A DNA stretch of 64,000 nucleotides. It comes from an uncultured Alphaproteobacteria bacterium (lineage in GTDB: Bacteria > Pseudomonadota > Alphaproteobacteria > HIMB59 > GCA-002718135). Within the stretch, counting starts at the first letter, position 1. Each line of letters starts with the position of its first letter. Positions 1 through 64,000 of this stretch are shown here, piece by piece. The translations under genes were made by a program, and so were the position numbers. The notes under the pieces were generated by a model. The model was given only the letters and a program-made list of their open reading frames with translations. It did not search any database and had not been told where the DNA came from. The stretch lies in NCBI GenBank assembly GCA_902576125.1, contig CACGUF010000004.1, forward strand, positions 363 through 64,362. Reading direction: 5' to 3'.

Positions 1-1518
1 ATTGCAATAACGTAAAAAATACCAAGAGGACTCAAAGAATGTGTCAAAAGTGTCAGTCTCTCGCACAGCCTTCATTCCTGTTGTTGGACAGGTGGTGTTT
101 TTCCAATTATTAATTTCTTCCTCTGTTGGGTTTGGTTTGTTTTCACTTAAAATTGGCAGTAAAACTGGGAGATCTTTGTCTTGAACAGTAACAATAGTGC
201 CATCTTCTCTATAAAGGACCGGGATTGGACAGCCCCAATAACGTTGTCTAGAAATCCCCCAATCTCTTAACTTATAGTTTATTTTTTTATTACCTATTTT
301 TTCTTTTTCTAATTTTTTTATAACTTCTTCTTTTGCTGTTTCATTATCTAATCCATCTAGAAACTTAGAGTTTATAATAATTCCATTTTCTAACATTGCT
401 TCACTTTTGATTTTTTTAGAATTGTTAGTTGCTAAAGGGCTTTTAACAACCTGAATAACATCCAGCTTATATTTTAAGGCAAAATCTAGATCTCTTTGAT
501 CATGAGCAGGACAACCAAATATGGCGCCAAGACCATAATCCATTAAAACAAAATTTGCTATAAAGAGAGGAATTTTTTTATTTAAAAAAGGATGATTAAT
601 AAATATATTCGTATCATACCCAGCCTTAGTTTTTTCTGAGTCCATATTTTTAATTTCAGAATGAAATTTTTTAGCATTATTATCTTTTTGAATAATTTTT
701 TTTGCAAGTTTGTGTTCTGATGAAATAGCAATAAAAGTTGCTCCAAAAATTGTATCAGGCCTAGTGGTGTAAACCTTGAGAGATTTTTCATCTACAATAT
801 TATTTTCAACTATTGAAAATATAATTTCTGCACCAACTGATTTACCAATCCAATTAGACTGCATAATTTTTACTTTGTTTGGCCACATGTCCAATGAGTC
901 TAAATCAGCTAACAGCTCTTCAGAGTAGCTGCTTGTTTTTAAAAACCACTGTGAAAGGTTTTTTTTCTCAACCAGCGCTCCTGATCTCCAACCCCTTCCA
1001 TCAATAACTTGCTCATTTGCCAACACTGTTTTATCAACAGGATCCCAATTAACCTCAGACATTTTTTTATATGCGAGCCCATTATTATACATATCTGTAA
1101 AAAACTTTTGCTCATGCCTGTAATATCCTGGGTGGCATGTTGCCAGCTCTCTGTCCCAATCTATAGAAAAGCCCATGGATTTTAACTGATTTCTCATATA
1201 TTTAATATTGCCATAAGTCCAATCTGCAGGACTCTTTTTTTCTGTCATTGCAGCATTTTCAGCAGGCAAACCAAACGCATCCCATCCCATTGGGTGAAAA
1301 ACATTAAAACCTTTCATTTTTTTATAACGAGCGACAACATCACCAAGTGTATAATTTCTTACATGCCCCATGTGGATTTTTCCAGAAGGGTATGGAAACA
1401 TTTCAAGCACATAATATTTTTTTTTATTGTCTTTTTTTTCTACTTTAAAAATATTTGCATCTTGCCATTTTTTTTGCCACTTTGGTTCGGCTACTTTGTG
1501 ATTGTATCTTTCCGACAC
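1..1518 (-). CDS. leuS: Leucyl-tRNA synthetase, N-terminal part (gene runs off the 5' edge of the window)
   Basis: Absent from the ORF track because it is open at the window edge. My minus-strand translation from 1518 reads VSERYNHKVAEPKWQKKWQDANIFKVEKKDNKKKYYVLEMFPYPSGKIHMGHVRNYTLGDVVARYKKMKGFNVFHPMGWDAFGLP, which has the class-I HIGH motif (HMGH) and a LeuS-type N-terminus. GTG at 1518 is the first start after the in-frame stop at 1537-1539. Confidence 0.9.
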   Translation of the reverse strand, partial: MSERYNHKVAEPKWQKKWQDANIFKVEKKDNKKKYYVLEMFPYPSGKIHMGHVRNYTLGDVVARYKKMKGFNVFHPMGWDAFGLPAENAAMTEKKSPADWTYGNIKYMRNQLKSMGFSIDWDRELATCHPGYYRHEQKFFTDMYNNGLAYKKMSEVNWDPVDKTVLANEQVIDGRGWRSGALVEKKNLSQWFLKTSSYSEELLADLDSLDMWPNKVKIMQSNWIGKSVGAEIIFSIVENNIVDEKSLKVYTTRPDTIFGATFIAISSEHKLAKKIIQKDNNAKKFHSEIKNMDSEKTKAGYDTNIFINHPFLNKKIPLFIANFVLMDYGLGAIFGCPAHDQRDLDFALKYKLDVIQVVKSPLATNNSKKIKSEAMLENGIIINSKFLDGLDNETAKEEVIKKLEKEKIGNKKINYKLRDWGISRQRYWGCPIPVLYREDGTIVTVQDKDLPVLLPILSENKPNPTEEEINNWKNTTCPTTGMKAVRETDTFDTFFESSWYFLRYCN

Positions 1519-1519
1519 T

Positions 1520-2122
1520 TTAGATGTTTTTAAGTTTTAATTTTTTTGCTTTATTTAATATAGCATTTTCGAGATCTATATTATCTTGATTTTTTGTTTT
1601 AACTCCAATCCACTTATTATTTTTAAAAATTTCACAAAAAGAAGACACTCTAAGGTTTTGTGTTTTTAGTTCAGCACCACTAATAAAAACATTGATTTTG
1701 CACCTTTCGTTTTCATTGTTTTCTGTGCTGTACCAATCAGTAAATATAGTACCCCCAAAAGGATCTGCTGAGCTTAGTGGAATAAAACTTAAGGTTTCTA
1801 AGCTGGCTGACCAAAGATAAGGATTTATTGGCATACCAACGGAAGCAAACCCACCACTATTTTCTTTATTATTAAGTTCACCAAAAACCGTGATGCCATC
1901 TTTACCAAACAGACCACCACCAGTAGACAATCTTGTCTCTGCATCCCTCATGGCCGCCTCTTTATCATTTGCACTATTGATTGCGGTGCCGGACCTACTA
2001 ATTATCTCACCGGTTGTTTGTGCTTTTGACCACAGCTCTTCTTTTTCTTCTTCCGTTAAATCTTGACTACAAGAAAAAATAAACAAAAATAAGACGAACA
2101 AAACTACTTTGAAAAGGGACAT
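1520..2122 (-). CDS. DUF3576-like lipoprotein (conserved alphaproteobacterial gene upstream of leuS)
   Basis: I prefer the internal ATG at 2122, which gives MSLFKVVLFVLFLFIFSC-SQ (a lipobox-like signal). The core GGLFG...PINPYLWSASLETLSFIPLSSADPFGGTIFTDWY matches my memory of DUF3576. The stop lies 1 nt from the leuS GTG. Confidence 0.55.
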   Translation of the reverse strand: MSLFKVVLFVLFLFIFSCSQDLTEEEKEELWSKAQTTGEIISRSGTAINSANDKEAAMRDAETRLSTGGGLFGKDGITVFGELNNKENSGGFASVGMPINPYLWSASLETLSFIPLSSADPFGGTIFTDWYSTENNENERCKINVFISGAELKTQNLRVSSFCEIFKNNKWIGVKTKNQDNIDLENAILNKAKKLKLKNI

Positions 2123-2161
2123 ATTCTCTAAATATTCTATTGCTGTAAAAAAGTAAATTAT

Positions 2162-2195
2162 AAAAAAAAACGGCACTTTAAAAAAGTGCCGTTTT
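2162..2195 (-). terminator. Rho-independent terminator downstream of the porin gene
   Basis: Stem CGGCACT (2171-2177) pairs with AGTGCCG (2185-2191). On the minus strand it is followed by a run of 9 T (the A-run at 2162-2170). Confidence 0.7.
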
Positions 2196-2212
2196 AATAA
2201 AGTTTATTTTAA

Positions 2213-3259
2213 TTAAAATGACATGTTAGCACCGATGTACCAAGAAGAACCGCCTGATGTTTCAGAAGCACCTTCGTTTTCTGAGTCAACATTCTTCCAT
2301 CCGATGTTAGCAGTTACACCTGATGCTACAGCATATGAAATACCAGCATCTGTGATGTCTTGCGCATCATCAGTAGTACCAGCAGTACCTAGAGTAGTGT
2401 TATCTGCACCTTCAGCATTAGTGAAACCAACACTTAGAGTTACATCTCCAGTTACATACTTAACACCAACTTTTGAAACAGTGTTATCAACAATTTCTGC
2501 TTCTGGAGTTGTTTTAACTTTATCACCACTAGCATAACCAGCAGCAACAGTTAAGTTACCAGTTACAGCACTGAAACCAACGTGGAAACCGTTAGAACCT
2601 TCTGAAGGCTCTTGAGCGTTATCTTTCCAATCAGAGTCAGCAACACCTGCACCAATAGTTACAGCAGTGTCACCAGCGCTTGTTACGTAAGTCGCACCAA
2701 GACCCCATGAGCTTTCAAGCTCAACAGATCCATCAGCAGCAACACCGTCATCAACAGAAAGTGAAGCACCGATTTTAAGACCATCAGCCATAAAGTCAGC
2801 AGCTGAATGCCATTCGAAACCAATCGCTGTAGCTTCACCGAAGAAGTCAAGACCAGTTTGTGCTCTGTTTGTAGTTGTTACAGTAATTGAAGCTTCACCT
2901 TGTCCACCCGGAACTGAAATGTCGTGAGATTTAGCAGCGTTACCACCGTTAATCACGTCTAATTTTGATCCGTCAGTGAAAGTAAGTGTAAGACCAGCAG
3001 TTTGAAGACCAGTTGTGCCTTCGTTAGCCAGCATAAAGCTTGAAGCAATACCTACACCGCCATCAGTAGTCTCTGATAGAGAAACTGAAAAGCTAGAAGC
3101 TGTTACTTGTGCCATAGAAGCGTCAGTACTAGCATCAGTATCAGTACCTCTTAAACCAGTGTGGTGACTACCTGACATAGTAGCAGTTACAGCTTCTGCA
3201 ACTGAAGCAACGCCCATAGTAGAAACTAGAGCAGATGCTAATAATAGTTCTTTTTTCAT
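2213..3259 (-). CDS. Outer-membrane beta-barrel porin
   Basis: Signal peptide MKKELLLASALVSTMGVASVAEA. The body is G/T/A/S/D-rich and cysteine-free with an alternating strand-like pattern. The C-terminus WYIGANMSF has the terminal Phe typical of OM barrels. There is a canonical AAGGAG SD, its own terminator, and visibly higher GC than the neighbours. Confidence 0.7.
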   Translation of the reverse strand: MKKELLLASALVSTMGVASVAEAVTATMSGSHHTGLRGTDTDASTDASMAQVTASSFSVSLSETTDGGVGIASSFMLANEGTTGLQTAGLTLTFTDGSKLDVINGGNAAKSHDISVPGGQGEASITVTTTNRAQTGLDFFGEATAIGFEWHSAADFMADGLKIGASLSVDDGVAADGSVELESSWGLGATYVTSAGDTAVTIGAGVADSDWKDNAQEPSEGSNGFHVGFSAVTGNLTVAAGYASGDKVKTTPEAEIVDNTVSKVGVKYVTGDVTLSVGFTNAEGADNTTLGTAGTTDDAQDITDAGISYAVASGVTANIGWKNVDSENEGASETSGGSSWYIGANMSF

Positions 3260-3277
3260 AATATACTCCTTATTGAG

Positions 3278-3295
3278 TTAATGAATATTCATTAA
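3278..3295. promoter_or_regulatory. Perfect 18-bp palindrome just 5' of the porin SD (candidate operator or leader hairpin)
   Basis: TTAATGAAT|ATTCATTAA is exactly self-complementary. It lies 6 nt upstream of the porin SD (CTCCTT on the plus strand at 3266-3271), in the 155-nt divergent porin/yggS intergenic region. Confidence 0.35.
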
Positions 3296-3414
3296 ATATA
3301 AGAAACTACTCTTATATTGATGAACTTCTTAATTAAAAAATTGCTAAAAAACCAAAAAAAGCATAAAAATAAATAAATTTGATATAATGTGTTGTTTTTT
3401 TACAACAATAAGAA

Positions 3415-4053
3415 ATGTTCAATATTAATATTTATAAGAAAATTTTGAAAGAAATAGAGGGTTTTGGGAAAAAAACGCAGATTGTGGCCGTTTCTAAAAA
3501 CCACCCCAAAACTTCTGTAGAATCAGCCCTTAGCTATGGGGTTAGAATATTTGGGGAAAATAGGGTTCAAGAAGCAAAAGCAAAGTTTGATGATCTTAAG
3601 GAATCATACAAAAACATAGAGCTTCATCTTACTGGACCATTGCAAACAAACAAAGTTAAGGAGGCGATCAGGCTTTTTGATGTTTTTCATACTCTTGATA
3701 GAGAAAAACTAGCAAGAGAGTTTGTAAAAAATGGAGAGCTCTATAATAAAAAATTTTTTATTCAAGTTAACACAGGCAGGGAAAAGAATAAGAGCGGGAT
3801 TTATATTGAGGACTTAAATCAATTTGTAAATTATTGCACAAACGACCTATCCCTTAATATTGTTGGCTTAATGTGCATTCCTCCAGTTAACGACAAGCCA
3901 AAAGAACATTTTTCAATTTTATCAAATGAAGCTAAAAAAAATAATCTTTCTAAACTGAGTATGGGCATGAGCTCTGATTATACCGAAGCAATAGAACTAA
4001 ATGCAACATATATTCGTATTGGTACATCATTATTTGGTAAAAGATTAAAATGA
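3415..4053 (+). CDS. yggS: YggS/PLPBP-family pyridoxal-phosphate homeostasis protein
   Basis: VAVSKNHP...GVRIFGENRVQEAKAKF...LHLTGPLQTNKVK...MGMSSDYTEAIE..ATYIRIGTSLFG fits the COG0325 pattern and length. Confidence 0.9.
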   Translation: MFNINIYKKILKEIEGFGKKTQIVAVSKNHPKTSVESALSYGVRIFGENRVQEAKAKFDDLKESYKNIELHLTGPLQTNKVKEAIRLFDVFHTLDREKLAREFVKNGELYNKKFFIQVNTGREKNKSGIYIEDLNQFVNYCTNDLSLNIVGLMCIPPVNDKPKEHFSILSNEAKKNNLSKLSMGMSSDYTEAIELNATYIRIGTSLFGKRLK

Positions 4054-4676
4054 AAACCACATTAGAAATATTTTCAACAGAAAAATTAAGAAATTTTTTT
4101 TCAAACCTCGAAGATTTTTTTCATATCAATATTATAGATATTGAAGAGTTAGGTAATTTTTATGATTCCAATTTTTTAAAATTGATATTCTTAGATAAGG
4201 AAAGTATTATTTCAAAAAAAATTGAAAAAAAATTATTTGAGAATGAAAATATAATTTTTGTTTGTAAAGATTTTTCTGTTTTTCAAAAATTTTCTTTAAA
4301 TCAAAAAAATGTTTTAATTTCTCCTGTATCAATAAATAAATTAATAGATTTTATTAATAATTTTATTAATACAAAAAAACATCACTTTATGAATATTGAG
4401 TTAAAAAATCATACTATTACTAACCCCAAAACAAATGAAAAGATTTATCTAACTGAAGCTGAAAATTATATTCTTCTAAAGCTATTTAATGAAAAAAATG
4501 TTAAAAAAAAATTACTTGAGAGAGATGCCCTGCAAATAAAGCAAGAGCTAAACACATCCTCAATGGAAAGTCATTTAAACAGAATTAGGAAAAAATTGAA
4601 AAAAATTAGATCACATTTTACAATTTCAAGCAAAGAAAAATACGTTTACTTAGAAACAATTAATCAAGATAAATAG
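4050..4676 (+). CDS. Atypical OmpR/PhoB-like protein: degenerate receiver-like N-terminus plus winged-helix C-terminus
   Basis: The C-terminal IYLTEAENYILLKLFNEKNVKKKLLERDALQIKQELNTSSMESHLNRIRKKLKK follows the Trans_reg_C pattern (LT..E..LL..L...V..R..L...........HI..LRKKL). The N-terminus has receiver-like strand spacing (LKLIFLD, IIFVCKD, ISPVSINKL) but no N-terminal acidic pair and no K-P motif. Its start overlaps the yggS stop as ATGA. Confidence 0.45.
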   Translation: MKTTLEIFSTEKLRNFFSNLEDFFHINIIDIEELGNFYDSNFLKLIFLDKESIISKKIEKKLFENENIIFVCKDFSVFQKFSLNQKNVLISPVSINKLIDFINNFINTKKHHFMNIELKNHTITNPKTNEKIYLTEAENYILLKLFNEKNVKKKLLERDALQIKQELNTSSMESHLNRIRKKLKKIRSHFTISSKEKYVYLETINQDK

Positions 4677-5262
4677 GCACAAAAGAAAATAAATCATCAT
4701 CAAGAATGCTGTTATAATTATGTTCATTAAAACTTATTGAAATAATTTCATTTTCAGACTCCGCAGTAATTTTTCTTAGTATTATAGGTTTGTTTTCAAA
4801 AAATATTCTTAAATTTGTTTTAGTTGAATTTATTGAAATAATTTTTTCAAAAACAATTTCTTCACTTTTCTTTTTAGGGGTTAATTTTGAAAAATAATTT
4901 TTATCTAAAAAAATATCATAAAATATGCCCACAATATTTTTCTGAGTAGAAAAAAATTCCTCCTCTTTAAGTTCATGATTTATATATACGCCTTTATTTT
5001 TACTTAATATTAGTGATCTATTAGGCAAAAAATAATCCAGTCTTATTTTGTTATCTTTTATATATATCCGACCTTCTTCTAATGAGGTTCCATTTGATTG
5101 AATAAATTTTGAGGAAAAATAATTTAAATTATTAACATATTTATCTATTTTTGATCCAACATCATCCCCTGCTAGATTTTTTGAAAAAAAAATTACAACA
5201 GACAGTATTGAAAAAGCTGTTAAATTAATTAGTTTTTTTAAGAACTTGCCTCTTGCCTGCAT
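4660..5262 (-). CDS. lolA: LolA-like outer-membrane lipoprotein carrier
   Basis: It lies immediately downstream of ftsK, the classic ftsK-lolA synteny. ATG at 5262 gives a signal peptide MQARGKFLKKLINLTAFSILSVVIFFSKNLAG. The size is right and the sequence looks beta-rich. The start is uncertain (the track start at 5307 lies inside ftsK). Confidence 0.55.
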   Translation of the reverse strand: MQARGKFLKKLINLTAFSILSVVIFFSKNLAGDDVGSKIDKYVNNLNYFSSKFIQSNGTSLEEGRIYIKDNKIRLDYFLPNRSLILSKNKGVYINHELKEEEFFSTQKNIVGIFYDIFLDKNYFSKLTPKKKSEEIVFEKIISINSTKTNLRIFFENKPIILRKITAESENEIISISFNEHNYNSILDDDLFSFVPIYLD

Positions 5263-7477
5263 TATTTGCTTCAGATACGACTCCATCATCCTCCATTTTT
5301 TCAACAATTCTTGCGGCTCTATTATATCCTATTTGTAAATATCTTTGAATAAAGCTAGTTGAAACTTTCTGCTGATTTATAACAATATCAACAGCTTTAG
5401 CATAAAGCTCATCAACATTTCCGTTATCAAAATTAAGAGATAAAGAATTATCCCCGCCATGTTCATCTAATGAAATTTCATTTTTAAAATCAAAAACATT
5501 TTGTTTTTTTATAAAACTTACAACTTTTTCAATTTCTGATTCACTAACAAAACCGCCGTGCAATCTTTTTAAATTTGCACCGTTTTCCAAGAAAAGCATA
5601 TCGCCACTACCCAATAATTGTTCAGCGCCCATTTCATTTATAATTGTTCTGCTATCAAACTTACTTGCAACCTTATAACTAATACGGCTTGGAAAGTTTG
5701 CTTTAATTGTTCCTGTTATGACGTCAACACTAGGTCTTTGTGTTGCAGTAATTAAATGAATTCCAGACGCTCTAGCCATTTGTGCTAATCTTTGAACAAG
5801 ACTTTCAACTTCTTTTCCTGCAACCATCATTAGGTCAGCCATTTCATCAATAACAACAACAATAAAAGGCATCTCCTCAAGCGGTATTTCTCTTTTTTCT
5901 ATTATTGGCTTTCTAGTGTCTTTATCAATTCCTGTTTGAACTTCTCTGAAAATCTTCTTCCCAGATTTTTGGAAGTTATTAATTTTATTGTTAAAGGTCG
6001 AAATATTTTTTACATTTATTGAGCTCATTAACTTATATCTGTTTTCCATTTCTCTAACTACCCACTTTAGAGCAAACACTGCTTTATTTGGGCTTGTTAC
6101 AACTGGCGTTAATAAATGTGGAATATCCTCATATATGCTTAACTCAAGCATTTTAGGATCAATCAAAATTAATTTACATTCATTTGGTTTAAATTTTATA
6201 ATTAAACTCATAATCATAGAATTAATTCCAACAGACTTACCTGAGCCAGTAGTGCCAGCAATTAAAAGATGAGGCATTTTCTCAAGATCAGTAAATATAT
6301 TTTCACCAGAAATATTTTTACCCAGAGCCAATCTTAATGAATTATTTTCTTCAAAAAAAGTATCATCGTTTATTAAATCGCCAAAATAAACAGCCTCTCT
6401 TCTGCTATTAGGAATTTCAATACCCAAACTAGATTTTCCTGGTTGTGAAGAAATTCTAGCAGAAAGAGAAGACATGGCTCTAGCTATATCGTCTGAAAGC
6501 CCAACTATCTTGCTGGCTTTAATTCCCGCTTTTGGCACAAATTCAAAAAGAGTTACAATTGGGCCCGATTTATAGTTTACAATTTTTCCCTCAACACCGT
6601 ATTCTAGTAAAGTATTCTCTAATTTAAGAGAAAGTTCTTGATTTAGTTTTTGTAATTCTTTTGTTTGACTATACTTTACTGAAGATCTCGCAAATAATTC
6701 TGTGCTTGGTAATTGATAAATATAATTATCAAATTCAGAACTTTGTATTTTGTTTTCTTTATTAATCTTACGAATAAAGCTATTTTTATTTTTGTGTAAA
6801 ACTGGTTCGCTTTTATAAGATTTTTGCGAAGTTCTTGCTTTTTGACTTTTCCTTTTTAAGCCTGATAAACTAAAGGCAATTATTCTAAATATTTGTTTAT
6901 AAATAACAGAAATTATAATTTCTATAAACTTAAGTTTTTTTATATACTTAAATTTTATATTAAACACATAGAATAATATAGTTATTAGAGAAAAACAAAA
7001 AACAACATTAACAAATAGACGAAAGAAGTAATTTTCAAAAAAAACTAAATTATAATTATTTAAAAGGCTTTCAATAATATTCGCAATTGCATTGTATATT
7101 ATTCCCCCGTCTGAATAGTACAAATTAAATTCAACAAAAACATGATTAAACAATACTGATGAAAAAAGAATCAAGAAAAACTTAAAAAAGATATTTTTAG
7201 TTGGAAACCCAAATAAAAACAAAAATCCAACAAAAAATATAAAGAGACCAATCACATATGAGTAAATTTCAAACAAAAACAAAAATGTACTTGATAATAA
7301 GGCTCCAAATTGACCAAAAAAATTTGTTATATCTCCAAATGACTGTAGTTTTCCAATACCCGGGTCTTCAGGATTGTGTGTGCCTAGGCTTACAATAATT
7401 AATAAACCAGAGGCGAGAAAAACTAAACCAAAAATGGTTTTCAAAATAAATAATTTAAATCCGCCATATTTAAACAT
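5225..7477 (-). CDS. ftsK: DNA translocase FtsK
   Basis: N-terminal multi-TM region, Walker A GTTGSGKSVGINSMI, Walker B VVVIDEMADLM, RASGIHLITATQRPS, and a C-terminal gamma winged helix VSTSFIQRYLQIGYNRAARIVEKME. Confidence 0.95.
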   Translation of the reverse strand: MFKYGGFKLFILKTIFGLVFLASGLLIIVSLGTHNPEDPGIGKLQSFGDITNFFGQFGALLSSTFLFLFEIYSYVIGLFIFFVGFLFLFGFPTKNIFFKFFLILFSSVLFNHVFVEFNLYYSDGGIIYNAIANIIESLLNNYNLVFFENYFFRLFVNVVFCFSLITILFYVFNIKFKYIKKLKFIEIIISVIYKQIFRIIAFSLSGLKRKSQKARTSQKSYKSEPVLHKNKNSFIRKINKENKIQSSEFDNYIYQLPSTELFARSSVKYSQTKELQKLNQELSLKLENTLLEYGVEGKIVNYKSGPIVTLFEFVPKAGIKASKIVGLSDDIARAMSSLSARISSQPGKSSLGIEIPNSRREAVYFGDLINDDTFFEENNSLRLALGKNISGENIFTDLEKMPHLLIAGTTGSGKSVGINSMIMSLIIKFKPNECKLILIDPKMLELSIYEDIPHLLTPVVTSPNKAVFALKWVVREMENRYKLMSSINVKNISTFNNKINNFQKSGKKIFREVQTGIDKDTRKPIIEKREIPLEEMPFIVVVIDEMADLMMVAGKEVESLVQRLAQMARASGIHLITATQRPSVDVITGTIKANFPSRISYKVASKFDSRTIINEMGAEQLLGSGDMLFLENGANLKRLHGGFVSESEIEKVVSFIKKQNVFDFKNEISLDEHGGDNSLSLNFDNGNVDELYAKAVDIVINQQKVSTSFIQRYLQIGYNRAARIVEKMEDDGVVSEANNAGKRQVLKKTN

Positions 7478-7525
7478 AATAATTGTTTCTAATACCCCTA
7501 GAATAAGGTAATTCGAAGAAAAATT

Positions 7526-8716
7526 ATGAAAGAATTAAATTGTGATTTGCATATAATTGGAGGAGCTCTATCGGGCCTTTTAACCGCTTACTGTGCGGCG
7601 GTTTTGGGTTATAGGATAATTATTTCAGAGAAAAAAAACATCATATCAAATAGTATAAAATCAATAACTGATATCAGAACCACTGCTATAGCGGAAGGAT
7701 CAAAGATTTTTTTAGAGTCTCAAGGTATTTGGAAATTTATTAAGCATTATGCTGAACCAATAAAAAGTATTAGAGTTTTTGATATGACTGCAAAATGTGA
7801 CTTAGATTTTATTAATCCCACACCCAAATCTAATCTTGGGTATATAGTTAAAAACTCAACATTGATTAGTGTATTAATTAAAGAGTTGCAAAAAAAGAAA
7901 AATGTAAAGTTTATAACAGGGTCAAATATTAATTCGATTTTATCTCAAAATTTAAAGATTGTAAGTCTTTCAAATAATAAAAAAATAAATTCAAAGTTGA
8001 TAATAGCTGCAGATGGAAAAAATAGCACTGTTAGAAAAATATTAGGCACTAACTTTTTCAAAAAAAATTATTCGGAAAAAGCTCTTGTTGTAAACTTCTA
8101 CCATGAAATGCCACATAACAATATAGCGTATGAGTTTTTTTTAAAAACTGGTCCATTAGCTATTCTGCCAATGCAAAAAGAAAAAAATAATAATCAAAGC
8201 ACTTTAATCTGGTCCAATAAGCCGGAGATAGTTGACATGATCACAAAGTCAAATTTAAATGATGACTATGTTTTAGAAATTCTTAAAGAAAAACTTTCTG
8301 TATATTTAGGAAATATAAAAAAAATTAATTCAATACAAGCCTTTCCCCTTTCAGCACATATTAACGAAAAATTCTATGATAATAAAACTGTTTACTTAGG
8401 CGATGCTGCTCATTCTATTCACCCTATTGCTGGCCAGGGTTGGAATTTAGGATTGAGGGATATAAAATCAATAACAAGATTGCTAAAAAAAGCAAAAGAA
8501 AATGGTTCAGCGATAGGCACAAAAGATTTTTGTAAAACCTACAATGATCTATGCTATTACGATGCATATAGGCTTTTTGAAACAACTGATAAGCTCGACT
8601 GGATTTTTAAAAAAGACAAATTTTATTTTAGATTTTTAAAAAATGTAGGCTTCAAAGTAATAAATAAAAATAAGTTTTTGAAGGAGAAAATTGTAGAGTT
8701 TGCAATGGGGATCTAA
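7526..8716 (+). CDS. UbiH/UbiF/Coq6-family FAD-dependent ubiquinone-biosynthesis hydroxylase
   Basis: N-terminal dinucleotide fold LHIIGGALSGLL, AADGKNSTVR, and the signature GDAAHSIHPIAGQGWNLGLRD. Confidence 0.85.
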   Translation: MKELNCDLHIIGGALSGLLTAYCAAVLGYRIIISEKKNIISNSIKSITDIRTTAIAEGSKIFLESQGIWKFIKHYAEPIKSIRVFDMTAKCDLDFINPTPKSNLGYIVKNSTLISVLIKELQKKKNVKFITGSNINSILSQNLKIVSLSNNKKINSKLIIAADGKNSTVRKILGTNFFKKNYSEKALVVNFYHEMPHNNIAYEFFLKTGPLAILPMQKEKNNNQSTLIWSNKPEIVDMITKSNLNDDYVLEILKEKLSVYLGNIKKINSIQAFPLSAHINEKFYDNKTVYLGDAAHSIHPIAGQGWNLGLRDIKSITRLLKKAKENGSAIGTKDFCKTYNDLCYYDAYRLFETTDKLDWIFKKDKFYFRFLKNVGFKVINKNKFLKEKIVEFAMGI

Positions 8717-9303
8717 TTAATTAAATTTGTTTCTTGGTCTGAAACCAATTCTATTTGAAGGGAGGATAAAACATTTTCATATAGCTCTTCATTTGATTTA
8801 AGCTCCAAAAACATTTGTTTCATACTATCATCAAAGGGCGAAATCATAACTATAAACTTCAGCAAATCGAGCATGTTTAATTGAGAAAGATCATCTAAGT
8901 TTACATTTATTTTTTTTACCTCTTTGTATTTTTTAAAACTATCAATAATTGTTTTCCTCAGATCTTCATCAAGCTTGTTTCCATTAAAGTTATCAATATT
9001 TTCAATTTCGCATATTCTGAATTTTTGCAATGTATCAATTTCTCTAATAATATTAAAACAGTTTTCTCCTTTTAGATTTATTAAATATCTTTTATCTGGT
9101 GTTTCGTTAAAAACAGTAATTTTACCATAACAACCTATCCTGTAGAGCTCACCATTCTTTTTTTGCTGAACCATTCCTATTAGTCTGTTATTTGATAAAG
9201 AATAGTCTACCATTTCAATATATCTTTCTTCAAATATATTTAAAGGCAGATTTGTTTCAGGAAACAGTATTGCTCCATTTAATGGAAAAATTGGTATCTT
9301 CAT
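8713..9303 (-). CDS. LON N-terminal (substrate-binding) domain-only protein
   Basis: IPIFPLNGAILFPETNLPLNIFEERYIEMV is the typical start of a LON_substr_bdg domain. At 196 aa there is no ATPase or protease part. Confidence 0.75.
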   Translation of the reverse strand: MKIPIFPLNGAILFPETNLPLNIFEERYIEMVDYSLSNNRLIGMVQQKKNGELYRIGCYGKITVFNETPDKRYLINLKGENCFNIIREIDTLQKFRICEIENIDNFNGNKLDEDLRKTIIDSFKKYKEVKKINVNLDDLSQLNMLDLLKFIVMISPFDDSMKQMFLELKSNEELYENVLSSLQIELVSDQETNLIN

Positions 9304-10167
9304 CTAAGCAAACAAAAGACTTGAAAATTTTTTTCTATAAATTTTAGTTGCCTCATGGTCATTTCCAAGGGCATCAAAAAACTCTACTAATTTTTTCTTA
9401 ATTTTTTCTTTGTCTTTAAAGTAATTATCTAAAAGAAAAGTAAAGGCTTTTTCATATTCAGCTGCTGAAAAATATTGTTCAGAGATTTCAAGCAATATTT
9501 TTATGTTCTTAGGATCTCCTTTATATTTTTCAAGAAGCAAATCTATAGAAACAGTTTTTTTTGAATCTTTAACGATTTTGGTTTTTTTTATAATTTTATT
9601 AATTTCTTGATTATTTTTCATTTCATCATCAAGAGAAGCAATAAAATCATCTATTTCTCCAAACTCTTTTTGAGCTAACAAGCACTCTAAATATAAACTT
9701 ATAGCTATTGGATCGTTTGTATTTTCAGTAAAAAAAATCAAAATTTTATCTTTTGCCTCATCAAATTTTTTACTACCAATTAACTCTTTCATTTCATTAT
9801 AAAAATCACTCATATCCTCTTTAAGTTTTTTGCCAGATGATTTTTCAATAAACTCAATAAAATCTTTTTCGGAAATTACACCTTGAAAAGCATTAACAAT
9901 TTTTTTGTCTTTAAATGCAAAAACAGTAGGAATTGATTGAATCCTAAGTTGTGCTGCTAGTTGTTGATTGTCATCAATATTAACTTTAATCAAGTTAAAG
10001 CCGTCTTGATTTTCTTTTGCAACTTTTTCCATTATTGGCGTTAGTTGCTTACAAGGGCCACACCAAGGCGCCCAAAAATCAACAACTATTAACTTATTAT
10101 CACTTTCATTTACAACTTTATTTTCAAAGTCACTTTCATTAATTTCTACTATATTGCTAACATTCAT
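9304..10167 (-). CDS. Thioredoxin-domain protein with helical TPR-like C-terminal domain (YbbN/CnoX type)
   Basis: WAPWCGPCKQL active site followed by a helical domain of about 180 aa. I prefer ATG at 10167 over the track start at 10179, which is TTG. Confidence 0.8.
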   Translation of the reverse strand: MNVSNIVEINESDFENKVVNESDNKLIVVDFWAPWCGPCKQLTPIMEKVAKENQDGFNLIKVNIDDNQQLAAQLRIQSIPTVFAFKDKKIVNAFQGVISEKDFIEFIEKSSGKKLKEDMSDFYNEMKELIGSKKFDEAKDKILIFFTENTNDPIAISLYLECLLAQKEFGEIDDFIASLDDEMKNNQEINKIIKKTKIVKDSKKTVSIDLLLEKYKGDPKNIKILLEISEQYFSAAEYEKAFTFLLDNYFKDKEKIKKKLVEFFDALGNDHEATKIYRKKFSSLLFA

Positions 10168-10675
10168 ATGTCTTAACAATTATCCCTTTTGTTGATGAAA
10201 AAATATGTATTTTTTTATTATTTTCAATCATAAACTCAATAAAATTATCACATTTCATTGTTATGGTTGCTGTATTGGTTAGCGGGTGAAAATTAATAAA
10301 GTCTGAATTATAAAGCTTATCTTCTAAATAAAAACCAACTGTATTATCTATATTGTTTAACAATGCAAAAGGAGAAACAGACCCTGGTTTAACTCCTAAT
10401 AAGTCAAGAAGATATTCTTCTCTTCCAAAAGATAAATTCCCCAAATCTAGAGATTTTGATATTTTTTTAAGATTTATATTTGTATGCTCTTCACATGAAA
10501 TTAAATAAAATTTATCTTTTTTATTTTTTAAGAATAAATTTTTAGTGTGAGATCCTTTTATTTTTCCTCTTAATTTAACTGAGTCTTCTACTGTAAACAG
10601 AGCTTGGTGCTCATGAACATCATAATCATAGCCCTTTTTATTTAATATCTCTAAAATTTTTTTGGAGTCTAACAT
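10157..10675 (-). CDS. YbaK/ProX-family aminoacyl-tRNA deacylase (prolyl-tRNA editing domain homolog)
   Basis: 172 aa. H.ALFTVEDS...GSHTKNLFLKNKK.KFYLIS...GVKPGSVSPFAL follows the YbaK/ProRS-associated domain pattern. Confidence 0.7.
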   Translation of the reverse strand: MLDSKKILEILNKKGYDYDVHEHQALFTVEDSVKLRGKIKGSHTKNLFLKNKKDKFYLISCEEHTNINLKKISKSLDLGNLSFGREEYLLDLLGVKPGSVSPFALLNNIDNTVGFYLEDKLYNSDFINFHPLTNTATITMKCDNFIEFMIENNKKIHIFSSTKGIIVKTYEC

Positions 10676-10732
10676 AAATGAACATCTTTTTATTATACTT
10701 TATGAATCTATCATGATAGTAGAAAAATTATT

Positions 10733-10807
10733 GCGGGCGTAGCTCAGGGGTAGAGCGCAACCTTGCCAAGGTTGAAGTCGAGGGTTCGAATCCCTTCGCC
10801 CGCTCCA
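10733..10807 (+). tRNA. tRNA-Gly (anticodon GCC), CCA encoded
   Basis: Cloverleaf by eye: acceptor GCGGGCG/CGCCCGC, D-arm GCTC..GAGC, anticodon stem CAACC/GGTTG with loop TTGCCAA, T-loop TTCGAAT, discriminator T, then CCA at 10805-10807. It stands out as a GC-rich block in AT-rich surroundings. Confidence 0.95.
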
Positions 10808-10812
10808 ATATA

Positions 10813-11490
10813 ATGTTAAAACTTTTAAAAATAAAAGACTATTATATTCCAGAGACTGATCTATCATATCAGGCCTATTTTCAAAAATTTGATCATTATC
10901 AAGAAGCCCAGAGAAATAGAGCGGTTTCTCATGTTGATGAATGGGAGTTTGCAATTGATATTGGGGCAAATATTGGTTTGTGGGCTAAAGATTTATCAAA
11001 ATACTTTAATAATATTGTTTGCTTTGAGCCAAATCCTTTTTGCCACGAATGTTTAAAAAAAAATATTACTTTAGAAAATTCAAAAATATACCCTTATGGC
11101 TTAGGAGAAAAAGAAGAAACAAGAGAATTGTTTGTTGATTTAACTAAACTGGGAGGATCTTCGTTTATTAATAAAACAAAAATTGGATTTAATCAGGATG
11201 GAAGTAAAATATATGGTGAGTTTGGTCAAGAGACAGTAAAAAAAAATATTGAAATAAAAAAACTAGATGATTTTGATTTTAAAAAAATTAATTTTATAAA
11301 AATTGATGTACAAGGATATGAGCTTAATGTTCTAAAAGGTGCACAAAATACTCTAATAAACAACAATCCTGTTATTTGTCTTGAAGAAGAAGATCCTAAA
11401 AATAAAACAATTATAAATTTTTTAAAAAATTTAAATTATGATCTAGTAGACGTAATACTTAAAGAACAAATCTTTAAAAAAAATAACTAA
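10813..11490 (+). CDS. FkbM-family SAM-dependent methyltransferase
   Basis: DIGANIGLWAKDLSKYF (SAM motif I), FEPNP, FIKIDVQGYELNVLKGA: the Methyltransf_21/FkbM pattern. The ATG lies 5 nt after the tRNA CCA. Confidence 0.75.
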   Translation: MLKLLKIKDYYIPETDLSYQAYFQKFDHYQEAQRNRAVSHVDEWEFAIDIGANIGLWAKDLSKYFNNIVCFEPNPFCHECLKKNITLENSKIYPYGLGEKEETRELFVDLTKLGGSSFINKTKIGFNQDGSKIYGEFGQETVKKNIEIKKLDDFDFKKINFIKIDVQGYELNVLKGAQNTLINNNPVICLEEEDPKNKTIINFLKNLNYDLVDVILKEQIFKKNN

Positions 11491-11558
11491 AAGATTTTAC
11501 TAATACTAAATATAAAAATTTAGATGGAAAATAAGCTGTTAAGAGCTTTGTGACAGAC

Positions 11559-12158
11559 TTATAAAAGGTCTTTTTTTCTAATTAAAGAAACATTAAAACT
11601 TATGACAATTCTTTCTGCATTTGATAGGTTTGGGTTAACCTTGTGCTCAAGATAACTTGGAAATAAAACTAGCGTTCCCGGCTTTGGTGTTACTGACTGT
11701 ACTTGAGCATTAATACTATTTACCTCTTTTGATGTTGGATGATGAAAAACATTAGCTTGTCTTGGATCAAAAAAAACAATATTACCTGCATTTGGCTCAG
11801 CTTTTACGTAATATGCAGCGCTCAACGCGCTGTTTCCATGGTGGTGTTTTTCATTAAAGGCATCTTTATTATTAATAATTGCCCACATACTTGTTATTTT
11901 TGCTAATTGAGTTTCCAAATCCCAACCCATATCATTTATGGCACTACCAATATTTTTAGAAATTTCAGTTACAAAATTTTTAAGATTTTCAGCCTTTAAA
12001 TCAAAGTCTTTAGAATGCCAGCCTTTAACATTGCTTTTTTTTGTTCCGTCGGGATACTTTTCTTTCTCTTCATAAATATAATTTAATAATTCATTATTTA
12101 TATTTTCACAATTACCTATTTCATTGATCCAAATTGGTGTAGAAAAAAAAAGATGCAT
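11559..12158 (-). CDS. TIGR02466-type putative 2OG-Fe(II) oxygenase
   Basis: From ATG 12158: MHLFFSTPIWINEI..., then WAIINNKDAFNEKHHHGNSALSAAYYV...GNIVFFDPR...GTLVLFPSYLEHKVNPN...RIVISFN. This is the HxH/D...H double-stranded beta-helix pattern of that family. Confidence 0.6.
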   Translation of the reverse strand: MHLFFSTPIWINEIGNCENINNELLNYIYEEKEKYPDGTKKSNVKGWHSKDFDLKAENLKNFVTEISKNIGSAINDMGWDLETQLAKITSMWAIINNKDAFNEKHHHGNSALSAAYYVKAEPNAGNIVFFDPRQANVFHHPTSKEVNSINAQVQSVTPKPGTLVLFPSYLEHKVNPNLSNAERIVISFNVSLIRKKDLL

Positions 12159-12261
12159 AAATCTTAAATAAAGCAAAAACAATAACCTGAAAAGTTAATT
12201 TTTGCCTTGTATAAAAATATGTTGTTTTAAAATGCTTTTTTTAATTTAAATAGTTATCTGT

Positions 12262-13926
12262 ATGAGTAAAAAAATAACAAATAATAGCATTAGTGATAAA
12301 AATTTTTACTTAAATATTTTAAAAAATAATCCCTCAAACTATGAGGCAATATTAAAATTAGGATTAATTGATGTTAAAGAAAACAATCTTTTATTTGCTA
12401 AAGAGAAATTTAAAAAACTACTAAAGATAGACAAAACAAAGCATGAGGGATATCTAAATCTTTCAAATATTTATTCATTTGAAGGAAAAACACTAAAAGC
12501 AAATGAAATTTTGAATAATTATTTAAATAATGTTGAAGAAAATATAGAAATTATAAATACCATAGCAGTCAATTTGCTAAACATTAAAAAAATTAACGAA
12601 TTAGAAAAACACATAAAAAAATTTATTAACAAATACCAGAGTTATTTGCTCTATTATTTGCAAGGTTTTATTCTTACAAAAGCAGGAAAATTTTCTGAGT
12701 CTGAAGTTTTTTTTAAAAAATCAATTAGTTTAAATGCTAATTTTTGGAATAACTACGATTTTCTTATGAAACAATATGAAAAACAATCTCGCTTAAAAGA
12801 TTTTAAACTTAAAATAGATAGTGCAAAGAAAATTTTTCAAAATAATGCAAAGCTTTATTATTATGAATCATTATTTTATTTTCGAGCAGGAAAATATAAC
12901 CAGTCATTGAACATTCTTGCTGATAAAAAAATTGAAGAAAATTTTCTTTACAAACAGAGCGATGTTGATTTGGCAGATTATTTTCATCTACTAAGTAGAG
13001 TATATGAAAAATTGGGCCTCTATAGTGATAGCTATAATTTTGCTATAAAGAGAAATAATACAATCTTTAAATTCAAAGAAAACAAAAACTATAATAAAGA
13101 TTTGATTTTAAATACAATATCAGCTTATAAGAAATTCTTTGATAAAAAAAATAAACCAAAGCAAATGAATATATCTGGTGGTATTAATCATTCAAACTTG
13201 GTTTTTCTTATTGGTTTTCCTAGATCTGGTACAACGCTTTTAGATACAATCTTAAGATCTCATTCTAAAACCATGGTATTAGAGGAACAGCCTTACTTAT
13301 TAGATATTAGGCACAATTTTTATAAAGATCATAAACTTGATGATATTCTTCATATAACAGAAGCAGAAAAAATCAAAATGCAAGAAAGATATTTCAATTC
13401 ATTTGATTATAAGCCTGATAAGTTAGTAATTGATAAGTACCCTCTTAATTTGATTGAGCTTGGTTTTATAAAAACAATATTTCCTAACTCAAAAATAATC
13501 TTAGCAATTAGACATCCTTTAGATTGCATAATTAGCTGTGTTTTAACTGCTTTTAAAATGAATGATGCTATGGTAAATTTTGAAAATATTCAAACAACAT
13601 CCTTTTTTTATAGTCAATGTTTTGATTTATTATTCAAATATTTTCATTACTATGAAATTAATTATTATCAAATTAAATACGAGGATGTTGTCATGAATTT
13701 TAAAGATGAAATAGGAAAGCTTTTAAATTTTTTAAATTTACATTTTGAAGAAAGCATTAATGATTTTCAGAGCACTGCTATGCAAAGAGAAAAAATAAAT
13801 ACACCAAGTTATGATCAAGTAACACAACCTATTTACTCTAGCTCTATAAATAGATATAAAAATTTTGATGAAATTAATAATATTAAAATTGATATTAACT
13901 ATTGGATAAATAAATTCTCATATTAA
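12262..13926 (+). CDS. TPR-repeat + sulfotransferase fusion protein
   Basis: The N-terminal ~300 aa are TPR-like repeats. The C-terminal domain has a PAPS 5'-phosphosulfate loop GFPRSGTTLLDTIL and a 3'-phosphate motif AIRHPLDCIIS. Confidence 0.75.
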   Translation: MSKKITNNSISDKNFYLNILKNNPSNYEAILKLGLIDVKENNLLFAKEKFKKLLKIDKTKHEGYLNLSNIYSFEGKTLKANEILNNYLNNVEENIEIINTIAVNLLNIKKINELEKHIKKFINKYQSYLLYYLQGFILTKAGKFSESEVFFKKSISLNANFWNNYDFLMKQYEKQSRLKDFKLKIDSAKKIFQNNAKLYYYESLFYFRAGKYNQSLNILADKKIEENFLYKQSDVDLADYFHLLSRVYEKLGLYSDSYNFAIKRNNTIFKFKENKNYNKDLILNTISAYKKFFDKKNKPKQMNISGGINHSNLVFLIGFPRSGTTLLDTILRSHSKTMVLEEQPYLLDIRHNFYKDHKLDDILHITEAEKIKMQERYFNSFDYKPDKLVIDKYPLNLIELGFIKTIFPNSKIILAIRHPLDCIISCVLTAFKMNDAMVNFENIQTTSFFYSQCFDLLFKYFHYYEINYYQIKYEDVVMNFKDEIGKLLNFLNLHFEESINDFQSTAMQREKINTPSYDQVTQPIYSSSINRYKNFDEINNIKIDINYWINKFSY

Positions 13927-13935
13927 GCATTTTAA

Positions 13936-14088
13936 CTAAATTAATTTCTTATTTTTTTTATATTCCTTTATTAGTTTTTTTGTTTTAAGAATTCTCTCGT
14001 GGTTTTTTTTTGCATTTTTTCTTCCACTTAATATAGCTGGGTACTTAAATATTAGTTTGGACAAATATACTGGTATTTTTGCTTTCAT
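13936..14088 (-). CDS. Possible small basic protein (50 aa), start overlapping the purH stop (TAATG)
   Basis: My translation: MKAKIPVYLSKLIFKYPAILSGRKNAKKNHERILKTKKLIKEYKKNKKLI*. It is below the ORF-track size cut-off and fills an otherwise empty 161-nt gap. I recognise no family. Confidence 0.25.
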   Translation of the reverse strand: MKAKIPVYLSKLIFKYPAILSGRKNAKKNHERILKTKKLIKEYKKNKKLI

Positions 14089-15596
14089 TAATGTTTGAAA
14101 ACTCTTTTTGATGAAAAGATGAGTTTAATTTTGTTTTTGTTAACAAAATCAATTACTTTCTGATCATTTATTGAGCCACTTGGCTCTACAATGCATTTAC
14201 AATTATTTCTAATTAATAATTTTAAACTATCAACAAATGGGAAAAAAGCATCAGATGCGCATACTAAATTTTTCAAAGAAAAACTTTCTTTATATTTCAT
14301 TATTGCTAATTTTGTTGCATCATACCTGCTCATTTGTCCCGCCCCTATTCCCAGTGTTTTTTTATTTTTAACTAAAACTATCCCATTTGATTTAATATGT
14401 TTAACCACTTTAAAAGCAAATATAACGTCATCATATTCTTTTTTAGATAGCTTATTATTTTTAGATACAACTTTAAAATTGTCTTTCGATATTCTAAAAT
14501 TATTATTTTTTTGTAACAAAGAGCCCATCCTTACTGTTCTGAATATTTCCTTTTTTACTTTAGGAATTTTAGCAGAATTAATTAAAATTAGATTTTTTCT
14601 TTGACACAAAATTTCAATTGCTTCTTTGGTATACCCAGGAGAAACCAAAACTTCAAAAAAATTTTTTATAATTAGTTTTGCTAAATTTTTATCTATTTTC
14701 TTATTTAACAAAATAACACCACCGAAAGCACTTTTCTTGTCACAATTTAAAGCGTTAACAAATGAATTTTTAATTGTTTTGGATGATGCAACACCACAGG
14801 CATTACTGTGTTTTATTATTACTGTAGTTGGTTCACTAAACTCACTTAAAAAATCTAGTCCACTGTCAACATCTAATATATTGTTGTAGCTAATTTTTTT
14901 ACCCTGTATCTGATAATCTACAAAACTTTGGTTTTTACTTTTTTTTAAAACTGCAGTTTGATCTGGGTTTTCTCCATACCTTAGTTTTATATTCTTTGAA
15001 TTATTATTTTTTATAAACCAACTATGTATATCTAAATCATATTTAGATGTTAATCCGAAAGCTTTTTTAGCCATTTTTTTTCTAAAAGTTAAATCTGTGA
15101 CACCTTCATTTTTTTCTATATTATTTTTTAATAACTTATAATCATTTATAGAAGAAATTGTTGTTATGTTTTCATAGTTTTTTGCTGAAGACCTAAGTAG
15201 CGCTGACCCTCCAATATCAATCATTTCAATTGCATCCTTGTGGTTATTATTTGCAAATTTATTAAATGGATAAAGATTAACGATTACATAATCAATTTTA
15301 GGAAACCTTGTTTTATTAAAAATATTTATGTGATTACTGTTTTTTCTATCATGTAATATTGATATATATATTTTTGGATGAAGAGTTTTTACTCTTCCAT
15401 CTAGAACCTCATTAAATTTTGTTAAGTCTGAAATTTCAAAACAATCAAAACCCAAAGACTTGATTTTTCTAGATGTAGAACCGGTTGATATTATTCCAAT
15501 TCTATTTTTTTTTAATACCTTACATAAGGTGTTTATATTTTTTTTACTATAAACAGATATTAAAGCGAAACTTTTTAATTTTTGGAAAGTGACCAA
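14088..15596 (-). CDS. purH: Bifunctional AICAR transformylase / IMP cyclohydrolase
   Basis: ALISVYSKKNI...IISTGSTSRKIK..G......DLT.F.EVLDGRVKTLHPKIY, plus the C-terminal AICARFT region (GAGQMSRYDA, ASDAFFPF). Confidence 0.95.
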   Translation of the reverse strand: MVTFQKLKSFALISVYSKKNINTLCKVLKKNRIGIISTGSTSRKIKSLGFDCFEISDLTKFNEVLDGRVKTLHPKIYISILHDRKNSNHINIFNKTRFPKIDYVIVNLYPFNKFANNNHKDAIEMIDIGGSALLRSSAKNYENITTISSINDYKLLKNNIEKNEGVTDLTFRKKMAKKAFGLTSKYDLDIHSWFIKNNNSKNIKLRYGENPDQTAVLKKSKNQSFVDYQIQGKKISYNNILDVDSGLDFLSEFSEPTTVIIKHSNACGVASSKTIKNSFVNALNCDKKSAFGGVILLNKKIDKNLAKLIIKNFFEVLVSPGYTKEAIEILCQRKNLILINSAKIPKVKKEIFRTVRMGSLLQKNNNFRISKDNFKVVSKNNKLSKKEYDDVIFAFKVVKHIKSNGIVLVKNKKTLGIGAGQMSRYDATKLAIMKYKESFSLKNLVCASDAFFPFVDSLKLLIRNNCKCIVEPSGSINDQKVIDFVNKNKIKLIFSSKRVFKH

Positions 15597-17125
15597 TGTA
15601 TTTTTTCCCTATTTTGTTTTGTTATTCCTTTTATTACAATTTGTTTTGTTTCTTTAACATTGTTTTTATCCATAAACACACTTTCTTCCAAAACTAAATC
15701 TTTATTTGCTTTAAATACCCATATCACATTGTTCTTAGTCTTTAGAATAATGTTTCTTTTGCTATTAGTTTGAGTAATATTTATGTTTGGCATTATATGA
15801 AATCTAATATGAAAAATTATTTCTTTATTTTTAGAAGTTGAGGAAATTATTGAGTCTTCTCCTACTAAATAATTTTGATTTTCTTGAAAATAAATTTTTC
15901 TTTTAACGATTTTTTTATAGTTTTTTATATATCCATTATGAGACAGTTCAATTGTATGTTTTAAGTCTTTCACGTTTTGTTTTAAAGTAACTATCTGTGG
16001 ATATTTAATATGAGGCTGATTTTCTCTTATTTCACTTATATTTGTATTTTCTAGAATAACAGTTGAATGAGCTGCTGAATATCTAAGGTAGGCAGCATTG
16101 CCAGTGCTTTTTTCAAGAGCACCACAATTAGTTATTATTTTTTCTTTATTAGAACTGAACTCGAGTGCTAACGTTCCGGCACTTAATCTTTTTGAATGTA
16201 ATGAGCTTGTTGGCTGTACAGCATCTAAGAATATCTTTTTATCTTTATCTTCAAAATAAAAAATTCCATTAGTGTTATCAGGAAAAAGAATTTTTCTAAT
16301 ATTTTGATTTTCTTTAAATGCCAGTTTTATTTTCTCAAGATTAAAATTATTTGTGCCATTATACAAAGCAACAGTTCCATCTTTGTGAAAGTATTGTGCC
16401 AATACAGTCTCCATTTTTATCTTAGTCATATTCAAAATTTTGGGAACTTTGCTATTAAAATTAAGTAACATCGAGATTATTTCATTTATATTATTAATAA
16501 ATTTAGCCTGTTCAAAAATATTATAAGTTTTATGCATTGAAAAACTATCCACTTGTTCTTCTAAAATTGACTCAAACTTATTTTTTATATCTAAAATTTC
16601 CTCACCTAAAATATATTTTATTAAAATATACGCCTTAAACTCCAGCAGCGAATACCCACTAATATTTTTTGGAAAAACAAATCTATTGAAGGCATTAATA
16701 TTTATTTTTAATATTTTTTTTAAATTATACTCATCTTTTTTTGTTGATATTGAGTTTATAAAATCAAAATTATAAACTATATTTAAAATTCTATTTGCAA
16801 TTTGATCTGATTCCCAAACATTATAAGCTTTGAATTTATTTATTTCATGCCAACGAAATATTCCAAACTTTGCAATTTCAATACCTCTTTTACCACCAAG
16901 TTTATTACATATATTTATAAAATCATAATTGTAAACTAATGAATTATTTTCAATCTTATGAAAATTTTTTTTAAAAATTAAATTTTTATTTTTATCATAA
17001 TCATTAAAATCTATAATTTTAAAATTTAAGCTTGATATAATTTGAAATTTTATTTTACCAGGAAAAATATATATATAAATTAGTATTAATTTTTTAATAA
17101 TTAAGTATATTTTATTTTTTATCAT
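15575..17125 (-). CDS. Heparinase II/III-like family protein of unknown role
   Basis: C-terminal HSKRLSAGTLALEFSSNKEKIITNCGA...YLRYSAAHSTVILEN resembles the Hepar_II_III domain. It sits in the conserved alphaproteobacterial rsmB-(heparinase-like)-purH position and overlaps both neighbours (14 and 22 nt). Confidence 0.65.
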   Translation of the reverse strand: MIKNKIYLIIKKLILIYIYIFPGKIKFQIISSLNFKIIDFNDYDKNKNLIFKKNFHKIENNSLVYNYDFINICNKLGGKRGIEIAKFGIFRWHEINKFKAYNVWESDQIANRILNIVYNFDFINSISTKKDEYNLKKILKININAFNRFVFPKNISGYSLLEFKAYILIKYILGEEILDIKNKFESILEEQVDSFSMHKTYNIFEQAKFINNINEIISMLLNFNSKVPKILNMTKIKMETVLAQYFHKDGTVALYNGTNNFNLEKIKLAFKENQNIRKILFPDNTNGIFYFEDKDKKIFLDAVQPTSSLHSKRLSAGTLALEFSSNKEKIITNCGALEKSTGNAAYLRYSAAHSTVILENTNISEIRENQPHIKYPQIVTLKQNVKDLKHTIELSHNGYIKNYKKIVKRKIYFQENQNYLVGEDSIISSTSKNKEIIFHIRFHIMPNINITQTNSKRNIILKTKNNVIWVFKANKDLVLEESVFMDKNNVKETKQIVIKGITKQNREKIHWSLSKN

Positions 17126-18389
17126 TTCTTGTTAACTGTACTGAAAAAAAACCATCAATATAATGTTTTTTATAACTTGTTGGTATGGTTAAAAAATATC
17201 CATCACTTGAAATTAATTTTTTGATATCTAGTAATTTTATATTTGGATTATATCTTTCTATACTAAAGTTTTTATTTTCTTTTAAAAAATTTGAAATTAT
17301 TCCAACTGTTTCTGAATAGAAAAATGAGCAAACCATGTAAATTATTTTTCCTCTATTTTTTACTAACATAGATGATTTTTTTAATAAATTAGTTTGTAGT
17401 ATATTTAGATCTTTCAAATTTGGCCCTTTTGATTTGAACAATATTTCAGGGTGTCTTCTTATTGTACCAATTGATGAACATGGTGAGTCTAAAAGAACAA
17501 TATCAAATTTTTTATCTTCTGAGAAATTTAAGCCATTCACATTTTTAATTTTTGCACCAAAACCCAATCTAGATAAATTATCTTTTAGCTTTAAAATTCT
17601 TTTATAGTTTATATCATTTAAAATCACATTATTATCAGATAAAATTTGAAAAGCCTTTCCCCCTGGAGCAGCACAAATATCAAGAATATCATAATTTTTT
17701 ATTTTAGAATTAATTGCGAGTGGTATCATTGAAGAAAAATCTTGAACCCACCACTCACCTTTTTTATAATTTTTAATATCGGTAATCTTTTTTTGAACTT
17801 CTAAAAATGCTGATTTATCTGTACTCTTAGTATGAGGCTCTTTAAAATTATTTACATATTTTTCTGACTTAAAAACCAAATGAAGACTCGGCTGTCTATG
17901 AAAGGTATTAATAAAAGAATTATAATCAATATTTTTAGTTTTATCTACCTCTGAAATAAACCACTTTGGAAAATCTTTTAAACTTATTTTTGTTTCTTTA
18001 ACATTATCAATATTATCTAAAATATTTTTAAGAATAGCATTTATAAATCCAGAATAAACATTAACTTTTTTTGCTACGTTAACAGTTTCATTTACTACTG
18101 CATAGGGTTTTATATTTAGGTAAATTATTTGAACTATAGCAGAAGATAAAAGTATAAATTCATTCGTTTTAATTTTTTTCTTGATAAATTTATTTAAGAT
18201 TATTTTACAGTGTATGCTCCTTCTCATTGAGTTTAAACAAACATTATTGATAAAAGAAATTTCATTTTGATTAAAATTGAACTCAGTTATCATTTTATTA
18301 AAAACTGTTTCAAAATTTCTATTTTTCTTAAATACTTCAACTAAAATTTGAAATATTATATATCTAATTTTTGTGCTTCTATTCATCAA
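17112..18389 (-). CDS. rsmB: 16S rRNA (cytosine-C5) methyltransferase RsmB/Sun
   Basis: N-terminal NusB-like domain, then the SAM fold ILDICAAPGGKAF, VLLDSPCSSIGTIRRHPE and IIYMVCS. Confidence 0.85.
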   Translation of the reverse strand: MMNRSTKIRYIIFQILVEVFKKNRNFETVFNKMITEFNFNQNEISFINNVCLNSMRRSIHCKIILNKFIKKKIKTNEFILLSSAIVQIIYLNIKPYAVVNETVNVAKKVNVYSGFINAILKNILDNIDNVKETKISLKDFPKWFISEVDKTKNIDYNSFINTFHRQPSLHLVFKSEKYVNNFKEPHTKSTDKSAFLEVQKKITDIKNYKKGEWWVQDFSSMIPLAINSKIKNYDILDICAAPGGKAFQILSDNNVILNDINYKRILKLKDNLSRLGFGAKIKNVNGLNFSEDKKFDIVLLDSPCSSIGTIRRHPEILFKSKGPNLKDLNILQTNLLKKSSMLVKNRGKIIYMVCSFFYSETVGIISNFLKENKNFSIERYNPNIKLLDIKKLISSDGYFLTIPTSYKKHYIDGFFSVQLTRNDKK

Positions 18390-18407
18390 AGTGTATAATA
18401 TATATTA

Positions 18408-19547
18408 ATGCCTTTTTTTAGTTTTTCTATAAATGAGATTAAACCATCTTTAAAAACATTTAATATTACAGCAAATAATGTTTATTTCAGTAAAAACACT
18501 CAATTATGGAAAATATTAAACAAGCAAAGTGCTTCAAGTATAAATTTTTTAAGACATGAAAAAAGACACCCAGTTGAGAATATTGGTAAAAGAATATTAT
18601 TATGTCTTCCACCAAGTATTGGTTTAGGAGATGCAGTTGAATATGCATCGGCGATAAAAAAATTAATTGAGAGTACTATTTTTGATAAAGTTTCTGTTGC
18701 TTTTACTGGTGACTATACATTTTTATTTAGAGATTATTTTAAAATAAATAATTATTATAAATATACAATTACACAAAAGGAAATTTCTACCTTTGATACC
18801 ATTTTTCATCTATCTTTAGAAATTAAAAACCTAGGCAATCAAAAATATTTTCGCTCAAATATATTTGATGAAATTATTAGTTTTTTTAATATTAAATATA
18901 ATAATAACAAAATTCAATTAATACAAAAAAATAAAGTAAGTAAAATTTCAATTTTCCCTCTTTCTAGTTCGCCTATAAGAACAATGCCGATCAAGATTTT
19001 GAGTGATTTGATTAAGATTCTTAAAAAAGATTATGTTATAGAGATATTTCTAGATAATAATTCTGAAGTCTCCAATTTTATTTACAACAAACTGAATCTT
19101 GAAAATATATTTATAGTCGATCCAGAAAAAAAATTAGATCTTGTGCATTTAATTAAAAATATTCAATACGGACTTTTTATGGACTCAGGCCCCTTACACG
19201 TGGCTAAAATGTTTAATAAAAGAGGTATTTTATTAGAGACCAGTGTTTCGTCTAAGATTTTATTAAAAAATTATAAATCAATTAAGGGATTAGAGAACAC
19301 ATTCTCATCAGCTTTTTGTAAGGCACCATGTGGCCTTACCGATATATTTAATTATAGTAATAATTTTGGTTGTTATGATAGCTTAAAAATTAAAAGTAAA
19401 ACTTTGAAAAAAAATAATTTTAAAAATATAATCAGCAGAGGTGTTAAAAATTATTATCTAGAAAATTTTAAAAAGCCAGTAGGTTGTTTATATTCTTTAA
19501 ATGTACAAAACATATATAATACTATAAAAAAAGATTTATCTTTATGA
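18408..19547 (+). CDS. GT9-like (heptosyltransferase-fold) glycosyltransferase, solo
   Basis: RILLCLPPSIGLGDAVEYASAIKKL (early beta-strand + GD loop) and LFMDSGPLHVAKMFNKRGILL (late DSGxxH loop). Its stop overlaps the tdk start as ATGA. Confidence 0.5.
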   Translation: MPFFSFSINEIKPSLKTFNITANNVYFSKNTQLWKILNKQSASSINFLRHEKRHPVENIGKRILLCLPPSIGLGDAVEYASAIKKLIESTIFDKVSVAFTGDYTFLFRDYFKINNYYKYTITQKEISTFDTIFHLSLEIKNLGNQKYFRSNIFDEIISFFNIKYNNNKIQLIQKNKVSKISIFPLSSSPIRTMPIKILSDLIKILKKDYVIEIFLDNNSEVSNFIYNKLNLENIFIVDPEKKLDLVHLIKNIQYGLFMDSGPLHVAKMFNKRGILLETSVSSKILLKNYKSIKGLENTFSSAFCKAPCGLTDIFNYSNNFGCYDSLKIKSKTLKKNNFKNIISRGVKNYYLENFKKPVGCLYSLNVQNIYNTIKKDLSL

Positions 19548-20095
19548 GAGGAAAACTAGAAACTATTGTTGGTGCAATGTTTGCAGGAAAAACTAGCGAA
19601 CTTTTAAAAAGAATATTATGGGCAAAACACCAAAATAAAAAAATAATAGTAATAAAGCCAATCATTGATGACAGATATGATCAAGAGAAAATAATTACTC
19701 ACAATGATTTAAGTCATGAATGTTTTTCTATGAAAGATTGGACTCATGTTAATAATAATTTTAAATTTCATAATGATTTTGTTGATGTTGTCTTTTTAGA
19801 TGAAATACAGTTTATGAAAACTACTGAAACATTAGAGAATGTTGAAAAAATACTAAATTGTGGAATTGATGTTGTTTCTTCTGGCTTAGATCAAGACTCT
19901 AGAGGGAGGCCATGGGAAACGTCCTCAATGCTGCTTGGATTGTCTGATAAAATTATAAAAATTTATGGTTTTTGTAATGTGTGTGGAATGGAGGCAACAA
20001 AAACTTTTAGAAAGACAGAGGGTGGAGACAGAACTCAAGTCGGGGCAGCAGACATATATGAGCCCAGATGTTTAAAACATTGGGCACCAAGATAG
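19544..20095 (+). CDS. tdk: Thymidine kinase
   Basis: GAMFAGKTSELL P-loop, FLDEIQF, and C-terminal zinc cysteines CNVCG...PRC. Confidence 0.9.
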   Translation: MRGKLETIVGAMFAGKTSELLKRILWAKHQNKKIIVIKPIIDDRYDQEKIITHNDLSHECFSMKDWTHVNNNFKFHNDFVDVVFLDEIQFMKTTETLENVEKILNCGIDVVSSGLDQDSRGRPWETSSMLLGLSDKIIKIYGFCNVCGMEATKTFRKTEGGDRTQVGAADIYEPRCLKHWAPR

Positions 20096-22030
20096 CTAAC
20101 TGTTTAGTTTATTTTCTATTAACTTTTTAACCACACTTGGATCTGCCAGTGTTGTAATGTCACCAAGTTGATCATGTTCATTTGCTGCAATTTTTCTCAA
20201 TATTCTTCTCATTATTTTTCCTGAACGGGTTTTTGGCAAACCCTCTGTAAAATGTATAAAGTCTGGAGTTGCAATTGGGCCAATTTTTGATCTAATAGTC
20301 TGAATTAGTTCCTTATTTAATTTTTCATCAGATTCTGTTCCAGCTATAAGAGATACATAACAATATAAACCATTTCCCTTAATATCATGAGGGTAACCAA
20401 CAACAGCAGCTTCAGACACTTTAGGATGCGATACAAAAGCACTTTCAATTTCTGCAGTGCCTAAATTATGACCTGAAACAATTATAACATCATCAACCCT
20501 TCCAGTAATCCAATAGTATCCATCATTATCTCTTCTACACCCGTCTCCAGTAAAATATTTACCATTAAACTGTGAAAAATATGTTGAGATAAATCTTTTA
20601 TGATCACCATAAACACTTCGCATTTGACCTGGCCAAGAATTTTTTAAACACAACATTCCTTCTGCCTCACCTATCTGCTCTTCACCTTCTTTGTTTACTA
20701 TAGAAGGCTCAATCCCATAAAAAGGTTTTGAGGCGGAACCAGGTTTAAGATCAATAGCCCCACTTTGTGGAGAAATTAATATACCCCCAGTTTCAGTTTG
20801 CCACCAAGTATCAACAATTGGACATTTTGAGTTTCCTGGAATTTCATAATACCACCTCCAGGCTTCAGGGTTTATTGGCTCACCAACCGTTCCAAGTAAT
20901 TTTAGAGAAGATCTTGATGTTCTTTTAACATAATCATCCCCTTCTCTCATCAATGCTCTAATTGCTGTTGGAGCAGTATAAAAAATATTAACTTTGTGTT
21001 TATCTATTATTTCCCAAAATCTCGAAAAGTTTGGATAATTAGGTACGCCCTCAAACATTAATGTCGTTGCACCATTTGAAAGTGGACCATAAACGATATA
21101 GCTGTGACCAGTAATCCAACCAATATCAGCTGTACACCAATAGATATCATCTTTTTTATAATTAAAAATATATTCATGAGTCATTGATGCATATACTAAA
21201 TACCCACCAGTCGTGTGTAGCACACCTTTTGGTTTACCTGTTGAACCTGAAGTATATAAAATAAACAGAGGTTCTTCAGCGTTCATTTCTTCTGGTTGAC
21301 AATAATCATCTACTTCAGAAATTAAGTCATCTATATATGTATCCCTCTTATCATCCATATTAACTTTATTTTTTGTATATTTAACAACCAAACATTTTTT
21401 TACATTTGGACAACTATCTAAAGCTCTATCTGTTATTTCTTTAAGTGGAATTTTTTTTCCACCTCTAATTCCTTCATCTGCAGTTACAATATATTCAGAA
21501 TTACAATCTTTAATTCTTCCAGCTATTGACTCAGATGAAAATCCTCCAAATATAATTGAGTGTATTGCACCTATTCTAGCGCATGCCAGCATTACATATG
21601 CCAGTTCAGGTATCATTGTTAAATATATAGTTACTCTGTCACCTCTTTTTACTCCAATTTTTTTAAGAACATTTGCAATTTTACAAACTTTTGTCTGAAG
21701 CTCTTTGTAGCTTATTTTTTTTATTTTTTTTGGGTCATCGCCTTCCCAAATAATTGCCGTTTTGTCAGGTGTATTTTTAGCATGCCTGTCTACACAATTA
21801 TAAGAGACATTTGTTGTACCATCATAATACCAATTAATTTTAACATCATCCTTACTATACAACACATCTTTTATTTTAGTATATGGTTTAAACCAATCTA
21901 TTCTTTTCCCATGTTTTGACCAAAAAGATTCATTGTCAGAGATTGACTCTTCATACATTTTTTCATATTCTTCTTTGTTAACCTTAGCTTCTGAAAGCCA
22001 GCTGTCTTTAATTTTATAAATGTTATTCAT
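20096..22030 (-). CDS. acs: Acetyl-CoA synthetase
   Basis: 644 aa. [49 protein letters not shown] and [11 protein letters not shown] form a full Acs motif set. Confidence 0.97.
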
Positions 22031-22041
22031 AATAATATAAA

Positions 22042-22920
22042 TTAATCATAACCAAATTTATTCATAAAATCTCTAAATTTATTTTCTAATCTTATAATTT
22101 GTTGATTACTCAATTCTTTTTTCCATTGATTTTTTTTCCCCTCCCTAAAAAAGGCTCCTGACATTGCCTCTGCAAAGCCATAATTATTCTCTTGTAATTT
22201 TAATTTTTCAAAGCTCGTTGACTCAATAATATTGTTAATAATTTCAGTACTTATACTAAAATTAACATTATAACTCTCTTCAAAAAACTTAATTATTATT
22301 TTTATTGTTTTTTCTTTTTTGTAAACAAGGTCTTCATATTTTAGTATTAGTTTTGGGACCTCTAAATCATTGTTTGTCCAAGATAAAACATGTTCATCCC
22401 ATGATGATAAAAAAGTTTTTGGCTTAATATTATCAGGTAATTCTGATTTAGTCTGAGCCCACTCTATACATGAATTAAAATTTAGCAAAAAATTAATTGA
22501 TTCATCGTAATTTAAATTTGCATGCTTTGACCAAGAAATAACCACATCTCTTGGATCTCTTACAACATATATGTAACCGGCTGTATTTTTAGAGTTAGTA
22601 AACCAATTATTAATAATTGAAACATAATTAGAGTGAGATTTGATAAAGCCGAAACCTTTATCAATTTTCATATTTTCTTTTTCTTGTAAAATTAACCAAT
22701 ATTTTGAAAGTATTTTTAATTGATCAAGATTTAAAAAATCTTCATTATTAATTTTTTTTATTAAGTTTAGCCTGTCTCTTTTTTCAAACTGACTTGTGTG
22801 CTTTAATTGATTAAGTTGAAATTTTCCATCTTTAGAAAAAAATAATGCACTGATTATTGCTCTTACCAATGTATTGCCACTCTTGGGATAAGAAGAAATC
22901 CAAAAAATATGCTTTGACAT
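22042..22920 (-). CDS. Sulfotransferase-domain protein (PAPS-dependent type)
   Basis: 5'-PSB loop [15 protein letters not shown] and 3'-PB motif [13 protein letters not shown]. It is 11 nt upstream of acs on the same strand. Confidence 0.75.
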
Positions 22921-22990
22921 TTTGTATAGCTTTAAAATTATTATTGTATGTTAACCTTATATACCTCAGTTTTATAACTAGTGCGTATAA

Positions 22991-23407
22991 CTATTTACTT
23001 ATTTTCATTATTTCATCCCATTCTGTTTTTTTTAAAGGCATTACAGAAAGTCTGCTTTGTTTTATTAGGGCAATATTTTTAAGTTTTTTATTATCTTTAA
23101 TAGCTTCAAGAGTGACAGGCTTATTTAGTTTTTCTATTGCTTTTACATCCACTACAACAAACTTATGTTTATTATCTGTAGGATCTGGATAATGTTCCTT
23201 AACTACCTCAACTATACCTACTATGGATTTTTCAGAAACAGAATGATAAAAAAAACATAAATCTTTTTTTTTCATTTTCATTAAATTATTTCTAGCTTGG
23301 TAATTCCTTACACCGTCCCACATATCGATTTTACTTTTAACCTGATCTTCCCACGACCATGTGGATGGTTCAGATTTCATTAGCCAGTACTTAATAGTCA
23401 TAATCAT
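22991..23407 (-). CDS. EVE (PUA-like) domain protein
   Basis: YWLMKSEPSTWSWEDQ...WDGVRNYQARNNL..MKKKDLCFFYHS......IVGIVEV is the typical EVE/THYN1 pattern, in 138 aa. Confidence 0.8.
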   Translation of the reverse strand: MIMTIKYWLMKSEPSTWSWEDQVKSKIDMWDGVRNYQARNNLMKMKKKDLCFFYHSVSEKSIVGIVEVVKEHYPDPTDNKHKFVVVDVKAIEKLNKPVTLEAIKDNKKLKNIALIKQSRLSVMPLKKTEWDEIMKISK

Positions 23408-23442
23408 TTTTATAAAAGATTTTATTAATTAAATATACAAAT

Positions 23443-24447
23443 TTATTTTATAACAAGCCTCGGGCTGGCTTTAAAGTAAATATCCTTACTTGAGCTAAGA
23501 TCTTTATTTATGCAATTCCAAGCAATCATAGCTGCATTATCACTCATCATGTTTCTAGTGGGTAATAAAATTTTAATATTTTTTTTCTCAAAATAATTTT
23601 TAATTTTTTTTGCAATGTATTTATTATTAGAAACGCCACCCACAATTGAAAGAGTATCAATCTCTATAGATTTTTCTTTTAATTTTTTTAGAGTTTTTTT
23701 AATTTTTTCCAATAAAATTTTTGACACGCAAAATTGAAAAGAAGCACTAAGATTTGAAATAAAAATTTCATTTAATTCATTTTCTTTTACAATTTTACTA
23801 ATTGATGTTTTGAGACCCGAAAAAGAAAAATTTAAATTATTTTCATGTAACAGTGGAGTTGGAAGATTGAAAGATATTTCATTGCCATTTAAGGCCATCT
23901 TTTCTATTTCAGGACCACCAGGATATTGTAGTCCTAATAATTTACCAACTTTATCAAAAGTTTCACCCACTGCGTCGTCTAGTGTTTCACCCAACAGAAC
24001 TATCTTTTGTTTTGATTCAACAAGATATATTTCAGTATGACCGCCAGTAAGCAACAAACACAAATGAGGATAATTTAATTCATTATTGAATGTGGGCGAT
24101 AACACATGGCTTTCAATATGATTAATTGGCACAAAAGGTTTGTCAGAGCCTATGGCAAGAGATTTCGCAAATGTTGAACCAATTAATAAAGGCCCAATTA
24201 ATCCAGGACCACACGTTGCCGTAAACACATCAATTTCCTGACAACTTTTACCTGATTCTTTAAAGGCTTGATTCGTTATTTTTTGTAAAATTTCTAGATG
24301 GGCTCTAGATGCTAATTCTGGAACAACACCACCATGCTGTTTGTGGACTTCTTGTGAAAAAATAATATGGCTATATATCTTTTTATCCTCTCTCATAATA
24401 CAAACTGAGGTTTCATCACAAGAGGTTTCTATTGCGAAAACTAGCAT
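23443..24447 (-). CDS. tsaD: tRNA N6-adenosine threonylcarbamoyltransferase
   Basis: AIETSCDETSV...HGGVVPELASRAH...GPGLIGPLLIG..FAK......P...INHIESH...GGVSNN is the Kae1/TsaD pattern. Confidence 0.95.
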   Translation of the reverse strand: MLVFAIETSCDETSVCIMREDKKIYSHIIFSQEVHKQHGGVVPELASRAHLEILQKITNQAFKESGKSCQEIDVFTATCGPGLIGPLLIGSTFAKSLAIGSDKPFVPINHIESHVLSPTFNNELNYPHLCLLLTGGHTEIYLVESKQKIVLLGETLDDAVGETFDKVGKLLGLQYPGGPEIEKMALNGNEISFNLPTPLLHENNLNFSFSGLKTSISKIVKENELNEIFISNLSASFQFCVSKILLEKIKKTLKKLKEKSIEIDTLSIVGGVSNNKYIAKKIKNYFEKKNIKILLPTRNMMSDNAAMIAWNCINKDLSSSKDIYFKASPRLVIK

Positions 24448-24508
24448 ATTTTTTTCGTATATTAAATTCTTCTGTTAAACAACAAGGTAATAATGATAAA
24501 AAGTTTGT

Positions 24509-25384
24509 GTGAAAAATTTACTTCAAAATATCTATATTTTTTCTAAATTATCCATAAGCTTTATTCTAATATTTATAATAATTTTACTCATTTACTTCTT
24601 TTATGTAAGTTATTCTTCAATATCTAATCAAGAAACTGCTGAAACAACAAAAAACAATGATCTTGTAAATTCTATAAATTTAAATTCATCTAGAATTGAA
24701 AAAATAGAAGTTTTAATTAATGAAAACAACTCAAAGCTTACTGGTATTATAAATTTATTAAATTCAAACGATCAAAATAATGAATCAGATATTATTCTAA
24801 AAAACATTCAAAGTGACTTCAATAATATTAAATTAGAACTGGAAAAATTACAAAATGCATTTCAAGAAGGAAATATTTCTAAAGATAAATCAGCCAGTCT
24901 CAGTAATTATAATAATAAAGAAATTGCAATTCAGTTAATAAAATATAAATTTGAAAATGGACAAAGTTACTCAGCAGAATTAGAACTACTTTCGCAGCTC
25001 TTAGGATCTAAAAACACACCAATAATAGAAAAGTTATATTTAATTAATAACAATAGATTTGCTGGTAATCAAACTTTAGTATTAAATTTAAAAAAAGAAA
25101 CTGATATTTATATTGCTAATAATTTTGTAAAACATAATAAAATTATAAATATAATACTGCCATATATTAAAATAGAGCCATCAAAAAAGAAAAAATTATC
25201 AGATAAAAGATTAATAACTTTAGATAATATTTTTAGAGAAATACAAAATAAAAATTATTCAAAATCGATAGACCTAATTAATTCAATTGATAAAGATTCT
25301 AATTATTTTAAATTAACATTAGAACAGCTGTCTATCGCCTTTGATTTTGATAGAACAATAGGAAAAATTTTAGGAAATGGTTAA
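24509..25384 (+). CDS. Membrane-anchored coiled-coil protein, candidate alphaproteobacterial Mic60 (mitofilin-like) homolog
   Basis: GTG start. There is one N-terminal TM (LSISFILIFIIILLIYFFYV), a coiled-coil-like middle (KIEVLINENNSKL...NIKLELEKLQNAF) and a ~120-aa C-terminal domain. It overlaps the downstream HemY-like gene by 8 nt, which is the known alpha-Mic60/HemY-like neighbourhood. Confidence 0.4.
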   Translation: MKNLLQNIYIFSKLSISFILIFIIILLIYFFYVSYSSISNQETAETTKNNDLVNSINLNSSRIEKIEVLINENNSKLTGIINLLNSNDQNNESDIILKNIQSDFNNIKLELEKLQNAFQEGNISKDKSASLSNYNNKEIAIQLIKYKFENGQSYSAELELLSQLLGSKNTPIIEKLYLINNNRFAGNQTLVLNLKKETDIYIANNFVKHNKIINIILPYIKIEPSKKKKLSDKRLITLDNIFREIQNKNYSKSIDLINSIDKDSNYFKLTLEQLSIAFDFDRTIGKILGNG

Positions 25385-26687
25385 ACTTTTAATATTATTT
25401 TTTCAGCTTTTTATTCTAATATTTCTGGCTACTTATTTCATAACAAACTCTTTTATAGTTACTTTTGATATTAATGAGTTGCAATATACTTTTTCTTCAA
25501 ACTTACTTTTATTTTTATTTCTCTTATTAATGATATCTGCTTTTATCGTTCAGTTATTTTATTTTAAATCACGGTATAATTTACAAAAATACTTTCTTTT
25601 AAAAAATAATAAAAAATTAAAGGAAGGCTATGATTATTTTGTAAAAGCAATGATTGCTCTAGCAAATAAGGATAAAAAAAATGCAGTAATCGCAAGTAAT
25701 AAAATGAAAAAATTAATTAAAGATGATCAAGGATTATCTTTATTACTAAATGCAGAAATTTTTAAGATAGAAAAAAAATATCAAGAACTTTCCTTATTGC
25801 ATGAGGAAATGATAAAAAATAAAAATACTGAAGCTTTAGGTTATAAAGGTTTAATGGAAGAGAATATAATCAAACAAGATTATCACCATGCTTTTATTTA
25901 TGGAGAAAAACTATTTCAAATTAATCCTTATATAGACAAACTATATTTAACATTAGTATCAATCATTGCTAAAACAAGAAACTGGAATCAACTTATCTAT
26001 CTATCTAAAGAAGCATATAATAAAAAAATAATTGATTTAAAGTTATTTAATAAAAACACTGGCATTGCTCACTATGAAATAAGTAAAATTAAAAAAGAGA
26101 GTGATCCAGAGGACTCTTTAAATTTAATTTTAAAGGCAATAAAACTTTGTGGTCCATTTCCTCCATTTATCAAACTGTATTTAGAAATTTTAATTATTAA
26201 AAATGATATTTCTAAAATAAATAAAATAATTAAAAAGTATTGGAATAGTGAGCCAAGTTCATCTTTAAGAAATATTATTTCTGAATTTCTAAAAAAACAC
26301 AATATGTCAAAACTTGAAAATATTAAATTTATTATAAAAGGAAGTAATGATCACAAAGAATCAAAAAAGTTATTGGTAGATTTTGCCATTATTAATAATG
26401 ATTGGTCTATAGCAAGAGAAAATGTTAAGGGTTTGATACAGTTAAATCCAGATCGTGAAATTTGTGAATTTATGGCTGCTTTAGAAATGGGAGAATTTAA
26501 TGATATTCAAAAAAGAGACTCATGGATGTTAAGGGCAGAAAATGCAAATTTAGATGAAATATGGATTTGTCAAATTACCAATATACCTCAGAACAACTGG
26601 AGTTCAGTTTCTGACTCTGGGCATTTTAATTCTCTTGAATGGAGAAGACCAAAAATGTTAGGAACAAATATATTAAAAAATGGATAA
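25377..26687 (+). CDS. HemY-like protein (HemY_N domain + TPR-like region)
   Basis: Two N-terminal TM helices, then ...LKEGYDYFVKAMIALANKDKKNAVIASNKMKKL... and a helical repeat region. The architecture and size match alphaproteobacterial HemY-like proteins. Confidence 0.65.
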   Translation: MVKLLILFFQLFILIFLATYFITNSFIVTFDINELQYTFSSNLLLFLFLLLMISAFIVQLFYFKSRYNLQKYFLLKNNKKLKEGYDYFVKAMIALANKDKKNAVIASNKMKKLIKDDQGLSLLLNAEIFKIEKKYQELSLLHEEMIKNKNTEALGYKGLMEENIIKQDYHHAFIYGEKLFQINPYIDKLYLTLVSIIAKTRNWNQLIYLSKEAYNKKIIDLKLFNKNTGIAHYEISKIKKESDPEDSLNLILKAIKLCGPFPPFIKLYLEILIIKNDISKINKIIKKYWNSEPSSSLRNIISEFLKKHNMSKLENIKFIIKGSNDHKESKKLLVDFAIINNDWSIARENVKGLIQLNPDREICEFMAALEMGEFNDIQKRDSWMLRAENANLDEIWICQITNIPQNNWSSVSDSGHFNSLEWRRPKMLGTNILKNG

Positions 26688-27381
26688 TTTAAATATTTAC
26701 ATAGGCTATGACTCAAAAGAAGACATTGCTTATAGAGTTTGCAAACATTCTATTTTAAAGCGATCAAATTCAAATTTAAAAGTTATGTCTCTTAAACTTT
26801 ATGAATTAGTAGCAAATAATATGTACTCAAGAGATATTGATCCTTTAGCTTCAACAGAGTTTACCTATTCTCGTTTTTTAGTTCCTGCTTTGAACAAATA
26901 CAATGGCTGGGCCATATTTTGTGATTGTGACTTTATTTTTTTCGAAGACTTATCTAAAATTCTTGAAAATCTAGACGACTCTAAAGCCGTATATTGTGTG
27001 AAACATGATTATACTCCAAAAGAAAAACATAAAATGGATGGTCAAAAACAAACTATTTATCCAAGAAAAAATTGGTCTAGTTTTATATTATTCAATTGCT
27101 CCCATCCAAGTAACAAACAATTAACTGTAAACTTGGTAAATTCAGAGACAGGGTCATTCCTTCATCAATTCAAATGGCTAAAAGATAGTGAAATTGGATC
27201 ACTAGATGAACGATGGAATTGGCTTGAAGGTTGGACTTCAAATCACAATAACAACAAACCATTTGCTGTTCATTACACACGAGGTGGCCCATGGTTTGAT
27301 GAATGGCAAGATGTTGAATTTGCTAATGAATGGATTTCTGAAAGAGATGAGTATTTAAAAAATAAATTTACTGGAGATTAG
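26680..27381 (+). CDS. GT8-like nucleotide-sugar glycosyltransferase (DxD)
   Basis: STEFTYSRFLVPAL followed by AIFCDCDFIFFEDL (DxD) and a later H-rich region (VHYTRGGPW). The GT-A/GT8-like motif order is seen by eye only. Confidence 0.45.
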   Translation: MDNLNIYIGYDSKEDIAYRVCKHSILKRSNSNLKVMSLKLYELVANNMYSRDIDPLASTEFTYSRFLVPALNKYNGWAIFCDCDFIFFEDLSKILENLDDSKAVYCVKHDYTPKEKHKMDGQKQTIYPRKNWSSFILFNCSHPSNKQLTVNLVNSETGSFLHQFKWLKDSEIGSLDERWNWLEGWTSNHNNNKPFAVHYTRGGPWFDEWQDVEFANEWISERDEYLKNKFTGD

Positions 27382-29164
27382 AATAAACCAAATCCATTAA
27401 TTGTTTTTTATTGTCAATCAATTCTTCATCAATTAACTCTATACTATTATACCAAGGCGTCTTGTTTGAGTTTTGATTCCAATAGAAAAAAGTAGCTTGA
27501 TTAAAAGGTTTTATTAAAAGAGTTTTGACGCCTAAAGATCCAGCAAGATGAGCTGTGCTATTACTAACTGTAATAAAAAGGTCTAAATTAATTAATAAAC
27601 TTGCTACTTTTAAGAAATCATTAAATAAATCTATATTATTTAAGTTGATTAATTTTAAGTTATAATGATTGTTAAAATCTTCAATTTCTTTTAATATATT
27701 TCCATATTGCAAATTAATAAAATCTACATCAGGCAACATCAATAGATTTTTTAATTTATCAAGTGATAAAGATTTTTGTTCAGCATATTTGTTGTTTAAG
27801 CTTTTCCATGAAATACCTATTTTATATTTTTTATTATAATTAAATAATTCATCTTTAGTTTCATTTATTAAAGCTTGATCAATCTTAAGATAACTTTTTT
27901 TTGGAAAATCAGTAAGTTTATTTCTAAAATAATAACCTAAACTTCCAGCATATAAAACTTGATCTATATTTTTTAATTTTTTTTCATTTTTTGAAAAAAA
28001 TCCAAATTTTTTAAATTTATTTAGATGTTCTTTTCCAAATGAATTAGCAAATAAATCTATTAATCTTTCATCTGCTTCAATAAAAATATTTTCAAAACTG
28101 TCTAATACGTCCTTATACATAGTTCCATATAATAACTCGTCGCCAACTCCTTGTTCACGAATAATTAATAATTGCTTTTTTGGATCAATCTTTTTTTGGC
28201 GTAATAATCTACTCTTTATTAGATTATAAGTTTCATTTTTATATACAAAATTATCTTCATCTAAACGTCCATCAAAATGACCCCATGCTTTTGCAAAGTC
28301 TTCTTCTTTAAAATAAATATTTGATAATAATTTATGAACAGAACCTGAACTCCTAATTTTAAGAGATTTTTTGCAGAATATTTTTGCCAATTTAATTTCA
28401 TTTAAACTAAAGTAAGTTTTTGAAATATTTTCTAAAATCGTAGGCTCGTTAGGAAATAATTTAAGTGCCTTTTCGTAAAGTTTAAGAGCTTTTTTTGACT
28501 TATTAGTTTCAAGATAAAAACCTGCAATATTATTTAATGTTTGATAGGAATCAGGCTTTATATCTAAGGCTTCTAAATAATATTTTTCTGATTTTATTAA
28601 ATTTCTTAACTCATAGTGTACTTCTCCTATTGAATTTAGCAATGAAAGATTTTTTTTATCTATCTCTAGACCCTTATGTAAATACTTAAGTGAATCTTCA
28701 TATTTTTTTTCTTTAAATAAACATAAGCCTATTAAGTTTAATGCTTTAGTATTGTTGTTTGTTTTGCTTAATATTGAGTTACAGATATTTTTTGACAAAG
28801 TGTATTCTTTAATTTTATAATTTATATAAGCTTTATCTATCCAGACATCTAATAAATCATTTTTTATTTCCAATATATTGTTTATTAAATTTAATGTTTT
28901 TTGATATTCTTTTTCTTTTAAAAAAATATTGTAGAGATTTATTTTTGCATTAAAATTATTAAAATTATTAATTAAAAAAAGATAATTATTTTTAGCCTCC
29001 TCTACATATCCTTGGTCTTGCTCCATAAAAGCCAAATTAAATTTAAGTTTTTCATTAGAGGGATATTCTTTAGAAATTTTTTTTAATTTAAAATACGCAG
29101 TTTTTTTGTCACCTTTTAAATATTCATTCAGTATATTATTAATCTTAGAAACAATATCTGTCAT
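27368..29164 (-). CDS. TPR-repeat + GT9-like domain fusion protein (paralog B)
   Basis: About 300 aa of TPR-like repeats, then LLIIREQGVGDELLYGTMYKD...KIGISWKS...INLQYG...DLFITVSNSTAHLAGSLGVKTLLI...KTPWYNSIELI. Its start overlaps the stop of paralog A as ATGA. Confidence 0.65.
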   Translation of the reverse strand: MTDIVSKINNILNEYLKGDKKTAYFKLKKISKEYPSNEKLKFNLAFMEQDQGYVEEAKNNYLFLINNFNNFNAKINLYNIFLKEKEYQKTLNLINNILEIKNDLLDVWIDKAYINYKIKEYTLSKNICNSILSKTNNNTKALNLIGLCLFKEKKYEDSLKYLHKGLEIDKKNLSLLNSIGEVHYELRNLIKSEKYYLEALDIKPDSYQTLNNIAGFYLETNKSKKALKLYEKALKLFPNEPTILENISKTYFSLNEIKLAKIFCKKSLKIRSSGSVHKLLSNIYFKEEDFAKAWGHFDGRLDEDNFVYKNETYNLIKSRLLRQKKIDPKKQLLIIREQGVGDELLYGTMYKDVLDSFENIFIEADERLIDLFANSFGKEHLNKFKKFGFFSKNEKKLKNIDQVLYAGSLGYYFRNKLTDFPKKSYLKIDQALINETKDELFNYNKKYKIGISWKSLNNKYAEQKSLSLDKLKNLLMLPDVDFINLQYGNILKEIEDFNNHYNLKLINLNNIDLFNDFLKVASLLINLDLFITVSNSTAHLAGSLGVKTLLIKPFNQATFFYWNQNSNKTPWYNSIELIDEELIDNKKQLMDLVYSNLQ

Positions 29165-30939
29165 AGTTTATTTAATACTCCCTCAACTTCTTTTAGAGTT
29201 TCTTCTAAAGATTTATTAATAGGAAAAATTTTTACATTTTGATACCATGGAGTTTTATTATTTTCATTACTCCAATAAAAATAAGTTGAAGATTTTTTTG
29301 GACATATCAACAATGTTTTTACTCCCATAGCAGCTGCTATATGAGCGGTAGAATTGCTTACGCTAACAAATACATCTAAATTTTTTAGTATACTCATTAG
29401 GCTGTCAAGATCATTGAATAAATCAATTTTATCAAATGAATAAATATTAAAATTTTTATTTTCTTTTCTTTTTATTTCCTCATCAACTAATCCATACTGC
29501 AGATTAATAAATTGTCTTTTATTTTTTATTAATGGAGCAAAATCATTCAAATTTAATGATTTAAGTTTGCCATATATCGAGACTACACTTTTCCAGGATA
29601 GACCAATTTTTAAATCATTTTTTGCAAAAATAGGATCACTTTTTATGTTAGTGGTTTTAAATTTATCATCGATCAAGTATGATTCTTTTAAAAAATCATA
29701 TTGGGTTTTTCTAAAGTATCTGCACAAACTACCTGCAAATATTACTGATTCAAACATTTTAAGCCTATTTTCATTTTTTGAATAGTAGCCATCAGGAACA
29801 AAAACATTTTTTCCAAAGGATCTCTCAAAAATGCTTATTAATCTTTTATCTGTCTCAATTTTTAAATCATTAGAAGTGCTTATTAATTCTTTATACATTG
29901 AACTAAATAATATTTCTTCCCCAATACCCTGTTCTCTTAAAATAAGAACTTTTTTACCAACCAATGTTTCTTTTTTAGCTATTGAAGTTTTGTTAATAAT
30001 TGATTTTTTTGACTTCAAAAATTTCTTAGTTAGTTTTCTTGATTCAAACAAATCCCATGCTTCATTAAATTGATTCTTATGGATGTATAAATATGCTAAA
30101 CTTAAATTTAAAGAAGGGTTTAAAACTTTATTTTTTTGAGCTTTGTCATAATATTTTTTAGCATAATCGAAATTTTTATCTCTAGCATAAGCTAGAGCAA
30201 TATTAGAAAAAATTTCATAATTTTTTGGTTCTTTTAACAATGCTTCTTTATATGCTAATATTGAATATATATTTTTATCTTTTAAACTTAAATAATTACC
30301 AATATTTATAAGGGTTTTACTAAATCGATTGTTTATTTTATACGCTTTTTTAAAAAAACTAAATGCCATATCAAGATCTTCTAGATCGAAAAAAATTTTT
30401 CCTAAATTATTATAACTATCAATATACTTTGGATTGGCAGATATTGCTCTATGAAAAAGATTTTTAGCTTTCTCAATTAAATTTTTTTTAACATAAATCA
30501 ATCCGAGAACATTTAAAACAAATGGATCAATAGTTTTATCATTAACAATTTCTTCTAAAATGTTTTGTGCATTATCAAATTTTTCTTTTGTGTATTCTAT
30601 GTACCCTAGGTCTCGTTTTCCCTCATAATGAGCATTATCTATTTTAAGAAGTTTTCTAATAAAAAACTCTGATTTGATAAAATTATTTTTTTTAAGATAG
30701 GTTGAATATAAGTTATGTAAATAATCAACAGAGTTAATATTTTTTGAGATTAAAAATAATGATACTCTTTCTGACTCATCAAGTTGGTTTGCTTGATTAC
30801 ACATCTTAGCATATAAAAATTGATAATCTAAATTTTCTGAATTGCTTTTAATAAGATTTTTAATTTGAGAAAAAGCACTTGTAATTTTTCCATTATTAAA
30901 TTCTTCAATAATGGATTTAATTTTATTATCTGACTTCAT
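29161..30939 (-). CDS. TPR-repeat + GT9-like domain fusion protein (paralog A)
   Basis: About 300 aa of TPR-like repeats, then VLILREQGIGEEILFSSMYKE...KIGLSWKS...INLQYG...DVFVSVSNSTAHIAAAMGVKTLLI...KTPWYQNVKIF. Confidence 0.65.
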   Translation of the reverse strand: MKSDNKIKSIIEEFNNGKITSAFSQIKNLIKSNSENLDYQFLYAKMCNQANQLDESERVSLFLISKNINSVDYLHNLYSTYLKKNNFIKSEFFIRKLLKIDNAHYEGKRDLGYIEYTKEKFDNAQNILEEIVNDKTIDPFVLNVLGLIYVKKNLIEKAKNLFHRAISANPKYIDSYNNLGKIFFDLEDLDMAFSFFKKAYKINNRFSKTLINIGNYLSLKDKNIYSILAYKEALLKEPKNYEIFSNIALAYARDKNFDYAKKYYDKAQKNKVLNPSLNLSLAYLYIHKNQFNEAWDLFESRKLTKKFLKSKKSIINKTSIAKKETLVGKKVLILREQGIGEEILFSSMYKELISTSNDLKIETDKRLISIFERSFGKNVFVPDGYYSKNENRLKMFESVIFAGSLCRYFRKTQYDFLKESYLIDDKFKTTNIKSDPIFAKNDLKIGLSWKSVVSIYGKLKSLNLNDFAPLIKNKRQFINLQYGLVDEEIKRKENKNFNIYSFDKIDLFNDLDSLMSILKNLDVFVSVSNSTAHIAAAMGVKTLLICPKKSSTYFYWSNENNKTPWYQNVKIFPINKSLEETLKEVEGVLNKL

Positions 30940-30968
30940 AAAAAAACCCAGTCTATCAAAGACTGGGT
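30940..30968 (-). terminator. Rho-independent terminator after the BI-1-family gene
   Basis: Stem CCCAGTCT (30947-30954) pairs with AGACTGGG (30960-30967). On the minus strand it is followed by a T-run (plus-strand A-run 30940-30946). It abuts the start codon of the next gene (30939). Confidence 0.7.
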
Positions 30969-31002
30969 TATATTTGAATTAAATTGATAAAATGATTAAA
31001 AT

Positions 31003-31755
31003 TTATCTTCTTTGACCAAACAATTGTAATAAAAGTATAAACAAATTGATAAAGTCTAAATATAATTTTAACGCGCCCATTAGCGCTTTTTTTGATCCAA
31101 TTTCCTCACTGTCTCCACCATAATACATATTTTTGATATTTTGTGTATCATAGGCTGTTAAGCCTACAAAAACTAAAACACCAATAACAGAAATAGCAAA
31201 TTGCAATGCGCTACTTTGAAAAAATATATTAACTAAACTCGCTATTATAATACCAATTAGGCCCATAAATAAAAATCCACCAAGTTTTGTTAAATCTCTT
31301 TTTGTTGTATAGCCATATAAGCTCATAGCCCCAAAAGTTCCTGCTGTTATAAAGAATACTCTTGCAATAGATGTTTGTGTAAACTCTATAAAAACTGAAG
31401 CGAGGGACAAGCCCATTATACTTGCGAAAAGCCAAAATGTAATTTGAGCAGATGAAATCGACATTTTTGAAATTCTTGCACTTAAATAAAATACAAAACC
31501 TAGAGGGGCTAGCATTACTACCCATTTTAATGGAGATCCAAATAATAAAGCACCTATTTGTGTTACTCCAATTATTTGCCCCATATCATTGGTAACAATT
31601 GAAGCTTTTCCAAAAAAATATGCTATAAAACCTGTAAGCATCAAACCAATTGTCATATAATTATATACTTTTAGCATATAAGCTCTTAAGCCTTCATCAA
31701 TTGCAGCTTGATCTACAGTTTTACTAAAAGATCGTTGATTAAAGTCTAAAGCCAT
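31003..31755 (-). CDS. Bax inhibitor-1/YccA-family membrane protein
   Basis: Seven predicted TM segments. LRAYMLKVYNYM near the N-terminus and the C-terminal ALKLYLDFINLFILLLQLFG are typical of the BI-1/YccA family. Confidence 0.85.
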   Translation of the reverse strand: MALDFNQRSFSKTVDQAAIDEGLRAYMLKVYNYMTIGLMLTGFIAYFFGKASIVTNDMGQIIGVTQIGALLFGSPLKWVVMLAPLGFVFYLSARISKMSISSAQITFWLFASIMGLSLASVFIEFTQTSIARVFFITAGTFGAMSLYGYTTKRDLTKLGGFLFMGLIGIIIASLVNIFFQSSALQFAISVIGVLVFVGLTAYDTQNIKNMYYGGDSEEIGSKKALMGALKLYLDFINLFILLLQLFGQRR

Positions 31756-31826
31756 AAATTCTCCTTTTATTTATAACTAATATCGCTATAAATTAGACAA
31801 ATTCAAGGCATTTCTATTAATTATTT

Positions 31827-32879
31827 ATGAAGTACAGAAAATTAGGAACTACTGAATTAGAAGTAAGTGTAATTTGTTTAGGTACTATGACTTGGGGTGA
31901 GCAAAATTCACAAAAAGAGGCCTTTGATCAAATGGATTACTCAATTGAAAGAGGAGTAAATTTTTTTGATACTGCAGAATTATACGCAGTTATGCCAAGA
32001 AAAGAAACATATGGAAAAACTGAAGAAATAATTGGAAATTGGTTTCACGAAAAAAAAAATAGAGATAAAGTTATTTTAGCTTCTAAAATTGCATCAAAGT
32101 CTGAAGGCTTAGAATGGATAAGAGGAGGATCCAATAATTTAGGTTTTGACAAAAAAAATATGAATGCAGCAATTGATGAAAGCCTCAAAAGATTAAAAAC
32201 TGATTATATTGATTTATATCAATTGCATTGGCCAGAGAGAAAAGTACCTTTATTTGGTGTTCTTGACTTTGAATATGATTCTAAAGATGTTGATTGGAAT
32301 CCTATTGAGGCAGTTCTGGATAATCTTCAGTCCCTAGTTAAGGCTGGTAAAATTAGATATGTGGGTGTATCAAATGAAACCCCATGGGGTACAATGAAAT
32401 TTCTAGAAGCTGCTAAAGAAAAAAATTTACCAAGAATGATGTCAATCCAAAATGTTTATAGTCTAGTTAACAGAGTGTTTGATATAGCTAATTCTGAAGT
32501 TGCAATAAGGGAAAAATGTGGTTTACTTGCTTATTCACCATTAGCTGGTGGAAGATTAAGTGGAAAGTACCTACACAATAAAAAGCCAAAAAATGCTAGA
32601 TACACTTTATGGCCAAGACGTTTTTCTAGACATCATACTGAAAGAGGTGAATTAGCTATAAAAAAATATGTTAAGCTTGCAAAAAAATATAACATAAAAC
32701 CATCAACATTTGCAAATGCCTTTGTTAACGACAGGCCGTTTGTTACAAGTAATATTATTGGAGCAACTACTATGAATCAATTAAAAGAAAATATTGATAG
32801 TATTAATATATCCTTATCAGATGAAATTTTAAATGAGATTGAAGATATTCATTTAAGCGATCCAAATCCATGTGTTTAG
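31827..32879 (+). CDS. Aldo/keto reductase (Tas-like NADP(H)-dependent oxidoreductase)
   Basis: MKYRKLGTTELEVSVICLGTMTWG, FFDTAELY, IDLYQLHWP, RYVGVSNE and IIGATTMNQLKENI. Confidence 0.9.
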   Translation: MKYRKLGTTELEVSVICLGTMTWGEQNSQKEAFDQMDYSIERGVNFFDTAELYAVMPRKETYGKTEEIIGNWFHEKKNRDKVILASKIASKSEGLEWIRGGSNNLGFDKKNMNAAIDESLKRLKTDYIDLYQLHWPERKVPLFGVLDFEYDSKDVDWNPIEAVLDNLQSLVKAGKIRYVGVSNETPWGTMKFLEAAKEKNLPRMMSIQNVYSLVNRVFDIANSEVAIREKCGLLAYSPLAGGRLSGKYLHNKKPKNARYTLWPRRFSRHHTERGELAIKKYVKLAKKYNIKPSTFANAFVNDRPFVTSNIIGATTMNQLKENIDSINISLSDEILNEIEDIHLSDPNPCV

Positions 32880-32904
32880 ATTTATTTATATTATTAATTA
32901 AAAT

Positions 32905-33780
32905 TTAAATTTTTATTTTATTTAATAAATTGTTTACCTCAATAATATAAGATTTATCCCAAAGTACTAAATTGCATAAAGCGTAGTATAGTTGATATAC
33001 AGGTTCGTAGCTAAAGTAATTTTTATCAATAGGGATATATTCTTTGTATTTAAAAAGAAAATCATCATCAATGAAGACAGGCTTAAACCATCTTAGATAT
33101 GCTAATTCCATTTCATTATGACCATAAAATGATCCCGGATCTATAAATGAAACAAATTTATAATCTTTAAATAAAATGTTACCCTCCCACAGATCTCCGT
33201 GTAATAACTTTGGTTTAGGATTATTTGGTATTAAGTTTTTAATTTGTTTAATAACTTCATCAATCTTAATTCTTGTACTTTTGTTAAGAAGGTTTTTTTT
33301 ATTTGCTAGATCAAAAAAATAATTTAGTCGAGTTTTGGAATAAAAATCTGCCCAATTTTTTTCAAATTTATTTTCATGTTTAACTCCTCCTATTTGAGTA
33401 TCAAATCGAAAACCATAAAAGTTATTTGAAAATGAATGAATATTTATTACTGCTTTTAAGAAATCTAAATTTGTTTTTTTTGGTTTTTTATTATTATTTT
33501 CTTTAAATTCAGTAATAAGATACTTTTCATTTCCAAATATTATTTTTGGAAAATAATTAATTTTTTTTTCTTGTAAGTATTCTAAATTCTTTTTTTCTGA
33601 ATAAATTGCATTAAATTTTTTATTACTCTTAGAATAATATTTAGCAATTATTATTTGTTTGTTAGATAGATATAACTTAACACAGTTAATATTGAAAGAA
33701 TTAGAGATTAATTGATACTTAATAATTTTTTTACCATTTAATATGGTAGAAATTTGATTTATGTCATTTATATTTATCAT
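32905..33780 (-). CDS. Fructosamine/ketosamine-3-kinase-family protein
   Basis: LLHGDLWEGNILF catalytic loop, IDPGSFYGHNEMELAYL, size about 290 aa. Confidence 0.75.
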   Translation of the reverse strand: MININDINQISTILNGKKIIKYQLISNSFNINCVKLYLSNKQIIIAKYYSKSNKKFNAIYSEKKNLEYLQEKKINYFPKIIFGNEKYLITEFKENNNKKPKKTNLDFLKAVINIHSFSNNFYGFRFDTQIGGVKHENKFEKNWADFYSKTRLNYFFDLANKKNLLNKSTRIKIDEVIKQIKNLIPNNPKPKLLHGDLWEGNILFKDYKFVSFIDPGSFYGHNEMELAYLRWFKPVFIDDDFLFKYKEYIPIDKNYFSYEPVYQLYYALCNLVLWDKSYIIEVNNLLNKIKI

Positions 33781-33783
33781 TAA

Positions 33784-34203
33784 ATGTTAAAAAATCTTAA
33801 CCTGCAATTTTTAATTTCTTATTTTGGGTTTTTACCATATTTAATTGTTATAATTGAGAAATTTTTTTTAAATCAAATCGATAATTCTATATTAGAAAAT
33901 TTTACTGTTTTTTATTCTATAATTATTTTAGTTTTTATTGGATCAATCAATTGGAATCTAAAAGAAAATATTTCAAAAAAGTTAGTTTTATATGGTTTCT
34001 CTCCAAGTCTTTTTGCAGTTATAATTATTATAATTTACTTATATAATTTTAATGTCTTTTTTTTGCTAATCACTTTTTTTTTGTTACAGTTAATTGGTGA
34101 TTATTTTATTATCTACAAAAACAAAAATCATAGCAAAGTTTTTTTTTATGTTAGATTTCCACTAACAACTCTAATAATTCTAAGTTTGGGCATTATTCAA
34201 TAA
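33784..34203 (+). CDS. Small multi-TM membrane protein, DUF3429-like
   Basis: Four hydrophobic segments. LISYFGFLPYL and YSIIILVFIGSINWNL resemble the DUF3429 pattern as I remember it. Confidence 0.4.
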   Translation: MLKNLNLQFLISYFGFLPYLIVIIEKFFLNQIDNSILENFTVFYSIIILVFIGSINWNLKENISKKLVLYGFSPSLFAVIIIIIYLYNFNVFFLLITFFLLQLIGDYFIIYKNKNHSKVFFYVRFPLTTLIILSLGIIQ

Positions 34204-35188
34204 TTGTTTTTATTTTCCCTATTTTAAAATTAGCATGATTATATAGCATCAAATTATTCCACAATTTAAACTGTTTGAGTTCCAATTTATTTAATAATTT
34301 AAATTTTTTACATAAATTATAAATCACTGATGGTAGAGCTCTTTCATTTCCATCTGCAACTTTTAAAATTCCAAAAATACCTTTTTTTAAATGCACAAAT
34401 AAAAATACTCCCTCTGCCCCACCTTTACAAAAAATATTTCCATTTGAAATTTTTATTAGGTTACTATCAAGATTTTTATTTCCACCAATAAAAAGAGGAT
34501 TCTTTAATATTGACTCAATCATAATCTGTACATTTACAGAATAATCAAATTTAGAATAATAGCTTTTATAAAGATTTGATAAGCCTTTTGCTAATTCAAT
34601 AATTTTAAAAGAATATTGCGGCGCACTGCATCCATCAACACTGAAATTGTCTTTTAATATTTTTTTTTCAGTAAATTTTGAAAAAACATACCTTATGTTG
34701 ACTTGATGTGGGTGATCAAAATCTAAGTAGTCTTTGGTTGAATATTTATTTATTTTACAGGCTGTTAACATAGCCAAATGCTTTCCAGCACAATTATTGT
34801 AAAGTTGGTAAGGTTTTTTTCCTGAAAGAAATAATCTCTCACTTGATTTTGTATCTAAAGGATTGTGAATCCCACACTTTAATTGAGATGGTTTTAGTTT
34901 AATTTTAGTAATCCATTTTTTCAACTCTCTAATATGAAAACTTTCTCCACAATGTGAAGAGCACGAAAGCGCTATTTGTTTTTCATTTAATTTAAGTATT
35001 TTAAAAGCATTTGAAGCTGAAAAAGGTATGGCTTGAAATATTTTAATAGAAGATCTTGGATAAATATAATCCTCCTCATTATCAGTAGTAAATATTATTT
35101 CCCCATTTATTGATCCAAGATGACATTTGATGTTGTGAGTGCTTTCAACTAAATTTCCACGATAAAATTGTGTAGTAACTTTGCTCAT
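34193..35188 (-). CDS. Asparaginase II-family protein (Rhizobium AnsA type)
   Basis: From ATG 35188: RSSIKIFQAIPF, SCSSHCGESFH, NNCAGKHLAML and DGCSAPQYS match the Asparaginase_II motif order. Confidence 0.7.
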   Translation of the reverse strand: MSKVTTQFYRGNLVESTHNIKCHLGSINGEIIFTTDNEEDYIYPRSSIKIFQAIPFSASNAFKILKLNEKQIALSCSSHCGESFHIRELKKWITKIKLKPSQLKCGIHNPLDTKSSERLFLSGKKPYQLYNNCAGKHLAMLTACKINKYSTKDYLDFDHPHQVNIRYVFSKFTEKKILKDNFSVDGCSAPQYSFKIIELAKGLSNLYKSYYSKFDYSVNVQIMIESILKNPLFIGGNKNLDSNLIKISNGNIFCKGGAEGVFLFVHLKKGIFGILKVADGNERALPSVIYNLCKKFKLLNKLELKQFKLWNNLMLYNHANFKIGKIKTIIE

Positions 35189-35218
35189 AACTTTATTATA
35201 GAGCAAAAAATTTAAAAT

Positions 35219-35854
35219 TTACTTAAAAAATGATTTTATAAATGTAAATAGATTTAGTGCTGAACCAAACTTACCAAAGAACACAACATCACTTTCTGTT
35301 ATGGATAAACAAATACACCCTTCTTTTTTACTGGCAGTAGGATGATGCTTGATTTTCTGATCATTTATTTGCAAATCACCTTTTTTAAATTCGCCATATT
35401 CATCATGAAAACTGCCATCAAGAACAAGAATATACTCTTTTCCATTGTGAGAATGGAGTGGCACTGATGTTCCAGGATCCATTTTGATTAGTTTTAAATC
35501 ATCACTGTCATTAACAGGTATATTAAACTCCTTGAAACCTTTATAAACTGATTTCCAATTAATGTTCTTAAAATCTCCAACTAGATTACTAAGAGGATTA
35601 TGGTTATTTTTAGTACTAGAACTAAATTTCTCACCAATATCATCATTAATACAATCTTTATAATTTAGTTTTTTTGGAGCTACCTCATCTATATGAATCA
35701 GATTTTCAGCTAATATATTATCAAATATTGAGGCTTTTTTGGCTGCTACACTGTTAAGATAAAGATACATTGAAACGAACAATGATTTTGCCTCTCTTAG
35801 ACTACCGCTGGAATAGCCAAATATAAGTTCATTTTTATGGGTTGATATGTTCAC
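35219..35854 (-). CDS. chrR: ChrR-like anti-sigma factor (anti-sigma domain + cupin domain)
   Basis: The GTG start overlaps the rpoE stop (GTGA). The N-terminal ELIFGYSSGSLREAKSLFVSMYLYL aligns by eye to the ChrR anti-sigma domain. The C-terminal cupin is LIKMDPGTSVPLHSHNGKEYILVLDGSFHDEYGEFKKGD. Confidence 0.7.
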   Translation of the reverse strand: MNISTHKNELIFGYSSGSLREAKSLFVSMYLYLNSVAAKKASIFDNILAENLIHIDEVAPKKLNYKDCINDDIGEKFSSSTKNNHNPLSNLVGDFKNINWKSVYKGFKEFNIPVNDSDDLKLIKMDPGTSVPLHSHNGKEYILVLDGSFHDEYGEFKKGDLQINDQKIKHHPTASKKEGCICLSITESDVVFFGKFGSALNLFTFIKSFFK

Positions 35855-36378
35855 GATAGAAATTTCTGCATTTTAGTTAATGTTGATCTTATTCTAGATT
35901 TAACTGTGCCTAGAGGAATTTCAAGCTCTTCAGCAATTTTTTTATGAGTTTTTTGCTCAAAAAAGCTCATTTTTATTAATTTTTTCTGATTTTCATCCAA
36001 TTCTTGCTTAATTTTATCTATTGATGATTGAATCTCATAGTCACTGGTTTTGTTACTTTGATAAAGGAATTGTCTAATATCTTCATCTTCGGCTTTTCTA
36101 TTTTTATTTTTTCTTTGAAGGTCGATTTTTTTATTACGAGCTATTGTGAAGGACCAAGTAATAAACTTAGATCTTTCAGGATTAAATAAATTTGCTTTTG
36201 TCCATATCGTGCTAAGTACCTCCTGAGTTAATTCTTCAGATTGCGCAAAACTCATGTTATTTCTTAGGTAGTAAGCATTAATCTTAGGTGCTAAAAAATC
36301 AAATACCTCAGAGAATGCCTTTTCATCTCTATTATTTGAAATTTTTTTTGCTAGCTCTACTAATTTTTCATTTTCCAT
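35851..36378 (-). CDS. rpoE: ECF-type RNA polymerase sigma factor (RpoE of the RpoE-ChrR pair)
   Basis: Region 2 SEELTQEVLSTIW...F..W.FTIARNK and region 4 HKKIAEELEIPLGTVKSRI. Confidence 0.85.
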   Translation of the reverse strand: MENEKLVELAKKISNNRDEKAFSEVFDFLAPKINAYYLRNNMSFAQSEELTQEVLSTIWTKANLFNPERSKFITWSFTIARNKKIDLQRKNKNRKAEDEDIRQFLYQSNKTSDYEIQSSIDKIKQELDENQKKLIKMSFFEQKTHKKIAEELEIPLGTVKSRIRSTLTKMQKFLS

Positions 36379-36449
36379 ATTAATTTTTATGCATCTTAAA
36401 CTTTGATACTTTTATAGAATGGTATAATAACAAAAATATACATTTTTAC

Positions 36450-36923
36450 ATGAAAAAAATTTTATATATATCTCTATCTGTCTTCTTAATTTTCATCACA
36501 AAACAATCTATTGCTATAGACAAAGGCAAGTGGTCTTTTGTCAAGGATGAAGACTGGTGTTATATTGTTTCATCACCTAAAGAATCTGATTTACCTGAAA
36601 CAAAAAAACGTGGTGATAATTACATCTTGGTTTATAAAATTATTGGAAGTGAGGAAAATATAATTCAAATCGAAGCTGGATATAAATATGATCTTAAAAA
36701 ATCAATTAAAGTTAAAATTGATAATACAGATTATAATTTTTATACAACAGAAGATTCACCAGAAACTGCATGGACTAATGATGACAGTAAGGTTATATAT
36801 GCAATGAAAAAAGGGCTTGAATTAACACTTACTGGTCATTCAACAAGAGGCACAACAACAAATGATGTATATACTTTAAAAGGTTTTACAAAAGCAGTAA
36901 ATCTTTTGAATGAAGATTGTTAA
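36450..36923 (+). CDS. Secreted protein, IalB (invasion-associated locus B)-like
   Basis: Signal peptide [22 protein letters not shown], an early W..C (DEDWCYIV) and a late [13 protein letters not shown] resemble the IalB family layout. Recognition is weak. Confidence 0.4.
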
Positions 36924-36924
36924 G

Positions 36925-38106
36925 ATGCCAAAGAAAATTGTTTTAGCTTATTCAGGAGGTTTAGACACTAGCGTAATTCTAAAATGGCTTCAAGAAAAAT
37001 ATAATTGTCCCATTGTTACATTTACTGCTGACGTGGGACAAGGTGAGGAACTTAGTCCAGTTAAAGGTAAGGCTGAGTCTCTTGGAGTAAAAGAAATATT
37101 TATAGAAGATTTAAGAGAGGATTTTGTAACAAATTACGTTTTTCCAATGTTTAGAGCAAATGCTCTTTATGAAGGATTGTATTTTTTAGGTACTGCGATT
37201 GCTAGACCATTGATAGCAAAAAGACAAATTGAAATTGCAAAAGAGGTAGGAGCAGACGCTGTAGCACATGGTGCAACTGGTAAAGGCAATGATCAAGTTC
37301 GATTTGAGCTGGGTTATTATGCGAACAATCCAAATATTGAAGTAATTTCACCTTGGAGAGAATGGGAATTAAATTCCAGAAATGATTTAGTTAACTTTGC
37401 TGAAAAGAATCAGATAAAAATTCCCAAAGATAAGCGAGGAGAAGCTCCCTTCAGTACCGATGCTAATTTGCTGCATACCTCGTCTGAGGGCAAAATTCTT
37501 GAAGATCCTTGGATAGATGCTCCTGAATTTGTATACTCAAGAACAAAATCTATTAAAGATGCAAGCTCAACACCAGAAGAAATAATTATCTCGTTTGAGA
37601 AAGGTGACCTGGTTTCAATAAATCAAAAAAAAATGCAATCTCATGAATTATTATCAAAACTAAATGAATATGGTTATAATCATGGAATTGGAAGAGAAGA
37701 TATAGTTGAAAATCGTTTTGTAGGAATGAAATCTAGAGGTGTATATGAAACCCCAGGAGGTACAATTTTAGCAAAAGCTCATAGAGCTATTGAAAGCATT
37801 ACACTAGATAGAGGTGAAGCACATCTAAAAGATGAAATTATGCCAAAATACGCAGAAACTATATACAATGGCTTATGGTTTTCTTCAGAAAGATTGAGTA
37901 TGCAAAGTTTGATTGACTCAACTCAACATAAAGTAACTGGAGATGTAAGATTAGAACTTTATAAAGGTAATATTATTATTAAAGGCAGAAGATCGCCATA
38001 TAGTAAATATAATCTATCGCTAGTGTCATTTGATGAAGTTGGTGATTTCAATCAACGGGATGCAGAAGGGTTTATTAAAATTAATTCATTAAGATTAAAA
38101 AACTGA
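36925..38106 (+). CDS. argG: Argininosuccinate synthase
   Basis: [17 protein letters not shown] (ATG at 36925 preferred over the track start at 36910), [35 protein letters not shown]. Confidence 0.97.
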
Positions 38107-38114
38107 GGTAAGTA

Positions 38115-38972
38115 ATGGGTCTTGGGGACGATCTAATGATAACAGCTTTTGTAGAAGATGAGAAAAAAAAATACCCAAACAAACAAATTGTAATTGGCAA
38201 TGTAAAAGAAAAAATAATTTTTGATTCTCTGATTTTCCAAAATAATCCTAATATAACCCCAATAAATAAAGTAGATAAAAACAAACCCATACATTTTATA
38301 AATTATCATAATAGAAATCGTCCTTATTTTGATTATCAAAGTAGTAATAATGATAACTGGAAATGGAACATGAATTTTAGTCCAACACCAGGAAAATTAT
38401 ATTTTAAAGAAGATGAAAAAACTACAGCTAGAAAAATATTAAATGAGGCAAAAGATCATTGGGAAAAAAATAATAATTCAAAATTTAAAGCAATAATTTT
38501 TTTTGAGTCAACATCAGCCAAAGGTGATCGTAGCTTTTATTATAATAAAATGAAGAATAAAGATTGGGGAGAGTCTAATTGGAAAGAATTAATTTTAAGA
38601 CTAAAAAATGAATACCTCTTAATTCAGACTAAACATGAAAAAACTAAAAAATATGATGGTTTATTTGAGTCTTCAATTGACTTTAATTTCAGAGTTGCTT
38701 GTGCAATTATGAACCACTGTGACATTTTTTTAGGCTCTGAAGGCGGTTTAAGTCATGCTGCTGCAGCTTTGCACAAAAAAGCTGTTGTATATTTTGGTGG
38801 CTGGATTCATCCAAAGGTCACTGGTTATAACTTTCATGAAAATATATATTTTGATAATTTTAAATCTCCATGTGGAGCAGTAGGTTATATTTGCTCACAT
38901 TGTGAAGAGGCAAGAAAAACAATAACAGTAGATAATGTTTATAACAAAGTAATTTCGATTTTACAAAACTAG
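38115..38972 (+). CDS. Short GT9-like glycosyltransferase, solo
   Basis: MGLGDDLMITAFVEDEKKKYPNKQIVIGN (GD loop right at the N-terminus; in-frame stop at 38109-38111 prevents extension) and FLGSEGGLSHAAAALHKKAVVYFGG. Confidence 0.5.
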   Translation: MGLGDDLMITAFVEDEKKKYPNKQIVIGNVKEKIIFDSLIFQNNPNITPINKVDKNKPIHFINYHNRNRPYFDYQSSNNDNWKWNMNFSPTPGKLYFKEDEKTTARKILNEAKDHWEKNNNSKFKAIIFFESTSAKGDRSFYYNKMKNKDWGESNWKELILRLKNEYLLIQTKHEKTKKYDGLFESSIDFNFRVACAIMNHCDIFLGSEGGLSHAAAALHKKAVVYFGGWIHPKVTGYNFHENIYFDNFKSPCGAVGYICSHCEEARKTITVDNVYNKVISILQN

Positions 38973-39856
38973 TTTTTCTGTGAATTTTTAAATGCTATTG
39001 TTGTGTTTCTTAACAAACAAGCAATTGTCATTGGGCCTACTCCACCTGGAACTGGAGTAATTGCAGATGCTTTTTTTTCTACTTCTATAAAATCTACATC
39101 TCCAACTAGTTTACTTTTATTTTCTCCATCAATATTAACTTCAATTCTGTTTATTCCAACATCTATAACCACAGCACCATTTTTTACCCAATTTCCTTTA
39201 ACCATCTCCGGTCTTCCAACTGCAGCAACAACAATATCTGCATCTTTACAAAGCTTTTCTATATTTTTAGTTTTGGAGTGTGCAATAGTTACAGTGCAAG
39301 ATTCTTTTAATAATAGCTGAGCCATTGGTTTCCCAACAATATTTGATCTTCCTATTACAACAGCATTTTTTCCTTGAAGATTTATATCTAAACCCTTTAA
39401 CATTACAAGACATCCGTATGGTGTACATGGAATTAGTAAATTTTCATCGTTGTTATTTGCAACAGATAATTTTCCAACATTTAAAGGGTGAAAACCATCA
39501 GCATCTTTATCAGGATGAATTGAGTCCAAAATAATTTGTTCATTAATGTGTTTAGGAAGTGGAAGTTGAACCAATATACCATTTACATTATTTTGATTAT
39601 TTAGTTTCATAACTAATTCTAGCAATTCTTTCTCTGAAGTTTCTTCTTTAAGATGATGATCAATTACTTCAATTCCAACTTCTTTAGCACTTTTAGTTTT
39701 CGCTTTAACATAAACACTACTTGCGGCCACATTACCAACTTGAACAACTGCAAGACCAGGAACTTTTCCAATTTTATTCTTTAAATTATCAATTTCTCTC
39801 TTAAGTTGATTTCTTAAGTTTTGAGCAATTTCTTTTCCATTAATTAGTTTCGTCAT
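38969..39856 (-). CDS. folD: Bifunctional methylenetetrahydrofolate dehydrogenase/cyclohydrolase
   Basis: From ATG 39856: MTKLINGKEIA..., PGLAVVQVGN..AS.VYV..K, GILVQLPLP, DGFHPLNVGKL, VIGRSNIVGKPMA, PVPGGVGPMT. Confidence 0.95.
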   Translation of the reverse strand: MTKLINGKEIAQNLRNQLKREIDNLKNKIGKVPGLAVVQVGNVAASSVYVKAKTKSAKEVGIEVIDHHLKEETSEKELLELVMKLNNQNNVNGILVQLPLPKHINEQIILDSIHPDKDADGFHPLNVGKLSVANNNDENLLIPCTPYGCLVMLKGLDINLQGKNAVVIGRSNIVGKPMAQLLLKESCTVTIAHSKTKNIEKLCKDADIVVAAVGRPEMVKGNWVKNGAVVIDVGINRIEVNIDGENKSKLVGDVDFIEVEKKASAITPVPGGVGPMTIACLLRNTTIAFKNSQKN

Positions 39857-39857
39857 A

Positions 39858-40139
39858 TTATCTCGGCCAATATTCAATTAGTAAACTTTTAATAAACCAT
39901 AATCCTAAATATACAATGATAGGCGAAATATCTATTGTTCCTAGATTTGGAATATATCTTCTAACAAGTTTTAAACTTGGTTCACATATACGATACATAG
40001 CCTCCATAACATTATAAACAAAGCGATTAGATGAGTTGATTATATTAAAATTTAGCAACCAAGTTGCGATGATATAAATCAACAATATAAATTGATATAA
40101 ATTTATAATTTGTATTATTAATCCTAAAAGTGAATTCAT
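39858..40139 (-). CDS. yggT: YggT-family membrane protein
   Basis: 93 aa, two TM segments. IINLYQFILLIYIIATWL...P.LK.VRRYIPNLGTIDISPII is the YGGT repeat pattern. Its stop is 1 nt from the folD ATG. Confidence 0.8.
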   Translation of the reverse strand: MNSLLGLIIQIINLYQFILLIYIIATWLLNFNIINSSNRFVYNVMEAMYRICEPSLKLVRRYIPNLGTIDISPIIVYLGLWFIKSLLIEYWPR

Positions 40140-40300
40140 CTTGTTTCGTAATTAGTTAATTTATCATCATATTGCAAAGGGAAATACTTAATCACATCAT
40201 TTTCTTTAATACTGCAAATACAAATTATCTTAATTTCATTAAAATTTTTTTTAAAATTTATAATTTTTTTATATTCTTTTGAGGGCTGTTTATTTAACAT
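40136..40300 (-). CDS. Possible small protein (54 aa), stop overlapping the yggT start (ATGA)
   Basis: My translation: MLNKQPSKEYKKIINFKKNFNEIKIICICSIKENDVIKYFPLQYDDKLTNYETR*. It starts right after the upstream terminator and is below the track cut-off. I recognise no family. Confidence 0.25.
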   Translation of the reverse strand: MLNKQPSKEYKKIINFKKNFNEIKIICICSIKENDVIKYFPLQYDDKLTNYETR

Positions 40301-40328
40301 AAAAAAAGCGGTCTATAAAAAGACCGCT
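40301..40328 (-). terminator. Rho-independent terminator after the substrate-binding-protein gene
   Basis: Stem GCGGTCT (40308-40314) pairs with AGACCGC (40321-40327). On the minus strand it is followed by 7 T (plus-strand A-run 40301-40307). Confidence 0.75.
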
Positions 40329-40350
40329 ATTGTATATTTATCAAATTTTT

Positions 40351-41196
40351 TTACATAGAAATGTCTCTACCAAACCACTTTTTAGTGATTTCAGCAGTTG
40401 TGCCATCAGCTGACATTTCAGCAATAGCTTTATTCCACATATCTACTATGTCGGTGTCTTCTTTTCTAACTGCACCACCAACACCATCTCCAAAAACTCC
40501 GCCTGAAAAAGTTGGGCCAGTGAAAGCTACATCAACACCTCCATCAGATTCCATAAAGTCAATTATAGATCCAACATCAGCAAGAATAGCATCACATCTA
40601 CCAGCAGCTAAGTCTAAATTGTGATCATCAACCGCTTGATACAATTTAACTTTAACAGCTCCAGACATATGTTTTTCTAAAAAGTTTTGATGAATAGTTG
40701 AAGATTGAACACAAACTGTAGATCCATTCATTGCTGCAATTAGTTGACCAATAGCAGCTTGTTCTTTTCCACCTGCATTGTTTAAGTTAACTTTGTTAAC
40801 TCCTCCTGTAAATTTAGCAACTGATAAACCTTCAAGGCCGCTTCCTTTTAATACTGCAAACCTTGCACCATCAGTCATATAACCGTTGGTAAAATTTACT
40901 TTTTCTTTTCTCTCTTCAGTAATTGACATACCAGCAATGATGATGTCATATTTTCCTTGAAGTAGAGCTGGAATAATTCCATCCCAATCTTGTGTTACCC
41001 ATTCACAGTCAACGCCCATTCTTGCACATGCTTCATTACCAAAATCAATTTCAGCACCTTCTAGTTCGCCTGCTGAATTTAAGTTATTCCATGGTGGATA
41101 AGCACCTTCAGTTCCTATTCTAATAGATTTAGCGTTTGCTATAGTTGTAAAGCCTAATACGCTTAAAGAAAATAAGATTAATAAAATTTTTTTCAC
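40351..41196 (-). CDS. Periplasmic amino-acid/opine ABC-transporter substrate-binding protein (family 3), orphan
   Basis: Signal peptide MKKILLILFSLSVLGFTTIANA, then IRIGTEGAYPPWN, DIIIAGMSITEERK. GTG start preceded by AAGGAGGAAGT. Visibly GC-richer than its surroundings. No permease or ATPase genes are adjacent. Confidence 0.85.
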   Translation of the reverse strand: MKKILLILFSLSVLGFTTIANAKSIRIGTEGAYPPWNNLNSAGELEGAEIDFGNEACARMGVDCEWVTQDWDGIIPALLQGKYDIIIAGMSITEERKEKVNFTNGYMTDGARFAVLKGSGLEGLSVAKFTGGVNKVNLNNAGGKEQAAIGQLIAAMNGSTVCVQSSTIHQNFLEKHMSGAVKVKLYQAVDDHNLDLAAGRCDAILADVGSIIDFMESDGGVDVAFTGPTFSGGVFGDGVGGAVRKEDTDIVDMWNKAIAEMSADGTTAEITKKWFGRDISM

Positions 41197-41295
41197 ACTT
41201 CCTCCTTGTGAATTACTTTAAGATAGTAATTTTATATATTTATAAGCAAGTCATATATCCTAAATCAAAAAATACAATTTAAATACTTATTTAGT

Positions 41296-41667
41296 CTAAT
41301 TTTTTTTTAAATTTTTAATAAAAAAAACCATTGAAAATAATAGCAATATAAAAGGAAAAAGCCATAAAAGCACATTTTTTATATTAAAATATGGTTTAAA
41401 TAAAATATACTCACCGTACCTTTCAGTCAAAAAAAGCTTAATTTCTTTTTCATTTAAACCTTCTTTAAATTTATCATTTACTAGATTTTTGATATCTTTT
41501 GCAAAATCTGAGTCTGAGTCATATACACTTTGATTTTGACAAGTCATGCATCTTAATTCCAGTGTTAGTTTTTTTACTTTTAAATCTAGTTTGTCATTTG
41601 ATAATGCAACATTAGAAAACAATAACAAAAAAATTATGTATTTAAAATAGTATTGAAATTTCATCAT
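41296..41667 (-). CDS. ccmH: Cytochrome c-type biogenesis protein CcmH
   Basis: LRCMTCQNQSVYDSDSDFAKDIK (CXXC motif), plus a C-terminal TM. Confidence 0.85.
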   Translation of the reverse strand: MMKFQYYFKYIIFLLLFSNVALSNDKLDLKVKKLTLELRCMTCQNQSVYDSDSDFAKDIKNLVNDKFKEGLNEKEIKLFLTERYGEYILFKPYFNIKNVLLWLFPFILLLFSMVFFIKNLKKN

Positions 41668-42223
41668 CTATAATTTCTTTTGTTAGTGGCCCAATATGCT
41701 TAAATATTATTTTACCATTATTATTAATAATAAATGTCTCAGGTAAACCAAAAACGCCAAATTCAAGTGCAATTTTTCCATCTTGATCAAGGCCTACAAA
41801 GCTATATGGATTTCCTTCTTCATTTAAATACTTTATAGAGTCTTTTGGATTATCTTTATGGGCAATACCAAGTAAAAAAACATTTTGATAATTATTTTTA
41901 ATTTCAAAAAATAAATTGTGTTCAGCCCTACATGGTGTGCACCAAGATGCAAAAAAATTTATAATTGTATATTTATTCTGTATATTATTTTCATTAGTAT
42001 AGGCGTTATTATTAACCGGTAAGTTGACATTCCTTCTTATATTTTCAGATGATAAAAGTACGTATTTATTATATAAGCTCTTAGTTGAAAACTCTGGTAT
42101 TTCTTTATTTAATAATGCGCTAGGCGGGTTGCTTGGGTTTTTTTCAAATATTATAAACAAAAGAAAAAAAATACATACTGTAATTAATAAAATCAGAGGT
42201 AAAAATTTAAGTACTTTATTCAT
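41642..42223 (-). CDS. ccmG: Thiol:disulfide interchange protein CcmG/DsbE
   Basis: N-terminal TM anchor, FFASWCTPCRAEH and GVFGLPETFII. Confidence 0.85.
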   Translation of the reverse strand: MNKVLKFLPLILLITVCIFFLLFIIFEKNPSNPPSALLNKEIPEFSTKSLYNKYVLLSSENIRRNVNLPVNNNAYTNENNIQNKYTIINFFASWCTPCRAEHNLFFEIKNNYQNVFLLGIAHKDNPKDSIKYLNEEGNPYSFVGLDQDGKIALEFGVFGLPETFIINNNGKIIFKHIGPLTKEIIDDEISILF

Positions 42224-44085
42224 CTTTTAAAAATTGCTATTAATCCAGAAAATATCATTATAATCACACCTATCCAAATAAAACTCACTAGAGGGTTTAT
42301 GTATACTTTTATATTCCAAATATTATTATCTTCAGCGCCTAAAGTTATATAAATATCTTTTAACCAATCATGATATATACCCGCCTCAGTAGTAATCATT
42401 TTTGAAACTGGGTAATAGTTTTTTGCTGGTAAAATGTAATCAATTAAATCGTTTTTCTGTTTTAAACTAAAAGAAGCTTTTAAGGTTTGATAATTTTTTT
42501 CTTCCATTATTTTGATATTTTCCAATTTTAAAATATTTTCATTTAAATTAATTTCTTGTCCTACAGAAATATTAAAATTATACTCTTTTTGATATACGCT
42601 GGAAAACGTAATACCTATTATCATTATGCCCACACCAATATGTGCAATAAAACTATTTATTGATTTTATATAATTAAATGAAATTAAAAATTGAAATCTT
42701 AATATTATTGATATTATTGAAGCTAAAATTATCCACGAACCTAAAATCAAACCAATAAATCCCCAAGTATTAAAAACTGTAAAATAAGAATGTAAAAATA
42801 CAACAAAACTTAAAATTAAAAAAAATATTACATAAGTTCTAAATTTTTTAATTTTGTTTGATTGCCATGAAAGTACTGGAGCTATGCTCATTAATAGGAA
42901 ACCAGGCAAAAGTATTGGTAAGACTGTTGCGTTAAAATACGGTCCTCCAACAGATACTCGAGTGTTTGTTAATACTTCAATAAAAATTGGATAAATTGTT
43001 CCTAAAAGTATTGTAAGCATGGCTATTATCATCAGAATATTATTTATAATCAAAGCTGATGTTTTATTTATTAAAAGTAATTGTAAATTATTTTTGTTTG
43101 CAGGCGATTTAATTAAAAAAATCAAAAAACCAAACCCTGTTATTAAAAAGAAAATTAGTAAAATAAAAAGACCTCTAGAAGCATCAGATGCGAATGAGTG
43201 AACACTAGTTAAAATACCAGATCTAACTAAAAATGTTCCTAAAATACTGAGAGAAAAACATAGTATTGATAAAAAAACAATCCATCTTTCAATCGTTTGC
43301 TCTCCTCTAATCATTATTAATGAATGTACTAAAGCCAAGCCAACTATCCATGGCATCAATGAAATATTTTCAACAGGATCCCAAAACCACCATCCTCCCC
43401 AACCAAGTTCATAATATGCCCAATAAGATCCAAGGGCAATACCAGCTGTAAGAAAAGTCCAACTAATAATTGCCCATTTTTTTGTTTCAATAATCCAATT
43501 TGTATCTCTGCTTTTTTTAAATAAACTTGCCATTCCTAAACTAAACACCAAAGAGAAACCAACATAGCCCATATAGAGCATTGGAGGATGAATTGCTAAA
43601 GCAGGGTCTTGTAAAATTGGATTTAATCCAAGACCTTCATCTACTTTTACAGAATTTACTAAAAAAGGATTAGATGTAAAAATAATGAAAAAAGCAAAGA
43701 TTACAAAAAGTGAGCTTTGAATTTTTAATACATTTATTTTAAAATCATCTAACGCATTGCTTATTAAAGAATAAGCAAACCCATAAATTGAAATCATACA
43801 AAGCCATAATAAAATAGAACCTTCATGATTGCCCCAAGTGCCAGAAATTTTGTAAATCAGAGGCTTATTTGAATGAGAATTCTGAAAAACATTAAAATTT
43901 GAGAAATCTGAAGAAACATATGCAACTATTAATGATACAAAAGAAATACAGATTAAAAAAGTTGATAATCTAAAAAATAACAAAAAAAATTTTATTTTAA
44001 ACTTAAATATTGAATTTGGTATTAACAATGTAATAGAAAAAAAGGCTGATAAACATAGTGCAGAAAAACCTATTAATGAAATCAT
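42220..44085 (-). CDS. ccmF: Cytochrome c heme lyase subunit CcmF
   Basis: 621 aa polytopic protein with the WWD motif GWGGWWFWDPVEN. Confidence 0.95.
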   Translation of the reverse strand: MISLIGFSALCLSAFFSITLLIPNSIFKFKIKFFLLFFRLSTFLICISFVSLIVAYVSSDFSNFNVFQNSHSNKPLIYKISGTWGNHEGSILLWLCMISIYGFAYSLISNALDDFKINVLKIQSSLFVIFAFFIIFTSNPFLVNSVKVDEGLGLNPILQDPALAIHPPMLYMGYVGFSLVFSLGMASLFKKSRDTNWIIETKKWAIISWTFLTAGIALGSYWAYYELGWGGWWFWDPVENISLMPWIVGLALVHSLIMIRGEQTIERWIVFLSILCFSLSILGTFLVRSGILTSVHSFASDASRGLFILLIFFLITGFGFLIFLIKSPANKNNLQLLLINKTSALIINNILMIIAMLTILLGTIYPIFIEVLTNTRVSVGGPYFNATVLPILLPGFLLMSIAPVLSWQSNKIKKFRTYVIFFLILSFVVFLHSYFTVFNTWGFIGLILGSWIILASIISIILRFQFLISFNYIKSINSFIAHIGVGIMIIGITFSSVYQKEYNFNISVGQEINLNENILKLENIKIMEEKNYQTLKASFSLKQKNDLIDYILPAKNYYPVSKMITTEAGIYHDWLKDIYITLGAEDNNIWNIKVYINPLVSFIWIGVIIMIFSGLIAIFKR

Positions 44086-44522
44086 TTATATTTTTTTTTC
44101 CATTGATTATTTTTTTCTAATTCTTTTTTTATTGAAGAAGGCATATAATTTTCATCATGTTTTGCATAAACTCTATTGGCAATGATAATATTGTTATTAT
44201 TAACAATACCTTCAATAACCGTTCCTTGCCCTTCTCTAAATAGGTCAGGTAGTATGCCTTCATAAATTACTGAGAGATCATAATTATTGTCAGTAATTTT
44301 AAACTCATATTTATTAAGAGATATTTTTTTAAATGTAGACTCTTTAACGTAACCACCTATTCTTATTTTTGTATCTTTGTTAATATCTTTTTTAATTAAT
44401 TCAGAAGGTGTATAGAAAAATATGATATTTTGTTTAGTATTAAAAAGAATTAATATTATTGCAAACCCTAATACAATTAATGTTATTAGAATCAATATTA
44501 GTCTTTGAAATCTCAAACTCAT
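44082..44522 (-). CDS. ccmE: Heme chaperone CcmE
   Basis: N-terminal TM, IRIGGYVKE, and C-terminal VYAKHDENYMP (heme-binding His context). Confidence 0.9.
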   Translation of the reverse strand: MSLRFQRLILILITLIVLGFAIILILFNTKQNIIFFYTPSELIKKDINKDTKIRIGGYVKESTFKKISLNKYEFKITDNNYDLSVIYEGILPDLFREGQGTVIEGIVNNNNIIIANRVYAKHDENYMPSSIKKELEKNNQWKKKYK

Positions 44523-44524
44523 TA

Positions 44525-44623
44525 TTATTTAAGATTTTTTAATTTTAAATATGAAAGTATTAGTAGACCAAAAACTAAAAAAAAAGCTGAAATATAAGCA
44601 ATAAAAACAAACCAAAAATACAT
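44525..44623 (-). CDS. ccmD: Heme exporter protein CcmD (32 aa, not in the ORF track)
   Basis: My translation: MYFWFVFIAYISAFFLVFGLLILSYLKLKNLK*. It has a single TM plus a basic tail, sits exactly between ccmC and ccmE, and its stop is 2 nt from the ccmE ATG. Confidence 0.7.
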   Translation of the reverse strand: MYFWFVFIAYISAFFLVFGLLILSYLKLKNLK

Positions 44624-44681
44624 AATTATTACTATATAAAATTTAATAATAGATAAAGCGGTGACTAAAAGTCACAAATAG

Positions 44682-45380
44682 CTAAAGATCCCTTTTTCTT
44701 ATTAAAATTTCTGCTTTTATTCTCAAAATTGCAATAATAAGGCCAATTAAGCTAAAAGCTATAGTCATTACCAGCAGGGGTTTTAGCATTGATATATCTA
44801 TTGAAGGAGAGGATAATTTACTTATGCTAGCTGGTTGATGCAAGGTATTCCACCAATCAACTGAAAATTTTATAATTGGAAGATTAATTGAGCCAATTAA
44901 AATAAATATCGCTACAGTCTTTTCTTTCACCTCTCTACTTTCAAAAGTTTGATTTAAAAAAATAATTATTACATAAATTATTAATAAAATCGCGACGGAT
45001 GTTAACCGCGCATCCCATACCCACCAAGTACCCCACATTGGTTTTCCCCATAATGATCCAGATAATAGGCATAAGGTAGTAAAAATAGCCCCAATTGGAG
45101 CTATTGCTTTGTTAATTATGAAGCTAAAAGGTATTTTAAAAGCTAATCCAACAATACTGTAAATAGTCATTATAGCGTATGTAAGTAAGGCTAACCAGGC
45201 AGATGGAACATGAATATACATAATCTTTACTGTTAACCCTTGTTGATAATCTAAAGGTGAATAATAAACTAAAATCAATCCCAGTATAAGAATAATAAAA
45301 GCAATAATTAGAAGTGGTTTAAATATTATATCTGCAAGAATATTAAATTTGTTAGGATTGATTAAAAAATTAAGCATCAT
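44682..45380 (-). CDS. ccmC: Heme exporter protein CcmC
   Basis: WWD motif WGKPMWGTWWVWDARLTS, with six TM segments. Confidence 0.95.
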   Translation of the reverse strand: MMLNFLINPNKFNILADIIFKPLLIIAFIILILGLILVYYSPLDYQQGLTVKIMYIHVPSAWLALLTYAIMTIYSIVGLAFKIPFSFIINKAIAPIGAIFTTLCLLSGSLWGKPMWGTWWVWDARLTSVAILLIIYVIIIFLNQTFESREVKEKTVAIFILIGSINLPIIKFSVDWWNTLHQPASISKLSSPSIDISMLKPLLVMTIAFSLIGLIIAILRIKAEILIRKRDL

Positions 45381-46048
45381 TTATTTCTTAATGCTAGCCT
45401 AATAAAAGCAGCACTAGACCAAGGAGCAATTCCCAGAAAAATTAAAGCTATACCTATGAGCAAATTAATCAAATTATTAAAATTGCTATCAGAATTATTT
45501 ATTCCAACCGAGAATATAATTACTGGTATGCTAAATAAGAGCACAATAATACTTCCAATAGAAAAGTTAGTTTTATTAAGCAGATTCATTGATGAAGAAA
45601 TAGAGCCCAAACAAGATAAAATCAATGAACCAATTATAAATGTTAAAATTAAATTATAAACCTCAATAATTGGAAGGTTAAAAAATACACTTGCTATTGG
45701 GATAGAGGCCAAAAAAGGAATTTGTACAAATAAAAAATGTGAAATGATTTTAAAAAAAACAATTAATTCATAACTCATACCCCCCATATGAATTATTGTA
45801 ATCACACCATTATTAAAATCTTCCTCATAAAATTTTCTTAAACTTAATGTAGAGCTAAGAAGCAATAGGCTCCAAATTATTCCCAGGCCAACTGTTCTTA
45901 AAAGTTGCTCATCAGCCCCTAAAGCAAATACAAAAACAAAAATAGATAAGAAAAAAAATAAAATATTTGAACAAAGATCTACAAAATTACTAAAAAATAT
46001 TTGTGATTCTCTTTTAATAAATAAAAATATTTTTTTTAAAAAAACCAT
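45377..46048 (-). CDS. ccmB: Heme exporter permease CcmB
   Basis: 223-aa polytopic protein between ccmA and ccmC, with 4-nt and 1-nt junctions. Confidence 0.8.
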   Translation of the reverse strand: MVFLKKIFLFIKRESQIFFSNFVDLCSNILFFFLSIFVFVFALGADEQLLRTVGLGIIWSLLLLSSTLSLRKFYEEDFNNGVITIIHMGGMSYELIVFFKIISHFLFVQIPFLASIPIASVFFNLPIIEVYNLILTFIIGSLILSCLGSISSSMNLLNKTNFSIGSIIVLLFSIPVIIFSVGINNSDSNFNNLINLLIGIALIFLGIAPWSSAAFIRLALRNK

Positions 46049-46049
46049 A

Positions 46050-46658
46050 TTAATGAAAATCTATAATTTCTAAGTTGTTAATACTTGGATTAAAATGAGA
46101 TGCAAATAAGATAATACCATTTTTATTTGCGTGATCCTTAAATGTCTGATTTAAAATTTCTATAGATGAGTTATCCAAATGGTTATATGGTTCATCTAAA
46201 ATCCAAAGTTTTTTTTGCTCTAAAATTAATCTTAAAAGTTCTAATTTTTTTATTTCCCCTTTTGACAAATACATCACTTTTGTATTTTTATATTTAAGTA
46301 AATTAAATGTTTCTAATAATAGTAATATATCAGCATTTGTTAGTTTTGATGCACACAAACCCTTCCAAAAATTTATATTATCAAGAACAGTGAGTTTTTT
46401 AGTTGATGTATTTTGATCCATAATAAAAGTCGTAACATTAAAAAAATTAAAAATATTTTTTTTTATATTTTTTCCTTCCCAAAAAATATCTCCATTTTTT
46501 GGCTCTAAAATATTTAAAATTACTTCTAGGAAGGTTGTTTTGCCAGAACCATTCTTTCCTCTGATTTGAGTAATTTGCCCATTATTTAAAGACAAATTTA
46601 AATCTTCAAATATGATTGTGTTGTTTCTGTAAAAAGATAAATTATTTATTAGAAGCAT
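46050..46658 (-). CDS. ccmA: Heme exporter ATP-binding protein CcmA
   Basis: Walker A GKNGSGKTT, signature-like LSKGEIKKLELL, Walker B LWILDEP. Confidence 0.9.
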   Translation of the reverse strand: MLLINNLSFYRNNTIIFEDLNLSLNNGQITQIRGKNGSGKTTFLEVILNILEPKNGDIFWEGKNIKKNIFNFFNVTTFIMDQNTSTKKLTVLDNINFWKGLCASKLTNADILLLLETFNLLKYKNTKVMYLSKGEIKKLELLRLILEQKKLWILDEPYNHLDNSSIEILNQTFKDHANKNGIILFASHFNPSINNLEIIDFH

Positions 46659-46694
46659 TTTTAAAGATTAAAATCATTTTAATTGATAAACAAT

Positions 46695-46723
46695 AAAAAA
46701 ACGGGGCTAACCCCGTTTTTTTT
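46695..46723. terminator. Bidirectional-looking rho-independent terminator downstream of the KAAP-repeat gene
   Basis: A7-CGGGG-CTAA-CCCCG-T8, with uridine tracts available on either strand. It lies 64 nt past the stop of the 46787-47011 gene and about 37 nt upstream of the ccmA start. Confidence 0.8.
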
Positions 46724-46786
46724 AATTTTAGAAAAATTAAGAAAAAGAAAAAAATTTGATTCTTTTCTCTTACTAATGAAAATAGA

Positions 46787-47011
46787 CTATCTTCTTCTTT
46801 TCTTAGCAGCCTTTTTCTTTTTCTTAGGAGCAGCTCTTTTCTTCTTTTTAGGTGCTGCTTTCTTTTTCTTCTTAGGAGCAGCTCTTTTCTTCTTTTTAGG
46901 TGCTGCCTTCTTTTTCTTCTTAGGAGCAGCTTTCTTTCTTTTAGGTGCTGCTTTCTTTCTCTTAGGTGCAGCCTTCTTTCTCTTAGCTGCTTTCTTTTTC
47001 TTCTTTGCCAT
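46787..47011 (-). CDS. Lys/Ala/Pro-repeat, histone-H1-like basic protein (74 aa)
   Basis: MAKKKKKAAKRKKAAPKRKKAAPKRKKAAPKKKKKAAPKKKKRAAPKKKKKAAPKKKKRAAPKKKKKAAKKRRR. It has a canonical AAGGAG SD 7 nt upstream of the ATG and its own terminator. The opposite-strand ORF is an F/L/G/A low-complexity mirror. Confidence 0.6.
   Translation of the reverse strand: MAKKKKKAAKRKKAAPKRKKAAPKRKKAAPKKKKKAAPKKKKRAAPKKKKKAAPKKKKRAAPKKKKKAAKKRRR
46823..46990. repeat. In-frame tandem coding repeats (two 48-nt units, then ~24-nt units)
   Basis: The unit CTTAGGAGCAGCTCTTTTCTTCTTTTTAGGTGCTGC(T/C)TTCTTTTTCTT occurs at 46823-46870 and 46871-46918 with a single mismatch. It is followed by three shorter, related ~24-nt units. 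Confidence 0.85.
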
Positions 47012-47028
47012 TTAATGCTCCTTGTAAT

Positions 47029-47075
47029 GGGTTAAACTGGAGGAACCCCCCTCCATCATCACTTAAAATAAGTGA
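47029..47075 (-). promoter_or_regulatory. GC-rich structured 5' leader of the KAAP-repeat gene (two hairpins, possible pseudoknot)
   Basis: Hairpin 1 is TGGAGG (47038-43) / CCTCCA (47050-55) with a 6-nt loop. Loop bases 47044-48 (AACCC on plus) are complementary to GGGTT at 47029-33, which lies next to the SD. Hairpin 2 is TCACTTA (47059-65) / TAAGTGA (47069-75). Confidence 0.3.
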
Positions 47076-47357
47076 CAAACATAAAAGGCTTTCTTTTTTT
47101 CCCAAAACTTACGCATAAAGTCAACAATTTAAGAAAACATGATGTTATAGAAAAAAAACTTTAATTAAAATAATTAAAAACAATATAAGTTTATTACATT
47201 TTTCGCAGAATTCTAATTAAAAATTTAGAAATAACTATACAAATTTTTTTTTCAGTATTATTAGATTAAAACTTATTTTTAAACATAATTACTATTAAAT
47301 TTAAAAAATTAGTGTCAATTTAGTATAAGTGCTTTTTGATACAACTATATAGTTAAC

Positions 47358-50000
47358 ATGACATCTTTAAACTCTTTTAATACTTGTAAAAATATAACAA
47401 TTAACAAAAAAAATTATAAGTATTTTGATTTACAGACTCTCTCAGACATTTATGGTTTTGAATTATCTAAAGTTCCTAATTCATTAAAAATAATAATTGA
47501 AAATCTTATAAGAAATGAGGATGGTGAGGCAGTCTCTAGGGAAATGATTGATAATTTATGTACAAAAATCACCAAACCTAAAGAAAATTTCGAAATATCG
47601 TTTACCCCAACTCGTGTACTTATGCAGGATTTTACAGGCGTCCCGGCTGTAGCTGATTTGGCCGCTATGAGAGATGCATTGAGAAAAAAAGGAATAAATC
47701 CAAGCAACATTAATCCATTATCAAGGGTGGACTTGATTATTGATCATTCAGTAATGGTAGATCACTTTGGAAGTAATAGAGCTTTTGAAGAAAATGTTAA
47801 AAAAGAATTTGATAGAAATAAAGAGAGGTATGAGTTTCTAAAATGGGGGCAAAAAACATTTGATAATTTCTATCTAGCTCCACCAGGTGGTGGAATTTGT
47901 CATCAAGTCAATTTAGAAAGTATTGCTAAGACAATCTGGTCAAGCAAAATAAAAAATGAAGACTACATTTATCCAGACTCTGTTGTAGGAACAGATAGTC
48001 ATACCACTATGGTTAATGCACTCTCAGTATTAGGATGGGGCGTAGGAGGAATTGAAGCTGAGGCTGCAATGTTGGGACAACCAATATCTATGAATGTTCC
48101 AAAAATAGTTGGCTTTAAATTAAATGGTAAGTTGCAAGAAGGTATTACAGCAACTGATTTAGTTTTAACAATTACAGAAATATTAAGAAGGTATGGGGTA
48201 GTTGGAAAGTTTGTCGAATTTTTTGGAGAGGGTTTAAAAAATTTGTCACTTTCTGATAGATCTACAATTTCAAACATGGCACCAGAATATGGAGCAACAT
48301 GTGGTTTTTTCTCTACTGACCAAGAAACATTAAATTATTTAAAACTTTCTGGAAAAGATGAGCATCAATTAAAAATTGTTAAAGATTACACTAAGGCTCA
48401 AAAACTATGGGCTGAAGGTGATTATAATCCTTATTTTGACGAAACTTTATATTTAGATTTAGATACAATTGAGCCATCTGTTGCAGGACCTAAGCGTCCA
48501 CAAGATAAAATATTTGTTAGAGATATACCTAAAGTTTTTAATGAAATAAATAATTCAGCCTCTAACTTCAAAAATAATAGAAAAGAAATGCAGTCAGCAG
48601 ATGTTGTAATTGCCGCAATTACTAGTTGTACAAACACATCAAATCCAAATGTTATGATAGCAGCAGGATTGGTTGCCAAGAAAGCTGTAGAACTTGGTTT
48701 AACTGTTAAACCATGGGTGAAAACAAGTCTTGCACCTGGTAGTAAAGTTGTAAGTGATTACTTAGAAAAAGCAGGCCTATCAAAATATTTGAATGAAATT
48801 GGTTTTAATTTAGTAGGTTATGGTTGCACAACCTGTATTGGTAATTCTGGCCCATTAAATGAGTGGGTATCAGAAGAGATAAAAAACAAAAATTTAACTG
48901 TTTGCTCAGTTTTATCTGGTAATAGAAATTTTGAAGGTCGTGTTCATCAAGAAGTAAAAGCAAATTTTCTTGCATCACCACCTTTAGTTGTTGCATTTGC
49001 AATTGCTGGAAACATGAATATTAATTTGTTTGATGATCGAATAGGAGTTAGCAAATATGGAGAAGAAGTTTTTTTAAAAGATTTATGGCCTTCTTCATCT
49101 GAAGTTAATGAAATTGTAAACAAATCATTATCAACTGAAATGTTTAAAAAAAGGTATAAAGAAATATATAACGGTGATCAAAACTGGCAATTAATAAAAA
49201 GTGTTTCAAATACTACTTATGAATGGAACTCTTCTAGTACCTATATAAAACACCCACCTTTCTTTGAAGATGATGAAAACGATGTTAAAGATATAGTTAA
49301 TGCAAGAATTCTTGCAATTTTGGGTGACAGCGTAACCACTGACCACATCTCTCCTGCTGGTGCAATAAAACCAGATAGTCCAGCTGGAAAATATCTTAAT
49401 GAAAGACAAATAAGCAGAAAAGATTTTAATTCTTATGGTTCTAGAAGGGGTAATCACGAAATTATGATGAGGGGAACATTTGCAAATATAAGAATTAAAA
49501 ATGAAATAATCTCAGGAACAGAAGGAGGTATAACAAAGTTTTTTAATAAAAAAGCTGAAGAAATGTCAATATATGATGCTGCAATAGAATATGCAAAACA
49601 AGAAACGCCATTAGTTATATTTGCTGGTAAAGAATATGGCACTGGGTCATCCAGAGATTGGGCAGCAAAAGGTACAAAATTATTAGGTGTAAAGGCAGTG
49701 ATTGCTGAGAGCTTTGAAAGAATACACCGTTCAAATTTAATAGGTATGGGAGTATTGCCCTTACAATTCATTGGAGATCAAAATAGAAAATCACTTTGTC
49801 TTAATGGAGACGAGTTTATTACGATAAAAGGGCTAAATACTTTGCGACCAAGTTCAGAGCTTAATTGTGAGATAAAATCTAATCATGAAAAAAAAATAAA
49901 ACTTTTATGTAGAATAGATACTATTAAAGAGTTGGATTATTTTAAACAAGGGGGTATTTTACAATACGTGTTAAATTCAATTATAAAAAAAGCATCATAA
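47358..50000 (+). CDS. acnA: Aconitate hydratase A
   Basis: 880 aa. IDHSVMVD, GTDSHTTM, ITSCTNTSNP, YGCTTCIGNSG, SGNRNFEGR and GSSRDWAAKG. Confidence 0.97.
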   Translation: MTSLNSFNTCKNITINKKNYKYFDLQTLSDIYGFELSKVPNSLKIIIENLIRNEDGEAVSREMIDNLCTKITKPKENFEISFTPTRVLMQDFTGVPAVADLAAMRDALRKKGINPSNINPLSRVDLIIDHSVMVDHFGSNRAFEENVKKEFDRNKERYEFLKWGQKTFDNFYLAPPGGGICHQVNLESIAKTIWSSKIKNEDYIYPDSVVGTDSHTTMVNALSVLGWGVGGIEAEAAMLGQPISMNVPKIVGFKLNGKLQEGITATDLVLTITEILRRYGVVGKFVEFFGEGLKNLSLSDRSTISNMAPEYGATCGFFSTDQETLNYLKLSGKDEHQLKIVKDYTKAQKLWAEGDYNPYFDETLYLDLDTIEPSVAGPKRPQDKIFVRDIPKVFNEINNSASNFKNNRKEMQSADVVIAAITSCTNTSNPNVMIAAGLVAKKAVELGLTVKPWVKTSLAPGSKVVSDYLEKAGLSKYLNEIGFNLVGYGCTTCIGNSGPLNEWVSEEIKNKNLTVCSVLSGNRNFEGRVHQEVKANFLASPPLVVAFAIAGNMNINLFDDRIGVSKYGEEVFLKDLWPSSSEVNEIVNKSLSTEMFKKRYKEIYNGDQNWQLIKSVSNTTYEWNSSSTYIKHPPFFEDDENDVKDIVNARILAILGDSVTTDHISPAGAIKPDSPAGKYLNERQISRKDFNSYGSRRGNHEIMMRGTFANIRIKNEIISGTEGGITKFFNKKAEEMSIYDAAIEYAKQETPLVIFAGKEYGTGSSRDWAAKGTKLLGVKAVIAESFERIHRSNLIGMGVLPLQFIGDQNRKSLCLNGDEFITIKGLNTLRPSSELNCEIKSNHEKKIKLLCRIDTIKELDYFKQGGILQYVLNSIIKKAS

Positions 50001-50005
50001 ATTAA

Positions 50006-52570
50006 GTGAAAGAAGATGATAGCAACTTAGTAGCGATACTAGGACCTACTAATACAGGAAAAACTTACTTGGCATTTGAAAGACTATTGTCATATAAATC
50101 AGGAATTTTTGGATTTCCTCTTCGTCTGTTAGCTCGTGAAAATTACGACAAGGCTGTAAAAAAAATTGGTATTAATAATGTTGCTTTAATTACAGGAGAA
50201 GAAAAATTTGTTCCAAATGAAGCTAAATATTTTTTTTGTACTGTAGAATCTATTCCCAAAAAACTAAATGTGGAATGTGTAGTAATTGATGAAATTCAAT
50301 TAGCATCAGATTATGAAAGAGGGCATATATTTACTGAACATCTTTTAAATACAAGGGGAGAATTTGAAACAATTTTTTTAGGCTCTTTAACAATAAAATT
50401 ATTATTATTAAAAATTTTTCCTGATATAAAAATTGAGCTGAGAGAAAGATTTTCTAAACTCAGTTTTAATTCTAATAGAAGTTTTTCAAAACTTAAACCT
50501 CGATCAGCAATAATTGGATTTAATATTAACAATGTTTATGAGATTGCTGAAAATATAAGAACACACAAAGGAGGAGCAGCAGTTGTACTTGGATCTCTAA
50601 GCCCCAGAACACGAAATGCACAAGTTGAAATATATGAAGAAAAAAAAGTTGATTACCTAGTTGCCACGGATGCAATTGGCATGGGTCTTAATTTAAATAT
50701 CGATCACATAGCTTTTTCTTCAATCGAAAAATACGATGGAAGGTTTAAAAGAAATTTGTATCCTAGTGAAATTGGTCAAATTGCTGGAAGAGCAGGTAGA
50801 TATGAAAATAATGGCACGTTTTCATTATTAAATAATGCAGGTGAACTAGACATAAAAACTATTAGAGATATTGAAGAAAGTAATTTTTACTCAATTAACA
50901 AAATCTATTGGAGAAATAGCTCTCTTGATTTTTCAAGCATTGATAATTTTCTTGGAAGTTTGAAAGAATTTCCTGTTCATAATTATTTTATTCATAAAAA
51001 AAATGCGGCTGATGAATTAAATTTTAGATACTTAATTGAAGATCAAAATATAAAAAAATTAATAACACATAAAGACAGAATTAAATTATTGTGGGATGTT
51101 TGTAGGATTCCAGATTTTCAAAAGTTGTTTAATGACTCTTATCTTCAGTTTCTTAAAACAATTTTTTTACTTTTAATCAAAAATCAAAAAATACCTAAAT
51201 TATGGCTTGAAAAAAATATTTTAGGACTCCAGAAATTTAATGGTGGAATAGAAGAGTTATCTATAAAAATTTCTCAAGTAAGGACATGGACATATATTTC
51301 AAATCATCAAAACTGGATTAATAATGAAAAATATTGGCAAGAAATTACCAGAAGAATTGAAAATGATTTATCTGACAATCTTCATGAAGGTCTGACTAAT
51401 AGATTTGTTGATACTAATTCAAAATATTTCATAAAATCTAATAAAAAAGATCTAAATCAAGATCTGGCAGTAATTGATGATAAAATTATAAAAATTAACA
51501 AAAAAGAATATGGCTCACTTCAAAATTTTGATTTAAAATTAAGTAAAGATGCAATTTCTCATTCTCTTTTTTCTCTAACTCATGTAAAAAAATTAGTTAG
51601 ATTAATGATTGAAGAAAAAATAAATAATTTTTTAAATGCTCCAAATGAAGCAATAAGTTTTGGCAATATTAGTGAAATTGATTTCAATAAAAATGTAAAA
51701 ATTTATTGGGGGGACGATATTGTTGGATATCTAAGCAAAGGGTCAAGTATTTCTTCGCCAATTGCAGATGCTTTAAATACTGAATTCATTAGTAGTGAAA
51801 ATAGATTATTAATTGCAGCAAAGCTTCAAAAGTGGATAGATGAATTAATAAAAGTATTGTTGTGGCCTGTAAAAGAGCCTAATGATGAAAATGAGTCAGC
51901 AAATATAAGAGCGATAAAATTTAATGTTTTTGAAAATTTTGGAACACTACCCGTAGATCAATTTAGCACCTTTATTAAAAATATATCTTTAGAAGAAAAA
52001 AATATAATATCGAAATTAGGTATTCGTGTTGGTGCGAAATACTTTTTTGTACCTAATTTCTTAAAAAAAGCACCATTGGAGTTATCTGCAATTCTGTGGT
52101 GTGTTTTTATTGAACATAAATTCGAAGGAGCAATTCCACTACCAAAAGATGGAAGAGTATCTTTTGAAATTAAAAATGAAATGAAAAAAGAATATTGGCT
52201 TGCTATAGGCTACATAAAGCTTAATAATTTTGCATTAAGAGTAGATGTTTTTGAAAGAATTTTTTTCTTAGCTAGGCAAAAAATTAAAAATGGACCTTTT
52301 ATAGACTCTTCAGATTTAATGAATCCTGTTGGCTGTGATAGAAATCAACTGCGAGAAATACTTAAATTTTGTGGATTTAGTGTATTAAAACTAAATAATG
52401 ATAGAGATTTATATTATAGTGAGCCAAAAAAATATCCAAAAAAATCAACAACAGTTAAAGAAAAAAAAATAAATATTAAAAAAAATAACAAAATAACCAA
52501 AGTTTCAAATAAAAGTAAAAAAGAAGCAGACCCAAATTCTCCTTTTGCAGTTTTGGAAAAACTACTTTAA
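50006..52570 (+). CDS. SUV3-like superfamily-2 helicase with long C-terminal extension
   Basis: GTG start 5 nt after the acnA stop. Walker A LGPTNTGKTYLAFERL, VIDEIQL, LVATDAIGMGLNL, QIAGRAGR, and a Lys-rich tail. The motif set matches alphaproteobacterial homologs of mitochondrial SUV3 as I remember them. Confidence 0.65.
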   Translation: MKEDDSNLVAILGPTNTGKTYLAFERLLSYKSGIFGFPLRLLARENYDKAVKKIGINNVALITGEEKFVPNEAKYFFCTVESIPKKLNVECVVIDEIQLASDYERGHIFTEHLLNTRGEFETIFLGSLTIKLLLLKIFPDIKIELRERFSKLSFNSNRSFSKLKPRSAIIGFNINNVYEIAENIRTHKGGAAVVLGSLSPRTRNAQVEIYEEKKVDYLVATDAIGMGLNLNIDHIAFSSIEKYDGRFKRNLYPSEIGQIAGRAGRYENNGTFSLLNNAGELDIKTIRDIEESNFYSINKIYWRNSSLDFSSIDNFLGSLKEFPVHNYFIHKKNAADELNFRYLIEDQNIKKLITHKDRIKLLWDVCRIPDFQKLFNDSYLQFLKTIFLLLIKNQKIPKLWLEKNILGLQKFNGGIEELSIKISQVRTWTYISNHQNWINNEKYWQEITRRIENDLSDNLHEGLTNRFVDTNSKYFIKSNKKDLNQDLAVIDDKIIKINKKEYGSLQNFDLKLSKDAISHSLFSLTHVKKLVRLMIEEKINNFLNAPNEAISFGNISEIDFNKNVKIYWGDDIVGYLSKGSSISSPIADALNTEFISSENRLLIAAKLQKWIDELIKVLLWPVKEPNDENESANIRAIKFNVFENFGTLPVDQFSTFIKNISLEEKNIISKLGIRVGAKYFFVPNFLKKAPLELSAILWCVFIEHKFEGAIPLPKDGRVSFEIKNEMKKEYWLAIGYIKLNNFALRVDVFERIFFLARQKIKNGPFIDSSDLMNPVGCDRNQLREILKFCGFSVLKLNNDRDLYYSEPKKYPKKSTTVKEKKINIKKNNKITKVSNKSKKEADPNSPFAVLEKLL

Positions 52571-52605
52571 AGAAATTTAAAAATATAAAATAATAAGGTA
52601 TAAAA

Positions 52606-53058
52606 TTGTTAGAATCTCTAAAAAATATATTTTCAAATAAAAACAATCAGATTCAAGAAGATGATAATAATGATATTAATATTCTCACAGGGTTGTTGAT
52701 AGAAGCAGCTAATACTGATGGCAATGTTTCTCAGGATGAGCTAAGCAAAATTTCTTCTAGTCTGATAAATGTTTTTAAAGAAAATCAAGAAGACGTCGAC
52801 AAAGCTCTATCCAAAGCGTTTGAAAATAAAGATAATTCTAGGTCATTATTTTTTTATACTTCTAAATTAAATAAATCTTTTTCTCATGAAAAGAAAATAT
52901 TATTATTAGAGGTATTATGGGAAGTTATTTTATCCGATAATGAAATTCATGATTTTGAGTCAAACCTTTTAAGGAGATTGGCTGGATTATTATACGTTTC
53001 AGATATTGAGTGCGGAAATGCAAAAAAAAGAGCAAGTAATAAGTTAAATAAATTATGA
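52606..53058 (+). CDS. TerB-family (tellurite-resistance TerB-like, COG4103-type) protein
   Basis: TTG start. [20 protein letters not shown]...[35 protein letters not shown] fits the two-helix-pair TerB-like pattern. Confidence 0.6.
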
Positions 53059-53387
53059 CATATGTTGTTGATGAAAACTGTATAAAATGCAAGCACATGG
53101 ACTGTGTTGATGTGTGTCCAGTAGATTGCTTTTATGAAGGTGAAAATATGTTAGTAATCCACCCTGATGAATGTATTGATTGTGGAGTTTGTGAACCTGA
53201 ATGTCCCGTAGATGCAATTCATTCAGATACAGAAGAGGGAATGGAAAAGTGGGCAGAAATTAATCGTAAATATTCTGAATTGTGGCCCGTTATAAGTGAA
53301 AAAAAAGAACCGCCAGTTGATGCTAAAGAATGGGAAGGTGTTGAGAACAAATATAAAAATCACTTTAGTGAAAAAGCAGGAGGTTAA
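53055..53387 (+). CDS. fdxA: Ferredoxin FdxA (7Fe type)
   Basis: [54 protein letters not shown]. Confidence 0.95.
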
Positions 53388-53389
53388 AT

Positions 53390-53890
53390 ATGGTAAAAAA
53401 GAATTCTCAATTTAAGGAAGGTGAAATTGTTGTTTATCCAAAACATGGTGTTGGTGAAGTTATAAGAATTGAAACAATGGAAATAGCAAACATCAAAACA
53501 AATTTTTATGTTGTTAAAATGGAGCAGTCAAAACTAATAATTAGGGTTCCAACTGAAAAACTGGAACAAGTTGGTTTAAGAAGAATTTCTTCAAAAAAAA
53601 TCATTGAAGAAGTTTTCAATATTTTAAAACTAAGACCAAAAATAAGAAGAATTATGTGGAGTAGAAGAGCACAGGAGTATGATGCTAAAATTTTTTCAGG
53701 AGATCCTATAAAAATTGCTGAAGTTGTAAGAGATCTTTTTAGAAAAACTAGTCAAGCAGAACAATCTTATAGTGAGAGACAAATGTTTCAGGTAGCAATT
53801 GAGAGACTTGCAAGGGAAGTAGCAGCTGTAGAAAAAACAGATTATTTTCAATCAACTGAAAAAATTGAATCAATTTTAAGAAATAAGTAG
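53390..53890 (+). CDS. carD: CarD-family (CdnL) RNA-polymerase-binding transcription factor
   Basis: FKEGEIVVYPKHGVGEVIRIE...YVVKM......I.VP, plus a C-terminal helical domain; 166 aa. Confidence 0.9.
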   Translation: MVKKNSQFKEGEIVVYPKHGVGEVIRIETMEIANIKTNFYVVKMEQSKLIIRVPTEKLEQVGLRRISSKKIIEEVFNILKLRPKIRRIMWSRRAQEYDAKIFSGDPIKIAEVVRDLFRKTSQAEQSYSERQMFQVAIERLAREVAAVEKTDYFQSTEKIESILRNK

Positions 53891-54703
53891 TTGGAAAATT
53901 CTAGTAACTTTTCAGAATTAGTAGATGCAAACAAAGTTTGGGCAATAGGTTCTTTACATTCAGGCTTAGACTCATTTAATTCAATTAAAAACTATATCTT
54001 ATCTAATTTTGAATTAGGAGATAAATTAATATTTTTAGGCAATGTAATAGGCTTTGGAAATAAATCAAAAGAGATTGTAAATGAAGTTTTAAAATTAAGA
54101 TTTAAACTTATGGCTAAACATAAACTTCAAAATAATGACATAGTTTTTTTAAGAGGAGCACAAGAAGAAATGTTTAGTAAACTACTTCAATTGCATATTG
54201 CACCTAATCCATTAGAAATTTTAGATTGGGTTTTTAGTCATGGGGTTGATCAGACATTAATATCATACAGATTTGATCCTGATGAATTTAGAAAAATTGC
54301 TACACAAGGTACTATTCACATAAATAAATTAACTACAAAATTAAATAATGAAATATTATCAAGCCCTGGGCATAAAGAATTTTTTTCAAATTTAAAGCAC
54401 GCAGCATATACAGATACAAAAGAGGTGCTATTTGTAAATCGAGGGGTTGATATATCAAGACCTTTATCAGCACAAAATGATTGCTTTTGGTGGGGCTATC
54501 AAAATTTTTCACAAATTAATAAGCCGTATTTTTCATTCAAAAGAATAGTGAGAGGTTATCAATCAAACTCTCATAATGATATCGAAAACTCTAAATCAAT
54601 GGTTTTGTGTACACTTTTTAAGCAACCACTAGAAAGTAAAAAAATTATAGCAGGAATTTTTGCTAAAAATGGAGATATTTTAGAATTATTTGAATCAAAA
54701 TGA
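53891..54703 (+). CDS. Metallophosphoesterase (PPP/ApaH-like) homolog with all metal-ligand motifs apparently substituted (candidate pseudoenzyme)
   Basis: TTG start directly after the carD stop. The motif order is preserved but degenerate: GSLHSG for GDxHG, FLGNVIGFG for GDxxDRG, LRGAQEE for GNHE, FVNRGVD for xHAGx, and VRGYQSNS for xGHTP. DWVFSHGVDQTLISY matches the W..GG..T..sY segment. Confidence 0.45.
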   Translation: MENSSNFSELVDANKVWAIGSLHSGLDSFNSIKNYILSNFELGDKLIFLGNVIGFGNKSKEIVNEVLKLRFKLMAKHKLQNNDIVFLRGAQEEMFSKLLQLHIAPNPLEILDWVFSHGVDQTLISYRFDPDEFRKIATQGTIHINKLTTKLNNEILSSPGHKEFFSNLKHAAYTDTKEVLFVNRGVDISRPLSAQNDCFWWGYQNFSQINKPYFSFKRIVRGYQSNSHNDIENSKSMVLCTLFKQPLESKKIIAGIFAKNGDILELFESK

Positions 54704-54736
54704 TCCAAATTGAAGTTTGTGCGTATAAATTAATAT

Positions 54737-55600
54737 ATGACTTTAAGAGCACTAATTTCTAATAACTTAGTTGAGTTTTCAAAGAAATCTAAAATTCTTG
54801 ATAAAGAAGAAGAGTTCCATCACATTGAAAATTGGAGAAATAAAAGGGAATCAAAGTCTCTGCAGGTTATTTTAAATTCTTATCTAAGATTAGCCGTTTC
54901 ATATGCAAGAAAATATAAAAGCTATGGTTTGCCACTTGATGATTTAATTCATGAGGGCGTTCTAGGGATAATGCATGCTTTAGAAAAGTTTGATACATCT
55001 AAAGGCTTTAGATTATCAACATATGCATCTTGGTGGATTAGAGCATCAATACAGGATTATATATTAAAAAATTGGTCAGTTGTAAAAACTGGCTCTACAG
55101 CTTCTCAAAAAGCTCTTTTCTTTAACTTAAGAAAAATTAAACAACAAATATCAGAGGCTTCCTCTGATTATATGGGTCAAAGAGAAATTAATAAAGTATC
55201 TGAAATGCTAAATGTGAAAAGTTTTGAGGTTCAAAATATGGAATCAAGATTAAGTGGTGGTGATGTATTCCTCAATCAAAAGATTGATAATGACTCAGAA
55301 AATGATCTTATGAGTTTATTAGAGGATGATAGGGCTAATCCTGAAGAGTCATTTCAAAGTTTTAATGATGGCAAAATTAAAAAAGATTTTTTAGATAAAG
55401 CTATTTTATCATTAAATGAACGTGAAAGAACGATAATAAAATTAAGAAAATTAAGAGAAAAGAGCATTACACTAGATGAGTTGGGGCAAATGCTTAAAAT
55501 AAGTAAAGAAAGAGTTAGGCAAATTGAAACAAAAGCTCTAGAAAAATTAAAAACTACAATTCTTGAAATTTCTCAACAAAATAAAGAATTTTTTATTTGA
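54737..55600 (+). CDS. rpoH: Heat-shock sigma factor RpoH (sigma-32)
   Basis: DLIHEGVLGIMHALEKFD, YASWWIRASIQDYIL, the RpoH box QKALFFNLRK, and region 4.2 ISKERVRQIETKALEKL. Confidence 0.9.
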   Translation: MTLRALISNNLVEFSKKSKILDKEEEFHHIENWRNKRESKSLQVILNSYLRLAVSYARKYKSYGLPLDDLIHEGVLGIMHALEKFDTSKGFRLSTYASWWIRASIQDYILKNWSVVKTGSTASQKALFFNLRKIKQQISEASSDYMGQREINKVSEMLNVKSFEVQNMESRLSGGDVFLNQKIDNDSENDLMSLLEDDRANPEESFQSFNDGKIKKDFLDKAILSLNERERTIIKLRKLREKSITLDELGQMLKISKERVRQIETKALEKLKTTILEISQQNKEFFI

Positions 55601-55631
55601 TACTTACTCCTCTATAAAATAAAGTTATCAT

Positions 55632-56165
55632 ATGTTTCGTCTATTTTTTCTAATGTTAATATTTTTAGTTAAACCCTCTATTCTGTCTGCACAAGGATAT
55701 GATGTTTTTGGAATAGGAATATATGATGTTAAGTTTGATGGATCATCTTCTAACTATGCCACAGATTTTAGATACGAAAGACGTTTCGCCAATACATTAG
55801 TTGATATTGGACCAGAAGATGATAATTTTTTTTATTTAAAACCATTTGTTGGTATTGAAACAACAACAGACTCTGCTTTTTATATTTTGGGAGGTATTTA
55901 TTTAGAAGATAATCTAGGAAAACTTATGATAGGAAATGAAAATGAGTGGAATTTTACACCTAGTTTTGGCTTTGGATATTATGATGATGGAAATGGAAAA
56001 AAATTAGGCAATAAACTAGAGTTTAGAACTACTTTTGAAATAAGCTACCAATTAAAAAATAAGAATAGGATTGGTTTGTCACTTGGCCATATATCTAATG
56101 CTAACATTGGTAACAAAAATCCCGGAGTAGAAATAATAAGTTTTTCTTATCAAAAACCCTTTTAA
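55632..56165 (+). CDS. Acyloxyacyl hydrolase / lipid A deacylase PagL-like outer-membrane protein
   Basis: Signal peptide, small beta-barrel size, C-terminal LSLGHISNANIGNKNPGVEIISFSYQKPF (HxSN catalytic context, terminal Phe). Confidence 0.55.
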   Translation: MFRLFFLMLIFLVKPSILSAQGYDVFGIGIYDVKFDGSSSNYATDFRYERRFANTLVDIGPEDDNFFYLKPFVGIETTTDSAFYILGGIYLEDNLGKLMIGNENEWNFTPSFGFGYYDDGNGKKLGNKLEFRTTFEISYQLKNKNRIGLSLGHISNANIGNKNPGVEIISFSYQKPF

Positions 56166-57148
56166 TTTATTAATACATTTTTTTCTTTTACAAAATTTAA
56201 AAATATTTTTTCTAGACTATCAAAATTATTAGTTTTCATATTATTGTGAATATCAACTTTAAATTTTTTTCCATTTTCTATACCAAAAAATATATTTAAA
56301 AGTGGACTTAACAACCTATAAATAGAATCGGTTCCAATTTTTGGTTTTATATATTCAAAATATTGAATAATTGTCTCTTCAGAAACTTTATAAGAAGATG
56401 ATGTATTAAAAAATAAATTATCAACTTTTTTTAAACAAAAAGGGTTATTTTGTATTAATCTTCCAACCATAATCCCGTCAAAAATTTTTGACAAATCAAA
56501 AGCTTTTTCAATACTATCTATTCCACCATTAAGTATAAAAGTTATATGCGGATATCTTTTTTTAACCCTTTTAACAAAATCATAATTTAATGGAGGAATG
56601 TTTCTGTTATCTTTAGGGCTGAAACCATTTAATATTGCATTTCTTGCATGCACATATACTATTCTAATTCCACTTTTAATAATTTCATCAACAAACTCTT
56701 CAAAAAATTCATAATTAAAATTTTTTCCAATTCCAATTCTGCATTTAATTGATACTTCAATATTTTTATTAATTTGCATAGAGCTTAAACAATTCTTTAC
56801 TAAATTTTTGTCTTGCATCAAGCACGCTCCAAAACTTCCTTTTTGCACTGCTTTACTAGGGCAACCAACATTTAAATTTATTTCATCATAATCTAATTCA
56901 TAGGCAATATTAGCGCACTTTTTTAAATCATTATAATCAGACCCTCCTACCTGCAACGCAATTGGATTTTTTTTGTCATTTGCTATTATTAAATTAGAAT
57001 TTCTAGAATGGATTAAAGTTTTTGTTGCTATCATTTCTGAAAATAAAAAAGCTTTTTTAGATAATATTCTATATAAATTTCTAGCGTAAGGGGTTGTACA
57101 TCCCATCATAGGGGCAACACAAAATTTACGTTCTAAATTATTTTTCAT
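56162..57148 (-). CDS. dusA: tRNA-dihydrouridine synthase A
   Basis: FCVAPMMGCTTPYARNLYRILS, EINLNVGCPS, VSIKCRIG and VHARNAIL. Confidence 0.9.
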   Translation of the reverse strand: MKNNLERKFCVAPMMGCTTPYARNLYRILSKKAFLFSEMIATKTLIHSRNSNLIIANDKKNPIALQVGGSDYNDLKKCANIAYELDYDEINLNVGCPSKAVQKGSFGACLMQDKNLVKNCLSSMQINKNIEVSIKCRIGIGKNFNYEFFEEFVDEIIKSGIRIVYVHARNAILNGFSPKDNRNIPPLNYDFVKRVKKRYPHITFILNGGIDSIEKAFDLSKIFDGIMVGRLIQNNPFCLKKVDNLFFNTSSSYKVSEETIIQYFEYIKPKIGTDSIYRLLSPLLNIFFGIENGKKFKVDIHNNMKTNNFDSLEKIFLNFVKEKNVLIN

Positions 57149-57243
57149 GACTAAAATTATTCATTAAAATCAAAGTTAATTACACTTCTAAACACTTGCC
57201 TACAATAATTTGTTAATATAAGTAACTTTTTAAGGTAATATTT

Positions 57244-57888
57244 ATGATAAAAAAAACAAATTCTTTGCCGAGATTTTTAGTTGATCGATATAAAATTTGG
57301 AAAAAAACTTATTATTTTAAAAATCAACATAATTTTAAGAAATTATCTAAACTTCCACAAAAGCCAAAAGCTATGATTATTTCTTGTTGTGATTCTAGAA
57401 TAAATCCAACCTCTATTTTTGGAGCTAAGGAAGGTGAGTTATTTATACATAGAAATATTGCAAATATAATACCACCATACAATTCAACTAATATTGATAA
57501 TTCAACTTTTGCAGCAATAGAATATGCAATTAAGAAACTTAAAGTTCCAAACCTAATTATTTTGGGTCATACAAATTGTGGAGGAATCAAAGCTATTTAT
57601 GATCAGCATTTTAAAGGTGCTAAAAATAATTACAAATTTGTGAACAGGTGGTTAAAAAATATTTCTGCAGTATTTTTAAAATTGCCAAAAAAATTATCAA
57701 AAAAAAATCAAATAATTTTTCTAGAAGAAGAGGGTGTTAAAGTTTCAATCAATAATTTATTAAATTATCCAAATATTAAAAATCTTGTTACCAAAAAAAA
57801 ATTATTAATTAGTGGCTTAATATTTGATATAAGTTCAGGTGATATTAAATCTTTAAATTCTTCAAATAACAAATTTGAGAAAATTTAA
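57244..57888 (+). CDS. Beta-class carbonic anhydrase
   Basis: ISCCDSRINP, GELFIHRNIAN and LGHTNCGGI (the Cys/His/Cys zinc site pattern). Confidence 0.9.
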   Translation: MIKKTNSLPRFLVDRYKIWKKTYYFKNQHNFKKLSKLPQKPKAMIISCCDSRINPTSIFGAKEGELFIHRNIANIIPPYNSTNIDNSTFAAIEYAIKKLKVPNLIILGHTNCGGIKAIYDQHFKGAKNNYKFVNRWLKNISAVFLKLPKKLSKKNQIIFLEEEGVKVSINNLLNYPNIKNLVTKKKLLISGLIFDISSGDIKSLNSSNNKFEKI

Positions 57889-58689
57889 TTATTTATAGGA
57901 GTGTTTTGATAATGGGAATTTTTTATTTTTAACATCTCTTACAAAGTTATTAACTGCCATTGAAATACTTCCCTCAATATTGATAAAATTTTTGACAAAT
58001 TTGGGTTTTTTAATGTCTGAATTAAAATTTAATATATCATCAATAACCAAAACTTGACCATCACAATTTTTTGAAGCACCAATTCCTATTGTGGGAATAG
58101 ATAAAATATCTGTTATTTTTTTTGCAGTAGATTGATTAATGCATTCTAAAACAATAAATTTAGAACCTGCTTTTTCGAGTTTGGCTGCTAAATCTAATAA
58201 TTTTTTAGCTTCATTAGGTTGTTTTCCAACACTTTTTATCTTTTTGAAATCAGAATATTTTTGTGGGTTTACACCTATATGAGCAACAACTTTAATTTTA
58301 TTTTTTGATAAATGCTCGACTATTTCAATATTATTTAAATCTGTTTCAATTTTAATAAAATCTGCTTTCGTAAAAGAAATTATTTCCAATGCATTTTTCA
58401 AGGCTTCTTTTTTATTACGATAAGTATTGTATGGCATATCAATTATTGTCATTGAAAGTTTTGTATTAATTACAACCGCTTTTCCATGACTTTTCATCAT
58501 TTCAAAAGTAACACCTCTTGTATTTTTCATTCCATATAAAGTTGTTCCAACAGAGTCACCGATTAGTATAAGATCAACTTTGCCATCTAATATATTAGCT
58601 AAAGGCATTGAATATGCAGTTAAACATGTGATCGGAATTTTATTTTTTTTTTTTAATAATTTTTTGTAATTAATTTTTATTTTTTTCAT
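57889..58689 (-). CDS. panB: 3-methyl-2-oxobutanoate hydroxymethyltransferase
   Basis: ITCLTAYSMPLANILD..VDLILIGDSVG...G, IKIE, VAHIG and GIGAS...DGQVLV. Confidence 0.9.
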   Translation of the reverse strand: MKKIKINYKKLLKKKNKIPITCLTAYSMPLANILDGKVDLILIGDSVGTTLYGMKNTRGVTFEMMKSHGKAVVINTKLSMTIIDMPYNTYRNKKEALKNALEIISFTKADFIKIETDLNNIEIVEHLSKNKIKVVAHIGVNPQKYSDFKKIKSVGKQPNEAKKLLDLAAKLEKAGSKFIVLECINQSTAKKITDILSIPTIGIGASKNCDGQVLVIDDILNFNSDIKKPKFVKNFINIEGSISMAVNNFVRDVKNKKFPLSKHSYK

Positions 58690-58692
58690 ATT

Positions 58693-59391
58693 TTATACAG
58701 ATCGCGTTATACCACCATCAACTCTGATGTTTTGACCAGTTATATATGCGCCTCCTTCTGAGGCTAACATTTCAATAACAGCTGAAATTTCACTTACCTT
58801 TCCATATCTGTTAATAGGTATACGCTTTAAGAACTCTTCTTTTTCTGGTAAACTGTCTATAAAACCAGGCAATACATTATTCATTCTAATATTAAATTTT
58901 GCATACTTATCAGAATAAAGTTTTGTAAAGCTAGATAAGCCAGATCTAAAAACCCCTGAAGTTGGAAAGCTTGACTCAGGTTCAAAAGTGGCAAAAGTAG
59001 AAATATTTATTATTGAGCCGTTTCTTTGTTTTTGCATAATTGGTGTAACTAATCTTGCAGCCCTAACAACATTTAAAAAATATATTTCCATACCTTTAAT
59101 CCAATTTTCATCTGTTATTTCTAAAATTTCTCCTTTTGGACCATGTCCAGCACTATTTACAAGAACATCAATTTTACCAAATTTAGATAAAACTTTTTCA
59201 ATGAAATTTTCTATATCTTTCGTTATTAAATTTGATCCTGTAAAACCTAGCCCACCTAACTCTATTGCCAATCTTTCACCTTTGCCAGACGAAGACATTA
59301 TTGCTATATCATACCCCCCTTTTTTTAGAATTTTGGCTGCATCCGCACCCATTCCAGAACCTGAAGCAATAAATACGGCTATCTTTTTCAT
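58693..59391 (-). CDS. Short-chain dehydrogenase/reductase (SDR) family oxidoreductase
   Basis: N-terminal VFIASGSGMGADAA dinucleotide loop, NSAG, IINIST, and C-terminal GQNIRVDGG. Confidence 0.85.
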   Translation of the reverse strand: MKKIAVFIASGSGMGADAAKILKKGGYDIAIMSSSGKGERLAIELGGLGFTGSNLITKDIENFIEKVLSKFGKIDVLVNSAGHGPKGEILEITDENWIKGMEIYFLNVVRAARLVTPIMQKQRNGSIINISTFATFEPESSFPTSGVFRSGLSSFTKLYSDKYAKFNIRMNNVLPGFIDSLPEKEEFLKRIPINRYGKVSEISAVIEMLASEGGAYITGQNIRVDGGITRSV

Positions 59392-59448
59392 TAATTACTA
59401 ATTACATATTAAATATAAAAATATCCACTAACAAAATAAATATTTCTT

Positions 59449-60699
59449 TTAGACAGATATCAATTTTCTTTCAGAAAGAGGACTTTCTTTCACAGGTAAA
59501 TGTATTATTGCTGAAAAGGCACCTACTCCAATCCCTACCCACCAAACTAAATCATAACTTCCATACATATCATAAAAAATTCCACCTAACCAAACTCCAA
59601 CAAAGGAACCAATTTGATGAGACAAGAAAACTATACCGTAAAGAGTTCCCATAAATTTTAATCCATATATATAACCTATAATTCCAGATGTAAGAGGAAC
59701 TGTTGCAAGCCACAAAGATCCCATTACAATTGAAAAAACAACAACGGAGGTTGGTGTTATTGGCAACATTATGAAAGCTATTGCAGCAATTGTTCTTCCG
59801 GTATAAATCATAGATAGTAAATATTTTTTTGTAAAATGCTTTCCTAATGCACCGGCAGCTATTGAACCTAAAATATTAAAAAGTCCAATTAAAGCAATTG
59901 ATAATGCGCCTAAAGATGCAACAGAATTACAAACTAAACTAATTAGACTTCCCTGAATAATAGGACTGCTAGCCTCTGCTATGAATGCAGGAAAATGAGC
60001 AGTAATAAAAGCTAGCTGGAACCCACATGAAAAGAAACCAAGAAAAAGCATAGAATAAGTTGGATCTTTAAATGCATCTTTAAGAGCATCACTTAAATTT
60101 TCCTCAACTTCTTTTTTGGAAATTTCTGATTTTGACTTAAGAAGAGGAACTAATACAATTGTTAAAATACTAATTATTGCAAATATAATAAAAACTGACG
60201 ACCATGGCATTATTTCCAGAAGTCCTGCTGCAAAAGGAGGACCTACAACTTGTCCCGCAGATCCAGCTGCAGTTGTTAGACCTAAAGCTAAAGATCTTTT
60301 TTCAGGTGCTGCTGTTCTACCAACTACTGCTAGTATTGGACCAAAGCCACTTCCAGCAATTCCGAAACCAATCAAAATATTTAGAAATTGATGAGCTTCA
60401 GGAGAAGATGCTGAACTGCTAATAAAGATCCCGGCAGCATATAAAATTAATCCTAAAGTTATTGCTTTTCTATCTCCAAACTTTTCTGCAAATGCACTAA
60501 AAATAGGAGTTCCAATCCCCCATGCTAAATTTTGAATAGCTATTGCCATTGAAAATTCTGATCTAGCCCACATAAACTCTTCAGCTATTGGTATTTGAAA
60601 AAGACCAAAAGTTGAACGAATAGCAAAACTAATTAATAAAATTAAACTCCCCCCAATCAGTACAGGAGTAAATATATTTGTATTATTTTTTTTGCTCAT
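59449..60699 (-). CDS. MFS transporter
   Basis: 416 aa, about 12 TM segments, with AFAEKFGDRKAITLG in the loop 2-3 position. Substrate not assignable. Confidence 0.85.
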   Translation of the reverse strand: MSKKNNTNIFTPVLIGGSLILLISFAIRSTFGLFQIPIAEEFMWARSEFSMAIAIQNLAWGIGTPIFSAFAEKFGDRKAITLGLILYAAGIFISSSASSPEAHQFLNILIGFGIAGSGFGPILAVVGRTAAPEKRSLALGLTTAAGSAGQVVGPPFAAGLLEIMPWSSVFIIFAIISILTIVLVPLLKSKSEISKKEVEENLSDALKDAFKDPTYSMLFLGFFSCGFQLAFITAHFPAFIAEASSPIIQGSLISLVCNSVASLGALSIALIGLFNILGSIAAGALGKHFTKKYLLSMIYTGRTIAAIAFIMLPITPTSVVVFSIVMGSLWLATVPLTSGIIGYIYGLKFMGTLYGIVFLSHQIGSFVGVWLGGIFYDMYGSYDLVWWVGIGVGAFSAIIHLPVKESPLSERKLISV

Positions 60700-60748
60700 A
60701 AATAAATTTAATGAACGTAGCAGTTTAAATAAACTAATCTATTAAAAA

Positions 60749-61231
60749 TTAAGCTCTTTGAACAATCTGTTGTTTTTCTGACTCTTCCTTTTCAGGAATT
60801 ACATACGCAATAGCACAATGTTCAATACAATATGGTTTTTCTTCAAATCTTTCTTTACCACAAAATTTGAAGTCAGACTCATCAGGATGGCCTTCTGGCC
60901 ACTCACATCCCCTTTTTGTATTTTTGGTAAATAAATTTTTCACCACTGGTTGGAAGTTTTGATGGACAATAGGTTTTTCTTTAGCTTCATCTTTCACAAC
61001 TTCCGCAACTTCAAAGTTTAATTTAGGAATAATTGGTGATCTAGCTTTTTTTCTATCAGGTTTTACTGCAGTACGCCTAATTGGTGACGGTCTTCTTTCA
61101 AGTCCAATTCTATGTGCTTTTCCCACAACAGCATTTTTTGTAAACCCAAGTAACTTCCCAATTTGGGCAGTAGGCAAACCCTGATCCCATAATTCTCTTA
61201 ATTTGGAAACATTACTTTCATCCCAGGGCAT
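60749..61231 (-). CDS. gcrA: Cell-cycle transcriptional regulator GcrA
   Basis: MPWDESNVSKLRELWDQGLPTAQIGKLLGFTKNAVVGKAHRIGL and the C-terminal CEWPEGHP....FKFCG......PYCIEH. Confidence 0.85.
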   Translation of the reverse strand: MPWDESNVSKLRELWDQGLPTAQIGKLLGFTKNAVVGKAHRIGLERRPSPIRRTAVKPDRKKARSPIIPKLNFEVAEVVKDEAKEKPIVHQNFQPVVKNLFTKNTKRGCEWPEGHPDESDFKFCGKERFEEKPYCIEHCAIAYVIPEKEESEKQQIVQRA

Positions 61232-61374
61232 AATCTATCCTTTTATAATATCTACATATAGTAGTAGAAAGACCAACTATTATACTAAATGTACTACCAC
61301 ACCAAGAAAAAACTGGGCTTTTTTATGAAAAAACAATAAAAAACATGTATTTCTTTATATAATTTTAAAAAATA

Positions 61375-62571
61375 ATGAAAAATCTTAGTAATTACGAAAT
61401 TGTAAATAAAAAGGTATTATTTAGAGCTGATCTAAATGTCCCAGTTGTTGATGGGGTAATTACTGATAGATCTAGAATTTTTGCAATTAAATCTTCCATT
61501 GAAAGCCTCATCAGAAAAAAAAATAAGATTTTTATACTAGCTCATTTTGGAAGACCAAAGGGAGAAATTATTGAAAAATATTCTTTAAAATTCATTCTTC
61601 CATTACTCACAAAAATTCTTGAAGTTGAAAAAATATATTTTTTAGAAAACCTGCATAAAGTAAATATTAATAAAAAAGTTGATGAGATGCACTACGGTGA
61701 AATTTGTCTTGTTGAAAATATTAGATTTGAAAAAAGTGAAGAAAAAAGTGATTTAGATTTTGCTAAAAATTTGAGTAGTTTTTTTGATGTCTATGTTAAT
61801 GATGCTTTTTCAGCCTCGCATAGAAATCACGCATCAATTACAGGTTTACCAAAGTATATTCCAGCTGTTGCCGGAAATCATTTAATTAAAGAAATAAAAA
61901 GCATTAACTCTTTTTTAGAAAATTCCAAAAAACCAAATATTGCTATTGTTGGCGGCTCAAAAATATCTACAAAAATTAATCTTTTAAATAATTTAATTCA
62001 ACAATTTAATTGTGTTGTTATTGCTGGAGCCATGGCTAATACATTTTTATTATCAAACAACATACCAATAGGACAATCATTAGTTGAAAAAGATTTAGTT
62101 GATGAAGCTATAAATATTCAAAAAAGAGCTAATCAATTAAATTGTAAATTAATACTTCCAACGGATGTAGTTTGTGGCAAAAGTATAGAAGATAAAAAGC
62201 CTGTACATTTAAATATTAATGAAATCTTATCAGATTATATGATTTTAGATATTGGAAATAATACAACAGAAGAAATTAATAATGCAATCAAGAATTCAAA
62301 AATGGTTTTGTGGAATGGCCCTCTAGGAGCATTTGAACACAAACCATATGATAAGGCTACAAATGAAATTGCACTTAATATTAAAGAAAATGCAAAAAGA
62401 TTTAGTATTCAAGCTCTAGCTGGAGGAGGAGATACAATTTCTTCAATTAAAAATGTAAATGCAGAAGATGGTTTTGATTATATTTCTAACGCAGGTGGCG
62501 CCTTTTTAGAATGGTTGGAAGGCAATCAATCTCCAGGTGTTATAGCGTTAATAGAAAATAATTTTAGTTAA
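61375..62571 (+). CDS. pgk: Phosphoglycerate kinase
   Basis: KKVLFRADLNVP, ILAHFGRPKG, NDAFSASHR, IVGGSKISTKI and AGGGDT. Confidence 0.97.
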   Translation: MKNLSNYEIVNKKVLFRADLNVPVVDGVITDRSRIFAIKSSIESLIRKKNKIFILAHFGRPKGEIIEKYSLKFILPLLTKILEVEKIYFLENLHKVNINKKVDEMHYGEICLVENIRFEKSEEKSDLDFAKNLSSFFDVYVNDAFSASHRNHASITGLPKYIPAVAGNHLIKEIKSINSFLENSKKPNIAIVGGSKISTKINLLNNLIQQFNCVVIAGAMANTFLLSNNIPIGQSLVEKDLVDEAINIQKRANQLNCKLILPTDVVCGKSIEDKKPVHLNINEILSDYMILDIGNNTTEEINNAIKNSKMVLWNGPLGAFEHKPYDKATNEIALNIKENAKRFSIQALAGGGDTISSIKNVNAEDGFDYISNAGGAFLEWLEGNQSPGVIALIENNFS

Positions 62572-63107
62572 TCCTCAATTTGATATTTTTTTATTAATGG
62601 AAATTGAGTCATAGTGAAAATAAAAGTAATAGGTAAAATTCCAAAAACTTTAAAATTTACCCATATATCTGTTGATTGTGTTCTCCATACAATTTCATTT
62701 AGGATTGCAAGTGCAATAAAAAATCCTATCCAGCGGTAAGTTAGTATTCTCCACCCTTCTTCTTCAAGCTTTAGTGCTGCTCCAAGTAAAATTTTTAGTA
62801 AAGGTTTTCTTATAAGCATACCGCCATAGAGAATTAGTGCAAAAAGTAAATTAATGATAGTAGGTTTCATTTTAAAAAAAACTTCATTATCAAAGTAAAT
62901 TGTTAATCCACCAAAAATTAAAACAATTCCAGCTCCAACTGTTGGCATAATAGGTATTTTTTTTTCAAGAATGTAAGAAAACATCACTGCAATTACAGTT
63001 GCTATCATAAAAGGTAGAATTGATGCTTGCAGTCCACTTCTTGTATAGAATATAAAAAAAACAGCTAATGGCCCTATATCTATTAAAAGTTTATAGATTG
63101 CTTTCAT
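62568..63107 (-). CDS. yciB: Intracellular septation protein A (YciB/IspZ family)
   Basis: 179 aa, five TM segments. DIGPLAVFFI...KMKPTIINLLFA...W.NFKVFG is the YciB pattern. Confidence 0.8.
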   Translation of the reverse strand: MKAIYKLLIDIGPLAVFFIFYTRSGLQASILPFMIATVIAVMFSYILEKKIPIMPTVGAGIVLIFGGLTIYFDNEVFFKMKPTIINLLFALILYGGMLIRKPLLKILLGAALKLEEEGWRILTYRWIGFFIALAILNEIVWRTQSTDIWVNFKVFGILPITFIFTMTQFPLIKKYQIED

Positions 63108-63108
63108 G

Positions 63109-64000
63109 TTATGCTTCCAAATTTAATATAGATCTAGAAAAGTTTTTAGCACTAAAGTCTGTTAAGTCTTCAGGTTTTTCTCCAAGACCGATGTAGCTTA
63201 TAGGTATTTCATACTTATTTGCAATTGAAATTAAGGCTCCACCTTTAGCAGTACCATCTAATTTTGTAATAATTATGCTTGAAACATCTAATTCTTTACC
63301 AAATATATCAACTTGCTTAATCATGTTGGATCCATTGGTTCCGTCTAAAACTAGAATTGTCTCAATTGTAGCTTTGGAATCTATTTTTGAGACAACATTT
63401 TTTAACTTAACTAATTGATTTACTAAATTTTTATTATTAGATAATCTGCCTGCTGTATCAATAATTAAATAATTATAATTTTCATTATAAAATTTTTCAG
63501 TAGCTTGAAAAGCAACACTTGCAGGATCTTGATTGGCATTTCCTGAAAAAAAATCATTGTTACTATTATCTGCCCAATTTTTTAATTGATTGATAGCAGC
63601 AGCCCTAAATGTATCACAAGCTGCAATTAAGATTTTTTTTTCATCACTTATTTGACTTGCAATTTTACCTATCGTTGTTGTTTTTCCGCTTCCATTAACA
63701 CCAATAAAAATTAAAATTTTTGGATTCTCATCATTTTCTTCAAATATTTTTCTCTCTCTGGGTTGAAGTATTATTTCAATTTCTTTAGCTAATGTTTCAA
63801 GAACAGTGTTTGTGATATCTTGATTTGATCTATTAACTTTACTTACCGAATTTATTAATTTTTCTACTACATCTAAACTTATATCAGCTGAGATCAAAAT
63901 AGACTCTAATTCTTCTAAAGTTTCGCTATCAATTTTTTTATTTTGAAATGATTTAAGTATGTTAGAAGATAAAAAATTTGATGTTTTTTGAAGATTGTTT
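63109..64000 (-). CDS. ftsY: Signal recognition particle receptor FtsY (N-terminus beyond the window edge)
   Basis: NG domain GVNGSGKTTTIGKIA, DTAGRL and ITKLDGTAKGG. The frame stays open upstream of the track's TTG at 63897 (…NLQKTSNFLSSNILKSFQNKKIDSETLEELESILISADISLD) to position 64000. Confidence 0.9.
   Translation of the reverse strand, partial: NNLQKTSNFLSSNILKSFQNKKIDSETLEELESILISADISLDVVEKLINSVSKVNRSNQDITNTVLETLAKEIEIILQPRERKIFEENDENPKILIFIGVNGSGKTTTIGKIASQISDEKKILIAACDTFRAAAINQLKNWADNSNNDFFSGNANQDPASVAFQATEKFYNENYNYLIIDTAGRLSNNKNLVNQLVKLKNVVSKIDSKATIETILVLDGTNGSNMIKQVDIFGKELDVSSIIITKLDGTAKGGALISIANKYEIPISYIGLGEKPEDLTDFSAKNFSRSILNLEA

What the first reader, a model, noticed from the sequence alone, without database searches (positions are those of the whole stretch)
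53891..54703. Apparent pseudo-phosphoesterase (ApaH/PPP-like fold, metal ligands replaced) sandwiched between carD and rpoH
Seen: a 270-aa ORF starts (TTG) on the base after the carD stop and ends 33 nt before rpoH. It belongs to a co-directional run: TerB-like, fdxA, carD, this ORF, rpoH. Its motif order follows calcineurin-like/PPP phosphoesterases, but each catalytic motif is substituted:
- GDxHG becomes GSLHSG.
- GDxxDRG becomes GNVIGFG.
- GNHE becomes GAQEE.
- HAG becomes NRG.
- GHTP becomes GYQSN.

Established: those residues ligate the di-metal centre. ApaH, the Ap4A hydrolase, belongs to this superfamily, and Ap4A rises under heat and oxidative stress.

Inference: this is a catalytically dead family member retained in a streamlined genome, next to two global transcription factors. 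That suggests a binding or regulatory role, for example a dinucleotide-polyphosphate sensor or a sigma-32/CarD partner. It would be an undescribed regulatory module.
Basis: partly seen in the sequence, partly recalled or inferred. Interest (0 to 1): 0.65.

Follow-up and report, generated by a model that had tools for sequence, protein, structure and literature searches.

The report
Dead phosphatase-fold partner gene of CarD
The gene between carD and rpoH encodes a well-conserved protein with a phosphatase fold whose catalytic metal-binding residues are gone; it founds a large, unnamed alphaproteobacterial family almost always encoded right after the transcription factor CarD, so it probably works with CarD rather than as an enzyme.

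Summary
Window 53891-54703 (+) is a 270-aa ORF. It starts at a TTG on the base after the carD stop and ends 33 nt before rpoH. All five quoted degenerate motifs are present.

Homology to PPP-type metallophosphoesterases holds:
- Single-sequence searches find almost nothing.
- A diverse family profile hits ApaH-like, ApaH, Rhizobiales-like and lambda phosphatases colinearly.
- A confident AlphaFold2 model (pLDDT 90) matches only PPP phosphatases.

The ligand loss is ancestral to a whole family, not a SAR11 relic. In 294 sequences the motif-I Asp and the GNHE Asn are never present. The GNHE His is Gln in 277.

The gene is under purifying selection (median dN/dS 0.18) and occurs in at least 370 SAR11-type species genomes and in Rhodospirillales.

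The constant neighbour is carD, immediately upstream in 137 of 142 evaluable loci. rpoH is secondary (72/78 SAR11-type, 22/59 others). In SAR11-type genomes the start is a conserved TTG 0-11 nt after the carD stop, which suggests translational coupling.

Best reading, inferred: a non-catalytic partner of CdnL-type CarD, analogous to Myxococcus CarD-CarG. No Pfam or NCBIfam family and no paper describes it. No interaction, binding or activity was tested.

The parts
53891..54703 (+). Gene X: 270-aa pseudo-PPP (metallophosphoesterase-fold) protein with a TTG start
   Evidence: The ORF is. The AF2 model has pLDDT 90.1 and pTM 0.89. Foldseek hits are all PPP phosphatases. Median dN/dS is 0.18.
53888..53893 (+). 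carD stop (TAG) directly abutting the X start (TTG); a probable translational-coupling junction
   Evidence: The sequence is. In 80 SAR11-type loci the first possible X start is TTG in 79, and it lies 0-11 nt after the carD stop (4 nt in 52 loci, 0 nt in 16).
53948..53962 (+). Vestige of motif I (GDxHG -> G20-S-L-H-S24): the metal-ligand Asp is replaced and the His is kept
   Evidence: hhalign against E. coli PrpA and ApaH and HMMER against 2qjc, 9t9n and 5vjv. Asp is absent at this position in 294/294 family sequences. His is kept in 254/294.
54038..54058 (+). Vestige of motif II (GDxxDRG -> G50-N-V-I-G-F-G56)
   Evidence: Alignments are. The bridging Asp position is Asn in 257/294 and Asp in 17. 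The second Asp position is Gly in 293/294. The Arg position is Leu/Phe in SAR11-type sequences. GDVIG->GNVIG is the engineered inactive mutant of an ALPH enzyme (PMC8220851).
54155..54169 (+). Vestige of motif III (GNHE -> G89-A-Q-E-E93)
   Evidence: hhalign pairs PrpA VRGNHEQM with LRGAQEEM. Asn is absent in 294/294. His is replaced by Gln in 277/294. Glu92 is invariant.
54158..54388 (+). All-helical insert (residues ~90-166) between motifs III and IV; it carries family-specific invariant residues (A104, P107, W113, G118, Y126, G140, G160-H161)
   Evidence: DSSP on the AF2 model and the conservation table. The APNPLEILDW segment aligns with ApaH APDADELLNW. III-to-IV spacing is 94 residues, against 56 in ApaH and 64 in PrpA.
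54437..54445 (+). Vestige of motif IV (HAG -> N183-R-G185)
   Evidence: HMMER pairs family 'VsaGl' with 2qjc 'AHAGL' and 9t9n 'VHAGI'. The position is Asn in all 107 SAR11-type sequences and His in 111/187 others.
54458..54496 (+). Family signature RPLSAQNDCFWWG (residues 190-202): Q195, D197, W200 and W201 are at least 92% conserved
   Evidence: Conservation in a non-redundant set of 186 sequences. The segment aligns with 'RPVDRQYED' of 2qjc.
54551..54559 (+). Vestige of motif V (GH -> R221-G-Y223)
   Evidence: HMMER pairs 'vvrGyd' with 2qjc 'VVFGHD', and hhalign pairs it with ApaH 'IAFGHW'. The His position is Tyr in all SAR11-type sequences and Phe/Tyr in most others, with His in only 11.
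53390..53890 (+). carD (CdnL-type RNA-polymerase-binding factor), the constant upstream neighbour
   Evidence: Pfam CarD_TRCF_RID + CarD_C. PDB best hit is M. xanthus CdnL 2lwj at E=1e-25, followed by mycobacterial CarD. It is adjacent upstream of X in 76/76 SAR11-type and 61/66 other loci.
54737..55600 (+). rpoH-like sigma factor, a frequent but not constant downstream neighbour
   Evidence: Pfam Sigma70_r2 + r4, 287 aa. It is adjacent downstream in 72/78 SAR11-type and 22/59 other loci. Metatranscriptome contigs match it exactly.
52606..53387 (+). terB and fdxA, conserved upstream members of the same co-directional cluster
   Evidence: Pfam. The order terB-fdxA-carD-X is seen in SAR11-type, Magnetospirillum and many metagenome loci.

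Best explanation
Shown:
- Gene X encodes a folded, selectively maintained protein of the PPP (ApaH/PrpA/Rhizobiales-like) metallophosphoesterase fold.
- The residues that bind the two catalytic metals and the phosphate have been replaced. The replacement is shared by a whole alphaproteobacterial family, so it is ancestral.
- The gene sits immediately downstream of carD on the same strand in about 96% of evaluable loci, across lineages whose X proteins share only about 35% identity.
- In SAR11-type genomes it starts with a conserved weak TTG codon 0-11 nt after the carD stop.

Inferred:
- X is made with CarD from one transcript, by translational coupling and at a lower level than CarD.
- X acts without catalysis, as a binding partner or modulator of CdnL-type CarD or of the CarD-RNA polymerase initiation complex. 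It would use the enlarged, highly conserved helical insert and the remodelled former active-site face as the interaction surface.
- This would be a functional analogue, not a homologue, of the Myxococcus pair CarD-CarG. There carG is translationally coupled to carD and encodes a protease look-alike with its catalytic Glu replaced. CarG is obligatory for CarD function and for several alternative sigma factors.
- The frequent rpoH gene downstream may reflect a link to sigma-32-dependent transcription.
For: Fold and homology:
- AF2 model with pLDDT 90.1 and pTM 0.89.
- The top 50 Foldseek PDB hits are all PPP or metallophosphoesterases: 2qjc at 2.7e-9, lambda-PP at 1.8e-8, then RLPH2, PP5 and PP2A.
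- Family profile against PDB: 2qjc at 2.5e-5 in three colinear segments, ApaH at 1.2e-3, RLPH2 at 4e-3.
- hhalign registers against E. coli PrpA and ApaH.

Dead site, from 294 sequences:
- Motif-I Asp present in 0.
- GNHE Asn present in 0.
- GNHE His present in 1.
- Second motif-II Asp present in 0.
- Bridging Asp present in 17.
- The single change GDVIG->GNVIG abolishes activity in an ALPH enzyme (PMC8220851). The window protein has GNVIG.

Functional gene:
- Median dN/dS is 0.18, and 0.01-0.03 for the closest pairs.
- Found in 370 species genomes and in at least 3933 proteins at E<=1e-10.

Linkage:
- carD is adjacent upstream in 76/76 plus 61/66 loci (gene orders).
- TTG start in 79/80 SAR11-type loci, 0-11 nt after the carD stop.

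Precedent: CarD-CarG. The same review states that CdnL has no known partner other than RNAP (PMC8156234).
Against: - No physical interaction was tested or modelled.
- Conserved adjacency can reflect shared regulation only. fdxA and terB are just as conserved in the cluster and have no known tie to CarD.
- Outside SAR11 the carD-X gap is larger (median about 109 nt by alignment ends), so coupling is not universal.
- Five of 66 non-SAR11 loci lack adjacent carD. One of them (L084) keeps rpoH instead.
- Metatranscriptome contigs cover fdxA, carD and rpoH but not X, so co-transcription is not shown.
- Several polar residues around the former site are highly conserved (R88, Q91, E92, E93, H161, Q195, D197, R221). 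A remodelled catalytic or ligand site therefore cannot be excluded.
- Model alphaproteobacteria in which CdnL was studied (Caulobacter, Rhodobacter) were not found among the named carriers, and the CdnL papers checked report no such partner.
Confidence: 0.45

Rival explanations
1. X is still an enzyme. The classical two-metal site is gone, but a remodelled site catalyses a hydrolytic or transfer reaction on an unknown substrate. That site could be one metal or no metal, and would be built from the conserved H23, N51, R88, Q91, E92, E93, H161, Q195, D197 and R221.
For: - These polar residues are 78-100% conserved across a non-redundant set of 186 sequences.
- The former active-site positions are more conserved than average, 0.72 against 0.55 mean top-residue frequency.
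- Many non-SAR11 members keep His at motifs I and IV (254/294 and 111/187) and Asn at the bridging position.
Against: - No member has the motif-I Asp or the GNHE Asn, and only 1/294 has the GNHE His.
- D->N at motif II alone kills a related ALPH enzyme (PMC8220851).
- SAR11-type proteins additionally lose the motif-IV and motif-V His and the motif-II Arg, yet remain under equally strong selection.
Confidence: 0.17
2. X is a small-molecule sensor. The vestigial pocket binds, without hydrolysing, a dinucleoside polyphosphate, a cap-like 5' end or an alarmone. It passes that signal to the transcription machinery.
For: - The closest sequence and structure relatives are ApaH and ApaH-like enzymes, which act on Ap4A and on 5'-5' polyphosphate caps (PMC8220851).
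- The ApaH-type helical-insert motif AP...E(L/I)L(N/D)W is retained.
- The pocket positions are strongly conserved.
- Genomic linkage is to a transcription-initiation factor.
Against: - In ApaH-type enzymes the polyphosphate is held largely through the metals and the motif-II Arg. Both are lost in the SAR11-type protein.
- IV-to-V spacing is PrpA-like, not ApaH-like (38 against 105 residues), so descent from ApaH itself is not established.
- Nothing about binding was tested here.
Confidence: 0.13
3. X is primarily a regulator of sigma-32 (RpoH), for example an anti-sigma-like or stabilising factor. Its link to carD would be only positional.
For: - rpoH follows X in 72/78 SAR11-type and 22/59 other loci.
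- In one lineage (L084) X travels with rpoH and without carD.
- In Magnetospirillum the next gene is the heat-shock gene htpG, on the opposite strand.
Against: - rpoH is absent downstream in 37/59 non-SAR11 loci and in 6 SAR11-type genomes that keep an intact X.
- The replacements downstream are heterogeneous.
- carD adjacency is far more constant.
- The start-codon and stop junction couples X to carD, not to rpoH.
Confidence: 0.1
4. X has a non-catalytic role unrelated to transcription, for example a scaffold in another pathway. It would remain next to carD only because an ancient terB-fdxA-carD-X operon has been inherited intact.
For: - terB and fdxA are equally persistent in the cluster without a known functional tie to CarD.
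- SAR11 genomes pack unrelated genes tightly. Gaps of 0-33 nt run along the whole 50006-56165 array.
Against: - Adjacency and orientation hold in 137/142 loci across orders with about 35% protein identity. That is stronger than typical neutral synteny.
- A conserved weak start codon abuts the carD stop.
Confidence: 0.15

Closest known systems
ApaH (symmetrical Ap4A hydrolase) and eukaryotic ApaH-like phosphatases (ALPH; e.g. T. brucei 2qjc)
   Same: - Best sequence-profile and structural matches: 2qjc at E=2.5e-5 by profile and 2.7e-9 by Foldseek; ApaH 9t9n at 1.2e-3; NCBIfam ApaH NF001204 is the only weak family hit.
- Same order of motifs I-VI.
- I-to-II spacing of 30 against 29 residues.
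- Second Asp of motif II is neutral, as in ALPHs.
- Shared insert motif AP...E(L/I)L(N/D)W and a C-terminal LD(T/S)G.(G)G block in non-SAR11 members.
   Different: - All metal ligands except one His are replaced.
- NF001204 scores 16 bits against a cut-off of 176.
- The III-to-IV insert is larger (94 against 56 residues), and ApaH's large IV-to-V insert is missing (38 against 105).
- No activity is expected.
Bacterial PPP phosphatases PrpA/PrpB and lambda phosphatase; Rhizobiales-like phosphatases (RLPH2, 5vjv)
   Same: - Same fold: lambda-PP at 1.8e-8 and RLPH2 at 3.3e-8 with the highest TM among the top three hits.
- hhalign register with PrpA through motifs I-III.
- IV-to-V spacing is similar to PrpA (38 against 43).
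- An insert lies between GNHE and HAG, as described for Rhilphs and alphaproteobacterial PPPs (PMC535813).
   Different: - The catalytic motifs are degenerate.
- Pfam Metallophos is not reached by the window protein, and only 2/32 diverse members give sub-threshold hits.
- The genomic context, next to carD, is distinctive.
Myxococcus xanthus CarD-CarG regulatory pair
   Same: Works-like analogy. [quoted passage not shown] That gene's product looks like a metalloenzyme but has a catalytic residue replaced and no activity. It does not bind DNA, forms a tight complex with CarD, and is needed for alternative (ECF) sigma factor action (PMC8156234). Here there is a carD-X stop/start junction, a dead metallo-enzyme fold, and an alternative sigma factor gene often next door.
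   Different: - No homology. CarG is a metzincin-like zinc protein with a His/Cys-rich motif, which X lacks (the X sequence has only two Cys).
- CarG partners the long HMGA-type CarD of myxobacteria, whereas the window's CarD is the short CdnL type. CdnL is reported to bind only RNAP.
- The X-CarD interaction is not demonstrated.
Known inactive members of the calcineurin-like fold (Vps29; B-subunits of eukaryotic DNA polymerases alpha/delta/epsilon)
   Same: These are precedents, from general knowledge and not tested here, that this fold can lose its metal site and persist as a protein-interaction scaffold.
   Different: They are eukaryotic or archaeal lineages of a different sub-family (Mre11/Vps29-like rather than PPP). 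They were not among the top structural matches.

Membership tests
PPP / calcineurin-like metallophosphoesterase superfamily | Alpha/beta sandwich metallophosphoesterase fold | tested here: met
   The AF2 model has pLDDT 90.1. The top 50 Foldseek PDB hits are all PPP or metallophosphoesterases, at probability 1.00 and TM 0.47-0.60.
PPP / calcineurin-like metallophosphoesterase superfamily | Motif I GDxHG (Asp and His metal ligands) | tested here: not met
   The window has G-S-L-H-S. Asp is present in 0/294 family sequences and His is kept in 254/294.
PPP / calcineurin-like metallophosphoesterase superfamily | Motif II GDxxDRG (bridging Asp, phosphate-binding Arg) | tested here: not met
   The window has G-N-V-I-G-F-G. 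The bridging Asp is present in 17/294, the second Asp in 0/294, and the Arg position is Leu/Phe in SAR11-type sequences.
PPP / calcineurin-like metallophosphoesterase superfamily | Motif III GNHE (Asn ligand, His general acid) | tested here: not met
   The window has G-A-Q-E. Asn is present in 0/294 and His in 1/294. Glu is invariant.
PPP / calcineurin-like metallophosphoesterase superfamily | Motifs IV (HAG/HGG) and V (GH) His ligands | tested here: not met
   The window has N-R-G and G-Y. The motif-IV His is present in 0/107 SAR11-type and 111/187 other sequences. The motif-V His is present in 11/294.
PPP / calcineurin-like metallophosphoesterase superfamily | Passes the curated Pfam model PF00149 (Metallophos) | tested here: not met
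   The window protein hits no Pfam family at E<=1. Only 2 of 32 diverse relatives give weak hits, the best at E=2.8e-4.
PPP / calcineurin-like metallophosphoesterase superfamily | Metal-dependent phosphoesterase activity | not testable with these tools
   This needs recombinant protein assays and metal analysis.
ApaH (NCBIfam NF001204, symmetrical bis(5'-nucleosyl)-tetraphosphatase) | Score above the equivalog cut-off over the full length | tested here: not met
   16 bits against a cut-off of 176, with only residues 16-114 matched. 7/32 relatives give weak hits, the best at E=5.5e-4.
ApaH-like phosphatases (ALPH) | Six motifs, with GDxx(neutral)KG at motif II and (F/Y)GH ... (I/L)D(T/S)G at the C-terminus (PMC8220851) | tested here: not met
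   The second Asp is neutral (Gly), but the bridging Asp is Asn and the Lys position is Phe. Motif V is R-G-Y. Motif VI is LFKQ in the window and LD(G/S)G in non-SAR11 members.
CarG (myxobacterial CarD partner) | His/Cys-rich two-zinc motif HQx2Hx2Ex2HCx4CxMx16Cx2C (PMC8156234) | tested here: not met
   The motif is absent from the 270-aa sequence, which has two Cys in all. The fold is PPP, not metzincin. The resemblance is functional analogy only.
CarG (myxobacterial CarD partner) | Forms a complex with the CarD-family protein encoded immediately upstream | not testable with these tools
   Only genomic linkage and the stop/start junction were shown.

The most novel reading that the evidence does not exclude
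In SAR11, Rhodospirillales and related Alphaproteobacteria, CdnL-type CarD does not act alone. It would work as a two-protein unit with a dead ApaH/PPP-derived subunit, convergent with myxobacterial CarD-CarG. That subunit would tune open-complex stabilisation by RNA polymerase. It could do so in response to cap-like dinucleoside polyphosphates, or in coordination with the heat-shock sigma factor encoded next door.
Probability: 0.22. Interest if true: 0.8.

Novelty: new variant of a known kind. Interest (0 to 1): 0.6.

Why it matters
CarD/CdnL is a global, often essential, RNA-polymerase-binding factor. Alphaproteobacterial promoters are reported to depend on it unusually heavily (PMC7703639, abstract seen). 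The CdnL type is reported to bind only RNA polymerase (PMC8156234).

A conserved, translationally coupled, catalytically dead phosphatase-fold protein encoded next to carD gives a concrete, testable candidate for such a partner. The carriers include SAR11-type marine bacteria, found here in at least 370 species-level genomes, and genetically tractable Magnetospirillum.

It would also be a bacterial example of a whole PPP sub-family turned pseudoenzyme.

There is a practical consequence for annotation. The family has no Pfam or NCBIfam model. IMG and UniRef label it 'serine/threonine protein phosphatase (1)', which is probably wrong as a statement of activity.

Tried and rejected
1. Single-sequence and close-relative profile searches gave nothing useful: Pfam, PDB by phmmer, A1 profile against PDB, A1 against Pfam. 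Homology became visible only with a diverse profile (A2).
It was repeated with A4.
3. Long family members (P0145, P0215, P0173, P0214) were checked for informative domain fusions. They carry only low-complexity inserts or extensions.
4. Marine metatranscriptome contigs were laid on 52500-56200. They cover fdxA, carD and rpoH but not X, and none spans a junction, so there is no evidence for or against co-transcription.
5. The promoter/terminator scan found fewer sigma-70-like sites than shuffles and no + strand terminator between carD, X and rpoH. This is uninformative.
6. Rfam found no RNA family in 52400-56300.
7. Synonymous-codon entropy along X was measured to find an embedded rpoH promoter. 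The profile is flat, 0.49-0.73, with no clear signal.
8. Genes downstream of X where rpoH is absent are heterogeneous, so there is no alternative constant partner.
10. Literature searches for a described carD-downstream phosphatase-like gene, or for bacterial PPP pseudophosphatases, found nothing relevant.
11. A mirror-tree or co-evolution test was considered and not run. It is too confounded by shared phylogeny and by the high conservation of CarD.
Full report
**1. The observation**

The window contains a 270-aa ORF at 53891-54703 (+). Its TTG start (53891-53893) follows the TAG stop of the upstream gene (53888-53890) with no gap. Its stop lies 33 nt before the next ATG at 54737.

Pfam identifies the neighbours as TerB (52606-53058), a 7Fe-type ferredoxin (53055-53387), CarD (53390-53890), an RpoH-sized sigma-70 r2/r4 protein (54737-55600) and a PagL-like protein (55632-56165). 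A Suv3-like DEXQ helicase lies upstream and dusA lies convergent downstream.

The upstream gene is a genuine CdnL-type CarD: its best PDB match is M. xanthus CdnL 2lwj at E=1e-25, followed by mycobacterial CarD.

**2. A real, selected gene that founds a large family**

- The indexed protein database returns 1148 homologues. The best 120 are at least 74% identical, from Pelagibacterales-type assemblies, and carry no Pfam domain. Names are 'hypothetical protein' or IMG's 'serine/threonine protein phosphatase 1'.
- A scan of one genome per species finds the gene in 370 genomes, all SAR11/HIMB59-type Alphaproteobacteria.
- An exhaustive HMM search of 1.84 billion cluster representatives finds 437 representatives at E<=1e-3, many of them full-length 260-290-aa proteins from GC-rich organisms.
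- A profile of those finds at least 3933 proteins at E<=1e-10, including cultured Telmatospirillum siberiense (WP_101250894.1), Magnetospirillum sp. UT-4 (WP_173978419.1) and Virgifigura deserti (WP_119462743.1).
- Every named carrier is alphaproteobacterial apart from one probably mis-binned MAG.
- Among SAR11-type genes, dN/dS has a median of 0.18 over 650 unsaturated pairs, and 0.01-0.03 for the closest pairs.

**3. Homology to PPP phosphatases**

Searches with the single sequence, or with a profile of close relatives, give nothing in Pfam or the PDB. The exception is one weak NCBIfam ApaH hit: 16 bits against a cut-off of 176, E=0.0057, residues 16-114.

A profile of 32 diverse members (A2, 24-77% identity to the window protein) gives colinear PDB hits:

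| PDB entry | Protein | E-value |
|---|---|---|
| 2qjc | T. brucei ApaH-like protein | 2.5e-5, three colinear segments |
| 9t9n | ApaH | 1.2e-3 |
| 5vjv | Rhizobiales-like phosphatase 2 | 4e-3 |
| 1g5b | lambda phosphatase | 0.27 |

AlphaFold2 with a 34-sequence alignment gives a confident model, with pLDDT 90.1 and pTM 0.89. Its 50 best Foldseek matches in the PDB are all PPP or metallophosphoesterases: 2qjc at 2.7e-9, lambda-PP at 1.8e-8, then RLPH2, PP5, PP2A, PP1 and PnkP. Probability is 1.00 and TM is 0.47-0.60. The moderate TM values fit a core fold plus an enlarged all-helical insert (residues ~90-166).

**4. The ligand substitutions**

hhalign of the family profile against E. coli PrpA pairs IWLSGDIHG with IWAIGSLHS, VGDVIDRG with LGNVIGFG, and VRGNHEQM with LRGAQEEM. 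ApaH gives the same register for motifs I-II and also pairs the insert segments APDADELLNW and APNPLEILDW. HMMER pairs 'AHAGL'/'VHAGI' with family 'VsaGl', and 'VVFGHD' with 'vvrGyd'. ApaH 'IAFGH...LDTGCCWGG' pairs with 'vvRGy...tLDgGcGrGG'.

Across 294 family sequences (107 SAR11-type, 187 others):

| Canonical position | Found in the family |
|---|---|
| Motif-I Asp | Never Asp (Ala, Ser or Pro) |
| Motif-I His | His in 254 |
| Bridging Asp, motif II | Asn in 257, Asp in 17 |
| Second Asp, motif II | Gly in 293 |
| GNHE Asn | Never Asn |
| GNHE His | Gln in 277, His in 1 |
| GNHE Glu | Invariant Glu |
| Motif-IV His | Asn in all SAR11-type; His in 111/187 others |
| Motif-V His | Tyr/Phe in most; His in 11 |

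So the loss of the two-metal site is ancestral to the family, and the SAR11-type proteins are its most degenerate members.

For scale, the published catalytically dead control of an ApaH-like decapping enzyme was made by the single change GDVIG->GNVIG (PMC8220851). The window protein carries GNVIG naturally.

The former active-site positions are more conserved than the protein average (0.72 against 0.55). A family signature has appeared around them and in the insert: R88-G-x-Q91-E92-E93; A104, P107, W113, G118, Y126, G140, G160-H161; Q195-x-D197-x-x-W200-W201; R221-G222.

Motif spacing is 30, 39, 94 and 38 residues for I-II, II-III, III-IV and IV-V. ApaH has 29, 28, 56 and 105, and PrpA has 29, 26, 64 and 43. 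The protein therefore belongs to the bacterial PPP group, but direct descent from ApaH is not established.

**5. Genomic linkage**

| Neighbour of X | SAR11-type loci | Other alphaproteobacterial loci |
|---|---|---|
| carD immediately upstream, same strand | 76/76 | 61/66 |
| rpoH immediately downstream | 72/78 | 22/59 |

All counts are of evaluable loci. X identity to the window protein is about 35% in the non-SAR11 relatives; the 80 metagenome loci are 47-75% identical to the Magnetospirillum query.

- In the 80 SAR11-type loci the order helicase-terB-fdxA-carD-X-rpoH-pagL is almost invariant.
- In three of the five non-SAR11 exceptions, carD lies one gene further upstream.
- Magnetospirillum has terB-fdxA-carD-X followed by a convergent htpG.
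- One lineage (L084) has X-rpoH without carD.
- Where rpoH is missing, the downstream genes are heterogeneous.
- In 80 SAR11-type loci the first possible start of X is TTG in 79, and it lies 0-11 nt after the carD stop (4 nt in 52 loci, 0 nt in 16). In other lineages the starts are mostly ATG or GTG and the gaps are longer.

A conserved weak start codon abutting the upstream stop is what translational coupling looks like. It would give X at a lower level than CarD. That is an inference.

**6. What could not be settled**

- Metatranscriptome contigs cover fdxA, carD and rpoH, including exact matches to this strain's rpoH. They do not cover X or any junction, so co-transcription is unproven.
- Promoter/terminator, Rfam and synonymous-constraint scans were uninformative.
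- No informative domain fusions exist among the long homologues.
- The window encodes no intact PPP paralogue.

**7. Interpretation**

The shown facts are a folded, selected PPP-fold protein; no canonical catalytic centre anywhere in the family; and a near-universal position directly after carD with a coupling-type junction in SAR11.

The best-supported mechanism is that X is a non-catalytic partner or modulator of CdnL-type CarD, or of the CarD-RNAP initiation complex. The precedent is Myxococcus carD. It is translationally coupled to carG, and CarG resembles a metzincin protease with its catalytic Glu replaced by Gln. CarG has no protease activity and binds no DNA. It forms a tight complex with CarD and is required for CarD function and for many ECF sigma factors. 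The same review notes that CdnL is known to bind only RNAP (PMC8156234). The CdnL papers checked do not mention a downstream partner gene.

I put this reading at about 0.45. The rivals are:
- A remodelled enzyme (0.17).
- A nucleotide or cap sensor (0.13).
- A sigma-32-specific regulator (0.10).
- Inherited synteny with an unrelated role (0.15).

**8. Novelty and verdict**

The fold and the idea of pseudo-phosphatases are known. Dead calcineurin-like domains exist in eukaryotes, for example Vps29 and DNA polymerase B-subunits; that is general knowledge and was not tested here. What appears undescribed is an entire alphaproteobacterial PPP sub-family that has lost its metal site and is genomically tied to carD.

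No Pfam or NCBIfam model covers it and no paper was found. Existing labels such as 'serine/threonine protein phosphatase 1' are probably misleading about activity.

Its emphasis on SAR11 streamlining and on rpoH needs correcting towards an old family and towards carD. The regulatory role remains a hypothesis with clear tests.

Noticed in passing
window 53390-54703: carD and X are in the same reading frame here, separated only by one TAG codon. Among 80 SAR11-type loci, 20 share the frame and 16 have a 0-nt gap, so the in-frame arrangement is not conserved. Stop-codon read-through is therefore unlikely to be the point.
   Followed up: partly
L010, L011, L012, L016, L060, L080 (X at about 4001-4810 in most): Six SAR11-type genomes keep an intact X after carD but have no rpoH between X and the pagL/dusA genes. 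rpoH must be elsewhere or absent in these lineages.
   Followed up: partly
window 52606-53390: terB and fdxA overlap by 4 nt, and fdxA ends 2 nt before carD. The cluster terB-fdxA-carD is conserved from SAR11 to Magnetospirillum. The reason a TerB-domain protein and a ferredoxin are kept with carD is unexplained.
   Followed up: no
window 50006-52570: An 854-aa protein has an N-terminal Suv3-type DEXQ helicase domain and a long uncharacterised C-terminal half. It is conserved upstream of terB in most SAR11-type loci.
   Followed up: no
window 54738-55261: Marine metatranscriptome contigs match this strain's rpoH exactly (54738-54930, 54784-54997, 55108-55261), while none covers X. One contig begins one base after the rpoH ATG. 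This is compatible with a separate rpoH promoter inside the 3' end of X, or with low X mRNA.
   Followed up: partly
P0145 (439 aa), P0215 (449 aa): These are family members with long low-complexity, probably disordered additions. P0145 has an insert of about 170 aa between the helical insert and motif IV. P0215 has an extension of about 150 aa at the C-terminus.
   Followed up: partly
P0397 (MGE5546683.1): This family member is labelled as coming from a Solirubrobacterales (Actinomycetota) MAG but is 71% identical to the Magnetospirillum protein. It is probably a mis-binned alphaproteobacterial contig rather than a transfer.
   Followed up: no
window 55632-56165: A PagL-like lipid A 3-O-deacylase homologue lies directly after rpoH. 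It is conserved in that position in nearly all SAR11-type loci.
   Followed up: no
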